A stretch of 64,000 nucleotides of DNA from Opitutales bacterium. Its GTDB lineage: Bacteria; Verrucomicrobiota; Verrucomicrobiia; Opitutales; PNEW01. Where the stretch lies: positions 32,001-96,000 of the forward strand of contig CBDANS010000005.1 of NCBI GenBank assembly GCA_965197745.1, in the 5' to 3' direction. This document shows, piece by piece, positions 1 to 64,000 of the stretch; within the stretch, counting starts at the first letter, position 1, and the number at the start of each line of letters is the position of its first letter. A program made the translations under genes and the position numbers. The notes under the pieces were generated by a model, which was not told the origin of the DNA, ran no database searches, and saw only the letters and a program-made list of their open reading frames with translations.

Positions 1-164
1 CGCTCACCGTGCTCCGGTGATTGCCTCACCGCCAGCATCTTTTGGCTCGGGGCAATGTTGTAGCGAAGCTTCAGCTCTTTCATCAGTTCTTCTGCTATCT
101 GCTTGAGAAGAAATCTTTGCCCCAACTCTTCCTGCTTCGCAGTCAAGGTGTAGCTTCCGCACAT
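1..164 (-). CDS. SOS response-associated peptidase (SRAP/HMCES/YedK family), 5' part; runs off the window edge
   Basis: Manual translation from ATG at 164: MCGSYTLTAKQEELGQRFLLKQIAEELMKELKLRYNIAPSQKMLAVRQ. It has the SRAP N-terminal MCG(R)Y and RYNIAPSQ motifs. Not in the ORF track. Confidence 0.85.
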   Translation of the reverse strand, partial: MCGSYTLTAKQEELGQRFLLKQIAEELMKELKLRYNIAPSQKMLAVRQSPEHGE

Positions 165-233
165 GGTGGGGACTGTGTCTTGCCAGCAAGGTGAAGTCCA
201 GACTCAACTCGAATTCGCTACACCGCCATTCCC

Positions 234-392
234 TCATTCATGGAAAATCATCGGATCTTCTATTTCGATAACCAGCCACCAGGTAATTTTTGGGGCATCA
301 AAAACGATGTTGAAGTAGCGTTGATCCCTCGTTTGCACGACAAAGTACACATACTGACTATTGCCCACTTTGTCGGTATAACTTCTGCGGAT
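234..392 (-). pseudogene. C-terminal fragment of a small dinB-associated hypothetical protein
   Basis: Minus frame reads IRRSYTDKVGNSQYVYFVVQTRDQRYFNIVFDAPKITWWLVIEIEDPMIFHE* and ends just upstream of SRAP. It is cut where the inverted dinB fragment begins. Confidence 0.5.
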
Positions 393-1264
393 CGCCGGGA
401 AATCGTCGACTTCAGCCTACGGGTAAAGAATGAAATTTACCGCATAACAAAACTGACCGCCTCGGTGGGGATCGCTTATTCAAAGACTTACGCCAAGCTC
501 GCCTCGATCTTCGGAAACCAAACGGGCTGATGGTGGTGGTGAACACCGAAGAGGCAGCCCGTTTTCTCTACCCGATTTCCTTGAATGAAGTCTGGGGGAT
601 CGGTCGCAGGCGTTTTGAAAAACTTAAGCATGAAGGGGTGGAAACCATCTACGACGCTTTAAAACGGGGACCGGGAGTTTTCCAAAAGCTCTTTGGGGCT
701 TACTTTGGGCAGATGCTTTTTGAAACGGTCTGTGGTAAGGATTGCGCAAAGGTGACGGATAGAACCGATCACGTTCCCCAGGAGATTACCTACATGCACA
801 CCTTCTCTGGCTGGACGATCGAGAACTCAAGATTAAGAGGAGAAATCGCTAAGGCTGTAGCGCAATTATGTTACCGGATGCGGGGCTATAACCGGAAGGC
901 ACAGAAGTATGGAGGCTATATTCGCTTTCAGGACAACACCTGGGAGGGGATCCCTTTCACCTTTGTGACCGAAGGGCTGACCAACCTTGATGCTTATGTA
1001 TTGAAAGCGTGCTTGGAAATCGCTGAGCCGCTGCTTTTACGGTTTCTACAGGAAGGGCAAAAAATACGTGGGATCGGGCTGCACACCGTTGAAATGGATG
1101 CCAACAACCATCTCGAACTCTTTTTTCGCGAAGATGAGAAGTTGGCGCGACTGCATTTCGCGATGGACAAAATCAACAACCGTTTTGGCTTCGACACTAT
1201 CAGTCAGGCCTCCACGAAATATGCGGTTGAGGGTAAAACCCATTTCCTGGAGCGCAATGGTTAA
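391..1264 (+). pseudogene. dinB: Y-family DNA polymerase (DinB/Pol IV-like), N-terminally truncated and frameshifted
   Basis: LTASVGIAYSKTYAKLAS, then a 1-nt shift near 505 restores DLRKPNGLMVV. VWGIG HhH motif, little-finger domain and C-terminal MDKINNRFG are present. The N-terminal catalytic palm motifs are absent. Confidence 0.85.
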
Positions 1265-1539
1265 GGTAATGATCAATGAGCTAACCGAAGATATGCTAGG
1301 GCAGTTTTTTGTTGTGTCTGATTGATACTGTCAGCTGTGAGTATTACCCTTTTTCTTCGGCTTGCTGCTTCCTGTACGCTGGTTGTAAGAAACGGATCCT
1401 CCCTGTAAAGTACTAACACACAATAGGAGAGGGAGTTTAAGTATTTTTTGGCATTTAATCGCCATGAATAATTCCAATTATAGATCTCGCTTATAATTTG
1501 ATGATGGTTAGGTTGGAGAACCAACCACCCAGGTGAGTG

Positions 1540-4500
1540 ATGCTTCATAAGCGCATATTTTTCACTGCGATTGCTTTAATCGTATCAGTCTCAAGCATAC
1601 TGCAGTGTCTGTACGCACATGATGTGTCCTTTCCTTTACCCAGTGATAAGATCAATGAATACCCTTTTAACATGGTGGGAAAAGTTTCTTCAGGAAGTAA
1701 GATAGGCTCAGGTGTGGCAATATCGCAAAAGGTCGTTCTCTCCGCTGCACACTCGTTTTTCAATTATAAGACTCTGGATTGGCAAACGGGCCTTTTCCAA
1801 TGGAACTTACGCCATTCTCCATCAAATCAATCATATGATATGAGTGCGCGGTCATACCAGTATTTTAGCGAATATGCAGAAGCCAAAAAAAAGTTCAAAA
1901 ACAGTGAAAGATTCTCTTCAGGAGAAGAATTAAATCGCGATGTCATTACACTTATATTTTATGAAGATGTCGCCGATGGGGGTCATGCGAGATGGGGCAG
2001 GAGCCGAATTACCGATAACTCTGACAAAATGATCGTCGGTTATCCTGACCTTGACTACAGCGGTTTTGATCCAAGAAAACAAACAATGCATACAACCAGT
2101 ATCGAAGGGAGCTCTGCTGTCTTCTATATATTCGGAAACCCAACCCGATTAACGGATCGATTACATAATACCATACGCACTTATGAAACATTTGATCTTT
2201 CCACCGGTCCGGGAAATAGTGGTGGCCCAGTATACGGGTTAATTACATTGGCAGATGGAACCGTTGATTGGGATGTAGTCGGCATTCAGGTAGCTGGCGT
2301 AAATGGATATAATGCTGTTGCTCTAGCCATTGATGGTGCTGTTTATGATTTAATCAAGGCAGCGGAATCCACTTCTGATTCTACCTCACCCGATGACCAT
2401 GGAGATACCCGCGCCACTGCGACCACGGTAGAACTTAGTCGCCCTATTACGGGCGACTTAGAAACACAATGGGATATTGATTATTTTCGTTTTGAACTAA
2501 ATAGCGCTGGAAAAATAACTGCATTTACAACCGGTGATACCGATACCCTTGGAACATTACAGAATGATTCAGGAAACTTACAGAATAATTCAGGTAACGT
2601 TGTTGCGACAAATGATGACAGTGGTTCGAGGAGAAATTTCTTAATTACGAGGGACCTCAATCCAGGAACATATTACATCGCCGTCAGCAATTTCCTTAAT
2701 AAAGTAACAGGTTCTTATTACTTACGCGTTGATTTTTCTGAGACCGCTAAATTACCAGACTTAGCCGTTGATTTTGTTGGCGCAGACAGAAAGTCAGTAG
2801 CAGCAGGCGAAACGATCCGTGTTGATTTCGATAGAAGTAACCAGGGGGATAAAGACTCCGGTGAATTCGTTCACGGGCTCTATTTATCGAAGGATGAAAT
2901 TATTACAACTTTAGATAAACAATTGATACACTTTACAAGTGCAAGCATAAGTGCGGGTTCCTCAGAAGAATCCTATTTTGAATTAACTATACCGAAAAAT
3001 ACAATTCCAAGTATTTATTACCTGGGATATATTCTCGACTTTAATGTTCAAATTGCAGAATCCGATAAAACTAACAACACAGGGTTTGCTGAAATTACGG
3101 TAGTGGGACCCATTTCTGATTCTACCTCACCCGATGACCATGGAGATACGCGCGACACTGCGACCACGATAAAACTTGGTCGTTATATTTCGGGTCACAT
3201 TGAGACAAGAGAGGATCTTGATTATTTTCGTTTTGAACTAGATAGCGCTGGAACAATAACTGTATTTACAACAGGTGCTATCAATACCGCTGGAATATTA
3301 AAGGGTGATACATCAAGGGGCCCTGAACTCTCAAGCATAGATGGCGGGTTAGGGGATAATTTCTTAATTACGTGGGTACTCGATCCAGGAACATATACCG
3401 TCCTCGTCTACCCTTATGCTTATAGAGATACAGGTCATTATTACTTACGCGTTGATTTTTCTGAGACAATCAAATTACCAGACTTAGCTGTTGGTTTTGT
3501 TGGTGCAGACAGTGAGTCAGTAGTAGCAGGTGAATTACTCCGTGTTGATTACCACAGAAGTAACTCGGGGGATAAAGACTCTGGCCCATTCTCTCACGGG
3601 TTTTATTTATCGAAGGATGAAATTATTACAACTTCAGATACTCAATTAATATATTTTACAAGTGCAAGCATGAGTGCGGGTGCCTCAGAAAGATCCTATT
3701 ATGAATTAATTATATCAGAGAATACAATTCCAGGTATTTATTACATGGGATATATTCTCGACTTTGATAAGCAGATTGAAGAATACGATGAGACTAACAA
3801 CACGGATTATGCTGTAATTACAGTAGAAGACCCCCGTTCAGATGATGAAGCCTTAGTGCTTGATAGATTACCAGACTTGGCCGTTGATTTTGTTGGTGTA
3901 GACAGAAAGTCAGTAATAGCGGGTAAAACGATCCATGTTGATTTCGATAGAAGTAACAGGGGAGGTGAAGACACCGGTAAATTCATTCACGGGTTCTATT
4001 TATCAAAGGATGAAAATATTACAATTGGAGATACACAATTGGTATATTCTAAAGCAAATAGCATGAGTGCGGGTTCCTCAGAAGGATCCTTTTATGAATT
4101 AATTATACCAAAGAATACAATCCCAGGTATTTATTACCTGGGATATATTCTCGACTCAAATAAGCAGATTGAAGAATACGATGAGACTAACAACACGGAT
4201 TATGCTGTAATTACAGTAGAGAAATTCATTCCATACAATATTAGAGACATAGTGCTTGGTGGTTCAGGTATGTTTTATAGCCCGAGTATTCGCCACCCTA
4301 GTGGTAATATCTTCGACCAGGTATTGCTCTTCGGACCATCCATTAAGCTCAAGGCGAAGCCGGGGCACATCACGAGAACCTCCTTTATGGATGAAGATGA
4401 GGATATTGTGCAGGTGGAGTTTTCTGGTGCTGGTACCATTACAGTAACTTTAGACCCGGCTACTTTTTTACCTCCCGCTTTGCCCCCACGCTATAACCAG

Positions 4501-5079
4501 GAAGTAGAGTATGTGACCGGCAAACCAAGCGTGGTGATAGAGGGAGCAGACTCCACGACCTTCTTTAGTATCTTTACGGTGGGAAGGATCAACGCGACTT
4601 TACAGGAATTATTTCCCGAAGGGCAGGTTTATGATGCAGAAGCGGACGTAAAACTGGTGGAAGTAATCAACTCCACGGGAATCGGAGGGATGCAGTTGTC
4701 GAACACGGTCTTCAGTGGAAGCACGGGCAACGTCGGGGTGATTGCAAGAGGAGTGCCGGTGGCAGTACGTTTAACGGTCGGTGATATCGATGCTGATGGC
4801 GATGCGGTGCCGTACCTCTTGTTTGGAGAAGGTTCGTTCACGGTGCCAGCAAGCAATCCCGGGGTGCGGATCACCGGAGGAGACTTGAAGCAAACAAACA
4901 GTGCTTCGATCGTGGTCGCTGATGGTGGATCGACGGTTCCCGCGTTTGAGACCCTGATATCGCAGAACAACTTCAAGTCCGATGGAACCCCTCAGCCCAC
5001 TCAAAGTATCGATGCTGTTTTCGTCAATGAGGACGGAGTTGTGATTCCTGTAACTTTGGAAAATATAACAATAGAATAA
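1540..5079 (+). CDS. Secreted trypsin-like serine protease with 2 PPC-like and 3 CARDB-like domains and a conserved C-terminal domain
   Basis: Signal peptide. SAAH / RDV / GNSGGP catalytic triad. Two DDHGDT...D(I/L)DYFRF PPC repeats and three LPDLAV...E.D.TNN CARDB repeats. Confidence 0.85.
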   Translation: MLHKRIFFTAIALIVSVSSILQCLYAHDVSFPLPSDKINEYPFNMVGKVSSGSKIGSGVAISQKVVLSAAHSFFNYKTLDWQTGLFQWNLRHSPSNQSYDMSARSYQYFSEYAEAKKKFKNSERFSSGEELNRDVITLIFYEDVADGGHARWGRSRITDNSDKMIVGYPDLDYSGFDPRKQTMHTTSIEGSSAVFYIFGNPTRLTDRLHNTIRTYETFDLSTGPGNSGGPVYGLITLADGTVDWDVVGIQVAGVNGYNAVALAIDGAVYDLIKAAESTSDSTSPDDHGDTRATATTVELSRPITGDLETQWDIDYFRFELNSAGKITAFTTGDTDTLGTLQNDSGNLQNNSGNVVATNDDSGSRRNFLITRDLNPGTYYIAVSNFLNKVTGSYYLRVDFSETAKLPDLAVDFVGADRKSVAAGETIRVDFDRSNQGDKDSGEFVHGLYLSKDEIITTLDKQLIHFTSASISAGSSEESYFELTIPKNTIPSIYYLGYILDFNVQIAESDKTNNTGFAEITVVGPISDSTSPDDHGDTRDTATTIKLGRYISGHIETREDLDYFRFELDSAGTITVFTTGAINTAGILKGDTSRGPELSSIDGGLGDNFLITWVLDPGTYTVLVYPYAYRDTGHYYLRVDFSETIKLPDLAVGFVGADSESVVAGELLRVDYHRSNSGDKDSGPFSHGFYLSKDEIITTSDTQLIYFTSASMSAGASERSYYELIISENTIPGIYYMGYILDFDKQIEEYDETNNTDYAVITVEDPRSDDEALVLDRLPDLAVDFVGVDRKSVIAGKTIHVDFDRSNRGGEDTGKFIHGFYLSKDENITIGDTQLVYSKANSMSAGSSEGSFYELIIPKNTIPGIYYLGYILDSNKQIEEYDETNNTDYAVITVEKFIPYNIRDIVLGGSGMFYSPSIRHPSGNIFDQVLLFGPSIKLKAKPGHITRTSFMDEDEDIVQVEFSGAGTITVTLDPATFLPPALPPRYNQEVEYVTGKPSVVIEGADSTTFFSIFTVGRINATLQELFPEGQVYDAEADVKLVEVINSTGIGGMQLSNTVFSGSTGNVGVIARGVPVAVRLTVGDIDADGDAVPYLLFGEGSFTVPASNPGVRITGGDLKQTNSASIVVADGGSTVPAFETLISQNNFKSDGTPQPTQSIDAVFVNEDGVVIPVTLENITIE

Positions 5080-5158
5080 GACCGACACTGATTAACGAAG
5101 CTGCGGTTCTTCGGGATTAATGCAGGATTAAACCCCAGACGCTATGCAGCTGCAGTAT

Positions 5159-5182
5159 ATCGCCTGTTTTTAAAACAGCGAT
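5159..5182. promoter_or_regulatory. Near-perfect palindrome; possible operator or terminator
   Basis: ATCGCCTGTTTTTAAAACAGCGAT lies ~80 bp after the protease stop. Confidence 0.3.
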
Positions 5183-5515
5183 TATGTTCGCGTATAGAAC
5201 GTGCGCAGAATGGCTGAAGGATTCGTTTTGATGGTGTGGCCTATAGGCAGTGGTTAAGTTTTGAAAATATTGAGTTTCCACCGCGACGATTTTCTATCAT
5301 AATTTTTGCCGTGAAAGTGAGAGCAAAACGCAAGTGCGTCGTGGTCGTGGATGCGGGCGAGCAGAAAGAGTTAAGCCATAAGGTTGAACCGGTGCATAAA
5401 TTTTCACACCATGGCGGGGTTAAGGGCGAAGCCTCGTGAGTAAGGAAACTTTTCTTCACTGTTTGTGGTTTAATCCGGCGGTGATAGGGGGACCGAGAAG
5501 CGCATCAACTCGAGA

Positions 5516-5542
5516 GCGGTTATGCGTGACCGCCGTTTTTTT
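5516..5542 (+). terminator. Putative intrinsic terminator
   Basis: GCGGTTA-TGCG-TGACCGC hairpin followed by a T run. Confidence 0.4.
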
Positions 5543-5618
5543 GTCCGCTTCCCGTTTGGGGATGGTAAAGAAAAATGGCGTTGCTATTCTCATAAGAGAG
5601 AAAGTAATTAATTATACC

Positions 5619-6347
5619 ATGTTTAACGGTTATTGGTATTGGATTGTGATAGCAGGATTTCTCTTAACCGGCTGCTATGAGACCACCCGGCAGATTACTC
5701 CGTTTGCCGACAGGGAATACCAAAAAAGTTATAAGCAAGGAGAAAATCACTGCCGTGTAGTGTCCCAGGGCGCGCACAAGGTATCAATGGTCAGTTTACA
5801 AAAAGCGGCAGGTTCAAGAGTGGGATTTACGATAGAAGTCGAGAACGGGTCTACGGCCCCCATTGTGTTTGGGTTTGACCATGTAACCGCGGTTACCGCG
5901 GACGAGTTGAATTTGTATATTAATACGTTAGGGGATTTAAACAAGGAGGTTGCTGACCGGGAGCGATTCCGTGAATTTTGGAATAGTATAGCTACTATCC
6001 TCGCAGTGGCTGGTGCTCAAGGAATGACGGTCCATTATGGTAGCGTTAATACCATTTATGGGAGCAGAACTTACTCGGGGGTAACGTATGATCCCAGAGT
6101 CGCTGCAATACAACGGAGGATAGCACAGGTTGAAGGCCAGCAACGATCAAGTAACATCAGGAATCAAGCTGATGAGTCTAGGCATCAATATGCCTCGAAG
6201 ATATTGAAAGCCAGAGAGCTTAACCCGGGTGAAAAGGTGAGGGGCTCTTTATGGATAGAAATTCCGTATGAACGATCAGGGATGGTTTATTTTAATGTCC
6301 ATGCAGGCAGTGAGAGGCACCGGCTTGCGTTTAAAGTGGGCGATTAA
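5619..6347 (+). CDS. Hypothetical lipoprotein
   Basis: From ATG 5619: MFNGYWYWIVIAGFLLTGC, a hydrophobic signal with an LTGC lipobox. C-terminal L.PGEKVRGSLW beta-sandwich-like end. Confidence 0.7.
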   Translation: MFNGYWYWIVIAGFLLTGCYETTRQITPFADREYQKSYKQGENHCRVVSQGAHKVSMVSLQKAAGSRVGFTIEVENGSTAPIVFGFDHVTAVTADELNLYINTLGDLNKEVADRERFREFWNSIATILAVAGAQGMTVHYGSVNTIYGSRTYSGVTYDPRVAAIQRRIAQVEGQQRSSNIRNQADESRHQYASKILKARELNPGEKVRGSLWIEIPYERSGMVYFNVHAGSERHRLAFKVGD

Positions 6348-6421
6348 ACGGGTTGCGACAGGATTTGTTTTGGGAAGTGTGAACGCTCCACGCGGGGAGT
6401 TCATTAGACGATAATTAGAAT

Positions 6422-6829
6422 ATGTCAGAGAAGGGAAAACAACCTAGTATTACCAGGAGGAAATGGGAAAACGTGTATAACCCGAAGCAGGTAAGCCCAC
6501 AGTTCCGGGCACTCGAAATAGCAAAATACTTAGGCGGGGAAAAGTTCGCCATACCCATCCAACAGGCAGTCGGCGGGATAAAATCTGAAGCGGTAGCGAC
6601 GGATCTCATGGTGGCACTCGGAATTGCCTTTCATTTGAGACCCTGGATTCCCACATCCGGCCGTACGGCATTCGACATGGCAAAAGCTGAAAAGGCCGCG
6701 ACTGATTTCATTGCGGAACGGGAAAAGATGCACAATCTGGATATGGCAGACCGAAGGTTGCTGGTGACCGAATTGGCCGCGAGATTGAGCGGGGTAACGC
6801 TCGAAAGGGCCGTGCAGTTGACTGGGTAA
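6422..6829 (+). CDS. Hypothetical protein
   Basis: 135-aa ATG-started ORF with plausible composition; no recognised motif. Confidence 0.5.
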   Translation: MSEKGKQPSITRRKWENVYNPKQVSPQFRALEIAKYLGGEKFAIPIQQAVGGIKSEAVATDLMVALGIAFHLRPWIPTSGRTAFDMAKAEKAATDFIAEREKMHNLDMADRRLLVTELAARLSGVTLERAVQLTG

Positions 6830-7629
6830 GACTCTCGGCGGGCAATTGCCTAAGCTTCATATTTCGAATTGCAGGACTTTGGGTGGACAACGGGGGATCG
6901 TTTTTCTGCCGTCAGATTGAAACTGTCAAAACTATACATTTTTCTTCGGCTTGCCGTTTCCTGGGACTGCTGACATACTGCCAGTTCACAGTTGTTGCCT
7001 GCCTATTCCACGCACAGGGTTCTTGAGCTTTCTGAATCTGAGGGGGCGTTTTTTTTGTGTTTAACATTGATGCTGTCAGCTGTCTAAAAATTACCTTAAT
7101 CTCACTTTTGAAAAGTAGATCAATAAAAAAGAGTAGGACGATTGCCACGACCCTCTTTTATCGATCTACCCTTTGATTAAGGGTTGTTTTAGCTTGTCCA
7201 CAATGAAGGCCAACCTGCGGACACATAAAAAAAGAGTGACTGGTCGTTCGAAGGTTGCCTGAGCAGACCGTTATTGGCGGCAGTGTACGCGGACATAAAG
7301 GGACGGCCCTAAAAGGAGATATTAGAAGGTGAACCGCACAATCGTCATTATGTCCAGTTGATTTGTAAATAATTGATATTCAACATATTAAATTTATACA
7401 TAAAATTCCTAACGGTCTTAAACAAACGCTAATTAAGGGGTAAGCCCCAGTTTAAAACTCTATTAAGGCGAACCAAACATACTATTGCTATACGCACTGC
7501 GCCCTATAATTCAGAGTATCCCTATCAAGAAAACATTCACCGTCTGACATCGCCGGTGTCCGCTAATTTGGGAATAAACCAATCTGGGAGCAAATCAGCT
7601 TACAGGGGGCGGGGGGGGTGCGATCAGAA

Positions 7630-7868
7630 GACCGACCCCCTAGTCCATATATCGATTTACTCACCGGAAAATATATTTACAAAGGGCAAAGTTTGGCAGC
7701 AAAACAATTTAAAACGAACACTTTTAAATTGGCTCTAAAATGTACGATCACCTTTGTTATGAAACAAATTCCCCTGCCTTAAGATGCAAACGCCCTTTCT
7801 CGAGGCGCTCAGACCCCTTCACGGGCAAATCAAATCATTGGTGATGCTTCAAAAAATTCACCCCGCAA
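7630..7868 (+). repeat. Non-coding direct repeat, copy 1 of 3
   Basis: ATTTACTCACC.GAAAATATATTTACAA...TTTAAAACGAA...GGCTCTAAA...CCCTGCCTTAAGATG...CTCAGACCCCTT is shared with 9136-9308 (distal part only) and 9503-9687. Confidence 0.85.
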
Positions 7869-7962
7869 AGAGTAAACCAGCCAGCACTATGACAGGGCTC
7901 TCAATTGTTCTCAGGGAGAGTTTATGAGTTCCCGGTGTTATCGCGCAAGCTTGCCCGGCCTC

Positions 7963-8934
7963 TTACGGACCCTCATCCAGGTAATAGCCCGCCCCGATCA
8001 GAATCGGCAGTCCAAAGGATACGATCCTTTTAACGAAAGTCACCTTGCGCTCCTCCATTGCACTCGCCGGATTGCGCTTCGTGTAATACAGGAAGCTTTC
8101 TCCGAAAGCCTCTGCAACGCTCACTAAATCATGCTCTTCGACCGTTCCTTTCAATTCAGATACACCCGACCCCTGGCTGTATGGATCTCCGCTAAACAGC
8201 GTGTAGCCATAAGTATCAATGGCAAATAAGTAGATTGATTCGTGTTTCCATCGCGGATCCGTGGTCAAAGTGTTGATCGCAAAATAGCCTTTCATTTCAA
8301 GCTCCATCGCGGCGCAGCGAACAAACTCCTTGAGTCTCTCGTTGGATGGATCGTTATCGAGCAACATGGCGTTGACCTCTTCACTGTTGCACGTGCCCGG
8401 GATGTCGCGCCGGTAGATCCCCGCGCCAATTACAGCGGGAGTCCCGTTCCAGTCTATGCTCTTGACGTAGGAAGCCTTCGGCTCATCGTAGCCGGTGTCC
8501 GGATTGCGGAAGGAGTAGTAGAGCCAACCCTCACCGAAGTGGGTCGCGATACGATAGGCTTCCAGGTCGATGTTGTTACCGAAGGAGTCGATGAAAAAGC
8601 CCAAAGGCTGCCCTTCTCTCGAAGGGTCGGGCGGGAAGACAAAGCTTCGAGGCTGATCGCTCACCACTGTCACTTCGTCGACAAAAACATAGATTGGACC
8701 GCTTTTCCAACGAACGTCCTCGTGAAAGGCCCGACGGGCTTCATCAAATCCCACTTCCTGGACAAACTCGTAAGCACATTGCACGAACGCCTGAATGTCT
8801 TCCGGTGTGCGTACGGCACGAGCTTTGATAGAGTGGTCTTCACAAGACAGAACTTCAGCAGTGCCGAACGTTGACGACACCGCGCACATTGAGATTAGCG
8901 CAATCAGAAAGGGTAAGACACTTCGGTTCATCAT
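7963..8934 (-). CDS. Secreted stand-alone tandem Cache-domain protein
   Basis: Signal peptide. Two repeats of FV.CA...W....IY.F...G...Y...NP......K...VK......IGAG.Y, which resembles single-Cache 2. No transmembrane or output domain. Confidence 0.75.
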   Translation of the reverse strand: MMNRSVLPFLIALISMCAVSSTFGTAEVLSCEDHSIKARAVRTPEDIQAFVQCAYEFVQEVGFDEARRAFHEDVRWKSGPIYVFVDEVTVVSDQPRSFVFPPDPSREGQPLGFFIDSFGNNIDLEAYRIATHFGEGWLYYSFRNPDTGYDEPKASYVKSIDWNGTPAVIGAGIYRRDIPGTCNSEEVNAMLLDNDPSNERLKEFVRCAAMELEMKGYFAINTLTTDPRWKHESIYLFAIDTYGYTLFSGDPYSQGSGVSELKGTVEEHDLVSVAEAFGESFLYYTKRNPASAMEERKVTFVKRIVSFGLPILIGAGYYLDEGP

Positions 8935-9135
8935 TTAAAAATATTCGGGGTAGTTCGCTTTTGGAAACAACGGGAAATCATATTGTATGATTTGATAAAA
9001 TCTGTCAATGGGGCCAAAAAGGTTTCAAACTTAGACGTACCCCGGAAGCTTGGGTAAAGCAATCTACAACTCCTGAGATAGACAGTGATCGGTAAAGCGT
9101 ACGATAAATACATGGGCTTGGTGATCGTAAGAATT

Positions 9136-9308
9136 GGCAGCAACAATGATTTAAAACGAAACGCATTTTATTGGCTCTAAAATGTACGATCACCCATCGT
9201 TATGAAACTTACCCTGCCTTAAGATGTAACTGCCCTTTCTCAAGGCTCTCAGACCCCTTCACAGGCAAGTCAAATCAAGCTTCGAAGTTTCAAAAAGTTC
9301 CCCCCAGC
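9136..9308 (+). repeat. Non-coding direct repeat, copy 2 of 3
   Basis: Aligns with 7695-7868. Confidence 0.85.
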
Positions 9309-9502
9309 CTTGATAACATGCAATCGAGCGTAGAAATGTAAGCATTATCTTTTAGAATATTTTGCCGCGGTAAAATCTGTTCCTTAAAGATATTGTCTGT
9401 GTCTGCTTGGGACAGCTCATTTCAAATATTAAAATGATCATAGATCAAAAGCATGCTGATTACCTTTGAGGTTTTTATTATTATGTTTTTAATCACCAGA
9501 TC

Positions 9503-9687
9503 GACCGGTGGTCTCACTATTAATTTACTCACCAGAAAATATATTTACAATCGAGCAACGCTTAACAGCAAAACAATTTAAAACGAACACTTTTAAATGG
9601 GCTCTAAAGGAACGATTACTCTTCGTTATGAAACCATTCCCTGCCTTAAGATGCAAACGGCCTTTCTCGAGGCTCTCAGACCCCTTA
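9503..9687 (+). repeat. Non-coding direct repeat, copy 3 of 3
   Basis: Aligns with 7630-7820. Confidence 0.85.
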
Positions 9688-9796
9688 AAAGACTTTGCTT
9701 GATGAATTCATGATCCCTTATCTTTTTATGCAACATCCATTGCATCTATTTGATTTCAAATATTTACCTCCCAGATAAAAAAGAATAATTTAGCCG

Positions 9797-10075
9797 TCAT
9801 AAAAATCCCTTAAGATCTATATCCCGACAAAGCTCTATAATATCGACTTCACAATCGGCCTCCAAGGCCTCGACAATGTCGTCCTTTTCACCGCCTTCTC
9901 TTAAATAGTCTGCGATCAGTGATAGCCGTATTCTCTTTTCTTTATCTGTCGGTTCAAAGTTTGCACAATACTCAATCCAGACCTCTTTGATTGCATTAAT
10001 TGCTAGCACATTAATGAATTTTTTCCGCAGTTGTCGGCCACGACAACCCTTATTATTAAATCTATCTTTATTCAT
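9797..10075 (-). CDS. Hypothetical protein of the satellite-like module
   Basis: 92-aa ORF co-oriented with the rep and xis candidates. Confidence 0.5.
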   Translation of the reverse strand: MNKDRFNNKGCRGRQLRKKFINVLAINAIKEVWIEYCANFEPTDKEKRIRLSLIADYLREGGEKDDIVEALEADCEVDIIELCRDIDLKGFL

Positions 10076-10093
10076 AGTATCTTTATGCGTACA

Positions 10094-10185
10094 ATCTCTA
10101 TTAAGAATATCTCTATTAAAGTTGCCCTCAACTTTCCCCTATGATGCCCGTATGTTGCCCATCAGTTGCCCTTATGTTAACCGCT
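10094..10185. repeat. Putative replication origin: six 11-bp-period iteron-like repeats plus AT-rich duplicated ATCTCTATTAA
   Basis: Contiguous from 10120: AGTTGCCCTCA, ACTTTCCCCTA, TGATGCCCGTA, TGTTGCCCATC, AGTTGCCCTTA, TGTTAACCGCT. ATCTCTATTAA occurs at 10094 and 10109. Confidence 0.65.
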
Positions 10186-10270
10186 TAAAATGGATAAAGG
10201 ATTTCACGAAAATATTGCTTCTTTTATTTAAAAGTTATCGCGTTGGATTCATTAAAAGGGGGTTAAAATT

Positions 10271-11047
10271 CTATCCCATTTTTAATTTCATTATTTTTTT
10301 ATTTATTGCCGCATCCTTAGCCTTGATGGATTTTTTCTTCCTCATTCGGTTTGTTCTCATTTCGAAAACTTTTTCTCTTAACTCATCTTCACTAAGTTTG
10401 TGAGAATAATAGGTCTCACGATTCCGATAAGTAAATCTGCCAAAAAAACCTTTTAAAAAAAGATCTTCGACAGTCTTTCGTACTTGTTTAATTGAAGAAG
10501 GCTCCGGTCGCTCTTCAAAAGTGTCAAAAATCTCTTTTGATCGGCAACCTGTTGCACGGCACTGAATTTCATCACTGGTGATTCGGCGGTAATCATTTTG
10601 CCCCAGGCAGGAATAAATAGCTGAAAGAATAGCAAATTCACGAGGATTGAGCGCACCTCTGTCTCTTACATCTATGCACAAAGCTTTCTTGTGTCTGACT
10701 AAAGCGTCATTTCCAAATTTTACCTCAAAATCATCGATAAACTCCTGGTATTCCCTGATCTCTTTTTCACTACCTTCCATTGAAGATAATATTAGCCCTG
10801 ACATACATGCAGCAGCGCAAAGCAATTGATGTTCTCGATTGGTGTTATCATGATCCTTAGGTAAATGCTCATTATCCGGTAATTCATAATGTTGCTCAGG
10901 ATTTTTAGATAAAAAAAGGCGAGCCCTATGGATCCCAATGTATAGCATGCCATTAATAATGTCGTACAAACTGCCTGGGTACGCCAATAAGCATAAAGGG
11001 GCCTGGATATATTTCTCGTTATTTTCTTTTGTTTGATCTTCTGACAT
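10271..11047 (-). CDS. Putative replication initiator (winged-helix-like) of a mobile element
   Basis: LNPREFAILSAIYS...ITSDEI...SIKQVRKTVEDLFLKGFF is wHTH-like. It lies between the xis-like gene and the iteron array. Confidence 0.5.
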   Translation of the reverse strand: MSEDQTKENNEKYIQAPLCLLAYPGSLYDIINGMLYIGIHRARLFLSKNPEQHYELPDNEHLPKDHDNTNREHQLLCAAACMSGLILSSMEGSEKEIREYQEFIDDFEVKFGNDALVRHKKALCIDVRDRGALNPREFAILSAIYSCLGQNDYRRITSDEIQCRATGCRSKEIFDTFEERPEPSSIKQVRKTVEDLFLKGFFGRFTYRNRETYYSHKLSEDELREKVFEMRTNRMRKKKSIKAKDAAINKKIMKLKMG

Positions 11048-11061
11048 TTTAAATTATCACA

Positions 11062-11316
11062 TTAACGGGGAACTACCGTATTTCTCTCCTCTAGGGCCTC
11101 CCGTACTAGAGCTGGATTAAATCTTACCAGATGCCCTATCTTGATATAGGGTATGGTTCTCCTTCTTTGCTGTTCTCGAAGCCAGCGTAAGCTCGGACGG
11201 GACCTTTCATCGAAGAGGATTTCCAGGAGCCTTGCAGCATCTACCAACTGATCATTATGATGATGAGTATACACAATCGTTTTTGTTATCAAACGATAGG
11301 AGCGTATCTTGATCAT
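11062..11316 (-). CDS. Excisionase/AlpA-like HTH DNA-binding protein
   Basis: LVDAARLLEILF...PSLRWLREQQRRRTIPYIKIGHLVRFNPALVREAL is a typical Xis/HTH_17-type pattern. Confidence 0.75.
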   Translation of the reverse strand: MIKIRSYRLITKTIVYTHHHNDQLVDAARLLEILFDERSRPSLRWLREQQRRRTIPYIKIGHLVRFNPALVREALEERNTVVPR

Positions 11317-11334
11317 CTAATCGACATCTTAAAG

Positions 11335-11395
11335 TAAAGTCCCCGCTTTTTATTTAAAACATCCAATATATTCTTCTAATGTATCTAAAGTCCCC
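11335..11395. promoter_or_regulatory. Direct-repeat pair TAAAGTCCCC upstream of the xis-like gene
   Basis: Exact 10-mers at 11335 and 11386 in the intergenic region. Confidence 0.35.
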
Positions 11396-11432
11396 ACTAA
11401 GGAATCACTGAAGAAATATTATTAGAGCTCCA

Positions 11433-12320
11433 TCAGTTAATAGGTAGAATGTGTGGAAAAGGTACAATTCCAGAAGTCTCTTTTATATGTTCTAGATCTT
11501 TAAGCCACGCGTCTTTACAGCCAGGTAATTTCGCATGGATTATGCTTCTAAATTTTTCCTTCAGTTTTTCGTCACCATCACCATAGTGTAATTGTCTTAA
11601 TAATTCCACACCTAATTGGCAGCGCAGCCCTGCTTTACCCGGTTGTTTTATTTTTCTTTTTTTATTAACTGGAAAACTTTCTTTCAGTGTATTAACTGTA
11701 AGCCAACCCGGTTTAGTAAGCCATGCTTTAAAAATCTCAAGTCCTACAGTAGGTGAATATTGCTGAGCATAAGGACCTCGGGCAGGTGTGGAAGGTTTCG
11801 CAGTTATTGATTTTAAAAACCTTTCAATCGTTTTAAAATTAACAGCAATTGCATCCGCATATTCATAAATAGTATGGGGTTCCAACCAATTAAAATCTGA
11901 ATCCACAGTGGTTACTCTATGATATCTTCGATTTCTTTTATACTTAGAATCTAATACGGCAGCTATTAATTTCTTCCTTATATTTTTATAATATTCATCC
12001 TTCCATTCAGGACAGATAGAATTAAGGTTTCTTCGCTCTCTTTCTTGAATTTCGCAAATAAGCATTCCATACAAGAAAGTCCGCCAGATTGTTTCATTTT
12101 GTCTCCGCAAAGTTTTAACAGCTTTCCAGGTCTGATTTTCGAATTGCTTTATTGGAGTAAGTTTTTCAATAAGAAATTCTAATTTGTCATCACTTAATCC
12201 AGTTTGTTCCCAGGGTTTTTTTGAACGGTCTATCTTTGATAATAATTTACTTATTTTTCTCTCATCTTTTGTTAGGACTGCTACTGGTTGACGCTTTGCT
12301 TTTGACTTATTTTTGGGCAT
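11433..12320 (-). CDS. Hypothetical basic protein of the mobile element
   Basis: 295-aa Lys-rich ORF; AT-rich; upstream of the xis-like gene. Confidence 0.6.
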   Translation of the reverse strand: MPKNKSKAKRQPVAVLTKDERKISKLLSKIDRSKKPWEQTGLSDDKLEFLIEKLTPIKQFENQTWKAVKTLRRQNETIWRTFLYGMLICEIQERERRNLNSICPEWKDEYYKNIRKKLIAAVLDSKYKRNRRYHRVTTVDSDFNWLEPHTIYEYADAIAVNFKTIERFLKSITAKPSTPARGPYAQQYSPTVGLEIFKAWLTKPGWLTVNTLKESFPVNKKRKIKQPGKAGLRCQLGVELLRQLHYGDGDEKLKEKFRSIIHAKLPGCKDAWLKDLEHIKETSGIVPFPHILPIN

Positions 12321-12551
12321 CGTTTTGCTGAATTTTATAATTTAGTTTCAAGATAACCTAATCACACCGGTTACTTTTAGAGTAAAAAGCCTATTAAACG
12401 AGGGGACAATGGGCCAATCAAATAGGTTATTTGAAGTGCAACGACTAAAAAATGGGAATTATATACAATAGTGCCGAGGACACCCCAAGGCTTTGGGGCT
12501 CTATTGTACCCAGTTATGGTTGCGTAAGGACCTACGAAAGAGTGTGTTACG

Positions 12552-13643
12552 ATGATTTGGAATTGGATAGTGCAAAATAGCAGTGTTATACGGGACTTGG
12601 GATCGATTCTATTGGGCATCTTCGGCATAGGATTTCTAGCATGGCGGTCAAGGAGCGCTGATCGCCAAGCGGAGGCATCGCAGATGCAAGCTGATGTTGC
12701 TCAGAAGCAGGTGTCTTTGGCGCGACGGGACTCACTAGTTGACCGCTACCAGAAGGGTTCCGATATGCTCGGTAACGAGACGATGTCGACACGTCTGGGC
12801 GGTATGTACTCGCTGAAGCGGCTTGCGGAAGACCACCCAAAACAGTTTCACATCCAGGTCATGGAGTTACTTTGCGCCTTTGTAAGGAATCCGCCACCCC
12901 TGAAGACTAACCCGGAACGGGTGCTTCGAGAAGACATACAGACCGCTTTGGATATCATCATTCACCGTAGCGACGAGAGTATCGAAATCGAGAACGCTTC
13001 TTGTCCTATGCTTAACAAAAGTGAAAAAAGGTTTCGTTTGGATCTTCACGGTGCAAACCTGGGATGGGCCGTCATCTCTCAGGCTAAACTTCAAGGAGCT
13101 CTTCTGGACAATGTAAATTTGGCGTATTCCGCTGGTAACGGTGCAGACTTTTCAGGTGCGTCGATGGTTGGGTCGAAAGTGAATAGCAAGTCGCATTTTA
13201 TCGGAGCAATCTTCGACAAGGCCATTATGAACAGTGCCGACATGTCACAAGCTATATTTCAAAATACGAGTTTCGTAAACACTCAACTCCTCGGCGTTGA
13301 CATGTCGGATTCCCTCTTCGAGCAGGCAAATATGTCCAAGTCAATTATCGGGACAGCCAATCTGACGAAGGCAAGACTAGATAGGGCGGACCTTTCTGGA
13401 GCCAAGTTTGGTGGAGGGATACGAAGTACACAAAACCGGTCAACTGGTGTTTGGACCAGAAAGGAGATATTCTGCGCGGTGACGCAACGCCAATTGGATT
13501 TGGCGATAGCTGATCCAGACGATCCTACCTCCATCGAAGAGGGCACTACTGACACGGAGACGGGTGAACAGATAGTCTGGAACCATCAGTTGTGCGGCGA
13601 TAAATGGGTGGAGCACCAGAAGCTATTGAGTTCACTAAGATAA
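12552..13643 (+). CDS. Membrane-anchored pentapeptide-repeat protein
   Basis: N-terminal TM helix; RLGGMYSL.RLA and ELLCAFVR motifs; A(D/N)LxxA-type repeats in the C-terminal half. Confidence 0.85.
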   Translation: MIWNWIVQNSSVIRDLGSILLGIFGIGFLAWRSRSADRQAEASQMQADVAQKQVSLARRDSLVDRYQKGSDMLGNETMSTRLGGMYSLKRLAEDHPKQFHIQVMELLCAFVRNPPPLKTNPERVLREDIQTALDIIIHRSDESIEIENASCPMLNKSEKRFRLDLHGANLGWAVISQAKLQGALLDNVNLAYSAGNGADFSGASMVGSKVNSKSHFIGAIFDKAIMNSADMSQAIFQNTSFVNTQLLGVDMSDSLFEQANMSKSIIGTANLTKARLDRADLSGAKFGGGIRSTQNRSTGVWTRKEIFCAVTQRQLDLAIADPDDPTSIEEGTTDTETGEQIVWNHQLCGDKWVEHQKLLSSLR

Positions 13644-13840
13644 AGGGAATGTTGCATTTAGTACATCGCCCGACGTACAGTCGCTTGTGCTCCATAGCCA
13701 GCATCCCCGTAGTGTGGTAACCTCTGCACTCGGTTGGGCACTATTGTATATAATCCCCCAAAAAAATCGTCCCATTTACAAAGGTAGAATATCGGGATAT
13801 GATCTGCTCCCATTTTTTACTAGATCTGAGACAGCAGTGT

Positions 13841-13892
13841 TAGAGAAACCAGTTGAAAGTAGATGCATGCAGGTGAACGATACAAACAGGTT
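13841..13892 (+). repeat. att-arm-like 52-bp direct repeat, copy 1
   Basis: 45/52 identical to 16091-16142. Confidence 0.75.
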
Positions 13893-14295
13893 ACGCTGAC
13901 GCAACCCTTGCTTGTGCTCACGGCCGCGCTTCTTAGAAGGTATGTGTACCGTTACGATAAAGTTACCGCGCAACAGTTCAGCCAGTTTGCGGGCATCGAG
14001 CCCGGTCATTCTTGATTTGCACTTTGGCAATCAGATGCATCTTGTAGGGATCGGCCAACACCACCCGTTCAACTACCTCCATTTCTTCCAACAGATCATA
14101 CAAGCGGTCTCAATTCCAGTAGCACTCCAACACCACTTCCCCAGGGTTACTCAGTGAGTCGAAGAACCGTTCAAAGCCAACTGCAGAGTTGCTTACGATC
14201 TTTGGCTCTTTCAGTTGCTCTCCTTCAGTGCTTACGGCACTTGCAATCGAATAACGTTTGTGGTAATCTATTCCCACATATATTTTATTTTTCAT
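13893..14295 (-). pseudogene. IS110-family transposase remnant (DEDD RuvC-like N-terminal domain)
   Basis: YVGIDYHKRYS...VVLEC, then an in-frame TGA at 14110 and a frameshift. K.D..DARKLAELLRG follows; truncated after RQR. Confidence 0.85.
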
Positions 14296-14469
14296 CTTTA
14301 GGGGTTCCTTCGGTTAGGTATTGTTACAGTCTTTTCTATTATACCAGATTGATGGGTTTCCCTTTCATGTTACCTGACCCCTTCTTACTATCACCCACGG
14401 CTTAACATTCTCAATCGACAGCGATTGTTAAGAACTTTTTATGAGCTGGGTTAGACCGATTTGTTTATT

Positions 14470-15483
14470 ATGTCTCAAACAATTCCAATTAATACATCTA
14501 TATTATCTAGTGATGCCTTGCTTGAAGGAGTGTTAAATAGATATGCATTTAAAGGGAAAATCGAGTGCCATCTCTTTTGTTCTCGCGTAAATGACACTTA
14601 TGTTGTCAAGACTGATTCGTTAACTTACTACCTTCGTGTATATATTCACAGATGGCGATCGAGAAAAGAGATCGATGCAGAAATTGATCTTTTACGCTAT
14701 CTCAAGAAAAACGAGATTTCGGTCTCTGTCCCCATACAAAGAGAGGATGGATCATATATTACTGAGATAAATGCCCCTGAGGGCATTCGATACGCTGTGT
14801 TATTTACAGGTGCTGATGGTAATGTACCTCGTAATATGAACGACAAGCGCAGTTCATTATATGGTCGTTTAGCAGGTAGAATACATAATGTGACAGATAA
14901 GTTGGATAAAAAATATGAAAGATTCCACATTGATCTAATACATTTAATTGATGATCCACTGTGCCACATAGAACCATTACTCAAACACCGAGAAAAAGAT
15001 TTTAATTATCTATGTAAAATTGGGCAATCGCTGAAGCTTGAAATTGAAAAGTTGCTACCTCAAACCAAACCACAATATGGAATATGTCATGGCGACCATT
15101 ATGGTGGTAATGTTTTCTTTAACAAAAACGATGAAATGACGTTATTTGATTTTGATTGTTTTGGATATGGATGGAGAGCTTATGATATTGCTGTTTTTCT
15201 GTGTACTAGAACAACGATTGGCAATTGGAGTAAAGAAGCGAATTCAAAAAGGACAAAACGTTGGAACGCTTTTTTGAAAGGTTATACTCAGGAACGAGAG
15301 CTAAGTGACGAAGAGCTTGCAGCAACAAAGATATTCGTTCCGATTAGACATATATGGCTTTTAGGCGTGCAATCACAAAGTACCGAAAGACTCGGAAGAA
15401 TGTGGATGGACGATGCATATTTCGACCAGCATATTAATTTCATTAAAGATTGGATTAAAATAAAGCACTTAAAAATATCATAG
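14470..15483 (+). CDS. APH/homoserine kinase type II-like phosphotransferase
   Basis: CHGDHYGGN and LFDFD catalytic motifs; GYGWRAYDIA. Confidence 0.85.
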   Translation: MSQTIPINTSILSSDALLEGVLNRYAFKGKIECHLFCSRVNDTYVVKTDSLTYYLRVYIHRWRSRKEIDAEIDLLRYLKKNEISVSVPIQREDGSYITEINAPEGIRYAVLFTGADGNVPRNMNDKRSSLYGRLAGRIHNVTDKLDKKYERFHIDLIHLIDDPLCHIEPLLKHREKDFNYLCKIGQSLKLEIEKLLPQTKPQYGICHGDHYGGNVFFNKNDEMTLFDFDCFGYGWRAYDIAVFLCTRTTIGNWSKEANSKRTKRWNAFLKGYTQERELSDEELAATKIFVPIRHIWLLGVQSQSTERLGRMWMDDAYFDQHINFIKDWIKIKHLKIS

Positions 15484-15589
15484 AACTTTGACCTCTTGCT
15501 CCCACTTCGATAATTATTATGAATTCCCAAGAAGCTCTTAAGTCGGAAAAACCGGATAAACGTGCATTTAAGGTACAAGAGTCTTACAA

Positions 15590-15831
15590 GGCACTTGGCG
15601 GAGCGGGTAATGTAGCGGCTAATCTTGCATCGTTAGGTGTTAACGCGTCTTTGGTGGGTGTTACGGGAAATATATCTCAATATTGGACATTTTATTATTC
15701 GTGATTCTTCCAGACCTACTACCGCTAAGATACGTCTTTACGTAAATAACGAGTACCTTCTACGACGTGACCATGAAGCGATACATAAATTGGATAAGGA
15801 ACCATCTGCTTCAGCTGTGTCAAATGGATGA
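15590..15831 (+). pseudogene. RfaE/HldE heptose-kinase (PfkB) fragment
   Basis: LGGAGNVAANLASLG..A.LVGVTG, then, in another frame, DSSRPTTAKIR...LLRRDHE; large internal deletion. Confidence 0.7.
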
Positions 15832-16090
15832 TATGCAGTTGAGCGATTACTAATACATAATGCATCATTTGATGTTGGGCGATCTTACAAAATAGAAAGA
15901 AAAAATGATAGAAAAGTTAATCGATGATAAATTTTAATATACATTACTTTTGGTTACTCAGATATATAATTCCCTTCTAAAATAAAAAGTAAAGGTTTGC
16001 TAAATATTTGCTAATTATCATTCATTTTGCTGTATTTAATTGCATTTAAGCGCATTTTAAAAATTTCGTAAAGTGCTTAAAGATAACGAC

Positions 16091-16163
16091 TAGAGAAACC
16101 AGATGAAAGTAGATGAATGCAGATGCACGCTCTAAACAGGTTCGAATCCAGTATCTCCCACCA
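16091..16163 (+). mobile_element. Probable attR: arm repeat copy 2 plus a duplicated 3' end of a tRNA-Val-like gene
   Basis: GGTTCGAATCCAGTATCTCCCACCA gives a T-loop, acceptor 3' strand and CCA, with no 5' tRNA half. ATCTCCCACCA is the same as in tRNA-Val at 24088. Confidence 0.75.
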
Positions 16164-16289
16164 GCCTTCGCCCCCGCGGTGGCGGGACTGGCAGGCCAGC
16201 TATCAGCAATCGAAATCCATTAAATATTCAATCGCTCTATTGCCTGGGCGAAGGCTGCGCGCTGTAGTCCCGCGACTGCGGGACGGAGG
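16164..16289 (+). repeat. tRNA-linked palindromic repeat R1
   Basis: GCCTTCGCCC...GGGCGAAGGC inverted ends plus a GTAGTCCCGCGACTGCGGGAC hairpin; homologous to R2-R4. Confidence 0.9.
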
Positions 16290-16313
16290 TGGAAATATCG
16301 ATAATGCTTATTT

Positions 16314-16931
16314 TTACCCGTTCGCTAGGGTGAGCAGGTCGCGGGTGCTCATAAAGGGTTTTGCTTTTTCAAGGAAGGTCTTAACGAGTTGATCAGGTGG
16401 CAAGTCGGAGGTGTCGATCTCCAGTTTCTGCTTAATCCAGGATTTTTGAACTTCTTCACGGAAACGTTCGAGGATCATCGGGATGTCATCTTTTTTGACT
16501 ATTGGATAATCATGAGGTTGAGCGTCCATGCGTGCCTCGATTACTTCCGGTCTGGCTGTAAAATGGACGAGAATACTATTATCGGGCATTTCCACCTCAA
16601 ATTGCCGAGAACCGTTTACCGGTAATCCTGGATAGTGATAGAGTGGGCCGTAGACTTCTTCTTCAATGTGAAATCCCCCTAATAATATATGGTCGATCAT
16701 ATTTATAAGGCGGACATGGTAAACAATCTGCATCTGCTGCCACCGCTGTTTAAGGGATGGGGACAGGGTCACTATGGTTGCTCGATCTTCAGGAGATAAG
16801 TGTTGACGATCGGGGATTGTAAAATGGTCATCGAGATGAAAATTAATTCCTCTGTCATTGCCCCATGCGATGAGACCATCACATAAAGTAGTCACACCTG
16901 TATATTCACATCCAACAGCAATAATTTTCAT
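16314..16931 (-). CDS. NMP-kinase-like P-loop fold protein
   Basis: IIAVGCEYTGVTT is a degenerate Walker A; LVHFTARPEVIEARM; IDTSDL.P. Confidence 0.65.
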   Translation of the reverse strand: MKIIAVGCEYTGVTTLCDGLIAWGNDRGINFHLDDHFTIPDRQHLSPEDRATIVTLSPSLKQRWQQMQIVYHVRLINMIDHILLGGFHIEEEVYGPLYHYPGLPVNGSRQFEVEMPDNSILVHFTARPEVIEARMDAQPHDYPIVKKDDIPMILERFREEVQKSWIKQKLEIDTSDLPPDQLVKTFLEKAKPFMSTRDLLTLANG

Positions 16932-17290
16932 TATATTCTCCTCAGTATAGGTTAAAAGTTAAGTTTTCATTCATTGAAATGACAGGATTTGTCCTTGGCA
17001 AATAATTAATATCTCCTGTCATTTGGGGCTCAGAAAATCAGGGGTAAATCAAGGGGCATTGTAAATACGGCAATGTATTATTATGGGGATCACCCTAAGA
17101 TAGCTGAATTCCTTAAATTTTAGCTCATATAATAATAAATTAAACGAATATCAACGAAACATTGACATTCTAATCATTGTCTAAAATATGTGCCATACTC
17201 AAAAAATAGCATCACTTTAGATATTATTGTAATATTACTTACTGAACTAAGGTTAACCCTATATAGCTCAAGAGATTAAGCTTAATTATA

Positions 17291-17839
17291 ATGATGAAGA
17301 GCTGGATTTTATATAGTTCCATTTTATTAATCGCGGCAACGGCGTTTGGTGCAAAGAATGAGCGATATTCTAACCTTAAAGCGAGCGCCGATAAGGGGAA
17401 TGTCGAATCCCAATACCAGCTCGCCGTGATGTGCGAAAAAGGCGATGGCGTTACTCAAAGTTATATGAAAGCCATTAAATGGTACAAAAAAGCGGCTAAA
17501 CAGGGACACGCGCAGGCGCAGACAAATCTGGGCGTGATGTACGCTTCAGGCCAGGGGGTACTGGTCGATAATGTCGAGTCGATCAGGTGGACCACCCAGG
17601 CAGCGGAGCAGGGACACGCCCCAGCTCAATCCTATCTGGGATCCATGTATGCCGAAGGCTATGTGATTGAAAAAGATTATGTTAAAGCTTATATGTGGTT
17701 GAGAATTGCTTATTTATCCGGTGAAACGGATGTGGTTAGTGACATTGAAAAAATTAAAAGAAGTATGACTGCAGCCCAAATTGCCGAAGCTGATCGGAAT
17801 ATAAAATCCTGGCGAACGAAGCACAAAAAAAGCAGTTAA
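17291..17839 (+). CDS. Secreted Sel1-repeat protein
   Basis: Signal peptide; AAKQGHAQAQTNLGVMYASGQGV-type repeats. Confidence 0.9.
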   Translation: MMKSWILYSSILLIAATAFGAKNERYSNLKASADKGNVESQYQLAVMCEKGDGVTQSYMKAIKWYKKAAKQGHAQAQTNLGVMYASGQGVLVDNVESIRWTTQAAEQGHAPAQSYLGSMYAEGYVIEKDYVKAYMWLRIAYLSGETDVVSDIEKIKRSMTAAQIAEADRNIKSWRTKHKKSS

Positions 17840-18005
17840 GTTTGTAAGGGTTAAACAGGATTCAGGACAGAAATCGGGATCAGAAAATCTTAATGATAGA
17901 TTTTACATCATTCTCATAATCTTAACCGATAAACCGCTCAAACTATCAATCTGCTAAGACGGATTGTGCCCTTCCGGCAGTTACACCCCGAAACCTGCCT
18001 GGAGC

Positions 18006-18842
18006 TTATCGCTTAAATAATTCCCAACTGCGGCCGGACGATTCAGCGCGGAAACACTCAATATTTCCGCGATCTGCTACGGTCACATAGCAAGTCTGCC
18101 CATCTGCCCCACCAAATGCGATGTTGGTACATTCCTTGCCGGCGAGTTGAATCTCCTCAACGACTTCACCTTGTGGCGAAACTTTGGCTACCGTTCCTTT
18201 GCCATGACGTGTGACGTATATATTACCTTCGCTATCGCAGCGCATTCCGTCCATTCCAAAGTCAGAAAATTGAATCAACAACCGCTTGTTGCTGATTTCA
18301 CCTCCGGGTGAGAGGTCATATGCCCAGATATTACGCTGTACCGTCTCATTAACATAGAGAATACTTTCGTCCGGGCTTACCTCAATACCGTTCGTTGTCC
18401 CCATTGACGTTTCCAGCAATTTTACTTTCCCCTCATTATCTATACGCCATATCTGTCCCCAGGATTCACTCCAGTTAGGATCGCTGGCGTAGACAATATC
18501 ATTCGCTCCAATGGCAATATCATTGGGTTGATTCATATTCGGCTCATGCGCGTAAACTGATATCTCCCGCGTCACGCTATCAACTTTTAGAATGTTATGA
18601 TTTGTATAATCGGCAATTAGCATTTCACCTGCCTGATTAAAGCGGATACCGTTGCCGATGCTGCTGTCGGAAAGTTCGACGAAAATACTGCACTCACCCG
18701 TCGGTGTGACACACCCAATAGTATGCTCACGGGCATAGTTAACGGCATAGAGATTACCCTTGCAGTCACAGGCAGGTCCCTCAATACCGTGAGTAAATCC
18801 ATGGAGTGGAGTGAATGCTTTACTAACGTAATATTCGTTCAT
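18006..18842 (-). CDS. SMP-30/gluconolactonase family protein
   Basis: IEGP, QPND, TNGI..SPD, DGMRCD.EGN.YV and TNIAFGG motifs. Confidence 0.92.
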   Translation of the reverse strand: MNEYYVSKAFTPLHGFTHGIEGPACDCKGNLYAVNYAREHTIGCVTPTGECSIFVELSDSSIGNGIRFNQAGEMLIADYTNHNILKVDSVTREISVYAHEPNMNQPNDIAIGANDIVYASDPNWSESWGQIWRIDNEGKVKLLETSMGTTNGIEVSPDESILYVNETVQRNIWAYDLSPGGEISNKRLLIQFSDFGMDGMRCDSEGNIYVTRHGKGTVAKVSPQGEVVEEIQLAGKECTNIAFGGADGQTCYVTVADRGNIECFRAESSGRSWELFKR

Positions 18843-19951
18843 CAGGCTACAAGTGAAGCACGGTTTAAGGATAGTTTGTCCAATGCTTCTGCTTTGGGTT
18901 CAGTGCCGATACCCGGATTCATGGTGGCTTGAAATTGAGAAGGAGCGGAATGCACCATTTCCGGTTCACCTAAATCGTCATGATAAAATCGGTCAGTAGG
19001 AAATATATCCGATGGATATTTCATGTTAGGCAGTGTCGCGAGAGCGACGCAATGGGCAGCGCCTACTGCCGACTCGAGCATACCGCCTATCCAGCAGGGA
19101 ATGTCAGCATCCAGACAAATTTTATTAATTGCTACAGCATTAGTAATTCCACCCACTCTACCGGGTTTTATATTAATCCATTGGCAAGCTCCACATTCAA
19201 TAGCCTGTCGCGCACTATTTGTTGAAACAATACTTTCGTCCAGACAGACTGGAGTTTTAATTTCTGCCTGCAGCTTGGCATGATCGAGCAAGTCGTCATG
19301 CATGAGCGGTTGTTCGATCATCGCGAGATTATAGTGATCCAGTTCTTTAAAGATATCGAGATCATCTAATGTATAGGCGCTGTTGCAATCGACATGAATG
19401 ATGGTATCGGGAAATTCTTTACGCACCGCTTCAATCATCCAGAGATCCCACCCGGGGCGAAATTTCAATTTCACGCGTTTGTATCCATGTCCCTGAGCAG
19501 AATGCATTTCCTGAAACAATTCATCGATCGTCTCCATGACACCTAAATCAGCCCCGGCCTCAATGGTCGCGTTCTTCCCGCCAATCATTTGCCAAAGAGG
19601 GATCCCTTGCATTTTCGCGTGCAAATCCCACCAGGCGAGATCAAATCCAGCTTTAGCAAAGTAATTTCCCTTTAATCCTGATAAATGGTGCTGAAGGTCG
19701 TCACCGGATTCTATCTCTTTTCCCAATAATAAGGGGGCCATGATATCACGGGAAATTAGAAATTGAGCGCTACAGCACTCAGGGGAATAAGCAGGTAATT
19801 TCCAGGGAGAGGATTCCCCCCAACCATAATGCTCCCCGGATGAAAGCCGGACAAAAACGGAATCGATGGTGTCGTTATTCCCAAAGGCTGTCCTGAAGGG
19901 GTAGATCAGAGGCATGGCGACATGCGCCATTTCAATCGCATCAATTTTCAT
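18842..19951 (-). CDS. menC: o-succinylbenzoate synthase / N-acylamino acid racemase (enolase superfamily)
   Basis: KLK, VDCNSAY, MIEQPL, CLDESI, NIKPGRVGG and WIGGMLE motifs; start MKIDAIE at 19951. Confidence 0.8.
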   Translation of the reverse strand: MKIDAIEMAHVAMPLIYPFRTAFGNNDTIDSVFVRLSSGEHYGWGESSPWKLPAYSPECCSAQFLISRDIMAPLLLGKEIESGDDLQHHLSGLKGNYFAKAGFDLAWWDLHAKMQGIPLWQMIGGKNATIEAGADLGVMETIDELFQEMHSAQGHGYKRVKLKFRPGWDLWMIEAVRKEFPDTIIHVDCNSAYTLDDLDIFKELDHYNLAMIEQPLMHDDLLDHAKLQAEIKTPVCLDESIVSTNSARQAIECGACQWINIKPGRVGGITNAVAINKICLDADIPCWIGGMLESAVGAAHCVALATLPNMKYPSDIFPTDRFYHDDLGEPEMVHSAPSQFQATMNPGIGTEPKAEALDKLSLNRASLVA

Positions 19952-20005
19952 AGCGCAAAAATCTGGAGGCAGTGAAACAAAGAAATTTTCAAGCAATGGG
20001 CAGGA

Positions 20006-21162
20006 TCAGGGAACGTCAGCCATGGCTTCAAGTTTCGCAAGAAGATCTTTCGCTTTCCTGCGTTTAGCCGGATCATATCCCATTTTTTCCAATAATATTG
20101 AAAGTCCTTAGTTGGCCAATCAGCATAGATATCCTCCCATTCAGCTAATCCCCCATGAGGGACCAGGGTTTTGGGCGAAATGGGATCGCTGACTTTTTGG
20201 TATCTGCCATCATTATCGCGTGCGATGATTCGTTGCAATGTGGAGACTGCTTGTGGATCACCATTTTCAGCCATCTCAAAAGCCATTACATCACGTTTAT
20301 GATGATAGCTATAGTCGTATTCCTTGATTTTCATATCCCATTTTTTCCAATAATATTGAAAGTCCTTAGTTGGCCAATCAGCATAGATATCCTCCCATTC
20401 AGCTAATCCCCCATGAGGGACCAGGGTTTTGGGCGAAATGGGATCGCTGACTTTTTGGTATCTGCCATCTAATGACAAGCGCAATTGGTCCGATTGGTTC
20501 GGCAAACCTTTATGCACGACCATACTGTGAAATATAAGGAGATCCGACTGTTTGAATGGGTTACTTACCCATGTGCCTTCGAGGGGATCAATTACCTCCA
20601 TTCCACCCGCGCCGAGCGAAGGGCGATGTTCATAAACTCCATGACGATGAGAACCCGACGCAATCTGAAGCCCACCCATTTTTTCCGGGATGTCAGACAA
20701 AGGTATCCACGCGGTATAAGTATCGGGACTGCCTTGAATGGGAATGAAATCCTGGTGCGCTGGTGTCGTAAAGGCATTCCGTTGAGGAAAGATCGTTCGG
20801 CCGATTACACTCGGGTGTAAGAAAACGGTGTCGTCTAAGAGTCTTTCAAATAAAGCGATTAATTCGGGACAGTGATAGATTGCTTGAAACTCCTGAAGTT
20901 TATACATTTGAAGATAAACTTCATTATACTTAGTTTCCGGCTCGACACAAAATCCATTGAGGTCGGCAATGGCCTGATCCAGTGGCGCGTCTTTTTTAAC
21001 CCACCCCGCATGGCGCGCAATTTCCAACAGTTTTAGTCTCAGGCTTTCGAGCTTGTTTGTAGGCATCAATCCGCGAATAAATAAATAACCGTCGCGCTCC
21101 ATGCGATTGCGCAGCTCAAGTCCATTATCAGCTACATCTGTAGAATCAAGAAATGGGTTCAT
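20006..21162 (-). pseudogene. PhyH-family Fe/2OG dioxygenase with a frameshifting duplicated insert near the C-terminus
   Basis: AHQD and VHKG motifs. Removing the 137-nt insert restores IIARDNDPAKRRKAKDLLAKLEAMADVP* with the stop at 20006. Confidence 0.8.
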
Positions 21163-21263
21163 ATAGTATCGGATTTAGAGGTGATAGAGAAAATGTTCGC
21201 AGGACTGAATACTGTATCAATAATTCATGCTATGGTTCAAGTAAAGAAGCAAACATGCCGCTT

Positions 21264-23965
21264 TTAAGTGGATGATCCGAGCAGCCCTCTTGTCATTTGA
21301 AAATCGGTATTCCCATGCGAAAATAAAGTTGGAGTGAATTCTCTCGAGGCAACAGCAATGATAAGGTTCAGCAGAGCCTCCGCATTGCGCGTATGATTAT
21401 TATCGAATGTTAAATGGACATCTTCTGCAAACTGAGCATGAATTTCCTTTTTATCAGTAACTTGAATCACGGGAATCATGGGGTGCCCTTGCATAGGATG
21501 TTCTCCGATGCAAGCGACAATAATTTCAACACCGGTGCCACCCAAACCGGTTAAAGATTCCACCCAGTGATTCGTCGGGCATTCGAGAAGGTGAAAACCC
21601 GGGTTCTCAACTTTTTGCCCATAGGCGAGGGAAGGATTCAGCGGTTGATCGCTCAGAATCATTTCACGAAACGTATCATTTTTAATGAATGCAGCATTTT
21701 CAGGTACGACTACTGTGGATCCTGCTCCGACGAGATTTTGAATTAAATTGGCGACGCCCATTGCGGAATTTTCAGATACGGGACCCGAACTGAGAAATCC
21801 TATGCTCAATGCGTCCAGTCCGACCTGCTCATAAGCGAGTGAATTGTCAGATGATATTTTCGAGGTAAACCAGTCCTCCACTTTCTTTAATACATTTTCC
21901 ATACCGCCATCTAGTTGAATACTGGCCCAACCAAAATTATCACTGTCGAGATTGCGTTGATGGAGTGAGTGACGCATAAAATCGTTATGTGTTTTCTCGC
22001 ATCCATGTTCGAGTAAAAGTCCGAATTTAACGAAAGGGTGGGTGAGATAGCCAATCAGTGTTCTTTTGTAGAGGTTAATCGCAGATTCACCACCTAAACC
22101 ACAACCCTCGGTGTGGACGAGCGAGACAAATCGCGATAATCCTTTGTCGAAGCCAAACTGTTTTTTTGTTAACTGCACAGCGGCAATTTTGGCAATTTGC
22201 CCGGCGCAAAGACTGGTGGGGAGAATAAGACCAATATTATCGATGGTAAATCCATCTCCAGAGCGAATGCCGTTAAAATATGAGGGTGCCATTTTATCAT
22301 TTGTCCTGATGGGAATCGGCTTACCATCGGGTGAAGGACGATGAAGCAGTTGATCAAGATTACTTCCGTCCACTTGTTGCCAGTTTCTCCAGAAAGAAAC
22401 CTGGGAGTGTCCGGCTAATTCCCCTTTACTCAATCTTCCCGAGGCAATCTCCACGGTATAATTCAACATTTGACGTCCCAGTTCATCCATTGAGCTACCG
22501 TCCAGATAAGCTCCGGCATTTACATCCATTTCGTGTGACAAAAGTTCATAACGTTTGGTCGTGGTAATGATTTTTATGGTTGGGACAAATGGAAAATTAG
22601 TAATCGAACCATTGCCGGTGACGAAAAATATCATGTTGCAGCCCGAGGCGACTTGACCTGCGACACTTTCGAGATCATTGCCCGGGCTGTTCATAAAGTA
22701 ATAACCCGGAGCGTTCATCCTCTCACTGTAGTCTATAACTTCATCTAAACGGACATCCGGATGCAGTTTATTAGCGGCACCGATAGATTTTAGGTAAATA
22801 TTATAGAGCCCTCTCAACTTATTGCCTCCGGTGGTATTATCCTCTACCGAATTCCCGTGCCAGGAAGAGAATTCTTTGTATTTCTCAAGCATTTCAAGAA
22901 AACGTCGCGCGATTACCATGTCCTTTACATTTTTCAGGACATAGGATTCTGCTCCGATCAATTCCGGTGTTTCCGCCAGTTGAGCTGATCCTCCATATTG
23001 AATGATTTCACGCGCGACCCAGGCGGCGAGGGGGTTACCGGAGATTCCTGAAAAGGCGTCCGACCCTCCGCACTGAAGAGCAATTTTTAAATGTTCTGCC
23101 GATTCCTCGGTACGGGTAGTATCATTTACCTGGGGTAACCATGCCCGGATTATCGCTTCACCATTATCCAGGTTTTTCTGGAAGCTTCCCTTAATCGTTA
23201 AAAATTCATGGGCACTTCATGGAAAGGATAATTTTCTGATACCATATACTTTTCAAGCATCTGATTAGTGAGTGATTCAGTGCCGTAGTCGACAGCAAGG
23301 ACAGCGCCGACATTAGGGTGGACAATGAGACCCGCCAGGGTACGCAATAGAAGGTCGAGATTATTAGGGCGTGAAGGGGTGCCCCCTTCGGTGTGAGCGA
23401 CAGCGACTATCCTATCGATATTCTTAAACTTATCGGATAAACCATGCAAACGGTCAGCTAACTGTCGGGCATAGCTCGCAGAACGTGATGTCGTTCCCAG
23501 GATTACAATGTTGTTTCTTGTGCCTACACCTCTAGCATGAGATCGTCGGTAACCATGGAAAGTGAGTGATTGAGTGTGACGACTTATCTGAATGCCAGGT
23601 TTAAATTGGCTTTCGCTAAGAACGTAAGGAGCATCTTCATCCTTAAAATTGGGTTTCTCAGGAAGTTTTATACCGAGGTTTCTTATTTCAAGTTCTACAA
23701 GGATCTTTGCGTTACACACGTAATCGCCGGGGGCAAGATCCCTGGCCGCAATTCCAAAAGAGAGACCCCATGAAAGTAATGGCTCTCCCACGGCAATCTT
23801 TTCTACCGCAAAACGATGGCCGAGAAGAACAGAATATTCGAGGGAAAACGACTCACCCTTATGGGTAATTATGGATCCAGCTTCCAGATTTCTGGTAGCA
23901 ATCGCTACATTGTCTCCCGGCGATGGAAGCCGGGCTATTTTATGGAATTCAATTGATTGAGACAT
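21264..23965 (-). pseudogene. UxaA/GarD-like altronate/galactarate dehydratase (SAF plus duplicated dehydratase region), frameshifted near 23211
   Basis: DNVAIA SAF domain; GVGTRN; HTEG twice. LQCGGSDAFSGISGNP and AETPELIGAE are read in the shifted frame at 22950-23210. Confidence 0.85.
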
Positions 23966-24087
23966 GGGGAAGAAGAAATAATTAATCTATTTATTTAATA
24001 TATCCAATAGTGATCAATATAAGAAGCGATGTTTTTCCTGAATTGACGCATCAGAAAGTATGCGGCATAAATACCGTCCCATATTAT

Positions 24088-24164
24088 GGGGGATTAGCTC
24101 AGTTGGTTAGAGCGCTTGCTTCACACGCAAGAAGTCGGCAGTTCGAGTCTGCCATCTCCCACCA
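24088..24164 (+). tRNA. tRNA-Val(CAC)
   Basis: GGGGGAT/ATCTCCC acceptor stem; D arm; CTTGC-TTCACAC-GCAAG anticodon arm; GGCAG-TTCGAGT-CTGCC T arm; encoded CCA. Confidence 0.97.
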
Positions 24165-24300
24165 GCCTTCGCCCCGTGGGCTACGGCTGGCAGGCCAGCT
24201 ATCAGTAATCGAGACTCAATAGAGCTTCAAACGTTCTATTGCCTGGGCGAAGGCTGCGCGCTGTAGTCCCGCGACTGCGGGACGGAGGCGGGCATTTCGT
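24165..24300 (+). repeat. tRNA-linked palindromic repeat R2
   Basis: Starts at the base after CCA; same architecture as R1. Confidence 0.9.
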
Positions 24301-24352
24301 GTAAAAATGGAGGGAAAATTTCATCTATGTTAGTTTTCAATATTCATCAACG

Positions 24353-24483
24353 CGCCCGTTGGGCTACGGCTGGCAAGCCAGCAATCAGCAGACGAACTCC
24401 ATTAAATATTCGATCGCTCCATTGCCTGGGCGAAGGCTGCGCGCTGTAGTCCCGTGACTGCGGGACGGAGGCGGGCATTTCGT
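24353..24483 (+). repeat. tRNA-linked palindromic repeat R3
   Basis: Tandem copy of R2 with an eroded left end. Confidence 0.9.
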
Positions 24484-24610
24484 TTACATCGTAGCTTTAA
24501 TTTATCGAATTAATGCCGATCGTACAATTAGATCTGATTGGCGTCATAAATGATCTAGGATATAACTTTAAAGGATTTAATTTTCTATCGCTTATACGAA
24601 AACGAGATAT

Positions 24611-24859
24611 TTGTCTGTGACTTACATCTACATAATCGAAAGCATATATAATCGAAAACAGCATTATGTTGGTCTTACTGATGACTTAAAATCCCGTTTA
24701 CGCGATCATAATTCGGGTAAGTCGTCACACACCGCACGATTCAAACCATGGCACCTAGTTTGCTACTTCGCGTTTGCGGAAGAAAAGACAGCAAGAGTCT
24801 TTGAAAAGTATTTAAAATCCGGATCCGGTAAGTCGTTCTTGAAACGTCATTTCATTTAA
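24611..24859 (+). CDS. Small stand-alone GIY-YIG endonuclease
   Basis: YIYII...HYVGLTDDLKSRLRDHNSG...PW.LV.Y..F...A..FEKYLKSGSG; the GIY-YIG Tyr, Arg, His and Glu residues are present. Confidence 0.92.
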   Translation: MSVTYIYIIESIYNRKQHYVGLTDDLKSRLRDHNSGKSSHTARFKPWHLVCYFAFAEEKTARVFEKYLKSGSGKSFLKRHFI

Positions 24860-24952
24860 CTTCGCCCCCCGCGGTGGCGGGACTGGCAGGCCAGCAAACA
24901 GCAATCGAATCGCCATAGAACTTCAGGCACTCTATTGCCTGGGCGAAGGCTG
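24860..24952 (+). repeat. Palindromic repeat R4, starting right after the GIY-YIG stop codon
   Basis: CTTCGCCCCCCGCGGTGGCGGGACTGGCAGGCCAGC-N38-ATTGCCTGGGCGAAGGCTG; lacks the distal GTAG hairpin. Confidence 0.9.
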
Positions 24953-25003
24953 GCAGGTCGGCTATCTAACTAGCTATTCTAAATTCCCCGAAGGTGAGGC
25001 AAC

Positions 25004-25886
25004 TTAAAGTTTTTCCGGCGGTTCTTCAATATCTTCTTCGGGATTGGCACTTGGCACAGACACTCCCTTGGATTCCAGTTCGGCCGCGAGTTGCTCTAAT
25101 TCTGTCTCTCTTTCCTGCAGGCCTTGCGCCTTATCGAACAGCGTGTTTTCACTCGCTTCGAGAAAATCTTCCCGCTCCTTTACCATCGCTTCCATTTCCT
25201 GCATCGACTGTTCCCGGGCATCCAATTCCTCTTTTAACTTTAACAATTCGGGTTCTATATCCTTCGACATCTGTATATCGCTTGAAGCCCCTTCCTCACT
25301 TTGTTGACCTTCTTTTGCTTTCTCTAATTCGTCTCTGAGCTATTCCAGTTCAGTTTCTTTTTCCTGCAAACTCTGTGATTTATCCAGCAAAGTGTTTTCA
25401 CTTGTTTCCAAAAATTCCTCTTTTTCCTTTAAAGCATTTTCGCGCTCATCAAATTCAGCCTGAAGCTGCTGCAATGCCTTTTCCGTTCCCTCTTCCATTT
25501 TCCCTTCTTCCTGCATGCTGCTTTGTTGTGATCCAAGGAGCTTTTCTCGTGCCGTTAAAAGGGCCTGGGATTCTCGTAAATTCATCTCGCGGGCCAAGAG
25601 CAAAGCTTCATTCTCTTTCAATGTTCTTTCGCCATCTTCGAGGGCTGCTTGAGATTCCTGTAATGACCGCTCACGTTCATCCAAATGGACTTCTTTTTCC
25701 TGTAAAGATTTCTCCCGTTCGTCTATTTCAGTACGGAATTTTTCTTCATGACTCTCTTTGGATTGCTTTGTTCTGGAGAGGATGGAATCTATGCTCATTC
25801 CCCCCTGACTCTGAACAGCTCCGGGACTTCCCGCTTCTCCGGGACTTACCGCTTCTCCGGGACGTCTGAGGCTCAATTGAGGGTAT
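25004..25886 (-). pseudogene. Glu/Lys-rich coiled-coil protein, 5'-truncated by the IS and with an in-frame TAG at 25340
   Basis: ORFs 25340-25912 and 25004-25270 share a frame. The internal repeat FLE.SENTL.DK.Q.LQE.ETELE(Q)L shows Gln at the TAG position. Confidence 0.75.
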
Positions 25887-27236
25887 TGATTGGACCCCGT
25901 TTTTCGTACCAATTATTAAGTGAGAGAGTTCCCGGGTATTAATGGTTTTAGGATTGATGTATATGAGAGATCTTGGCGAAGTGAGGGCGTAGCCCGAACG
26001 CGGCCAAGATCTGAAAGGAATGTGACAAACTCTTGTGGGCTTTTAAAGCCTAAACGACTGTGGGGATGATCATGGTTATAGGTCTGGCGCCATTGTTCGA
26101 TTACAACTTGTGCTTCAGCCACGCTGAGCAACACTTCACGGTTCAAACACTCATCGCGTAAGCGGTTGTGAAACGACTCGATGAAACCGTTTTGCCAGGG
26201 ACTGCCCGGATCGATATATATCGCCTTGATCTTTTTGTCGGACAACGACTGCTGCACTTGATGAGCAATGAATGGCTTCGCATGTCGTCGCTTCGCTCCT
26301 CGGAACACTGCCGTTGTCACTACGGATATAGCTGGGAGCTCCCTCCTTTTCAATGGCCTCGCTAAGCACAGAGAGGACATCCGATGAGGGGAGTTCACGA
26401 GCGACCCGGATATCCAGACATTCACGCGTATATGTCTTCGCTTCGCTTGAGTGTCGTCGCTTTCAGCTCCTCGGTACATCGATCAGAGTCATCATCTTTA
26501 ATGGACCGCCATGGTCTGTGCGATCATGGACAAAGTCCCAGGACCAAAGGTGATTGCGACCGGTTGCTTTAGTAGGCGACCCCGTAGAGACCCCTTGACG
26601 GTGTCTACGCTTTTTAGGTGGCTTTACCTGCAACCCTTCTGAACGTCGTACCGCCTGAACAAACTTCCTGTTTGTTGTCCAGCCTTCCTTTACGAGCAAG
26701 GCACGGATGCGCCGGTAACCGTAGCAGGGATGTTCCCAGGACAGGGTTATAATCCGCTCGGCCAACCGCTGAGCTTTCTTACTGGCCTGCTTGGGCTGGT
26801 AGCTGAAAGTTGACCAACTGAGGCTGAGGTAGGAACAAGCCCTTCGCAACGAGCACAGCCCTCTCTCAGCCGCATCTTTTACTACTCGCTTCTTCTGCTT
26901 GGGGCTCACCACTTTTTTGACAGCGTTTCCTCCATTACCTGATTCTTAAGCATTTGATCAGCGAGCATCTTCTTCAACTCGGTGTTTTCTTTTTCCAGCT
27001 CTTTAAATCGCTTCGCATCGGCTAGTTCCAAATTGCCATACTTTTTACCCCAGCGATAGAAGGTCTGTTCACTCACGTTGTTGCCTCGGCAGATTTCCTC
27101 TACCGTTTTTCCGGTATCGGCTTGCCGCAGTATTGCGATGATCTGTTCTGTTGTGTATCTTTTTCTTTTCATGAGGTTATCTGTTTATCCCGATAACCTC
27201 TCTCTGTTAATGATACCATTTTTGGGGGTCACTCCA
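25887..27236 (-). mobile_element. IS3-family insertion sequence, inactivated
   Basis: Imperfect terminal IRs TGATTGGACCCC.../TGGAGTGACCCC... orfA 26906-27172 (HTH_Tnp_1-like). A6G slippery site at 26912-26918. orfB has WSWDF, RSDNG and PWQNGFIESF but is broken by two small inserts. Confidence 0.92.
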
Positions 27237-27329
27237 GGGGTGATCCTGTTAAAAGGACTTGCGCAAATCGTTTGCCAGCGTGTTCGTGAAGCAAATTCAA
27301 CCCTTTCAGAATTTCTGGAACCCATTTAA
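27237..27329 (+). pseudogene. C-terminal remnant of a paralog of the adjacent cNMP-binding protein
   Basis: GVILLKGLAQIVCQRVREANSTLSEFLEPI* versus GLVMLKKISKFLCRHVREANASLADFLEPI*; it starts exactly at the IS end. Confidence 0.8.
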
Positions 27330-27462
27330 TCCTTTGTCGGTTACGGGATATTGTTAAGTTCTCATAGCATTGCCCGAATTTATCCTTATTCTTAATTCAG
27401 GGAGCTGCTATTAAGAGAGAGAATTTAATTGAACCCATTCTAAATTTTAATAGTATATAATC

Positions 27463-27927
27463 ATGTCTGATAAATTTTTAATTGATCGATTATCCAATGT
27501 CTCTTTTTTCTCAGAATTGAATAAAGAACAACTGGCTGTTGTCTCTGAGCATGTTGAGCTGATTAATCTCGCACCGGAAACCACGGTTTTTTCAGAGGGA
27601 GACATTGGCGATTCTCTATACTATATTATCAAAGGGTCGCTGGGCGTGGTAAAAGATTCTGATTGGGGTGAAGATGTAAAACTGGCCACTTTGTCTGAAG
27701 GTTATTCTTTCGGGGAAATGTCCCTTATCGACGATTTTCCACGCTCTGCCAGTGTTGTATCACAAACTGATGCGATTATTATAAAGTTAAAAAAGACTGA
27801 TTTTGATTATATCGTTGATAAGCATCTGGAGATTGGGTTGGTGATGCTAAAGAAAATATCCAAATTTCTTTGTCGTCATGTTCGAGAAGCCAATGCGTCT
27901 CTTGCCGATTTTCTGGAACCGATTTGA
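27463..27927 (+). CDS. Cyclic-nucleotide-binding domain protein
   Basis: VFSEGDIGDSLYYIIKG and FGEMSLIDDFPRSASV phosphate-binding cassette. Confidence 0.92.
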   Translation: MSDKFLIDRLSNVSFFSELNKEQLAVVSEHVELINLAPETTVFSEGDIGDSLYYIIKGSLGVVKDSDWGEDVKLATLSEGYSFGEMSLIDDFPRSASVVSQTDAIIIKLKKTDFDYIVDKHLEIGLVMLKKISKFLCRHVREANASLADFLEPI

Positions 27928-28009
27928 CTGAATTCTCTAAATAGAATTCAGGGTTCCAGCAGTCGATAGTTTCAATAATACCGGCGAAAACCGGAATTTT
28001 GAAATCAAT

Positions 28010-28876
28010 TTAACCGGTGATGCCAAATTCGCGCATCCGTTCTATCCAACTGGCACGGAGTTGTCTGTTTCCACTATTTAAAAACCATTCATTTCGATAA
28101 CCGGGCTTGGCATTTTTATCATCAGTGCGGTCTTTCATCATCTCTTGAGACCATTTAACCTGGCCTCGAATTTGCTCAATATGATCGGAGGATTTGGGGT
28201 AGTCATAATATACAACCTCCAGCATAGTCCGGCCCGCTTTCCCTCCACGGCTGGCATGCCAACAGCTGAGATTAAAAAGAACAACATCACCCGGTTCGCT
28301 TTCACATGCATGGCCCGGGAAATTTTCGATGTTATCGGGATTACTGATACCTGGCATTTTCTTCAGGTCTCCATAGTAAGGCTGCTTGTGGCTACGGGGA
28401 ATAATACGCAGCGCGCCGGAATCAGCGGTAAGGGTATCGGTATAGATCCCAAATTTGCTACCGAAACGGTGATTAGGATAAGGGTTAATGGGGGGCTGAT
28501 CGGGATGCCAGCGCGTATCTCCGACAAATAAACTGGCATGACATTGATGGCCAATGAGCTCCTCACCATAAAGCTGTTTTGCCATTCCGTAAAATCGTTC
28601 GTCTTCTGAAAGGTTAAAAAGAAAGGGGGAATAGGAATTGGAAAGTTGAATCGTCTGCAGATGTTCACTTGAAGGAAGTGATGGATCAAATTGGAGCTCT
28701 GAAAAAGTAACTTCCTTTGCCTTTTCAAGTTCCTCGTTGAGGGTCTTAAACTCATCTTCAGAGAATAGTTGTTTGAGAACAACAAATCCAAATAAATCAA
28801 GAAACTGAATTTCGTCACTGTTCAGGGATGCGCGTGGGCCCGTCTGCGGGGTGGGAAATATCGTTGGTTGTATCAT
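28010..28876 (-). CDS. PhyH-family Fe/2OG dioxygenase
   Basis: WHPD, GALRIIPRSH, PGDVVLF and WHAS motifs. Confidence 0.88.
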   Translation of the reverse strand: MIQPTIFPTPQTGPRASLNSDEIQFLDLFGFVVLKQLFSEDEFKTLNEELEKAKEVTFSELQFDPSLPSSEHLQTIQLSNSYSPFLFNLSEDERFYGMAKQLYGEELIGHQCHASLFVGDTRWHPDQPPINPYPNHRFGSKFGIYTDTLTADSGALRIIPRSHKQPYYGDLKKMPGISNPDNIENFPGHACESEPGDVVLFNLSCWHASRGGKAGRTMLEVVYYDYPKSSDHIEQIRGQVKWSQEMMKDRTDDKNAKPGYRNEWFLNSGNRQLRASWIERMREFGITG

Positions 28877-28889
28877 TAATTAATATCCT

Positions 28890-29834
28890 TTAAACCGTTT
28901 TTAATTCTTCTTCCAGGGATCCACTTTCACAGTCATAGTAGCCAAACTCCCGCTTGTATTCCAGCCATTTTGCGCGCAGGGGGCTTTGAATGGGGTTCTT
29001 ATCATATTCCGATTTAGGCTCAGGTTCCTTTCCTTCTTTAGAATAATTTTTGCTCAGGACTTTACTATGCATGTAAGTTTCACGAAGTTCCTGGGCCTGA
29101 TCCTCGGTGCGTGGATAAGCATAGTATCCAGCGGCAATCATCGGTCTTCCGCTCTTGCCACCGAAACTGGCATGCCAGCAACTGTGGTTAAAAATCAGGA
29201 CATCCCCCGGCTCTGTGGCGCAGACAAATCCTGGAAGGTTGCGAACATTTTCTGCTTCGGTAATTCCCGGTATTTTTCGGAGCTCTCCATAAAAGGGTTG
29301 TCTATGACTTCTTGGAAGAACGCGAAGGGCTCCCGTGTCACTATCAACTTTTTCTAAATACAAGGCGAACTTACACCCAAAATTGTGATTTGAATACCGG
29401 CTGTATTCCATTGGCTTATCAATCACCGCCGTTTTATACCGACCATCGGGAACCCGGTCGGGGTGCCAACGCGTATCACCTACGTAGAGGCACCCTCCAC
29501 ATTGGTTTCCTATAACTTTACCGCTCAAGAGTTGCTCAGCTATTTTATAATAACGCGGGTCCTCAGATAATACTGATATAGTAGGCGTGGTTGAATCTGA
29601 GAACGATAGGCACTGGGCGCGTTCACTAGTAAGAAGATCTTTTTCAAAAGGTTTATCTTTAAATTCCAACTCTACAGCGTGGTCGAATTCACTTTTGATT
29701 GTCTTCATCTCATCCTGAGTAAAATGCTTTCTCAGGATGAGAAACCCGAAGGTATCATAATACTGAACTTCGCTTCGGGTTAAAGCTGTTCTCTCGCTGC
29801 CCTGCTCTGAGGAATCTGCTATTTTATGAATCAT
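28890..29834 (-). CDS. PhyH-family Fe/2OG dioxygenase (tandem paralog)
   Basis: WHPD, GALRVLPRSH, PGDVLIF and WHAS motifs. Confidence 0.88.
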   Translation of the reverse strand: MIHKIADSSEQGSERTALTRSEVQYYDTFGFLILRKHFTQDEMKTIKSEFDHAVELEFKDKPFEKDLLTSERAQCLSFSDSTTPTISVLSEDPRYYKIAEQLLSGKVIGNQCGGCLYVGDTRWHPDRVPDGRYKTAVIDKPMEYSRYSNHNFGCKFALYLEKVDSDTGALRVLPRSHRQPFYGELRKIPGITEAENVRNLPGFVCATEPGDVLIFNHSCWHASFGGKSGRPMIAAGYYAYPRTEDQAQELRETYMHSKVLSKNYSKEGKEPEPKSEYDKNPIQSPLRAKWLEYKREFGYYDCESGSLEEELKTV

Positions 29835-30487
29835 AATATAAACAACTGCTAATATGTATAATGAAATGATGGACCTAATTAAATTATCAAATGCATAGTA
29901 GTCCTATTAATTTATATATTCAAACCAATTAGCACGTATCCTCAATTACATATAAGCAGGTTATACCTTCACCGCGCTCACCGAATATTATTAAATTCCG
30001 ATATCTCTTAGAGCCTTCTGAGATTAACATAATGGGTCATTTCTGTGGCTCGTGGTACTCATTACATAGTTTTATAAATATTTAATAGATATGCTCTTAT
30101 ATAAATATCATGACAGCACAGTGGATGCGGATAATTTTTTATTGCCATAAGCACTTAAGTCTTTGAGAGGAATGCCGTATAGCTATATAGACTGTCGAAT
30201 TATCCAATAGCTATTACATGAATCGCAAGGCGCCAGCGTCAATTGACGGAGAATCTGATATTGGGGCAGGTTTAAATTATTCATTGGAATCGTCTTCCGG
30301 AAATAAAATAAGCAATTACTACCCCTTTATCTTGATACGCCCGGGAAAAGTAGAATCAGGAATTGAGTTATCGGGGGATCCAGATTATCCCGACGCAACG
30401 GTAATTAATAAATTAGCACTGTATTTTACCGAAAAGTTATTTACCGAGGAGAGCGATCCTGTTTAGGGTGAAAAAAGACGCCTCTTT

Positions 30488-30982
30488 TTATTTTAAGGTG
30501 AGTAGAGTTTTTCCGCGGGTCAAGGTTCCTTCGCTGTGTATACGCGCGCGCAAACCGCCTTCACCTTTCAAGCTTAATTCAGCGCCGGGGGCAACGGCTT
30601 TATCCATCCAATAACAGGGAGCACATTCTTCACTGCCAGTAAAATTCACTCCCTGAATGCTGAACTCCTGCCCAATAAGGGTGTTTAAATTTATACCCTT
30701 TAAAATTAGATTTCGACGAAAGATACTGGAAGGAAGATCGGGTTTATCAAATTCATGGCGTATCCGTTCATATATCGCCCAGTTGAAAAAAGTGATTTGA
30801 CCCTTATAACTTTCACGAAAGTCGAAATAGCGGTCTCCTATCAGCCCTTTTTCGGCAACACAGTCTACACTTTCTACGGAATGAACTGGATTCTCATTTC
30901 TCTCCATACCATGTCGCCCCTTGAAGTCATGGTCTGGTGAAATATAAATAGCAATAATTTCGATGGGGATGTCTTCAGCCAT
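30488..30982 (-). CDS. MOSC domain protein
   Basis: GLIGDRY, FRRNL, C.PC.WM and GGLRARI motifs. Confidence 0.88.
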   Translation of the reverse strand: MAEDIPIEIIAIYISPDHDFKGRHGMERNENPVHSVESVDCVAEKGLIGDRYFDFRESYKGQITFFNWAIYERIRHEFDKPDLPSSIFRRNLILKGINLNTLIGQEFSIQGVNFTGSEECAPCYWMDKAVAPGAELSLKGEGGLRARIHSEGTLTRGKTLLTLK

Positions 30983-31115
30983 TAGTGTGTATATATTAAT
31001 AAATATGAGAATTACAATGGCACTGTGAAATTGGGTCTGTGCTTATCGCGTATACTTTTCTACAGCTTACACTAGCTGACAAAGCCTTGAGCACTATCAT
31101 TTATTCTCGTTATGG

Positions 31116-31997
31116 TTAAGACCAGTGTTGGCTGATTTTTTTTCGCAAAAAAGCGGCACTCCGATGCATTTGATCCATTCCATCAACCCCATCTTCTATA
31201 CTGATCCACCCGTCGAATCCAGCATCGTGCAGCATTGAAAATATCTTATCATAGTCATTTAGCCCCTCACCAATTTCACCATGTCGCATACGACTGGCAT
31301 AACCTTCAACATTTTCTTCTTTGCGAAGGTCTTCCAATGTGCCTTCCGCGACATAACGGTCACTCGCATGCATGGTCACGACACGGTGTTTAACACGATC
31401 AAGCAGTTCCAAGGGATCTTCACCGGCGATGAGGGTATTGCTCGGGTCGTAATTGACCCCAAACTGAGGTGAGTCAATAAGATCGACGAGATCGCAAAAT
31501 ACATCGATATACTGGGCAAACTCAGGGTAGGTCCAGTAATTATCCTTATAATGATTTTCAAGAATAAGGGTAACACCGCGTTCTGAGGCATGCGGGATGC
31601 ATGCATTAACGGCGTCTGCCGTATAGCGCAATCCGTCTTCACGTGATACTTCGGGACGTCGTTGGCCGGAGAGAACGCGGCAGTAGGAGCCACCAAATTC
31701 AGCACACATATCAATCCAGCCTTTTTCCAGATTTATTTGTTTTTCTCTAAATGCTTTGTCGTGATGCGTGAAGTCGGGTGAGCAGCACATCATTGGAATC
31801 TCCAACGAATGGTCCTCAACCATTTTCCGGTAGTCGGCCCACTTTTTCGGATCCTTCAAGTCGATAATTCCTGTATAGAATTCCAATCCATCGACATCGA
31901 GTGTCGCTGCTAAATCGATCCATTCATTGAGCGACATTTTACCATTGATACACAACTCGTCCAAATACGCTTTGGGGAATGCTGCTAGTTTGGGCAT
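31116..31997 (-). CDS. Sugar phosphate isomerase/epimerase (AP_endonuc_2 TIM barrel)
   Basis: LENH, NYDPSN, HASD and WISIE metal ligands. Confidence 0.88.
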   Translation of the reverse strand: MPKLAAFPKAYLDELCINGKMSLNEWIDLAATLDVDGLEFYTGIIDLKDPKKWADYRKMVEDHSLEIPMMCCSPDFTHHDKAFREKQINLEKGWIDMCAEFGGSYCRVLSGQRRPEVSREDGLRYTADAVNACIPHASERGVTLILENHYKDNYWTYPEFAQYIDVFCDLVDLIDSPQFGVNYDPSNTLIAGEDPLELLDRVKHRVVTMHASDRYVAEGTLEDLRKEENVEGYASRMRHGEIGEGLNDYDKIFSMLHDAGFDGWISIEDGVDGMDQMHRSAAFLRKKISQHWS

Positions 31998-31998
31998 A

Positions 31999-32805
31999 TT
32001 AATTATCTTTTTTCTGGTCACCCTCTTTTAGAGGGATGCGACCGATTACGGGATATTGTTCAAGATCGATGACGCTGCCGGTAATGGGCCTGCTGTCATC
32101 ACAAAGCCAGAAAACGGCATGTTGCGCTATCTCTTCCGGACGTGTCATTTTACCGGTGGGGACGTACTCGGGTACCGGGTTATCGGACCAACCTTCCGGT
32201 AACCCCTCTGAGATTTTAAGATTATATTCGTTCGGAGTGATTACCCAGCCAACATTAAAGTGGGTAATCCGCACTAGGTCGGAAGCCAGTAAATTAGCCA
32301 GATTACGGGATTGAGTCATCAATGCCGCCTTGGCCATGCTATAGTCAAGTTGATTGGGTTCTCCGGTATAGGCGTTGATTGACCCGATATTTACAACGGC
32401 TCCGTTTGTCCGTTTTAAATATTCTATTCCTGCTTTTACCATAAGCAGTGGGGCCCTGGCGTTAATGGCCATGACTTTATCGAAAAGCTCAACACATGTG
32501 GTGTAGAGATTGCTTCGCTTAATATAGGCAGCGTTATTGACGATACCATCGAGCTTGCCATAAGCGTCAATCGCGGCGTCAATCAGACGTTGAGGCGCAT
32601 CGGGATCACTCATATCATCGATGTGAAGAACTGCATCACTTCCCAGGCTGGCGATGATTTTTTCACCACGATCTTTATTGCGGCCGTGCACGAGGACCTT
32701 GGCGCCATCAGCAGCACAGGCACGAACAATGGCCTCTCCGATACCCGTAGTGCTACCGGTGACAATAATTACTTTGTCCTTTAATCGCAATGCCGATTCT
32801 CCCAT
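31999..32805 (-). CDS. Short-chain dehydrogenase/reductase
   Basis: TGSTTGIG, NNAA and YSMAK motifs. Confidence 0.93.
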   Translation of the reverse strand: MGESALRLKDKVIIVTGSTTGIGEAIVRACAADGAKVLVHGRNKDRGEKIIASLGSDAVLHIDDMSDPDAPQRLIDAAIDAYGKLDGIVNNAAYIKRSNLYTTCVELFDKVMAINARAPLLMVKAGIEYLKRTNGAVVNIGSINAYTGEPNQLDYSMAKAALMTQSRNLANLLASDLVRITHFNVGWVITPNEYNLKISEGLPEGWSDNPVPEYVPTGKMTRPEEIAQHAVFWLCDDSRPITGSVIDLEQYPVIGRIPLKEGDQKKDN

Positions 32806-33665
32806 GCCGCTTCAAAATTCTTACGACTATTATTAATGACTTTAGCGGGGTCAGCCAACCATAATGAGTCTGGCAAGTCATCTATGGAAAAAATCTCCAG
32901 GCAGAAAGCGCCCCGGTAACCGGTTTTTTCTATGGCCCCTAACAAGCGGGGGAAATTGATTATCCCTTCTCCGCAAATGCGACGGTCGCCGGGATGCCGC
33001 GGTTCCCCTTTTGGCCAATCGCTCAGGTGAACGCCAAACAATCGGTCCCCCAATGCTTCTACGCGTTTATAAATATCCGGCTCGCGCCACAGATGGTAGA
33101 AATCCAGCATGAGCCCGAAATTAGATCGATCGACATCTTCGATCAGATCCATCGCTTCATGCATGGTGCAAATAAATGTATCATTATTCATAAGAACCGG
33201 ACTTAAAGGTTCATACATGATGCGCACATTTTTCTCTGCGGCATAATCTGCCAGTTCAGGATACATTTCGCGCGCGGTGCGATGTGCTGACTGAAAATCC
33301 ATATCAGGCGCGCTTCCCGTTATCGTTACTAATATGAGCTCTTCATCAGGGAAAACCCCGGAAAATAAGTCTATGGTCTGACGGAATCGTTGATGACGTT
33401 CACTCGGGTCATCAATGTCCGGGCACATAAAATCTTTAAAGAGGGCATGAACACGTGGCTGCACACTGGTCACCTTAAGACCACACTCTCGAATAAGCGC
33501 TAATTGTTCGCGTGCCTCTTCATAGTCTGTTGATAGTTTACGTTCACAGACCTCAATACCTTCAATCCCTAATTCATGATAAAGCTTCACATCCTCTTCG
33601 AATGTCTGGTGCCAGGTCGTAAATTCACTGACAGAAAAGATCGGTTTATCTGATTTTTCAGACAT
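32781..33665 (-). CDS. Sugar phosphate isomerase/epimerase (TIM barrel)
   Basis: YEPL, DFYH, VHLSD, R...GEG.I and LEIFS motifs. Confidence 0.88.
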   Translation of the reverse strand: MSEKSDKPIFSVSEFTTWHQTFEEDVKLYHELGIEGIEVCERKLSTDYEEAREQLALIRECGLKVTSVQPRVHALFKDFMCPDIDDPSERHQRFRQTIDLFSGVFPDEELILVTITGSAPDMDFQSAHRTAREMYPELADYAAEKNVRIMYEPLSPVLMNNDTFICTMHEAMDLIEDVDRSNFGLMLDFYHLWREPDIYKRVEALGDRLFGVHLSDWPKGEPRHPGDRRICGEGIINFPRLLGAIEKTGYRGAFCLEIFSIDDLPDSLWLADPAKVINNSRKNFEAAWENRHCD

Positions 33666-33674
33666 GAAGGGCGA

Positions 33675-34706
33675 CTAATCGATCTTGGGATCGAGGACGG
33701 CTTTTACAATGCGACCACTATGCATTGTTTCAAAGGCTTCATGCCATTCATGCAGAGACCAGATGCCTCCGACGATGGGCTCAATATCTAACTGTCCCGA
33801 TGCCAACAAGGCAATGACACGTTCCCAGACAGGCCAGTTGTGACTGAAACTTCCTTGCAGGGTTACGTTTTTGGCGACAAGTGGGTCCAGAGAAAAACCC
33901 AGCGGTTGCTTTCCCCAACCCACTTTGGTAATCCAACCTGCGGGACGGACAAGGTCGAGAGCAGCCTTTAAAGTCACAGAAACTCCGGCGGTATCGATGA
34001 CGCCATCAGCTCCCAGACCATCACGCTGTCTGGCCCAGTCATCAGCGCTTCCGACAATAATATCGCAGCCGTACTTTTTAGCCACTTGGAATCGATATTT
34101 ATCGTTTTCCAAGCCGACGATCGCGACTTCCGCTCCACACAGCCGTGCTATTGCTGCGCATAGAACGCCGATCGTTCCGGGCCCCAGCACAACGATGCGA
34201 TCACCCGGTTTAACATGAGTATTTTCGACGATGGCATTATAAGCGACGGAACAGGGTTCGGTCAGCGCAGCGTGTTGCATGGACAAATTGTCGGGCACTC
34301 TATGGAGTAATCGGGCCGGGACCCGGACATATTTAGTCATTGCGCCATCGACACCGTAGCCGAAACCCTTACGAGTGGGATCGAGGTTATAAAGGCCTCG
34401 CCGGGTCATCGGACTGTCACTGTCGATAACAGCCGCGGTCTCACTGACCACGCGGTCACCCTCTATCCATCTATCCACACGCGACCCGCATTCGCGAATT
34501 ATACCTCCGAATTCATGCCCGAGAATAACAGGATAGTTCACTTCCCAGCTATGTTGAGCCGCCCACTGGTGTAGATCGCTGCCACAAACCCCGACTGCGT
34601 GAACTTCCAGTAAAACATCTTCATCACCAATTTTGGGCATGGGGACTTCACGCAATTCTACACAGTCGGGTTTATTTTCGTAGTTAACTACTGCGGGTGA
34701 ATTCAT
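33675..34706 (-). CDS. Zn-dependent alcohol/polyol dehydrogenase
   Basis: GVCGSD, GHEF and GPGTIG motifs; the structural-Zn Cys cluster is absent. Confidence 0.92.
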   Translation of the reverse strand: MNSPAVVNYENKPDCVELREVPMPKIGDEDVLLEVHAVGVCGSDLHQWAAQHSWEVNYPVILGHEFGGIIRECGSRVDRWIEGDRVVSETAAVIDSDSPMTRRGLYNLDPTRKGFGYGVDGAMTKYVRVPARLLHRVPDNLSMQHAALTEPCSVAYNAIVENTHVKPGDRIVVLGPGTIGVLCAAIARLCGAEVAIVGLENDKYRFQVAKKYGCDIIVGSADDWARQRDGLGADGVIDTAGVSVTLKAALDLVRPAGWITKVGWGKQPLGFSLDPLVAKNVTLQGSFSHNWPVWERVIALLASGQLDIEPIVGGIWSLHEWHEAFETMHSGRIVKAVLDPKID

Positions 34707-34714
34707 AGCTCCTC

Positions 34715-35413
34715 TTAAGAGGTTGAACTATTATAACTATGAACTTTTTCACATATCAATCTCAATGATCCTTCAACGTCACCGGAAGCTGTTTTAAAAG
34801 CATCGGCATCAACGGTAAGGGGCGCGCCGAGGACGACGAGCGGGGCACCGTACTCCGGGGTGCGCATCGCTTCTTCGATGCTCAGGCCGCCTACGGCCTG
34901 GACGGGGACACTGACTGCTTCTACGACTTCCCGTAACTGATCGAGTGGACTGGGCGCTTTTTCTCCACGTTCGTTCATTCCACCACGTTCATCGTAGCCG
35001 ATATGATGAACAATATAGTGACACCCAAGTTCCTCGAGATGTCGCGCTGCTCCTACCATATCAGCACAGGCTAAATTATCACCCATCACCTCAATTCCAT
35101 AATCCTGGCAGGCTTTAACAACACGTATTATTGTTTCATCATGCGCTTTTGCCATCACCACCACTTGTGTGGCACCAGCTTTTGCCATCATTTCGGCTTC
35201 CAGGTAGCCCCCATCCATAGTCTTGAGATCGGCCACAATCGGGGTTTCCGGAAAACGCTCGCGCAGTGCTTTAACCCCATGTAAGCCCTCTGCGAGAATT
35301 AGCGGTGTTCCCGCCTCAAGCCAATCTACACCAGCCCGCATCGCCATTTCCGCGGTTTCGAGCGCTTCTTCTATATTAGTAAGATCGAGTGATATTTGAA
35401 CGATAGTTTTCAT
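34715..35413 (-). CDS. HPS/KGPDC (OMP decarboxylase superfamily) enzyme
   Basis: QISLD, WLEAGTPL and ADLKTMDGG (DxKxxD) motifs. Confidence 0.88.
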   Translation of the reverse strand: MKTIVQISLDLTNIEEALETAEMAMRAGVDWLEAGTPLILAEGLHGVKALRERFPETPIVADLKTMDGGYLEAEMMAKAGATQVVVMAKAHDETIIRVVKACQDYGIEVMGDNLACADMVGAARHLEELGCHYIVHHIGYDERGGMNERGEKAPSPLDQLREVVEAVSVPVQAVGGLSIEEAMRTPEYGAPLVVLGAPLTVDADAFKTASGDVEGSLRLICEKVHSYNSSTS

Positions 35414-35830
35414 GCGGTTTCAGGTCATTCCGGGGTAAAATTATCTTAAGTTAAGTTGGATCAGAGATGATTTCGTGCGCGGATGGCAAATATTAAATCA
35501 ATTCAACTTCAGCTAAGCCAGCAATTTTCATATTATTCGATTAGCACAATACAGGGACAGTGCTAGAAGAGGTTAATAAGATTACTATACTTGAAGATTC
35601 AGCCATCACGCTCCCATGGTGATGGGACTGATTCCAGGAAAGAAAATGGGAAATATAATGAAATCAATTTGATAAGACTTGCTAATTAATCAAATTAGGA
35701 ATAAATCAACCCAAAATCACGTTACCCCATGACTGTACTACCTCAATTCAGGATGCTATTTATTCATTAACCAAGAACAAGGTTATGGGCAGATCTTCAA
35801 ATAATTATATTTCCGCGAAAGCTTTTCCCA

Positions 35831-37432
35831 TTGAAATCGAGTATGACCCTATTGCCGTTCATAGGCATTCATTTTTTAAAGCGATTTTTTATCGTTATGG
35901 TCCTGATGTGCCTGCTTCTAAACGCAGCAGGGGCGGAACAGGTACTTGATACTCCGCGTGAACTTTCACTGCAGGAAGCGGTGAATCGCGCCCTGGAACA
36001 GAATCTTGGATTAATTATAGAACGCTATCAATCGGGCCTGTTCGAGGATGATATCACCTTGGCCCAATCGCAGTTCGATCCCGCCATCCGTATACGGAGC
36101 AACATTGATGAAAATCTGAGTCCATTGGCTCAGAGTACGTTGGATGGTGCGGACCAACCAGAGGACGACAATAGAAGTATTTTCGTAGCGGTGGATAAGA
36201 AAATATCTACGGGTGGAACAGTCGAATTGAGTACTTGGATGAACCGGTTTGAGACAAATTCTACATTTGCCATTATCAACCCCGATTTCCTATCGGAAAT
36301 AGCGATAAGTTTAGAACAACCCTTGCTCAGTGGGGCATGGCGAAAAGTTAATCTCGCGCCCATCGCCCGGGCGAAAGCGGCTCATTCTCAATCCATCCTG
36401 GAACTGCGACGGCGGGCCTTTAATGTATTGGCCAATATTGAAATTAATTACTGGAGAATTGCTTATGCCACAGCCCGTAAATTATTACAGGAGTCGAGTA
36501 TCGAAGTCGCCGAGAAATTATTGGAAGAAACAAAAGAAAAAGAACGTTTAGGCCTGGCTACCCAGGTAGATGTGCTCCAGGCGAGCGCTAATTTGGCTTC
36601 ACGGCGTGAAGCAGTTATACTTGCCTCACAAGCTATCGACGATGCATCTGATCGGTTATATTCGAGCATGGGTGAACTGGGAACAAATAATCCAACCCTC
36701 GTTGTTGACTCACTTCCCGAATCGGAAATTAGAGTCCCGGACTTTAACCTAACCTATAAAAACGCACGTGAACTCGATTTAGACATGCAAATCCAGCAAG
36801 AGATCATCAACCAGAGTGAAATTGATGTCACCGTAGCGCGTAATAGCCGGCTTCCAGATCTGGACCTTACACTCGCCGGTGGTTATCGTGGCCGTGATTC
36901 GGATGGATCGGGCTCTTACAGTAATGCTTTTAACGGTGATGGCTACGCCTGGAGCGCGGGTCTTGAATTTAGCATTCCCTGGGGCAATCGTGAAGAACGT
37001 GCCCGTCATCGGCAAACGCAGAGAGTTCTGGAACAGGAAGAAGTACGTCTCGATGATATAGAACAGGTTATGTTAGGCAATCTGCGTTCAGCCTGGCGCG
37101 CCGTTGCCGCGGGTAAGGAGCGGCTGGAAGCCAATCAAATATCAGTAGACGTCAATGAAGAGCGTTTCGATAAAGAACATGCCAAATTTGAAGCGGGAGT
37201 CTCCACCTTCCGCATCGTGCTTGAAGCTCAGGAAGATTTGGATGAATCACGATTGCGCCACCTTGACGCTCGCTTCGACTCAATCCGTGCGGTTGTCCAG
37301 CTCACTCGACTCGATGGGTCAATCCTTGAACGAAATGGCTTTGTCTGGCAGGATTTGGATCGTCTCAACACAGTCCCGACGCGTGTGGACATAACAACAT
37401 CTCCGGAATCTTCTGAAGAAGTTCCCAATTAA
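35831..37432 (+). CDS. TolC-family outer membrane efflux protein (start uncertain)
   Basis: Signal peptide; LSLQEAVNRALEQN; two OEP repeats. Confidence 0.88.
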   Translation: MKSSMTLLPFIGIHFLKRFFIVMVLMCLLLNAAGAEQVLDTPRELSLQEAVNRALEQNLGLIIERYQSGLFEDDITLAQSQFDPAIRIRSNIDENLSPLAQSTLDGADQPEDDNRSIFVAVDKKISTGGTVELSTWMNRFETNSTFAIINPDFLSEIAISLEQPLLSGAWRKVNLAPIARAKAAHSQSILELRRRAFNVLANIEINYWRIAYATARKLLQESSIEVAEKLLEETKEKERLGLATQVDVLQASANLASRREAVILASQAIDDASDRLYSSMGELGTNNPTLVVDSLPESEIRVPDFNLTYKNARELDLDMQIQQEIINQSEIDVTVARNSRLPDLDLTLAGGYRGRDSDGSGSYSNAFNGDGYAWSAGLEFSIPWGNREERARHRQTQRVLEQEEVRLDDIEQVMLGNLRSAWRAVAAGKERLEANQISVDVNEERFDKEHAKFEAGVSTFRIVLEAQEDLDESRLRHLDARFDSIRAVVQLTRLDGSILERNGFVWQDLDRLNTVPTRVDITTSPESSEEVPN

Positions 37433-37465
37433 TACTCATAGATAAACAGGTTGAAAGAGCAAACG

Positions 37466-38155
37466 ATGTTAATCAAACTGGAAAAAGTGCGCAAGATCTA
37501 CAAGATAGGTCACCAGGAATTGCATGCCTTGAAAGGGATCAACATCAATATTGATGAAGGCGAGCTGGTCTCAATAGTAGGGCCCTCGGGTTCGGGGAAA
37601 TCAACGCTTTTAAATATACTGGGAATATTAGACGGATTTGACGAAGGACACTATGAATTGGCGGGAACGATAATGGAAAAACTCACGGAAAATAAGGCCG
37701 CTTATTACCGGAATAAATTCATCGGGTTTATTTTTCAGTCGTTTAATCTCATAAACTTTAAGAACGCGATGGAAAATGTAGCATTGCCACTGTATTATCA
37801 AAATGTGAAGAGAAAGAAAAGAAACACGCTGGCTTTGGAATACCTGGAGAGAGTGGGATTGAGAGACTGGGCTGAGCACCTGCCCAGTGAGTTATCCGGA
37901 GGGCAGAATCAAAGAGTAGCTATTGCCAGGGCATTAATCTCCAAACCTAAAGTGATCCTTGCCGATGAACCGACCGGCGCCCTGGATTCCGAGACCTCTT
38001 CCGAGGTGATGGATCTATTTAAAGAAGTGAATAAAATGGGGATTACGGTCATTATTGTAACCCATGAACATGATATCTCCAAAGAGACAAACAGGATTGT
38101 CCATCTCATTGACGGACAGATTGAAAATGACGGGAATCCTGACGCACTCAGATAA
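37466..38155 (+). CDS. ABC transporter ATP-binding protein (MacB/LolD-like)
   Basis: GPSGSGKST, LSGGQNQRVAIARAL and ADEPTGALD motifs. Confidence 0.95.
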   Translation: MLIKLEKVRKIYKIGHQELHALKGININIDEGELVSIVGPSGSGKSTLLNILGILDGFDEGHYELAGTIMEKLTENKAAYYRNKFIGFIFQSFNLINFKNAMENVALPLYYQNVKRKKRNTLALEYLERVGLRDWAEHLPSELSGGQNQRVAIARALISKPKVILADEPTGALDSETSSEVMDLFKEVNKMGITVIIVTHEHDISKETNRIVHLIDGQIENDGNPDALR

Positions 38156-38178
38156 ATTATATAATAAAGCATTTAACG

Positions 38179-39423
38179 ATGATTAACCTGGACAAATGGC
38201 AAGAGATAGCCACCACCATCCAAAAAAATAAGATGAGAACGTTTCTTACGGCGTTCAGCATTGCCTGGGGGATATTTTTACTTGTTGTTCTTTTGGGGGC
38301 CGGTTCGGGTTTTCTCAATGGGGTGCTCTACCAGTTTCGTGATGACGCGATGAATAGTTTTAAAATAACCCCCGGGACCACGAGCATACCCTATAAAGGG
38401 ATGAAGCCGGGTAAGAAAATTCAATTAACAAATGAAGACTTTGAAAAGATCGCAAGCAATGTTCAGGGAGTTGAGCACATCACCGCGCGCTATTTTCTTT
38501 CAGGTGAATATCCTATCAGGTATAAATTAAATCAAGCAAGATTTACAGTGCGTGCGACTCATCCTGCCCATATATATTATGAGAACACGATTATTACTGA
38601 GGGCAGGTATCTTAATGAACTTGATCTAAAAGAACGGAGAAAAGTGGCAGTTATTGGCGCGAATGTCGTAGAGATATTATTTAAAAATAAAGAGCCTTTA
38701 GAAGAATGGATCGAGATCAATCAGATACCCTATAAAGTAGTTGGGGTTTTTGAAGACCAGGGAAGAGGTTTTGAAATAAGCATCATTTATGTTCCGATTT
38801 CAACGGCACAAATGGTCTATAACGGGTCTAATAAGGTCCACGAAATTTTATTCACTACCGGCACTACCAGTTTGAAAGACACCCGGTTAATGGAGAAAGA
38901 GACAACAAGCATCCTTGTTGAACACCATAAGTTTTCTCCCGAAGATCCCAGAGCGGTTGATGTTTCCAATAATAACGAGACAATGCAAAAATTTTTAAGC
39001 ATGATATCAGGTATAAAATTTTTCATCTGGATTATCGGAGTGGGAACGATTACAGCTGGTATCGTGGGAGTGAGCAATATTATGATGATTGCGATTAATG
39101 AGCGAACACGCGAGATTGGAATCAGGAAAGCGATAGGCGCTACTCCGGGATCAATTATTAGCCTGGTTTTACAGGAATCATTAGTCATTACCCTCCTCGC
39201 TGGTTATGTCGGGCTGGTCGCCGGAGTCGCTGTCGTTGAATTTGCCAGCTGGGGGTTCGAAAAATTCAACCTGCAATCGGAGTATTTCAGAAATCCCGAA
39301 ATTGATTTTAAAACGGTAATTACCGCTACAATTTTTCTTGTTTTCGCTGGGGCTCTCGCCGGGTTTTTCCCGGCCCGATTAGCCGCTAAAATTAAACCCG
39401 TTGAGGCGCTTAGAGAAGAATAA
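38179..39423 (+). CDS. ABC permease (MacB/FtsX family)
   Basis: GVSNIM...ERTREIGIRKAIGA and PARLAAKIKPVEALR motifs. Confidence 0.93.
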   Translation: MINLDKWQEIATTIQKNKMRTFLTAFSIAWGIFLLVVLLGAGSGFLNGVLYQFRDDAMNSFKITPGTTSIPYKGMKPGKKIQLTNEDFEKIASNVQGVEHITARYFLSGEYPIRYKLNQARFTVRATHPAHIYYENTIITEGRYLNELDLKERRKVAVIGANVVEILFKNKEPLEEWIEINQIPYKVVGVFEDQGRGFEISIIYVPISTAQMVYNGSNKVHEILFTTGTTSLKDTRLMEKETTSILVEHHKFSPEDPRAVDVSNNNETMQKFLSMISGIKFFIWIIGVGTITAGIVGVSNIMMIAINERTREIGIRKAIGATPGSIISLVLQESLVITLLAGYVGLVAGVAVVEFASWGFEKFNLQSEYFRNPEIDFKTVITATIFLVFAGALAGFFPARLAAKIKPVEALREE

Positions 39424-39433
39424 GATAGGAAAA

Positions 39434-40699
39434 ATGTTTGATTATGACAAATGGCAGGAAATCCTGATTACGATCAGGAAAAATAAGCTACGGACTATCC
39501 TGACAATGTTTGGGGTATTCTGGGGTATTCTCATGCTTATGCTATTACTGGGGTCGGGACAGGGTCTTGCCAATGGAATGAATAGAGAATTCGCACATTG
39601 GGGATACAATAGCGTTTATCTTTGGTCTAATATGACCACCAAAGCTTACAAGGGAATGAGCCCCGGTCGTGAAATACAATTTACTGATGAAGATACGAAA
39701 GCAATAAAACTGAATTTCGAGGATATAGAATATATAGCGCCCAAAATTCAGTTGGGTGGTTTCAGGGGAAATCAAATAGTTAAGCATAAGAATAAAGTAG
39801 GGGAATTTCACGTAATGGGTGAAGACCCGGATATAATAAATATCATTTCTATCACCATTGTCGAAGGGAGATTTATTAACGATCTGGATCTTCTTGAAAG
39901 AAGGAAAGTAGCCGTGGTCGGTGAGAATGTTATCAAGATTCTTTTTAAAAGAGGAGAAAATTTCATTGGTAAATCATTAACTGTTAACGGGATACATTTT
40001 ACAATTGTGGGCATACTGAAAACCGAAGCTCCCTATGAATTTTGGACGGAACGCGACAGGAATTCGATAATGATACCCTTCACGACATTTCAACAGACCT
40101 TTAATGAAGGAAATAGAGTTGGGTGGTATGCGATGGGAATTAAACCATCGGTTTATGGAGACGAGATATGTGACAAAATCATATCGATGTTAATGAAACG
40201 GCATAAAGTTCATCCAGAAGATTTAGCAGCATTTGGGTACTTTAATAGCCATAAGGAGTTTTTAAAAGTTCAAGGACTATCTAAAAGTATACGTGTCTTT
40301 ATCTGGTTTGTCAGTTTATGCACCCTGTTAGCAGGTGTTATCGGGGTGAGTAACATTATGATAATTGTCGTCAATGAGCGGACTAAAGAGATAGGCATCA
40401 GAAAATCGATGGGGGCAACACCATTCAGTATTGTCAGTTTGATTATGCAGGAGTCGGTATTTTTAACCTCTATTGCCGGTTATATTGGGTTACTCCTGGG
40501 TATAGCTTTAATTGAAATATTGCGAAAATTATTGGGGATGATTGGCGATAATATGAGTTTGATATCCCGTCCCGAGATCAATTTACAGGCTGCGGCCTTA
40601 GCTTTGTTAGTCATTGTGATTGGCGGTGTTATTGCCGGTATCCTCCCTGCGCGCAAAGCAGGCTTAATCAGCCCCATGGAGGCAATCAGGTATAAATAA
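39434..40699 (+). CDS. ABC permease (MacB/FtsX family)
   Basis: ERTKEIGIRKSMGA and PARKA...PMEAIR motifs. Confidence 0.93.
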   Translation: MFDYDKWQEILITIRKNKLRTILTMFGVFWGILMLMLLLGSGQGLANGMNREFAHWGYNSVYLWSNMTTKAYKGMSPGREIQFTDEDTKAIKLNFEDIEYIAPKIQLGGFRGNQIVKHKNKVGEFHVMGEDPDIINIISITIVEGRFINDLDLLERRKVAVVGENVIKILFKRGENFIGKSLTVNGIHFTIVGILKTEAPYEFWTERDRNSIMIPFTTFQQTFNEGNRVGWYAMGIKPSVYGDEICDKIISMLMKRHKVHPEDLAAFGYFNSHKEFLKVQGLSKSIRVFIWFVSLCTLLAGVIGVSNIMIIVVNERTKEIGIRKSMGATPFSIVSLIMQESVFLTSIAGYIGLLLGIALIEILRKLLGMIGDNMSLISRPEINLQAAALALLVIVIGGVIAGILPARKAGLISPMEAIRYK

Positions 40700-40723
40700 A
40701 TAAGCTATAAATAAACTTAGCAG

Positions 40724-41797
40724 ATGAAAAAAATTTACGTCTTTATCATAGTTGCATTCTTAGTATTAAGTTTCCTGGGAACCCTTGTATTTCTTTATCA
40801 AAAAGCGGTTGAGAAGGATGTTATCTTTGAAACGGAAACCCCTTTTTACACAGATATAGTTAAAAAGGCGGTGGCCACAGGTACCATTACCCCAAGGAGA
40901 GAAATTGAAATGAAGTCACAGGTTTCGGGGGTGGTGGATAAGCTTTATGTCGAACCGGGTGAAATTGTTAACAATGGTGACCAGCTCGCTAAGATCAGGA
41001 TAATTCCTGATATGGTAAATCTTAACAATGCTGAATCCCAGCTTAATACGGCGCGCATAAATTATGAAAATGCGAAACGTGAAATGGAAAGGCAGGAACA
41101 GCTATTCGAGAAAAAATTCATTTCCGAATTTGATTATAACCAGTTTGTTCTCGAATTTAACCTCGCTGAGGAGCGTTTGGAGTCAGCAGGGAACAATGTT
41201 CAGTTGATCCGGGAGGGTGTGTCGAAAAAAGAAGGCCTGGTTACGAATGAAGTTACCTCTACAGTAGATGGTATGATCCTCGACGTTCCTGTAAGAGAGG
41301 GAAGTTTTGTCACCGAAACAAATACTTTCAACGATGGAACAACGATCATGTTCATCGCGGATATGCAGTCTATGATTTTCGTGGGGTTTGTCGACGAATC
41401 CGAAGTCGGTAAAATAACTGCCGGCATGGAATTGATTTTAATCATTGGTGCCATCGATACAGAAAAATTTAAAGCACTGCTGGAATACATATCACCCAAA
41501 GGTGAAGAAAAAGAAGGGGCCATCCAATTTGAAATCAGGGCCGCGGTAACATTATCGGAAGATCATTTTATCCGGGCAGGTTACAGTGCTAATGCGGATA
41601 TTGTTCTCGATACAAGGGAGAACGTTCTCGCCGTGCGAGAAAGCAATCTCATCTTTGAACAGGATAATATATTTGTTGAGATAGAAAATGGCGACCAGGA
41701 ATTTGAAAAGAAGAAAATTACTACGGGACTCTCCGACGGGATCAATATCGAAGTCCTCTCAGGGGTGTCGGAGAAGGACAGGATTAAGAAGCTATAG
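40724..41797 (+). CDS. Efflux periplasmic adaptor (MacA/HlyD-like)
   Basis: N-terminal TM; SQVSGVV lipoyl-like half; alpha-hairpin; TGLSDGINIEV. Confidence 0.92.
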   Translation: MKKIYVFIIVAFLVLSFLGTLVFLYQKAVEKDVIFETETPFYTDIVKKAVATGTITPRREIEMKSQVSGVVDKLYVEPGEIVNNGDQLAKIRIIPDMVNLNNAESQLNTARINYENAKREMERQEQLFEKKFISEFDYNQFVLEFNLAEERLESAGNNVQLIREGVSKKEGLVTNEVTSTVDGMILDVPVREGSFVTETNTFNDGTTIMFIADMQSMIFVGFVDESEVGKITAGMELILIIGAIDTEKFKALLEYISPKGEEKEGAIQFEIRAAVTLSEDHFIRAGYSANADIVLDTRENVLAVRESNLIFEQDNIFVEIENGDQEFEKKKITTGLSDGINIEVLSGVSEKDRIKKL

Positions 41798-41861
41798 AGT
41801 GATCTATCGATCAGTAAAGTGATCTATCGATCAGTGTTAGGTGTTAAGTTTTAAGTGTTAA

Positions 41862-42040
41862 GGTGGAACGCGATGACTGCTTGTCGTCCAAAGTCTCGCA
41901 GCCGTGGGACTATGGCCGGCAGGCACCGCGTTCCACCAAATTTATGAATCAAAGTGATAATAATGGAGGGCCATGCTCCGTCATGGCCGTATTGGGGTAC
42001 AGCTATTAAAGGTTATTCCGCGGACGCGACGTAGCGCGTT
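41862..42040. repeat. REP-like palindromes
   Basis: GGTGGAACGCG...CGCGTTCCACC (41862-41937), GGCCATG-CTCCGT-CATGGCC and ACGCGACGTAGCGCGT. Confidence 0.6.
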
Positions 42041-42187
42041 TCTTTTGTTAAGTAAATTACAAAGAAGCGTGCTAGGGACAGCCCGCTCCACCTGAACTTC
42101 AATTCATTTTTCACATAATCTCCATAATTCAAATTACGAGAGTGAGAATATAATTGAAGTACCGCTTTATTTTTATAAAGCAAAGGG

Positions 42188-43114
42188 ATGGAACAATCGA
42201 TACAGCAACTACAATCCTTAGGTCTTGAACATGCGGATGAAGTAAATATTTCTGAAAAACGCTTCGACGATGGCGGACAATATAGAATAGAAATACCCAG
42301 CACCGAGGGCCCCGAAGCGTTTCGCGTGGTGATTGAAGAAAAGGAACGCTTGAAGTTGCCGGTTCATCGGATCAGCCAGGGAAGCGGAATTCAAATGCTC
42401 AGTGATGATGAGATCAGTGAGATGGTGGATATAGGGATCGACCACAATATTGAGGTATGTCTCTTTACTACTCCCCGAGCGAATTTTGACATCGGCGGGT
42501 TATGGAATGCGCCCGTGGGGAAAATAATTCAATGGCAGAGTCGGGGCGCGGAGCAGATTCGTTACGGACTGGATGATATTAATCGCGCAGTTGAATTAGG
42601 AATACGAAGTGTTCTCATTTCTGATTGGGGGTTGATTGACATCGTCGGTCAATTAAGGAAAAGCAAAAAATTGCCGGAAGATCTGATTATCAAATCTTCC
42701 GCGATCATGGCCCCGGCTAATCCCGCGTCGGTGGCACTCCTCGAAAAGATTGGGGCCGATACCGTTAATGTATCGACCGATCTTAGCGTGGGGCAGTTGA
42801 GCGCGATACGCAGCACCAGTACCGCACCGCTCGATATTTACACGGAAGCGCCCGATGGGCTTGGCGGCTTTGTCAGGCATCATGAAACGCCTGACATGAT
42901 TCGCTATGCATGTCCTCTTCATGTTAAGCTGGGGCTTCGGAATTCACCTGATATCTATCCCGCAGGCGCGCATATACAGTCCGTGGCATTGAATTTAAGC
43001 CGCGAGCGCGTGCGCAGGAGCAAGCTGGTTTACGACCTGATTCAAAGGGAATACCCCGAAGCTGAAATGTCTCCCATCGAAGGCAAGCGAGCAGGTGTGC
43101 CGGTGGGGAATTAA
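42188..43114 (+). CDS. U32-peptidase-like TIM-barrel protein
   Basis: RAVELGIRSVL..D.G, LLEKIGADTVN and PLDIYTE motifs. Confidence 0.7.
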   Translation: MEQSIQQLQSLGLEHADEVNISEKRFDDGGQYRIEIPSTEGPEAFRVVIEEKERLKLPVHRISQGSGIQMLSDDEISEMVDIGIDHNIEVCLFTTPRANFDIGGLWNAPVGKIIQWQSRGAEQIRYGLDDINRAVELGIRSVLISDWGLIDIVGQLRKSKKLPEDLIIKSSAIMAPANPASVALLEKIGADTVNVSTDLSVGQLSAIRSTSTAPLDIYTEAPDGLGGFVRHHETPDMIRYACPLHVKLGLRNSPDIYPAGAHIQSVALNLSRERVRRSKLVYDLIQREYPEAEMSPIEGKRAGVPVGN

Positions 43115-43299
43115 GAATTAGGAATTAGGAATTAGGAATTTAAAATTAGTTACTAGGGGGTTAAGTATTTCCGATTGTCGATTGAAACATGATAAACCTG
43201 GCTGTTTTCTATTAGGTAATTTTGTAGTCATGCATCCTGAATTCTACTTTGTCTTGTGAATCTTCTGCTTCTTGTGGCTAACTATTTGATCAGACAATT

Positions 43300-45246
43300 A
43301 TGAATAATTCATCCCATGACGAAAAGAGCGTGAGTCCCTTCGGGTCGTGGAAGTCACCGATAACGATGGATACGGTTCTCGCCAAAAGCGTGCGTCTTTC
43401 TGAAGTGGCGCTGGAGGGCAGTTCTATCTATTGGATTGAAGGGCGACCCGAAGAGAGTGGGCGAAACGTAATCGTTAAAAGGGAATCTGATAAATTAATA
43501 AGCGATAAATTACCCGAGCCCTTTAATGCTCGCACGCGGGTACACGAATATGGGGGTGGGACCTATCATCTTGTTGGGGGGAGTATCTACTTCACTCATT
43601 TTAATGATCAACGCATTTACTGTAAACGAGCTGATGAGGACCCTGTTCCCCTGTCAAAGGAGGAGAATTGTCGCTATGCAGATTTCACTTATGATCGGCC
43701 GCGAAACCGTTTGCTATGTGTGCGTGAGGACCATCGCGATGAAGAGCGCGAGCCAGTCAACGCCATTGTCAGTATCTTCTTAGACCCCCCTTATAAGGTT
43801 GAAGTCCTGGTATCAGGGAGTGACTTTTATTCCTCACCTCGCATAAGCCCGGATGGGTCGAACCTTGCCTGGTTAAGTTGGGACCATCCCAATATGCCCT
43901 GGGATGGCACTGATCTATCAATGGCGGCTATTTCAAAAGAGGGCAGCCTGGAAGAACGCATTTCAATTGCGGGTGGGAAAGAGGAGTCCATTTTTCAACC
44001 GGAGTGGTCTCCGGATAATACCCTTCACTTTGTTTCAGACCGTAGCGGTTGGTGGAATCTCTATCGTCATAAGGAGGGCAGGGTGGAATCGCTCTATTCA
44101 ATGGAAGCGGAGTTCGGGCAACCTCAATGGGTTTTTGGCATGGCTAAGTATGGTTTCCAATCGGAGCAAACTATTCTTTGTTCTTATACTCAAGATGGGG
44201 TATGGCACCTGGGAAGGCTCGATACCATTAATAAATCGCTGGAGAAGATTGAGTCTCCCTTCACAGTTATTGAAGATTTACAGGTGGGTGATGACATAGT
44301 GGTCTTTATCGGCGGGTCCCCTACGACGTCGCTATCCGTGGTTATGATGGACCTGGAAACCGATAAAATGGATGCCCTGCGTAGTTCCAGTTCACTGAAA
44401 ATTGATACTGACTATCTTTCGATCCCCCAAGCCATCGAGTATCCGACGAATGATAACTTAACAGCCCATGGATTTTATTACCCGCCAAAAAATAAAGATT
44501 TTGCGGGTCCAGCAAAGGTGCTGCCTCCGCTAATTGTTATCATGCACGGGGGGCCAACGGCGCCAACCGATGCCGTGTTGGACTGTCGGATTCAGTTCTG
44601 GACGAGCCGTGGTTTTGCCGTCTTCGATATAAATTATGGGGGGAGTACCGGTTACGGCACGGAGTACCGGAGGCGATTGAATGGCCAATGGGGTGTAGTT
44701 GATTTGAACGATTGTGAGAATGGAGCCCGCTATCTTGCGGATAAAGGGTTTGTCGATAATGAGCGTATCGCTATTCGTGGGGGCAGCGCGGGTGGATACA
44801 CGGTACTGAGCGCGCTGACTTTTGGTGAAGTATTTAAAACAGGCGCGAGCTACTACGGGGTAAGCGATCTAGAAGTTTTAGCAAAGGAAACGCATAAATT
44901 CGAATCCCGATATCTGGACAGGATTATTGGTCCGTACCCCGATGCCATTCAATTGTATCGGGATCGCTCTCCCTTTTATCACTTAGAAAAAGTGGAAAGA
45001 CCGATCATCTTTTTCCAAGGGTTAGAGGATGAAATCGTTCCTCCCAACCAGGCGGAGATGATGGTAGATGCCTTGAGAGAAAAAGGAATACCGGTGGCCT
45101 ATTTAGCTTTCGAAGGTGAACAACATGGTTTTCGACAAGCGAAGAATATCAAGCGGGCGACGGAAGCGGAATTGTATTTTTACGCGCAGATATTTGATTT
45201 CGAACCCGCAGATTCAATCGAGCCTGTGGTTATTGAGAATTTGTGA
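43300..45246 (+). CDS. S9 family prolyl oligopeptidase / acylaminoacyl peptidase
   Basis: HGGP, GGSAGGY nucleophile, D..VPP.Q and GEQHGF motifs. Confidence 0.95.
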   Translation: MNNSSHDEKSVSPFGSWKSPITMDTVLAKSVRLSEVALEGSSIYWIEGRPEESGRNVIVKRESDKLISDKLPEPFNARTRVHEYGGGTYHLVGGSIYFTHFNDQRIYCKRADEDPVPLSKEENCRYADFTYDRPRNRLLCVREDHRDEEREPVNAIVSIFLDPPYKVEVLVSGSDFYSSPRISPDGSNLAWLSWDHPNMPWDGTDLSMAAISKEGSLEERISIAGGKEESIFQPEWSPDNTLHFVSDRSGWWNLYRHKEGRVESLYSMEAEFGQPQWVFGMAKYGFQSEQTILCSYTQDGVWHLGRLDTINKSLEKIESPFTVIEDLQVGDDIVVFIGGSPTTSLSVVMMDLETDKMDALRSSSSLKIDTDYLSIPQAIEYPTNDNLTAHGFYYPPKNKDFAGPAKVLPPLIVIMHGGPTAPTDAVLDCRIQFWTSRGFAVFDINYGGSTGYGTEYRRRLNGQWGVVDLNDCENGARYLADKGFVDNERIAIRGGSAGGYTVLSALTFGEVFKTGASYYGVSDLEVLAKETHKFESRYLDRIIGPYPDAIQLYRDRSPFYHLEKVERPIIFFQGLEDEIVPPNQAEMMVDALREKGIPVAYLAFEGEQHGFRQAKNIKRATEAELYFYAQIFDFEPADSIEPVVIENL

Positions 45247-45321
45247 GGGGGGTAATGCGTAGATGTGTGAATGCGTGGATGCGTATAAGTGGATACCGCC
45301 AGGTTTATTCTGTATTTTTAC

Positions 45322-45442
45322 TTGTCATTGCGAGAAGCAACGCGACGAAGCAATCCAGGCGGCTAACATTATGCTACCGACATAACCCTGGATTGCCACA
45401 GTCGGCTTCCCACAGTCGGCTTCGCCTTCTTCGCAATGACAA
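45322..45442. repeat. GTCATTGCGAG-type palindromic element (REP/RPE-like)
   Basis: TTGTCATTGCGAG...GCAATCCAGG...CCTGGATTGC...TCGCAATGACAA; relatives at 61570 and 63091. Confidence 0.85.
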
Positions 45443-45514
45443 CTTGAATCAAACGACCATTGACAATCGCTTGCTCACATTACCGCATACCCGCATAAAC
45501 GCATTCCCGCAAAC

Positions 45515-48500
45515 CTACTCGATCGTTAATTCTTCTACGGTGACAGTAATTTCATCACCGTCGGCGTTTGAGAATGCGGCATCAATACTTTGCGTGGGCT
45601 GAGTGGTACCATCCGACTTTACATTGTTATGGGTAATCAAGGTCTCGAAACCCGGTGTTGTCGAACCGCTCGAGGCAATGATTATCGGTAGCTCATTAGT
45701 CTGAGCAAGATCGCCTCCGGTGATTCGCATTCCCGGGTTAGACGCCGCTACGGTAAATGAATTATCACCGAAGAGGAGGTGCGGCACGGCATCTCCCAGG
45801 GCATCGATATCACCTATCAAGACCCTGATCGAGACCGGCATCCCCGGAGCAATAAGACCGATGTTTCCTGTCGAGGCACTAAAATTTGTGTTGGCACAGA
45901 GGATTCCTCCCATACCTGAAGAATTTATAATTTCCACGACTGAGACATCAGCCTGGGCATCGTAAACTTCTTCCTCAGGGAATAGACTTTGATTTACGGA
46001 ATTCGGGCGGCCTACGGAAAATATGCTGAAGAATGTGCTATCATCCGCTCCTTCAATGACAATGCTTGCACGGCCCTTAACATAATTAACATCGGGTTGA
46101 TTATATTTACGAGGTGGTGCAGGTCCTTCAAAGGTGTCAGCATCCAGAATAATGGTCAGGGTCCCTTCACCAGAAAATTCTACCTGAACGATATCTTCAT
46201 TTTCATCGAGAAAGGACGCGCGGGTTATCTGTTCAGGATCGGCCCGTAGGGTAAGCAGGGATCCCTCAAGCAGTATCTGGTCGAAAATATTCCCATTGGA
46301 GTGGACAATATTACTTCCGACAACCGTACCACTTCCGTCGAGCGCTACGGCATCGGGTGTACCATCAATGTCATCTTTTACTGATACAATGGCTGTGACA
46401 CTGTCAGTAATTCCTTCCGTTCCGGTTACCCGAACCCAATAAAAACCCGTAACGTTTTGCGGGGCGGTGACCAGGGTGCTCTGGTTGTCAGTCGATTCAA
46501 CCGTATCTTCACCGTCACCTGAAATAAGGTTAGAAGTATCCCCTCGCTCACCCTTATACCAGATAAAGGTCCTGTCATTTCCTTCCGCTTGAACGAATAG
46601 TTCAACCACTGTATTAAAATCGACTCTCTGACTTTTCGGTTGATTGAGGATGGTTGGACCGCTCATTCCATCGACGACCAGGGTTAAGACCGAACTGAAT
46701 GCCGATCCTATAGCATTAGTGATCTCCACTGTATAGCTACCCGAGTCCGCACTTTGGACATTGTCAATGGTCAGGGCATTGCTTGTCGCGCCCTCAATAA
46801 TTTGTTCATCTTTTCGCCATAGGAAACTCAACGGTTCCTGCCCTTCGGCAACGACGGTAAAAACTGCAGTTGAACCCGGATCCAGTTCCAAATCACCGGG
46901 CCCTATCGTGGAGATAAGTGGAATTCCTGTCCCGAGCAGGGCGAGATTATGTTCAGCTCCCGCAACTACTTCAGTGACACCTGAAAGCGCCTCCGGCACT
47001 TCCGTTTGGCCATCTTCATTAAAGCCCCAGGCTACAACTGTTCCATCATCGAGTGATATGATATTATGGTAGAGACCAGCTGCGATGGAAGTAACGGAGC
47101 CGGCATTAAACTGTGAGTTGATAGACCCTTTCACATTCCCTGTTGAAGATCGAGAGCCGGATCGGTATTGGGAACATTCAATTGCCCCAAACTATTATCA
47201 CCCCAAGGTACAATAGTGCCGTCTGATTGTACGGCGAGACTATGCCGCGCGCCGGCGGCCACGGCGATCACGTCGCTTAGACCATCGGGCACATCAATCT
47301 GACCAAATCGATTATCGCCCCAAGCTATGATGGTGCCATTCGATTGTAGCGCCAGGCTATGTCCAGCTCCCGCTGTTATAGCTATCGCATTCATAACCAG
47401 TTCCGGAATAGCCGTCTGATCTAACCGGTTATTCCCCCAGGCTACGACAGTGCCGTCTGATTTTAATGCCAGACTGTGAACCCCACCGCCAGCAATCGCG
47501 ACGACATCGGAAAGACCATCGGGTGGTGTTGCCTGGCCGGCATTGTTAAACCCCCAGGCCACAACGGTGCCGTCCGATTTTAAAGCCAAGCTATGAAAGA
47601 AGCCAGCCGCGACAGCCACGACATCAGATAAACCCGGCGGAACTGAAATCTGACCGCGATCATTTCTCCCCCAGGCTGACACCGTTCCATCGGGGTTTAA
47701 CCCAAGATTAAAACCAACCCCACTGGAAGCAGCTGTGAGCTGGGATAAATCCGGGGTGATGTTCGTTTCCCCGTTATCATTCCTTCCCCAGCTGTTTATA
47801 CGGTCAGAAAATATTCGTCGGTAACCCCGGGCGACAATACTGAAATTACTGGTTTCAATAGGATTAACTGCTTTTATCCAGTAATAATAAATAACGCCTG
47901 CTTCAGCGGTGAAGTCATCATAGAGGGGTGTATTGATTTCGCGCTGAATGAGAATAGAATTGCTCCTGTCATTTTCAGTATGACGAAATACATTATAGCG
48001 CGATGCATTATTAACCTCCTGCCAGAAAACGCGAATACGATCTGCAAATCTACCCCGGGTCGCTCGCGTAAAGAGGGGAGCGTGTAATTCGCCGGATGTT
48101 AGTATTGTTCCGGTAGCTCCGGTTGTAACAAAGATATCCGCGCCTGAGGTAACATCGAAAAGAAATTTCGAAGATCCGGAATTTTTTTCGATCCAGTTCA
48201 TCCCATTAGGAGAAGTGGCGATGGCACCAAAAGTGCCCACGGCAATAAATAAACCTTTGCCAAAGCTAACTCCCTGGTAGTTCGCGTTGCCAGCTCGAAA
48301 TGAATTCCAATCCATGCCGTTTGACGAAACTTGAATGTCTCCATTATCGCCAACGGCAACAAATAGACCTTTTGCGAAGGTGACATCACTCAACCCGGTT
48401 CCATTGTGGTCATGTTCAGTCCAATTGATACCATCGGTGGAAGTCATTATAGACCGTTTCGGATTTGCCGTTGCGAGAGTACCGCGACCCACCGCGACAA

Positions 48501-49847
48501 AGCGTCCATTACCAAAAACAACACCTTCAAGTTTACTGGGGCTATCAGCTGCTTCTACTGTCGTCCAATCGACACCATTCATTGAGGTCTGGATGATTGC
48601 CCCATTGCCGACGGCGACAAAAGTTTGATTGCCAAAAGCGATGCTATTTAAATTGGCCTCGGTCCCCGTGTTCCCCGCAGTCCAGTTTATGCCGTTAGCT
48701 GAGGTAATCACGGTACCTTTTCCACCTATTGCTACAAATCTATTATTGCCGAGAGTTAAATCGGACAGTGATACAGAGGTAGCAGAATTCAGAGCAGACT
48801 AGGTCCTGCCATTCCCTGATGCTAATAAGGTCCCTGAAAGTCCAACGGCATAGAAGGTATTGTTTAAGTATTTAGTGCCCAATAACCATTCTGTTGTCCC
48901 CATAAGTTGATCGGTCCATTGAACTGAATTAGGTGAAGAGAGAATTCTCCCCCCGAATCCAACGGAGACGAAGGCATTATTTCCAAAAGCGATACTAAAT
49001 AAGGCATCCCCATTCGCGATATCCTGGGGTACCCAGAATTGAATAGAGGCCGATGTTAAGACTACGGACTGGCTTAAGATGCGCCACCACCACCAACCGC
49101 AACAAAATTCCCATTATTAAAGGTGATATCATATAATGATAGAGCAGTGCCCGATGCTCGCATACCCCAGTTGACCGCATTGCCAGAACTTATAATTGTC
49201 CCGTTCTCTCCAACCGCGACAAAATTTCCATTGCCGAAAGTTATGCCTAATAGCAAGTTCGCGGTTCCCGATACTTGAGAATTCCAATTGTCACCATCAG
49301 TCGAAGATATAATGACGCCACCCATACCAACAGCGACAAATGTCCCGTTGCCGAAGGTAACGTCATGATATTCATGACTGGCATCAGTGACAATACTCAG
49401 GTCCCAATTCTGACCATCCCGAGAGGTTAAGATTATCCCATGATCTCCGACCGCGACAAAAGTCCCATTGCCAAAGCCAATGCCGTTTAATTGAATTCTT
49501 GTTCCTGAAGTTCGGGTTCCCCAGTCTTTTCCATTTCTCGAGATGAGAATAGTGCCCTCAATACCGACAGCGACAAAAACCCCGTTTCCAAATGCCACAT
49601 CTTTTAACGTTGCTTCACTATTCCCCGTGATGCCGGTAATCTGTTCCTCCCAGCTCTGACCGTTAACTGAAGTTAAGATTGTACCTGTGTTACCAACGGC
49701 AACAAAAGTATCATTTCCATAAGTAATCCCAGACAGGTTTTCACCTTTGGGCAGGGGATTTCTCAAGGTCCAAACTTCTTGAGCTTCAATAAATACAAAC
49801 GGGGCAAGAATTAAAAAAGTAAAAAGAAATACCGATACAAGGCGCAT
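45515..49847 (-). pseudogene. Large secreted surface protein (beta-propeller GNGTFVAVG repeats, FN3-like, RCC1 repeats, Ig domains, conserved C-terminal domain) with three lesions
   Basis: Frameshift at ~49082, TAG at 48799-48801 where repeats have Trp, and frameshift at ~47135-47170. The repeat pattern continues across each break. Confidence 0.85.
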
Positions 49848-50031
49848 TATATGAAAAATAAAATATTATTCCGTCGCAAATTTAATAGATATAGTAGATA
49901 ATTAATAAAAATATAGATTGAGTATAACGGTGTAGGGAGCCGAGTCGAATATAAAGGGCGCATGCTTAATTTTGTTAATAGAGAGGAATCAATTGATCGA
50001 TAGTTGTGTCGGCAACGATGCTAATTAAAGG

Positions 50032-53000
50032 ATGAGAAATATATTACTTGTTACCCTGTTGTTGGGAATATTTCCTTTCTTCGTCTTCGGACAAAAAGAA
50101 AGCAGTGTCATTGTTTCCATAGAAAATCAGGTTGATTTTTCAGTGAAGGAAGGTCCATGGATCAAAGAGCAAGTTGGACAAAAGCTTAACTATGGAGATC
50201 GCGTGCGGACTGGTGAATTCAGTCGCGCCACGATTCGTCTTCTCAATGAGAGCATCATGCGAATCAATGAACTCACGACCATTACCTTAAAGCCACCCAA
50301 AACAAAAACAGGCAAGCCGGGTATTGATCTAAAAAGAGGCGCGCTCTATTTTTTCAGTCGCAATCAACCTGAAGAGTACGAATTTGGAACCCCAACCGCA
50401 ACGGGAGCGATTAAGGGCACAGAATTTGAACTGCATCTTGATCCGTCCGAGAGCACGGTGATGACAATTTTCGACGGGGCGGTTGACTTATCTAATTCCC
50501 AGGGATCGATCGCGCTTGTAAGCGGGGAACAGGGAACAGTAAAAAGAGGATTACCACCGATAAAAACAGCAGTCATTAATGCGACAAACATTATTCAATG
50601 GTGTTTATATTATCCGGCGATAATTGATGCAGATGAAATTTCTTTCTCGCAAAATGAAAATAAGATCCTGGCCGCATCCCTGGATTCATACCGCAGGGGT
50701 AATTTACTGGAAGCGCTTACCCATTATCTCGCAACCGGAGCAAAACCTGAAAGCGCAGGGGGCCGTCTTTACACGACCGGGCTCTACCTCGCGACGGGGC
50801 AGGTTACTAAAGCGGAAGAACTGATCATAAAAGCGGGTGGCGATCACTCCCTGGCTCTGGCCCTTAAAGAATTAATTTCAGCGGTAAAAGGGGTTCAACC
50901 GAGTTCCTATCCCGAGCCACAATCGGCTTCCCAGTGGTTGGCGCGTTCTTACCTTATACAGGCAGATGGCAATTTAGATCTTGCCTTGAAAGCCGCGCAA
51001 AACGCCGTTGAACTCTCCCCCTCATTTGGCTTTGGATGGGGGAGAGTTGCCGAGTTTGAATTCAGTTTCGGCCGACTGGAGGCTGTCAATGAATCTCTTA
51101 AGAAAGGTTTGGAATTTTCGCCGGAGAATGCGCAAATCCTCGCCCTGCAAGGTTTTCTTTTAGCAGGAAACGATAAGCTTGTTGAAGCCCGTGAAACATT
51201 TGAGCAAGCTATAATCCTTGATGGGGCATTGGCCAATGCCTGGCTGGGAAAGGGGGCTTACCCAGATCCGAGGCAATGATCTCGATGAAGGGATGCAGGA
51301 TCTACAGACGGCAGCGGCGATCGAACCCGATCGGTCATTATTGCGCAGCTATCTGGCAAAGGCGTTTTCTGATGCCAGGGTATTTTCTTTCGCCGCCAAT
51401 GAATTAATGCTGGCCGAAAATCTCGACCCCAATGATCCCACACCCTGGCTTTTTTCCGCGCTCTTGAATCAAAAAATAAACCGTTACAATGTCGCGGTCC
51501 AGGACTTGGAACGGTCTATATCCCTTAATGAAAACCGAAGGCTCTATCGATCGAAATTTCTACTCGACGGGGATCAGGCCGTCCGTGGCGCTAATCTTGC
51601 GGCTATTTACAATAACGTGGGGATGCGAGAAATCAGTATTCGTGAAGCGCATCGCGCCGTGCAGAATGATTATACAAATTACTCCGCGCACCTCTTCCTG
51701 GCGAACAGTTACGATGCATTGCGCGATCCGCGAAGGTTCCAACTCCGGTTTGAAACGCCGTGGGCCAATGAATTACTCTTGGCCAATCTCCTCTCACCGG
51801 CGAGCGCGGGTACTCTTTCTCAACATGTCTCTCAGCAGGAATACACACCTCTTTTTGAGAGGCAACGCTTAGGGTTTAATGCGCATAGCACCTATCAAAG
51901 CCATGGAGAATTTCGCCAACAATTTACGCAATACGGTCTCTTCGGAAATACCAGTTATGCCGTAGATTTTGACTATCATACTTTTGACGGGTTTCGCCTT
52001 AACAATGAATTTGACCGCATTGAGGTTTTTACCCAACTCAAGCATCAACTCACATCGCAGGGCACCCTGTTTCTGCAGTTAAAATTTCAGGATTTTGACG
52101 GAGGTGATGTTTCACAGGTGCAGGATAATTCCCAACTACGGGAGCATTTTCAATTTGAAGAAGAACAATTGCCTCTTGTCTTTGCCGGTTATCATCACCG
52201 TTGGTCACCGGGTGTCGATACCCTGTTTCTTTTTGGACGACTTACCGATGACCTGATGGTTAGAGATCGCCAGGTCCCTCAACTCATTCTCAGCACCAAT
52301 GATGCGGGCGATAACATTGTTTTACCTTCCGCCGATATGGATTTATTTTATCGCAATGAATTGGAGATTTACTCAGCGGAGATAAATCAGATATTCCAGT
52401 TCGACAAGGTGACACTAATTGCGGGCTTGCGCTACCAGGATGGGGATTTTGAAGTCGAGAATAGACTCAATGGGATTACACCCATACAGCAACCCTTCTT
52501 TGACGATCCGCCTGCGGACTTAAGATTTGTAGAAGACTTCACCCGGACTAATCTCTATATCTATTCACTCTGGGAGCTGCTCAATGATTTTACGATTACC
52601 GCGGGGGTCGCCTACGACGATATAGAATATCCTTTTAATTTTTTAACTTCCCCTGTCAGCGGTGGTGAATTGGGGGATGAACTGGTCTCACCCAAGATTG
52701 GCATGAATTGGGAGGTGTATGATCGGATCAGTTTACGCAGTGCTTACAGCCAATCGCTAGGAGGATTTAGTTTTGATCAAAGTGTGCGTCTTGAGCCCAG
52801 CCAGATATCCGGTTTTACCCAGGGGTTTCGCTCCCTTATCTCCGAATCCGCGGTGGGCGCGGTACCTGCGGCCGAATTTGAAGTCACCGGGTTAGGCCTC
52901 ACAATTAATATTGATGCCCAAACTTATCTCGATCTTCATATCGCCATTCGCGAAGCTGATGTCGAGCGCTTTGACGGCGTATTCAATGATACCGGAAGCA

Positions 53001-53473
53001 TGCTTTTCAAGCCAGGGGTCATCCGGGAGATTCTCAATTACGAGGAGGATAATCTGACCCTGACTTTGAACCGCCTCATCGGTGAGGCGTGGTCACTGGG
53101 CGTGCGTTATGAATATATGCGCTCTGATCTCGACCAGAATTTTGATTCAATCCCCGACGCACAATTTAATTTCCGCTCCACCTTACATCAGGTAAATCTA
53201 TTTGCGATCATGAATCATCCCTCAGGCTGGCACGCAAAAGCAGAGGGCAAGTGGCTGAACCAGGAGAATCGAGGGTTTTTACCCGATTTCGGGGATGAGG
53301 AAATTTTCCAGATTGATGCCTTTTTCGGTTATCGAGCACCCGGACAACAGTGGAAATTGACGACAGGAATCCTTAATTTAACGGATGAGAATTACCGTCT
53401 TAATCCCTTAAATTCATTTTTAGAGTTACCACGAGAAATATCTTTCTTTGTCCAGTTCGATCTTAATCTATAA
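50032..53473 (+). pseudogene. FecR-TPR-TonB-dependent-receptor-like beta-barrel fusion, frameshifted at the G5 run 51252-51256
   Basis: GDRVRTG...TPTATGAIKGTEF FecR domain; TPRs; beta-barrel ending FFVQFDLNL. Removing one G gives WLGKGLTQIR. Confidence 0.82.
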
Positions 53474-53490
53474 AGCGTTCACAATACTTA

Positions 53491-55476
53491 ATGAACCTTT
53501 TAAGAAATAAATGGGCTAAATATATCTAGGGCGTTCTTCTTGTTGTCGGTGTAGGACTGCTCTTCATCTTTCTCCCGGTGGGAAATAAATTAAGGTATAG
53601 AAGCTATGATTTTTTATTTCTCTTTAATAGACAGCAGCCCCCTGAAGACATGGTCCTTGTTTATATGGATGAACAATCGCATCATGAACTTGATCAACCG
53701 TATGACAAAACCTGGAATCGACACTTGCATGCCGAGTTACTTAATAAAATTACAGCGCAGGGGGCGCGTCTGGTTTTTTATGATATCATCTTTGAGATGC
53801 TCAGTTCCGATGAAAGCAGCGACACTGCGCTGGCGCAGGCTTTTGCCAGTAATGGTTCCGTTGTTCTCGCCGGAAGTTTAACCCAGAGGAGAGAGTTATT
53901 ATCGAGCCAGGTAATTATTATTCCACCCGAAGCAGGTTTTCGACGTGCCTCTCGAGCCTGGGGGGTGCTGCAATTGGATGCGGTCAACCCACGTTTAATA
54001 TTAACCGGCACCACCGACCATGAATCGGCGACCTGGAAAGCGGCCGCTATTCTCGATCCCGGTTTAAACGAACGGGAAGAAGATCGACTGAGTGAGCGGT
54101 GGATAAATTATTTAGGTCCCCCCGATTCCTTTAATTCGATCAGTTTTTATAAGGCCTACTTAGAAGAAGAAGAAAGCAGAGATTTATTTAAAGACAAAAT
54201 TGTCTTTATAGGTTCAAGATATATTACGGGTTTTACGGGAACAACTAAAGACACATTCTTTACCCCTTATTCCCTTTTGGGTTTCCCTCCTGCCAATGGG
54301 ATTGAGATTCATGCTAATGCCCTGACCAATATTATTGAAGGTAATTGGTTGACCCGCCTGGATCACGGAGTGGAATCCGCCATTGTCGCGGTATACGGGA
54401 TATTAATCAGTCTTTTATTAGTATTATTGACACCGAGAATTGGCATCATCGTCACTATTCTGGCAAGCATTGGTGTCGCCGTTTCTTCTATTTTGTTAAG
54501 TTGGCAAACCCTGACATTTTACAGCTGGTTGGTTCCAGCGGGGGTTCAGACAATGACTGCTTTTATCTGGGCGGTAGGGACAAAATACTACCAGGAAACG
54601 AGAAGAAAACTAAGGCTTAAAAAAGCCTTTTCAGCCTATCTCTCACCGGTCATGGCTCAACAGGCAGCGGAGAGTGATGTCGATTATACGCCCGGTGGAG
54701 AACTGAAAGAAGTGACGATATTATTTACCGACCTTGAAGGATTTACAACGCTATCAGACAGTTCTAACCCCGGTGAGATATCTGAAATACTAAACACTTA
54801 TTTCAGCCTGACCAGTAATCATGTATTACAAGAAAATGGGACCATACTAAAATATATCGGAGATGCGGTCTTCGCGGTGTGGGGCGCTCCTCTCGAAGAT
54901 CCGAATCAGGCGAATAATGCAGTCAAAGCGGCATTGGGAATGATAGAATCAACCCGGGATAAAAAAATATACGGGTATCCATTACGAACCCGCATTGGAA
55001 TAAGCAGCGGCAGTTGCCTGGCCGGAAACCTGGGATCGGATTTAAGATTTGATTACACAGTCATCGGCGATGAAGTGAACCTGGCTTCGCGGCTGGAGGG
55101 ACTGAATAAATATACGGGCACCGACATAGTCGTGTCTGAAACCACGGCAAATCAATTATCAGACAAGTATAAAATGCGACTGATGGGAAGTTTTCTTCTC
55201 GTGGGAAAAGAAAAAGCGGTGGAAGTTTTTGAAATACTGGGAGAAAGTAATGGAGCGGAGCCGCAGCCGGAGTGGCAGAAATATTACGCGGAGGGCCTTT
55301 CCTTATTTTCAGAGAGAAAGTTTAATGAAGCGAAAAGCTGCTTTCAAAGAACCATTGACAGCCGGCCGGAAGGAGATGGTCCCTCTGAATTTCTTCTTAA
55401 CCAGATCAACTTACTTTCCAACGACAAAGAATTACCCAAAAATTGGAAGGGTGAAATCATACTATCCGGTAAATAA
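53491..55476 (+). pseudogene. CHASE2-domain class III adenylate/guanylate cyclase with an in-frame TAG at 53527
   Basis: MNLLRNKWAKYI*GVLLVVGVGLLFIF N-terminal TM; GIEIHANAL; LFTDLEGFT, KYIGDAV and DYTVIGDEVNLASRLE motifs. Confidence 0.8.
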
Positions 55477-55606
55477 CATTATTTATCGATCCCTGCGCGC
55501 AGGGGGTCTTGATTATATGGGGTTGACCCAGATTCCGGAATTAGAAGGCTATAATATGCGTGATCGTGTCTAAACTGAGAAATAACCTTTTAAAAGGAGA
55601 ACTGAA

Positions 55607-56380
55607 ATGAGACGGAGCTTGATACTCGAAAAATTAAAACGCAGTGAATACGTCGTAATTACTCAGTCGTGGATTTTGCCGCACTGGAAGATGGTAGATA
55701 TGATGGGCACAGTTGGCTTTGATGGCGTTTGGATAGAAAATGAACACAGCGATTTTAATTACAGCGAAATTTCTCAGATGATACTGGCGGCTAGGGCTCA
55801 TGATATGGATTCCATTGTTCGCGTTGAGCGATGTGGTTATACGGGTATCATTAAACCGCTCGAAGCAGGTGCCACGGGTTTAGTTATTCCTCAAGTCGTA
55901 GATGGGGAGGATGCAAAATCGATTGTCCGCGACGCCAAGTACAGCCCTATGGGTCTTCGTGGAGCCGGTGGTAGCACGGATTCGGTATATGGCACTCAGG
56001 CCCGGGGTGAGTATATTGAGCAATCGATTCGCGAAACATTTGTCGCGGCCCTCATCGAAAACAAAAATGCAATTGAATCAATCGATGCGATTGCGGCAAC
56101 GGAAGGCATCGATATGCTATTATTTGGACCGGGAGACCTCTCCCAAAGTTATGGTATATTCGGACAATCTGACCATCCGTTGATTGAAAAAGCAATGGAT
56201 GCTATGGCAGAGGCCTGTGCAAAGCACGGAAAATGGTGGGGTGCCCCTGTTTCGAATCGCGAACAGGCGGAAGCCATTCTCAAACGCGGCGCTCGCATTA
56301 TACAAACGGTTAATGAACAGGAAGTGATAGTCTCGGGATTTAAAAAGTTAAAGGAAGATTTTAAGGATATTAAGATTTAA
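55607..56380 (+). CDS. HpcH/HpaI aldolase family protein
   Basis: GFDGVWIENEH, KYSPMGLRG and GPGDLS motifs. Confidence 0.92.
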   Translation: MRRSLILEKLKRSEYVVITQSWILPHWKMVDMMGTVGFDGVWIENEHSDFNYSEISQMILAARAHDMDSIVRVERCGYTGIIKPLEAGATGLVIPQVVDGEDAKSIVRDAKYSPMGLRGAGGSTDSVYGTQARGEYIEQSIRETFVAALIENKNAIESIDAIAATEGIDMLLFGPGDLSQSYGIFGQSDHPLIEKAMDAMAEACAKHGKWWGAPVSNREQAEAILKRGARIIQTVNEQEVIVSGFKKLKEDFKDIKI

Positions 56381-56458
56381 GGTGCCAGTTCTGATTGCCC
56401 TGCTACCGATAGATCTAATCCAGCTTACATAATTTAATGTGGGAAAAAAGGAAGGCAT

Positions 56459-57697
56459 ATGCCAGGTACTGCTATTACCGATCTGGAAGATTATAAATCG
56501 TTTTGTGAATGGGGATTGAGCGACCCATACCCACTCATGCACCGTTTACGCACCGAGGATCCCGTGCATTGGAATGAGCGTATTGAAGGTTGGATGCTTA
56601 CCCGTTACGATGATGTCTTGAAGAGTTACCGAGACCCGCGACTCAATTCTGACCGCGCGTCAATTAATATGAGGTCCCTCCCTGAATCACTGCGAAATAA
56701 ATATCAAACTTTAGGGGAACATGTGTCGAATTGGCTGGGCTTTACCGATCCCCCTAAGCACACGCGGCTCCGCAATCTGGTGGGCAAGGCATTCACTCCT
56801 AGAGTTACACTGAAGTTGCGCCCGCGCATCCAGCGAATCACTAATAATTTACTCGAACAAGCAGAGAAAAAAGGGAGGATAGATTTGATCAATGACTATG
56901 CTTTTCGACTACCTGCAACAGTGATCTGTGAGTTGTTGGGTATCCCCGCTGACCATCAGGATAAATTTCGTGAATGCACCGAATATATGGCTGCCTTTGT
57001 CGGCAGCATGGGTCCTGAAATGATAAAAATAGCCGACCGGGCTAACGAAAGTTATAATCAACTCGCTGAATATTTTCGTGAGCTCGCGGCCGACCGACGT
57101 CGCGAACCGAAAGATGATTTAATAAGTATTCTGGCCAGAGTTGATGAGGACGGAGACACTCTCGATGAAAAAGAGCTTTTGGGGATGGCCGTTTTTCTCT
57201 TCGTGGCCGGCCATGAGACTACCGTATGTTTAATCGGTAACGGGCTCCTCTTACTTTTTCAACACCCCGAAGAACGGGAAAAACTGAAGTGTGACCCGTC
57301 ACTGTTAGAAACGGCTGTGGAGGAATTTCTCAGGTTCGAACCCCCTATATTATTGAACACCCGCTTAGCGTCTGAAGATATTGAACTTCGTGGTAAGCAC
57401 ATCAAGAGAGGGCAAGCGGTGCTACTGATGATGAGTGCGGCAAACCGGGATCCCGATCAATTTCCAGACCCGGACCGACTCGACATCGGGAGAAAGGATA
57501 ATCAACACCTGGCATTCGGATATGGACATCACGTGTGTATCGGAGCTACTCTTGCACGTCTTGAAGCGCAAATAGCTATCCAATCCATATTAAACCGGTT
57601 CCCGGATTTACGCTTGGAGAAAAACAATTTCCAGTGTAATTGGCGCCGCAATTTATCATTGCGCATGCCTTTATCCTTACCAGCATTATTTAATTAG
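56459..57697 (+). CDS. Cytochrome P450
   Basis: AGHETT, EEFLR and FGYGHHVCIG heme-thiolate motifs. Confidence 0.96.
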   Translation: MPGTAITDLEDYKSFCEWGLSDPYPLMHRLRTEDPVHWNERIEGWMLTRYDDVLKSYRDPRLNSDRASINMRSLPESLRNKYQTLGEHVSNWLGFTDPPKHTRLRNLVGKAFTPRVTLKLRPRIQRITNNLLEQAEKKGRIDLINDYAFRLPATVICELLGIPADHQDKFRECTEYMAAFVGSMGPEMIKIADRANESYNQLAEYFRELAADRRREPKDDLISILARVDEDGDTLDEKELLGMAVFLFVAGHETTVCLIGNGLLLLFQHPEEREKLKCDPSLLETAVEEFLRFEPPILLNTRLASEDIELRGKHIKRGQAVLLMMSAANRDPDQFPDPDRLDIGRKDNQHLAFGYGHHVCIGATLARLEAQIAIQSILNRFPDLRLEKNNFQCNWRRNLSLRMPLSLPALFN

Positions 57698-57787
57698 TAT
57701 CCGGGTTTAAATAGTTAAGTATTTACTTATGAAAGAGAAAAAATAACATTCTGGATGAGTGAACGAGTAAATACAGAATTGAGTTGA

Positions 57788-58597
57788 ATGAGCATGCAAA
57801 CAGCGATCAAATATGACATTGAGCAACATTTAGAGGAATGGAAAATTAATGGCTTTACCGTTTTTGAAGACTTGATTCCTCACGATGTTATCGACCGTAT
57901 ACGCGAGGCGTGGATCCCTTACCGTGATGGGGAGATCAAAAAACATGATCCTGATCTATTAATAAAGTGCTACAATTTTACCGTCCCCTTTGAACGCCCC
58001 TTTGTCGATCCGGTTATATTTGAGCATCCGGCAATTGTCGCATTCCTCGAGCGAGTGCTTGGACCTAACTATGTATGTTCCGGTTTTGATTCCAACACCC
58101 CTTTTCCCGGTGTCGATTACCAGGAATGGCATCGCGATACCCCCCTGCTATTTTCTGATTTGATGACACCCGCATATAATATTGGAGTAAAATTCCCACT
58201 GGTCGATACCTCTGAAGAGAATGGCAGTTTTGAAGTCATCCCTTCAACCCAGTATCTGGCCGGTCCAGGATTATGCGAGAGAGAAGTAAACGGGCGAAAA
58301 AATAAATGGTTTGACAACGTTTTCGGAAAAGACGCGGAACGTAAAGGCCGCTTCTACCCAGTGCGGTTGAATTTAAAAAAAGGTTCACTTTGGGTGCAGG
58401 ACGGCCGTGCATTTCATCGGGGAACACCCAACAAATCAGATCACACTCGGGATGAACTTTGTTTTGATTTCAGTTGCCCCTGGTTTAACAGCAATTGGAC
58501 AAATGCATATACGGAGAAACATATGTCACGGGATCTTTGGGATAGTTTATCTAATCACGCGCGTCAGGTGATGCGCTGGAAACGGATTATAGATTAA
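57788..58597 (+). CDS. PhyH-family Fe/2OG dioxygenase
   Basis: WHRD, NGSFEVIPS and FHRG motifs. Confidence 0.9.
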   Translation: MSMQTAIKYDIEQHLEEWKINGFTVFEDLIPHDVIDRIREAWIPYRDGEIKKHDPDLLIKCYNFTVPFERPFVDPVIFEHPAIVAFLERVLGPNYVCSGFDSNTPFPGVDYQEWHRDTPLLFSDLMTPAYNIGVKFPLVDTSEENGSFEVIPSTQYLAGPGLCEREVNGRKNKWFDNVFGKDAERKGRFYPVRLNLKKGSLWVQDGRAFHRGTPNKSDHTRDELCFDFSCPWFNSNWTNAYTEKHMSRDLWDSLSNHARQVMRWKRIID

Positions 58598-58636
58598 GGG
58601 GATGAAAATCTTTTATGATTAGAAAAGAGTAATGAT

Positions 58637-59446
58637 ATGAGCGTGGCAACCGAGTATAATGTCGACCAACTTGTAGAAGAATACAAAATTAACGGATTCG
58701 TTGTTTTTGAAGACCTGATCCCCCCGGAAACTCTAGACCGGATATATGAGGCGTGGGTCCCGATTCGAGACCGGGAGATTGAAAGACAAGGGAACAATCC
58801 CAACCGAGGTCCCAACCGTTATTGCATCCATATTCCTTTTGAATGCCCCTTTGTTGACGAGGAGATTTTTGGTCATCCCGCACTCGTGAAATTTTTTGAA
58901 AAAATACTAGGAGACGATTATGTTTGTGAAGGTTTTGACTCGAATACTCCTTTCCCAGGATCCGTGTACCAAAAATGGCATCGCGACGTGGCATTGATCT
59001 TTCCCGGTTTGATGACACCGGCAATAAATGTCGCTCTTAGAATTCCGCTCGTAGATGCAACTGAGGATAACGGCAGCATCGAAGTGATACCCTCAAGTCA
59101 CTATATCGCTGATGAAGAGGTTTGTTATAAGGAGATCGAGGGGAGAAGAGGGAAGTGGTTCGACAATATATTTGGAGAGGGTCCTGAGAGGAAGGGTCGG
59201 TACTACCCTGTCCGTCTCAATGTGAAACGCGGATCAGTTTGGCTATGTGATCCCCGCATTTTCCACCGTGGAACACCTAACGTCTCAGATCATTCTCGCG
59301 ATGAACTCAGCATGGGATTCAGCCGACCCTGGTTATTCAATCAATGGCTGCATGATAATACGGAGAAGAATTTCCCCCGCGATCTCTGGGACAGCCTCTC
59401 TGATCACGCTCGACAGGTGATGCGGTTGCAACGCGTGATGGATTAG
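58637..59446 (+). CDS. PhyH-family Fe/2OG dioxygenase (tandem paralog)
   Basis: WHRD and FHRG motifs; high similarity to the upstream gene. Confidence 0.9.
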   Translation: MSVATEYNVDQLVEEYKINGFVVFEDLIPPETLDRIYEAWVPIRDREIERQGNNPNRGPNRYCIHIPFECPFVDEEIFGHPALVKFFEKILGDDYVCEGFDSNTPFPGSVYQKWHRDVALIFPGLMTPAINVALRIPLVDATEDNGSIEVIPSSHYIADEEVCYKEIEGRRGKWFDNIFGEGPERKGRYYPVRLNVKRGSVWLCDPRIFHRGTPNVSDHSRDELSMGFSRPWLFNQWLHDNTEKNFPRDLWDSLSDHARQVMRLQRVMD

Positions 59447-59524
59447 TATTTTTGAATAATAGTTTGTATAATTGGAAGCAGATTGAATACGGTAGGTTAA
59501 ATTAAAGGAAGGGGGATAAAGAAG

Positions 59525-60391
59525 ATGGCTTTTGGAACCGGTAAATATACATATGAAGTAGAAGAGGGGTGGGGCAAACTACCCGATGGATGGGAATGGG
59601 GTTGGATCCCTGCCGTGGCATGCGATTCCCAGGACCGGGTGTTTGTTTATTCGCGGAGTAAACACCCCCTTGTTATATTCAACCGCGAAGGTGAATTCGT
59701 CGAATCGTGGGGAGAGGATGTATTAATAGATGCGCACGGTATTTACATCGATGGAGACGACAATGTTTTCTGTATCGAGCGAGATAATCACTGTATCTTT
59801 AAATTTAATAATAAAGGTGAACTGATAATGACGATCGGTAGACCAGGGATGCCAGCCGTGAGGGATGGTGATCCCTTTAACAAACCCACCGATCTGGCTG
59901 TAGCATCAACCGGTGAATTGTTTATTTCCGATGGTTACGGCAATCACCGGGTGCATAAGTACTCAGCTGATGGTGATTATATACTTTCATGGGGCGAGGG
60001 GGGAGAAGGGCCCGGCCAATTTGCGCTTTCGCATTGTGTCCGCCTGGATAAAGACGACCGCGTCTGGGTCTGTGATCGTGAAAACAACCGGATCCAGATT
60101 TTTGATAAAAACGGAAATTTTATAAGCGAGTGGACGGGGCTCCTGCAACCGGATACGATATACTTTGATCCTGAAGAGGATATACTTTATCTCGCTGAAC
60201 TGCAGCAGCAGGTTGGTATCTATACTTTAGATCACGAACTTATCACCCAATGGGGAGGCGCCAAAAGAAGTGACAAGCCAGGTGAATTTAAAGCTTGTCC
60301 TCACGGTATCTGGAAGGACTCGCACGGGGACTTATATGTTGGCCAGGTACAGGAAGATGGCCAGTTGCAGAAATTTGTGCGGCAGGGATAG
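59525..60391 (+). CDS. NHL-repeat protein, peptidyl-alpha-hydroxyglycine lyase (PAL)-like
   Basis: FNKPTDLAV, SDGYGNHRV and DRENNRIQIF motifs. Confidence 0.88.
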   Translation: MAFGTGKYTYEVEEGWGKLPDGWEWGWIPAVACDSQDRVFVYSRSKHPLVIFNREGEFVESWGEDVLIDAHGIYIDGDDNVFCIERDNHCIFKFNNKGELIMTIGRPGMPAVRDGDPFNKPTDLAVASTGELFISDGYGNHRVHKYSADGDYILSWGEGGEGPGQFALSHCVRLDKDDRVWVCDRENNRIQIFDKNGNFISEWTGLLQPDTIYFDPEEDILYLAELQQQVGIYTLDHELITQWGGAKRSDKPGEFKACPHGIWKDSHGDLYVGQVQEDGQLQKFVRQG

Positions 60392-60459
60392 AGGGGTATA
60401 TGCGGGAATGCGTGGAAGCGAATAAGCGGGAATGCGGTTATGCGTGGAAGCGATTCTGA

Positions 60460-61386
60460 TTACCCCTGGGCTATCCATGAGCCATCGGAGTTAGCTTTGT
60501 TAAAAGCGTCGCGAATTTTAATAATGGCCTCATCGGGAAGAGGACCCTTTTCGGCTGCCTGGATGTTCGCCTGGGTGTTCTGAGGGTTCGTTGTCCCGAT
60601 AATAGCAACGTGAACACCCGGTTGGCTGATCGTAAAGCGCAGGGCGATTTCCGGCCAGACTGCTTCCGGTGCCCCCTCGAAACTGAGATCAGCGGGATTG
60701 AGGTTCATTTTCTGCAAGCGCTCGGTATAGGTTTTGGCATAGTCTTTGTACAACCCCTGCTGGTCACTCAATTTTTTCCAGGCGGCATTAGCAATGGGGC
60801 GTTTTACCATTACCCCTATATTATTCTCTCTCGCCTTAGGTAATAGACCCTCAATATTGACCTGATCGGTGATGTTTATGGAGGTTTGAATGACTTTTAC
60901 ATCTTCAAGGGTCGCGGCATAGGCAACCGCTTCATTGTCTCCGGAATAGCCGGGAAATCGAATTTTACCGGCGTCGCGTGCTTCGACCAGCGCAGCTAGG
61001 GCATCCCCTTGCTTTAAAGTCTCCAAATCGCAGGTGTGAATAAGCATGACATCCAACCGATCGGTTTTAAGCCTTTGCAAAGAGCGATCGATGGTTTTGG
61101 TGATCAACGCAGGTGACCAGGCGGGATCATCAGATTCAGGTATCTGCCCCCCGCATTTGCTGACGAGGATATACTCATCACGACGTTGACTGATAGTTTT
61201 ACCGATCATTTCTTCAGACCCATAGTAGCCAGCTGCGGTATCTATAAGGTTGACGCCTGAATCAAGGAGAAGATTCAGTACTTTTGCCGTTCTTTCTTCT
61301 TCCGTATCCAACATGCCTATAGGGGCACCTCCAAATCCCAGCGGTGTGACTTCTAAACGGGTATTTCCAAATTTTCGTTTTTGCAT
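60460..61386 (-). CDS. Aldo/keto reductase (copy 1)
   Basis: LGFGG, IDTA..Y, SKCG and SL.RLKTD.LD motifs. Confidence 0.93.
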   Translation of the reverse strand: MQKRKFGNTRLEVTPLGFGGAPIGMLDTEEERTAKVLNLLLDSGVNLIDTAAGYYGSEEMIGKTISQRRDEYILVSKCGGQIPESDDPAWSPALITKTIDRSLQRLKTDRLDVMLIHTCDLETLKQGDALAALVEARDAGKIRFPGYSGDNEAVAYAATLEDVKVIQTSINITDQVNIEGLLPKARENNIGVMVKRPIANAAWKKLSDQQGLYKDYAKTYTERLQKMNLNPADLSFEGAPEAVWPEIALRFTISQPGVHVAIIGTTNPQNTQANIQAAEKGPLPDEAIIKIRDAFNKANSDGSWIAQG

Positions 61387-61569
61387 GGCAGGTTTTAATT
61401 GAACCTGATGTGTTTATCTACTACTCAGGATTTAATCTGATAATGTTCCAGTTCATCTTCAATATTTTTATCTTAATATTCTAATTTAAATTGAATTTGG
61501 AACTCAAGAAATCAAGAAAAGAAGGAATTGCTATCCCTATTATATTTTAAATTCGGGAATCTTCCAATG

Positions 61570-61666
61570 GTCATTGCGAGGGAGGCTATCAGCCGACCGC
61601 GGCTACCGAGCGCAGCGACATCTTCCACTCCAGGGGATTGCTTCGTCACGTTGCCTCTCGCAATGA
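61570..61666. repeat. GTCATTGCGAG-type palindromic element
   Basis: GTCATTGCGAG...CTCGCAATGA; a shorter version of 63091-63224. Confidence 0.8.
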
Positions 61667-61734
61667 AAAATAAAATCGAGAACGAAAAAGATTATTCATT
61701 TGACATGGTAGAACGATCGGATTGCCAAAAGGCT

Positions 61735-61764
61735 ATGGCCAAAAAGCCCAATGTTCTCCTCATT
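61735..61764 (+). pseudogene. Stub of the sulfatase 5' end (MAKKPNVLLI), marking the duplication endpoint
   Basis: Matches 63287-63316, then diverges. Confidence 0.75.
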
Positions 61765-61982
61765 CGCATGGTGATTCATATGTCGGCAAGGTGCAGGATA
61801 CGGCCAGTTACAGAAATTTACGCGACAGGGGATAAAGCGATTAAGAGGTAAAGCGAATATGATAAGAGAATTTTGATTCCTGCATCGTGTTTTATTGCGC
61901 CTTTCGCATTCCGTACCTGGGGCGTAGATTTACATCCCCTAAATCAGCAATCGGCAATCGAAGATAGTATCATCCTATCCAT

Positions 61983-62909
61983 TTATGTCTGACCCGTCCA
62001 AGAGCCGACCGGGTCGGCATTCTTAAAAGTATCGCGAATTTTAATTACGACATCATCGGGAAGAGGGCCTTTTTCAGCTGCCTGGATGTTCGACTGGGTG
62101 TTATGAGGGTTCGTTGTCCCGATAATGGCAACGTGAACACCCGGTTGGCTGATTGTAAAACGCAGAGCAATTTCCGGCCAGATTATTTCCGGGGCTCCCT
62201 CGAAACCAAGATCGGCTGGATTAAGTTTCATTTTTTGCAAGCGCTCGGTGTAGGTTTTTGCATAGTTCTTATACATTCCCTGTTGGTCGTTCAAATTTTT
62301 CCAGGCTGCATTTGCAATCGGGCGTTTTACCATCACTCCTTTATTATTTTCTCTCGCTTTAGGTAATAGACCATCAATATTGACTTGGTCAGCGATGTTG
62401 ATGGAGGTTTGAATGACCGCTATGTCTTCAAGTGTGGCCGCATGGGCAACCGCTTCATTGTCCCCGGAATAACCCGGGAAACGGATCTTGCCTTCATCAC
62501 GAGCTTTGACCAGCGCAGCCAGGGCGTCCCCTTTCTTTAATGTCTCCAAATCACAACTGTGAAGGAGCATGACATCCAGTTGATCCGTTTTCAGCCTTAG
62601 CAAAGAGCGGTCTATGGTTTTGGTGATCAACGCAGGGGACCAGGCGGGATCATCAGATTCAGGTATCTGACCTCCGCATTTACTGACGAGAATAAATTCA
62701 TCACGGCGTTTACTAATGGTATTACCGATCATTTCTTCAGAACCAGCGTAAACAGCTGCGGTGTCGATAAGGTTGACCCCTGAATCGAGGAGGAGATTAA
62801 GAATTTCAGATGATCGCTCCTTATCCGTGTCGAGAAAGCCAATGGGCGCGCCCCCAAAACCCAGTGGGGTGACTTCTAACCCGGTATTTCCAAATTTTCG
62901 TTTTTGCAT
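61983..62909 (-). CDS. Aldo/keto reductase (copy 2)
   Basis: Same length and motifs as copy 1. Confidence 0.93.
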   Translation of the reverse strand: MQKRKFGNTGLEVTPLGFGGAPIGFLDTDKERSSEILNLLLDSGVNLIDTAAVYAGSEEMIGNTISKRRDEFILVSKCGGQIPESDDPAWSPALITKTIDRSLLRLKTDQLDVMLLHSCDLETLKKGDALAALVKARDEGKIRFPGYSGDNEAVAHAATLEDIAVIQTSINIADQVNIDGLLPKARENNKGVMVKRPIANAAWKNLNDQQGMYKNYAKTYTERLQKMKLNPADLGFEGAPEIIWPEIALRFTISQPGVHVAIIGTTNPHNTQSNIQAAEKGPLPDDVVIKIRDTFKNADPVGSWTGQT

Positions 62910-63090
62910 GGCAGGGTTAAATTGATCCTGATGTGTTTATCTATTACTCAGGATTTAATCTGATAATTTTCCAGTTCATCTTCAATATTTTTATCTTAAT
63001 ATTCTAATTTAAATGGAATTTGGAACTCAAGAAATCAAGAAAAGAAGGAATTGCTATCCCTATTATATTTTAAATTCGGGAATCTTCCAA

Positions 63091-63224
63091 TTGTCATTGC
63101 GAGGAAGGCTATCAGAGCCGACCGTGGCTACCGAGCGCAGCGACACCATCCACTCCAGGGGAATGCCGGTCACGTATTGACATCTCCCTAGATTGCTTCG
63201 TCGCGTTACTTCTCGCAATGACAA
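63091..63224. repeat. GTCATTGCGAG-type palindromic element
   Basis: TTGTCATTGCGAGG...CTCGCAATGACAA. Confidence 0.85.
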
Positions 63225-63286
63225 ATAAAAAAGTCGAGAACGATTATTCAATTGACATGGTAGAACGATCGGATTGCAAACAGGTT

Positions 63287-64000
63287 ATGGCCAAAAAGCC
63301 TAATGTTCTCCTTATATGCACGGATCACTGGAGTGGGCTGCTCACACCGCAAGCAGGGCATCCGGTGGTAATTGCCCCGACTTTAAAACAGATGGGAGAC
63401 AATGGGGTGACCTTTACTAATGCCTATTCAGCATGCCCATCGTGCATACCGGCCCGGCGCTCGTTAATGACCGGGATGACCGCGCGTTCACACGGCGACA
63501 GGATCTTTAATGAGGAAAATCCAATGCCGGAGGCCACTACGATGGCCCAGTGTTTCAGGGATGGAGGTTATCAGGCTTATTGTGTGGGAAAGTTGCATGT
63601 ATATCCTCAACGCAACCGGATCGGATTTGATGAGGTGCTGTTAGAAGAACAGGGACGACATCAATTTGGGATTAAAGCCGATGATTATGAACGGTTCCTC
63701 GCGAATCAAGGATACGCGGGGATGGAATACGCGGGGGGGATGGCACACAATGACTGGATATCACGTCCCTGGCATCTTCCCGAATACTGTCATCCGATCA
63801 ACTGGGCGGTGCGTGAGATGTCGCGTGTCATATCACGACGCGACCCACTAAAACCCGGGTTTTGGTATCTTTCCTTTTCCGCGCCGCATCCACCACTTAC
63901 CCCATTACAAGCATATCTGGATCTTTATCGGGATGTAGAAATCGACAAGCCGACTACAGGAGATTGGTCGCGCGATGTGGAACACCTACCCAATTCGTTA
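63287..64000 (+). CDS. Sulfatase (formylglycine-dependent), 5' part; runs off the window edge
   Basis: Manual translation MAKKPNVLLICTDH...AYSACPSCIPARRSLMTG...GKLH has the CxPxR motif. Not in the ORF track. Confidence 0.93.
   Translation, partial: MAKKPNVLLICTDHWSGLLTPQAGHPVVIAPTLKQMGDNGVTFTNAYSACPSCIPARRSLMTGMTARSHGDRIFNEENPMPEATTMAQCFRDGGYQAYCVGKLHVYPQRNRIGFDEVLLEEQGRHQFGIKADDYERFLANQGYAGMEYAGGMAHNDWISRPWHLPEYCHPINWAVREMSRVISRRDPLKPGFWYLSFSAPHPPLTPLQAYLDLYRDVEIDKPTTGDWSRDVEHLPNSL

Follow-up and report, generated by a model that had tools for sequence, protein, structure and literature searches.

Short inserts in IS3-type transposase genes of an Opitutales bacterium and their relation to REP palindromes

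Mobile or mobile-looking DNA of less than 50 nt is barely documented, and we know of no report of a small repeat inserted recurrently at the same transposase codons. The SDR1-8 repeats of Nostoc punctiforme, which Elhai et al. are said to have described in 2008 (Genome Res 18:1484), are reportedly mobile-looking sequences of 21–27 nt that are present or absent in otherwise homologous sequence, nested in other repeats and of unknown mechanism; they resemble the modules described here in size and nesting but come from a different phylum and are apparently unrelated in sequence. Rickettsia palindromic elements, reportedly described by Ogata et al. in 2000, are said to be selfish repeats of 100–150 bp that lie in coding sequence, often at loop positions, and stay in frame. 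They are likewise repeats inside genes, whereas among the four orfB inserts described here two (2 and 4) cause a frameshift and a third, insert 1, keeps the frame but brings a stop. Another short-repeat system, REPIN/RAYT, was reportedly described by Bertels and Rainey in 2011. According to a preprint (Nielsen & Hansen 2024), its short hairpin repeats are presumably mobilized by the product of one domesticated gene, a single-copy Y1 transposase of the IS200-like type.

CGTC-type REPs are defined, in Di Nocera, De Gregorio & Rocco 2013 (PMC3733652), by a CGTC or TGTC tag, an 8–9 bp stem beginning AT, a 4–5 nt loop and a CCA tail, and their transposase is given there as not known. The host palindromes of the present genome are alike in starting with (T)GTC-ATTGC..., in stems that begin AT and in an unpaired CCA tail; their pattern, TGTC-ATTGC...GCAAT-CCA, fits the definition but encloses a large inner hairpin. 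In the REP-type modules, the GAG-hairpin-(C)GAC core is present together with the CCA tail, but the outer stem is absent. In further contrast with the repeats of that paper, the units here are sub-REP modules of 23–45 nt that are inserted singly, the two inserts in the transposase gene have no real stem and recur at fixed codons, and a junction rule (N-A-R) is defined by empty alleles.

The carrier element and its two inserts

Both inserts lie in an IS3-family element within the window, i.e., the whole 64,000-nucleotide stretch analysed, the features of which are as follows.

25887..27236, minus strand: IS3-family insertion sequence of lineage A1, 1350 bp, with ends TGGAGTGACC...GGGGTCCAATCA
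26906..27172, minus strand: orfA, 88 aa, HTH_Tnp_1 (open reading frame and profile match)
26912..26918, minus strand: slippery heptamer A AAA AAG in the orfA/orfB overlap (from sequence)
26477..26911, minus strand: orfB segment 1, 145 codons, open; dN/dS 0.156 against lineage A2
26434..26476, minus strand: insert 1, a 43-nt module, TACCGAG-GAGCTGAAAGC-GACGACAC-TCAAGCGAAGCGAAGAC, in place of one A of GAA; in frame, with one TGA
26307..26432, minus strand: orfB segment 2, 42 codons, YTREC...RSDNGS with the second catalytic Asp; dS 0.90 and dN/dS 0.125 against A2
26274..26305, minus strand: insert 2, a 32-nt module, TTCCGAG-GAGCGAAGC-GACGACAT-GCGAAGCC, in place of one A of GAA; frame +1
25916..26272, minus strand: orfB segment 3, FIAHQ...PWQNGFIESF...RDECLN..., rve_3, open to its own stop (open reading frame and profile match)

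The ends of A1 were set by nine near-identical copies, the flanking DNA of which diverges exactly there, and in the genome approximately 10 copies reached at least 99.6% identity, with approximately 15 others at about 90%. The carrier has the TG...CA terminal inverted repeats and 4-bp target duplication of an IS3 element as well as the typical arrangement of orfA (HTH) and orfB (DDE rve) with an A-rich slippery site. In profile searches of pieces of the element, HTH_Tnp_1 was matched by orfA and rve_3 by orfB segment 3, and an uninterrupted relative matched NF033516 (IS3 family transposase) with 240 bits against a cut-off of 160. From knowledge of the IS3 family, we take the heptamer to be the -1 frameshift site typical of these elements.

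The coordinates and letters of both inserts were exactly those of the first-pass annotation. On the minus strand, insert 1 (26476..26434) reads ...ATC GAT G[TACCGAGGAGCTGAAAGCGACGACACTCAAGCGAAGCGAAGAC]A TAT ACG CGT GAA TGT, which places 15 in-frame codons, including the TGA, between GAT and TAT. Insert 2 (26305..26274) reads ...GGC AGT G[TTCCGAGGAGCGAAGCGACGACATGCGAAGCC]A TTC ATT GCT, so that one codon is replaced by 34 nt for a net gain of 31; the +1 frame through this insert is open. Spacing inside the motif shared by the two inserts differs between them. Each insert had been placed beside a catalytic Asp motif. Insert 2 does adjoin the second catalytic Asp (SDNGS), but insert 1 follows LID in the turn before YTRE, next to a conserved Asp that, judged by the rve/integrase fold, is presumably not the first catalytic Asp; the latter would be that of WSWDF, 24 residues upstream. 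Sites 3 (TGGC^AA^AAC) and 4 (GATG^AG^TGT), both in segment 3, are empty in the window copy and filled in others.

Insert-free alleles were evident from a hand-picked alignment of 14 A-type copies, in which insert 1 was absent from 7 copies, reading GATG-AA-TAT, and insert 2 from 3, reading AGTG-AA/AG-TTC. These alleles confirm that one A was replaced with no target duplication, as first proposed. Within the 4.45-Mb genome, insert 1 was found in 32 copies (at most 4 mismatches) and insert 2 in 73 (at most 3 mismatches); among near-full-length copies, the insert 2 site was filled in 68 of 76 and empty in 8. The 18-mer core CGAGGAGCGAAGCGACGA occurred 64 times against an expectation of about zero, each time at the RSDNG-x^F site of an IS3-type gene. 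Mutated inserts were found in old, decayed copies.

The same inserts were noted in a sister genus in varying combinations (8 of 55 related loci, all in one Opitutales MAG), and insert 2 was present in 12 and 14 copies in two other genomes (G032 and G060, respectively). Filled and empty forms both appeared in Logan contigs built from the runs of three studies, with the inserts present in four of these public data sets, the empty allele of insert 1 as DNA in run X4 and empty alleles of insert 2 in runs X4 and X18; no match to insert 2 was found among JGI metagenome contigs. An adapter or assembly artefact, the outcome that a check of reads was to reveal if the inserts were spurious, has nothing in its favor and is practically inconceivable, in view of the recurrence of one and the same sequence in 73 and 32 copies, each at its own locus, and also in independent runs and two other genomes. 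Inserts 1 and 2 were thereby confirmed as genuine DNA insertions.

The module family and its junctions

Modules related to inserts 1 and 2, which are also related to each other, were present elsewhere in the window within palindromes, as the first-pass annotation had recognized.

61570..61666, plus strand: CGTC/TGTC-type REP palindrome GTCATTGCGAG...CTCGCAATGA (from sequence comparison)
61604..61627, plus strand: nested REP-type module TACCGAG-CGCAG-CGACATCTTCCA, at site GC^AA^TCCAGG
63093..63222, plus strand: second REP palindrome of the same family as 61570..61666 (from sequence comparison)
63129..63152, plus strand: nested module TACCGAG-CGCAG-CGACACCATCCA (from sequence)

Both nested modules are short and lie inside GTCATTGCGAG palindromes, and 6 metagenome loci carry the exact 24-mer of the module at 61604..61627 in the same REP surroundings. 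Members of the family measure 23–45 nt and share a TWCCGAG head, a GNA-type mini-hairpin and a ...CA end, the full layout being T(A/T)CCGAG, a short GNA-type or longer hairpin, (C)GAC(GAC)A(T/C) and a variable tail ending in CA. GCGAAGC mini-hairpins have extra stability. The predicted DNA folds of inserts 1 and 2 were no more stable than those of shuffled sequences on either strand (z +1.3 to +1.7), and a hairpin-driven structure of these inserts was rejected on this basis. The resemblance to REPs that had been seen in the core was substantiated by a core common to modules and GTCATTGCGAG-type REP arms; judged by sequence, the modules are related to the arms of the CGTC-type REP palindromes of this genome. 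At least three sub-types of REP arm were each represented by empty and by filled forms, with modules that differ in their inner hairpins.

All presence/absence alleles followed one junction rule, by which N-A-R becomes N[TWCC...C]A: one or two bases disappear and the target is not duplicated. Exact filled and empty junctions were available for five IS sites, for REP arms and for two tRNA-linked pseudo T-arms. Targets, among them TTCGAATCC / GCAATCCA / GATGAATAT, take the form 5'-N^A-R-3' and are mostly G^AA^T or C^AA^T, typical examples being the tRNA T-loop (TTCG^AA^TCC) and the REP end (GC^AA^TCCA); the AAT site first suggested was thus upheld in the form G/C^A-R(T/A). Left flanks vary (CAGTG, TTCCG, ATCGG, CTGGC, CTTAC). 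Inspection by eye for guide-like pairing or identity of module tails with target flanks gave some three-nucleotide echoes (TCC^A^TCC, AAC^A^AAC) in 3 of 7 variants. Identification of the modules as MITEs was rejected because one or two bases are lost without duplication and because the ends, TWCC...CA, are not inverted repeats.

In the IS3 clade formed by lineages A, B and C, modules occupy five fixed sites, namely four conserved orfB codons in the motifs LID-E-YTRE, DNGS-E-F, PW-Q-NG and RD-E-CLN, and the orfA/orfB slippery site. The module variant differs from one site to the next, and the insert at site 5 is oriented opposite to the gene. Modules also occurred as free-standing intergenic copies and in tRNA-linked repeats. 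Behind tRNA-Asn and tRNA-Gln lie repeated copies of partial tRNA 3' halves, and an IS-type module is inserted in their pseudo T-loop. The architecture of these repeats is like that of E. coli RtT (RF00391), but the match of one unit was weak (23.7 bits, E 0.055) and below the Rfam gathering score of 45 bits; E. coli RtT units are not known to donate inserts into genes. Single-copy module loci of other Opitutales matched no Rfam family.

The frequency of modules in REPs, tRNA-linked repeats and intergenic DNA was at least equal to that in IS elements and IS3 lineages D and E were untouched, contrary to the earlier suggestion of a preference for mobile DNA. Absence of modules from core genes is what purifying selection would produce for any insertion.

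Age of the inserts and spread of broken copies

Comparison of lineages A1 and A2 gave dS values of 0.46–0.90 and dN/dS values of 0.08–0.16 for orfA and orfB segments 1 and 2, yet both inserts were identical (43 of 43 and 32 of 32 bases, i.e., no change in 75 nt), which indicates that the inserts are far younger than the IS lineages. The IS-B2 clade comprised 4 empty and 9 filled copies that were only 0–0.0024 substitutions per site apart. A TAG stop in orfB segment 1 was common to all 13–14 A2 copies, among which were copies with and without inserts 1 and 2. Since this clade holds both filled and empty copies, and since none of 45 tRNAs had a stop anticodon and could act as suppressor, the inserts need serve no function for the IS; an alternative genetic code or suppression was ruled out on the same count of tRNAs. 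Four-bp target duplications flanked 3 of 9 A1 copies, evidence that broken copies still transpose. No joint was seen where RNA-library contigs run through insert 1 (X18 record 14, 725 nt, and X19 record 17) or through insert 2 (X18 record 13). The single X18 contig that lacked insert 2 corresponds to an allele found in the DNA of X4 as well; contigs could miss a rare spliced form. In RNA run X19, part of the element was without cover. Splicing was rejected as far as contigs allow, a conclusion in line with the failure to find a tRNA splicing endonuclease (EndA) in the 92%-complete genome. RtcB was present in the genome but is ubiquitous. Taken together, the young age of the inserts, their occurrence in a TAG-dead lineage, their retention in RNA contigs and the transposition of broken copies speak for insertion of discrete modules at the DNA level rather than an intron or recoding signal. 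The inserts are gains on an insert-free ancestor.

An open orfB was noted in none of the insert-bearing copies, and only four copies, all IS-B, were without any insert. The inserts thus break orfB, and broken copies keep multiplying. Inactivation of the IS, as originally proposed, was borne out to this extent but hardly as a purpose, since copies with an insert outnumber the others (insert 2 alone is in 68 of 76 near-full-length copies) and still transpose. Intact IS copies carrying the same segments had been named as grounds for refutation, and the outcome was mixed: all young multi-copy lineages do carry them, but no filled copy has an open orfB. Broken copies would be non-autonomous and moved in trans by the few intact ones (the four insert-free IS-B copies), and recombination between IS copies, often inside the inserts, would shuffle the inserts among them. 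The absence of an insert-free copy among 36 A-type copies in this assembly counts against such a helper for lineage A.

That absence would suit a recoding or regulatory cassette kept by selection in working IS elements, in which rare full-length transposase throttles transposition through read-through of the insert 1 TGA or a hop (AGC-TGA...AGC) and through a +1 shift or 10-nt hop (GCG...GCG) at insert 2. The presence of insert 2 in all of the most prolific lineages (68 of 76 copies), the lack of any other defect in A1, the open +1 frame through insert 2, the in-frame position of insert 1, and perfect conservation of the inserts between lineages at dS 0.46–0.90 and dN/dS of about 0.1 but decay in dead copies are also in its favor. 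However, empty alleles are ancestral and cannot be derived from filled ones by simple deletion (in B2, G-AG-TTT versus G[..]A-TTC), the inserts were gained in or moved into a TAG-dead lineage that still reached 13–14 copies, the family also occurs in non-coding REPs and tRNA-linked repeats and once reversed inside the IS, and the inserts contain no classical slippery motif and the genome no suppressor tRNA. We consider recoding by either insert highly improbable.

More difficult to account for is that one variant occupies a given site in all three lineages (A, B and C), although protein identity between them is only about 51%. The 5 nt adjoining insert 2 remain lineage-specific (CAGTG, TTCCG, ATCGG, TTCGG) and were not co-converted, so that either variant-specific targeting or precise transfer is needed. 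A freely moving module pool does not predict this pattern, nor does random N-A-R insertion predict four orfB sites at conserved motifs. A single ancient insertion at each site, now immobile and spread passively by transposition of the carrier with homologous recombination or gene conversion, seems an unlikely explanation, with observations on both sides. In its favor, chimeric A/B copies are joined exactly at insert 2 (C7:1673295; L016, L061, L067), A1 and A2 hardly differ in orfB segment 3 (dS 0.109) but are diverged in segments 1 and 2, which suggests mosaic exchange, and filled B2 copies combine the G to A variant of insert 2 seen in some B1-like copies with the TTC marker of B1, which fits a short B1 conversion tract. 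Lineages D (approximately 10 copies) and E (one copy), empty although their codons fit, are moreover too diverged to recombine with A, B and C. On the other hand, the flanks of A, B and C are themselves too diverged for RecA-type exchange and keep their own nucleotides beside insert 2, A1 and A2 share an identical insert 1 even though their sequences diverge within 11 nt on either side of it, and the empty and filled REP arms of at least three sub-types, with differing inner hairpins, argue for repeated insertion at one target.

Candidate mechanisms and implications

The reading that we favor, at a probability of roughly 0.6, is that small REP-arm-related modules insert at N-A-R sites and break orfB, and that the broken copies spread. 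Modules would enter DNA as discrete units, replacing one or two bases at N^A-R, and the insertion step would be performed by a trans-acting, sequence-specific DNA enzyme. A nuclease, reverse transcriptase or RAYT gene had been proposed as a companion. No reverse transcriptase (RVT_1) was matched in the 92%-complete genome, and target-primed reverse transcription or a retroelement was ruled out on that ground; a GIY-YIG nuclease encoded beside the IS (24611..24859) was also rejected, since it has just 2 homologues in this genome and is not linked to the modules. The search for RAYT was partly successful in that the one Y1_Tnp gene of the genome was closest to the NCBIfam REP-associated tyrosine transposase, although its score on NF047646 (66.6 bits) was below the cut-off of 80 and the gene is frameshifted here. 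Intact homologues were present in both other module-bearing genomes, that of the sister genome with a frame of 347 aa. Among 5 loci, a REP motif lay within 100 nt at one, and at none did REP motifs lie on both sides; unlike the single-copy RAYT of a REPIN/RAYT system, the gene is not flanked by the repeats, and the modules, unlike REPINs, are not doublets. As the sole candidate seen, and a weak one, this RAYT-like Y1/HUH tyrosine transposase might be the enzyme, an assignment that we regard as doubtful and against which the unremarkable folding of inserts 1 and 2 also counts.

IS200/IS605-type elements insert 3' of a fixed target of 4–5 nt and have subterminal hairpins and a lagging-strand orientation. 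Module orientation with respect to replication was 54 leading to 42 lagging (p=0.26), and this lack of bias argues against a lagging-strand single-stranded DNA mechanism, which predicts one. Single-strand transposition of the IS200/IS605 type was accordingly rejected, left flanks being variable and orientation unbiased.

Deliberate tagging by a cellular system that writes REP-derived cassettes into conserved IS3 transposase codons, and thus disables them, would agree with the location of four sites at conserved orfB motifs and the fifth at the frameshift site, and with the same cassette at the same site in diverged lineages with unconverted flanks. Such tagging is nevertheless very unlikely, since neither a guide or array nor a dedicated gene turned up, REPs and intergenic DNA hold modules at least as often, the copies of lineages D and E are unaffected and tagged copies are still spreading. 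Somewhat less improbable, but still unlikely, is that each variant is a sequence-programmed homing micro-element or a cassette of a host system; in both versions, an enzyme acting without reverse transcriptase would place a defined 23–45 nt unit at a target of 8–10 nt that is specified by the variant itself. Homing of this kind would explain the same variant at the same codon in lineages about 50% identical, with neighboring nucleotides unconverted. If true, these modules would be, to our knowledge, among the smallest site-specific mobile DNAs, preying on transposase genes, REPs and T-loop-like sequences, and targeting encoded in the module would offer a new way to direct short insertions to chosen sequences.

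Unusually clean material for the study of the modules is at hand in five sites with exact filled and empty alleles, a simple junction rule, several variants, and module polymorphism among three genomes and in public read sets. IS elements are here themselves parasitised: a population of broken copies is maintained and amplified, presumably with the help of a few intact ones, and the shared inserts would serve as recombination points that create chimeric IS elements.

Interruption of orfB in the window IS3 element

The ends of the IS3-family element in the window were set from nine near-identical copies, the flanks of which part ways exactly at TGGAGTGACC...GGGGTCCAATCA. The genome also holds an uninterrupted relative, which scored 240 bits against the NCBIfam IS3 family transposase (cut-off 160). 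The first-pass annotation had placed two interruptions in orfB, and both were found at exactly those positions and in exactly those sequence contexts.

Features of the window around the IS3 element
25887-27236, minus strand: IS3-family element, lineage A1, 1350 bp
27172-26906, minus strand: orfA (HTH_Tnp_1 match)
26918-26912, minus strand: slippery site AAAAAAG (from sequence)
Minus strand of 25887-27236: orfB, interrupted; pieces match rve_3
26476-26434, minus strand: insert 1, 43 nt between GAT-G and A-TAT, in frame, holding TGA
26305-26274, minus strand: insert 2, 32 nt between AGT-G and A-TTC, net +31 nt
About 24425-24447 and 24944-24966: direct repeats cyATTGCCTGGGCGAAGGCTG around a GIY-YIG-type ORF

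A coiled-coil-rich ORF (25340-25912) adjoins the right end of the element, and at its start, just beyond the IS, lies a short tandem repeat of about three gtcccggagaagcgg units (25830-25875, minus strand). The GIY-YIG-type ORF (24611-24859, plus strand; 82 aa), bracketed by the direct repeats, resembles a small cassette, and tblastn on the genome gave only two matches for it, itself and one homologue.

Filled and empty alleles

The 18-nt core of insert 2 occurred 64 times in the 4.45-Mb genome as compared with about 0 expected, always at the RSDNG-x-F site of IS3-type genes and with strongly different flanks. Four presence/absence sites were evident from an alignment of 14 A-type copies (two young-lineage representatives and 12 hand-picked older copies). 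Insert 1 was missing from 7 (GATG-AA-TAT) and insert 2 from 3 (AGTG-AA/AG-TTC) of these aligned copies, a third insert of 43 nt, in frame and without a stop, was present in 11 (TGGC[...]AAAC), and a fourth of 36 nt was present in 9 (GATG[...]ATGT). Another IS3 element (B, 1318 bp) carried insert 2 at the homologous codon, and some of its copies also carried a module of 23 nt net, in reverse orientation, directly behind the A8 slippery run. On the module's own strand, N-A-R became N[T(A/T)CCGAG....C]A in every case, with one or two bases lost and zero duplication. A further IS3 lineage (C6:552641 of the window's genome) had, at the homologous IID-..TRE site, a module similar to insert 1 but different in its inner hairpin (GAGCCGCAGGC).

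The element was also compared with Logan contigs from four runs (three studies), two of them metatranscriptomes. RNA-library contigs crossed insert 1 (X18 record 14, 725 nt; X19 record 17) and insert 2 (X18 record 13) without a joint, and X4 DNA held empty alleles of both sites (a skip of 43 with one base between and a skip of 33 with two bases between). At orfB sites 3 and 4, filled alleles were visible in contigs as loose ends or inserted letters. The contigs show that the inserts are not an artefact and are polymorphic in nature. One X18 contig lacked insert 2; its adjoining bases also differ, so that it represents another allele. Splicing of the inserts found zero support in the contigs, with which a rare spliced form would still be compatible; RNA libraries may also contain DNA.

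The age of inserts 1 and 2 was assessed by comparing A1 with A2 (about 90% identical), both of which carry them.

Divergence between A1 and A2
orfA: dS 0.62, dN/dS 0.08
orfB segment 1: dS 0.46, dN/dS 0.16
orfB segment 2 (between the inserts): dS 0.90, dN/dS 0.13
orfB segment 3: dS 0.11, dN/dS 0.14

Out-of-frame controls for this comparison gave 1.0-3.1. The inserts themselves were identical (43/43 and 32/32 nt) despite the diverged flanks and are thus either far younger than the A1/A2 split or strongly constrained; mutated inserts were seen in old, decayed copies. Recent exchange between A1 and A2 is suggested by the low dS in segment 3. Among 76 near-full-length copies, insert 2 was filled in 68, all five sites were empty in 4, every one of them IS-B2, and each site showed at least four state changes on a tree built after removal of the inserts. 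The B2 clade contained 4 empty and 9 filled copies only 0-0.0024 substitutions per site apart; the filled ones shared a G->A insert variant, also found in some B1-like copies, and the neighboring TTC marker of B1, a pattern that fits recombinational transfer from B1. In A/B chimeras found in the same genome and in the sister genus, the joint lies inside insert 2, making the shared insert an apparent recombination point.

Chimeric IS elements, lineage switch exactly inside insert 2
C7:1673295-1674707 of the window's genome
L016, L061 and L067 of the sister genus

Modules outside the transposase genes

Some GTCATTGCGAG-type palindromes of the genome contained a module (TACCGAG-hairpin-CGACATCTTCCA), located at the site GC-AA-TCCAGG, and others lacked it. 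Both empty and filled forms were noted for three or more REP sub-types, and the inner hairpins of the modules differed.

GTCATTGCGAG palindromes in the window
61570-61666
63093-63222

These host REPs, though with a large inner hairpin, match the CGTC/TGTC-tagged class of Di Nocera et al. 2013 (tag, stem starting from AT and CCA tail; PMC3733652), and the modules resemble a REP arm in their GAG-hairpin-GAC core but differ from it in their outer parts. Free-standing copies were also present, in a list that is partly noise (406 matches to a loose regular expression as opposed to 154 in the shuffled genome). Those of the form TACCGAG-GGCnnnGCC-CGACATCC... (e.g., C6:654302-654342 and C7:1685480-1685520) stood in arrays with hexamer-like spacers (aatccg/aatcgc), a BIME-like mosaic. 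Downstream of tRNA-Asn and tRNA-Gln, repeated pseudo 3' halves of the same tRNAs contained the IS-type module TTCCGAGGAGC....GCGACGACACAAGCGAAGCGTCC, replacing one A of the T-loop TTCG-AA-TCC; one such unit scored 23.7 bits against Rfam RtT, below the 45-bit threshold. In the T-stem, each unit had a further small insert (ATGAGAAyC...).

tRNA-linked repeats in the window's genome
C6:355392-355700: tRNA-Asn, two units
C5:236387-236610: tRNA-Gln, one unit

Among 201 genomes of the order, insert 2 with up to 3 mismatches was found 73 times in the window's genome, 12 and 14 times in two sister-genus genomes and not in the other 198. Related IS loci from named records carried inserts, in other combinations, in 8 of 55 cases, all from one Opitutales MAG. 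The REP-type module pattern matched 57 times in the window's genome; of 300 other Verrucomicrobiota, 7 had one match each, and three of these matches are apparently genuine. Metagenome contigs gave six loci for the exact 24-mer of 61604-61627, all in the same REP context, and no match for insert 2.

Carriage, target choice and relation to known repeats

The inserts probably do not serve the carrier IS. All 13-14 A2 copies have the same TAG stop within segment 1 of orfB, and older A-type copies, some carrying inserts 1 and 2 and some lacking them, share it, indicating that an already dead lineage multiplied and came to carry inserts. No suppressor tRNA was found among the 45 tRNAs of the genome. 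Clean 4-bp target duplications at 3 of 9 A1 copies with both inserts indicate that broken copies move, and mobilization in trans would be the simplest reading. The inserts might instead be kept as a recoding device of a working IS, and the main point in favor of this is that none of 36 A-type copies in this assembly was insert-free, so that a candidate helper for A was not found. IS-B had four insert-free copies, two canonical and two with orfA and orfB fused via a GAG->TTTG change.

IS-B orfA-orfB fusions, single 403-aa frame
C7:1901266-1902590
C4:136859..

This change, upstream of the slippery site, leaves the leucine-zipper region scrambled over about 27 residues; lineage B1, with 17 copies, also has the fused form.

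Lineages A, B and C carried the same variant at the same site (A and B proteins about 51% identical) while the 5 nt adjoining the insert remained lineage-specific, a combination that ordinary gene conversion would not give; nor would a module pool with a loose N-A-R target give the same variant at the same site. IS3 lineages D (about 10 copies) and E (1 copy) were empty despite fitting codons (...ggtccc-GAG-TTTgcc and ...ggtcca-GAA-TTTatc, respectively), and four of four orfB sites lay at conserved motifs. With same-site recurrence, these findings leave room for a sequence-programmed, homing-like mechanism. A reading of the inserts as REP-derived tags written into mobile DNA as a defence is unproven.

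Neither a reverse transcriptase nor a tRNA splicing endonuclease was found in the genome (92% complete). Its sole Y1/HUH gene (C6:162147-163742) was nearest to REP-associated tyrosine transposases (66.6 bits, cut-off 80) and breaks after 198 aa into a second, overlapping frame of 171 aa, by either pseudogene formation or assembly error; frames of 333-347 aa were present in two other module-bearing genomes, the G032 homologue being one 347-aa frame, and no match was found in a fourth genome of the family (82% complete). No REPs were found flanking this gene, the modules showed no replication-strand bias, and inserts 1 and 2 folded no better than shuffles, which together make an HUH enzyme a weak guess.

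Word searches of an open-access collection gave no title or abstract opening that describes such modules at fixed IS3 transposase codons, which is no proof of their being unpublished. The closest known systems are CGTC-tagged REPs, Nostoc SDRs, REPIN/RAYT and tRNA-linked repeats. No transposase is known for the first of these (PMC3733652). The observation is real, and the modules are best regarded as a new form of REP/SDR-like miniature repeat that inserts as discrete units.
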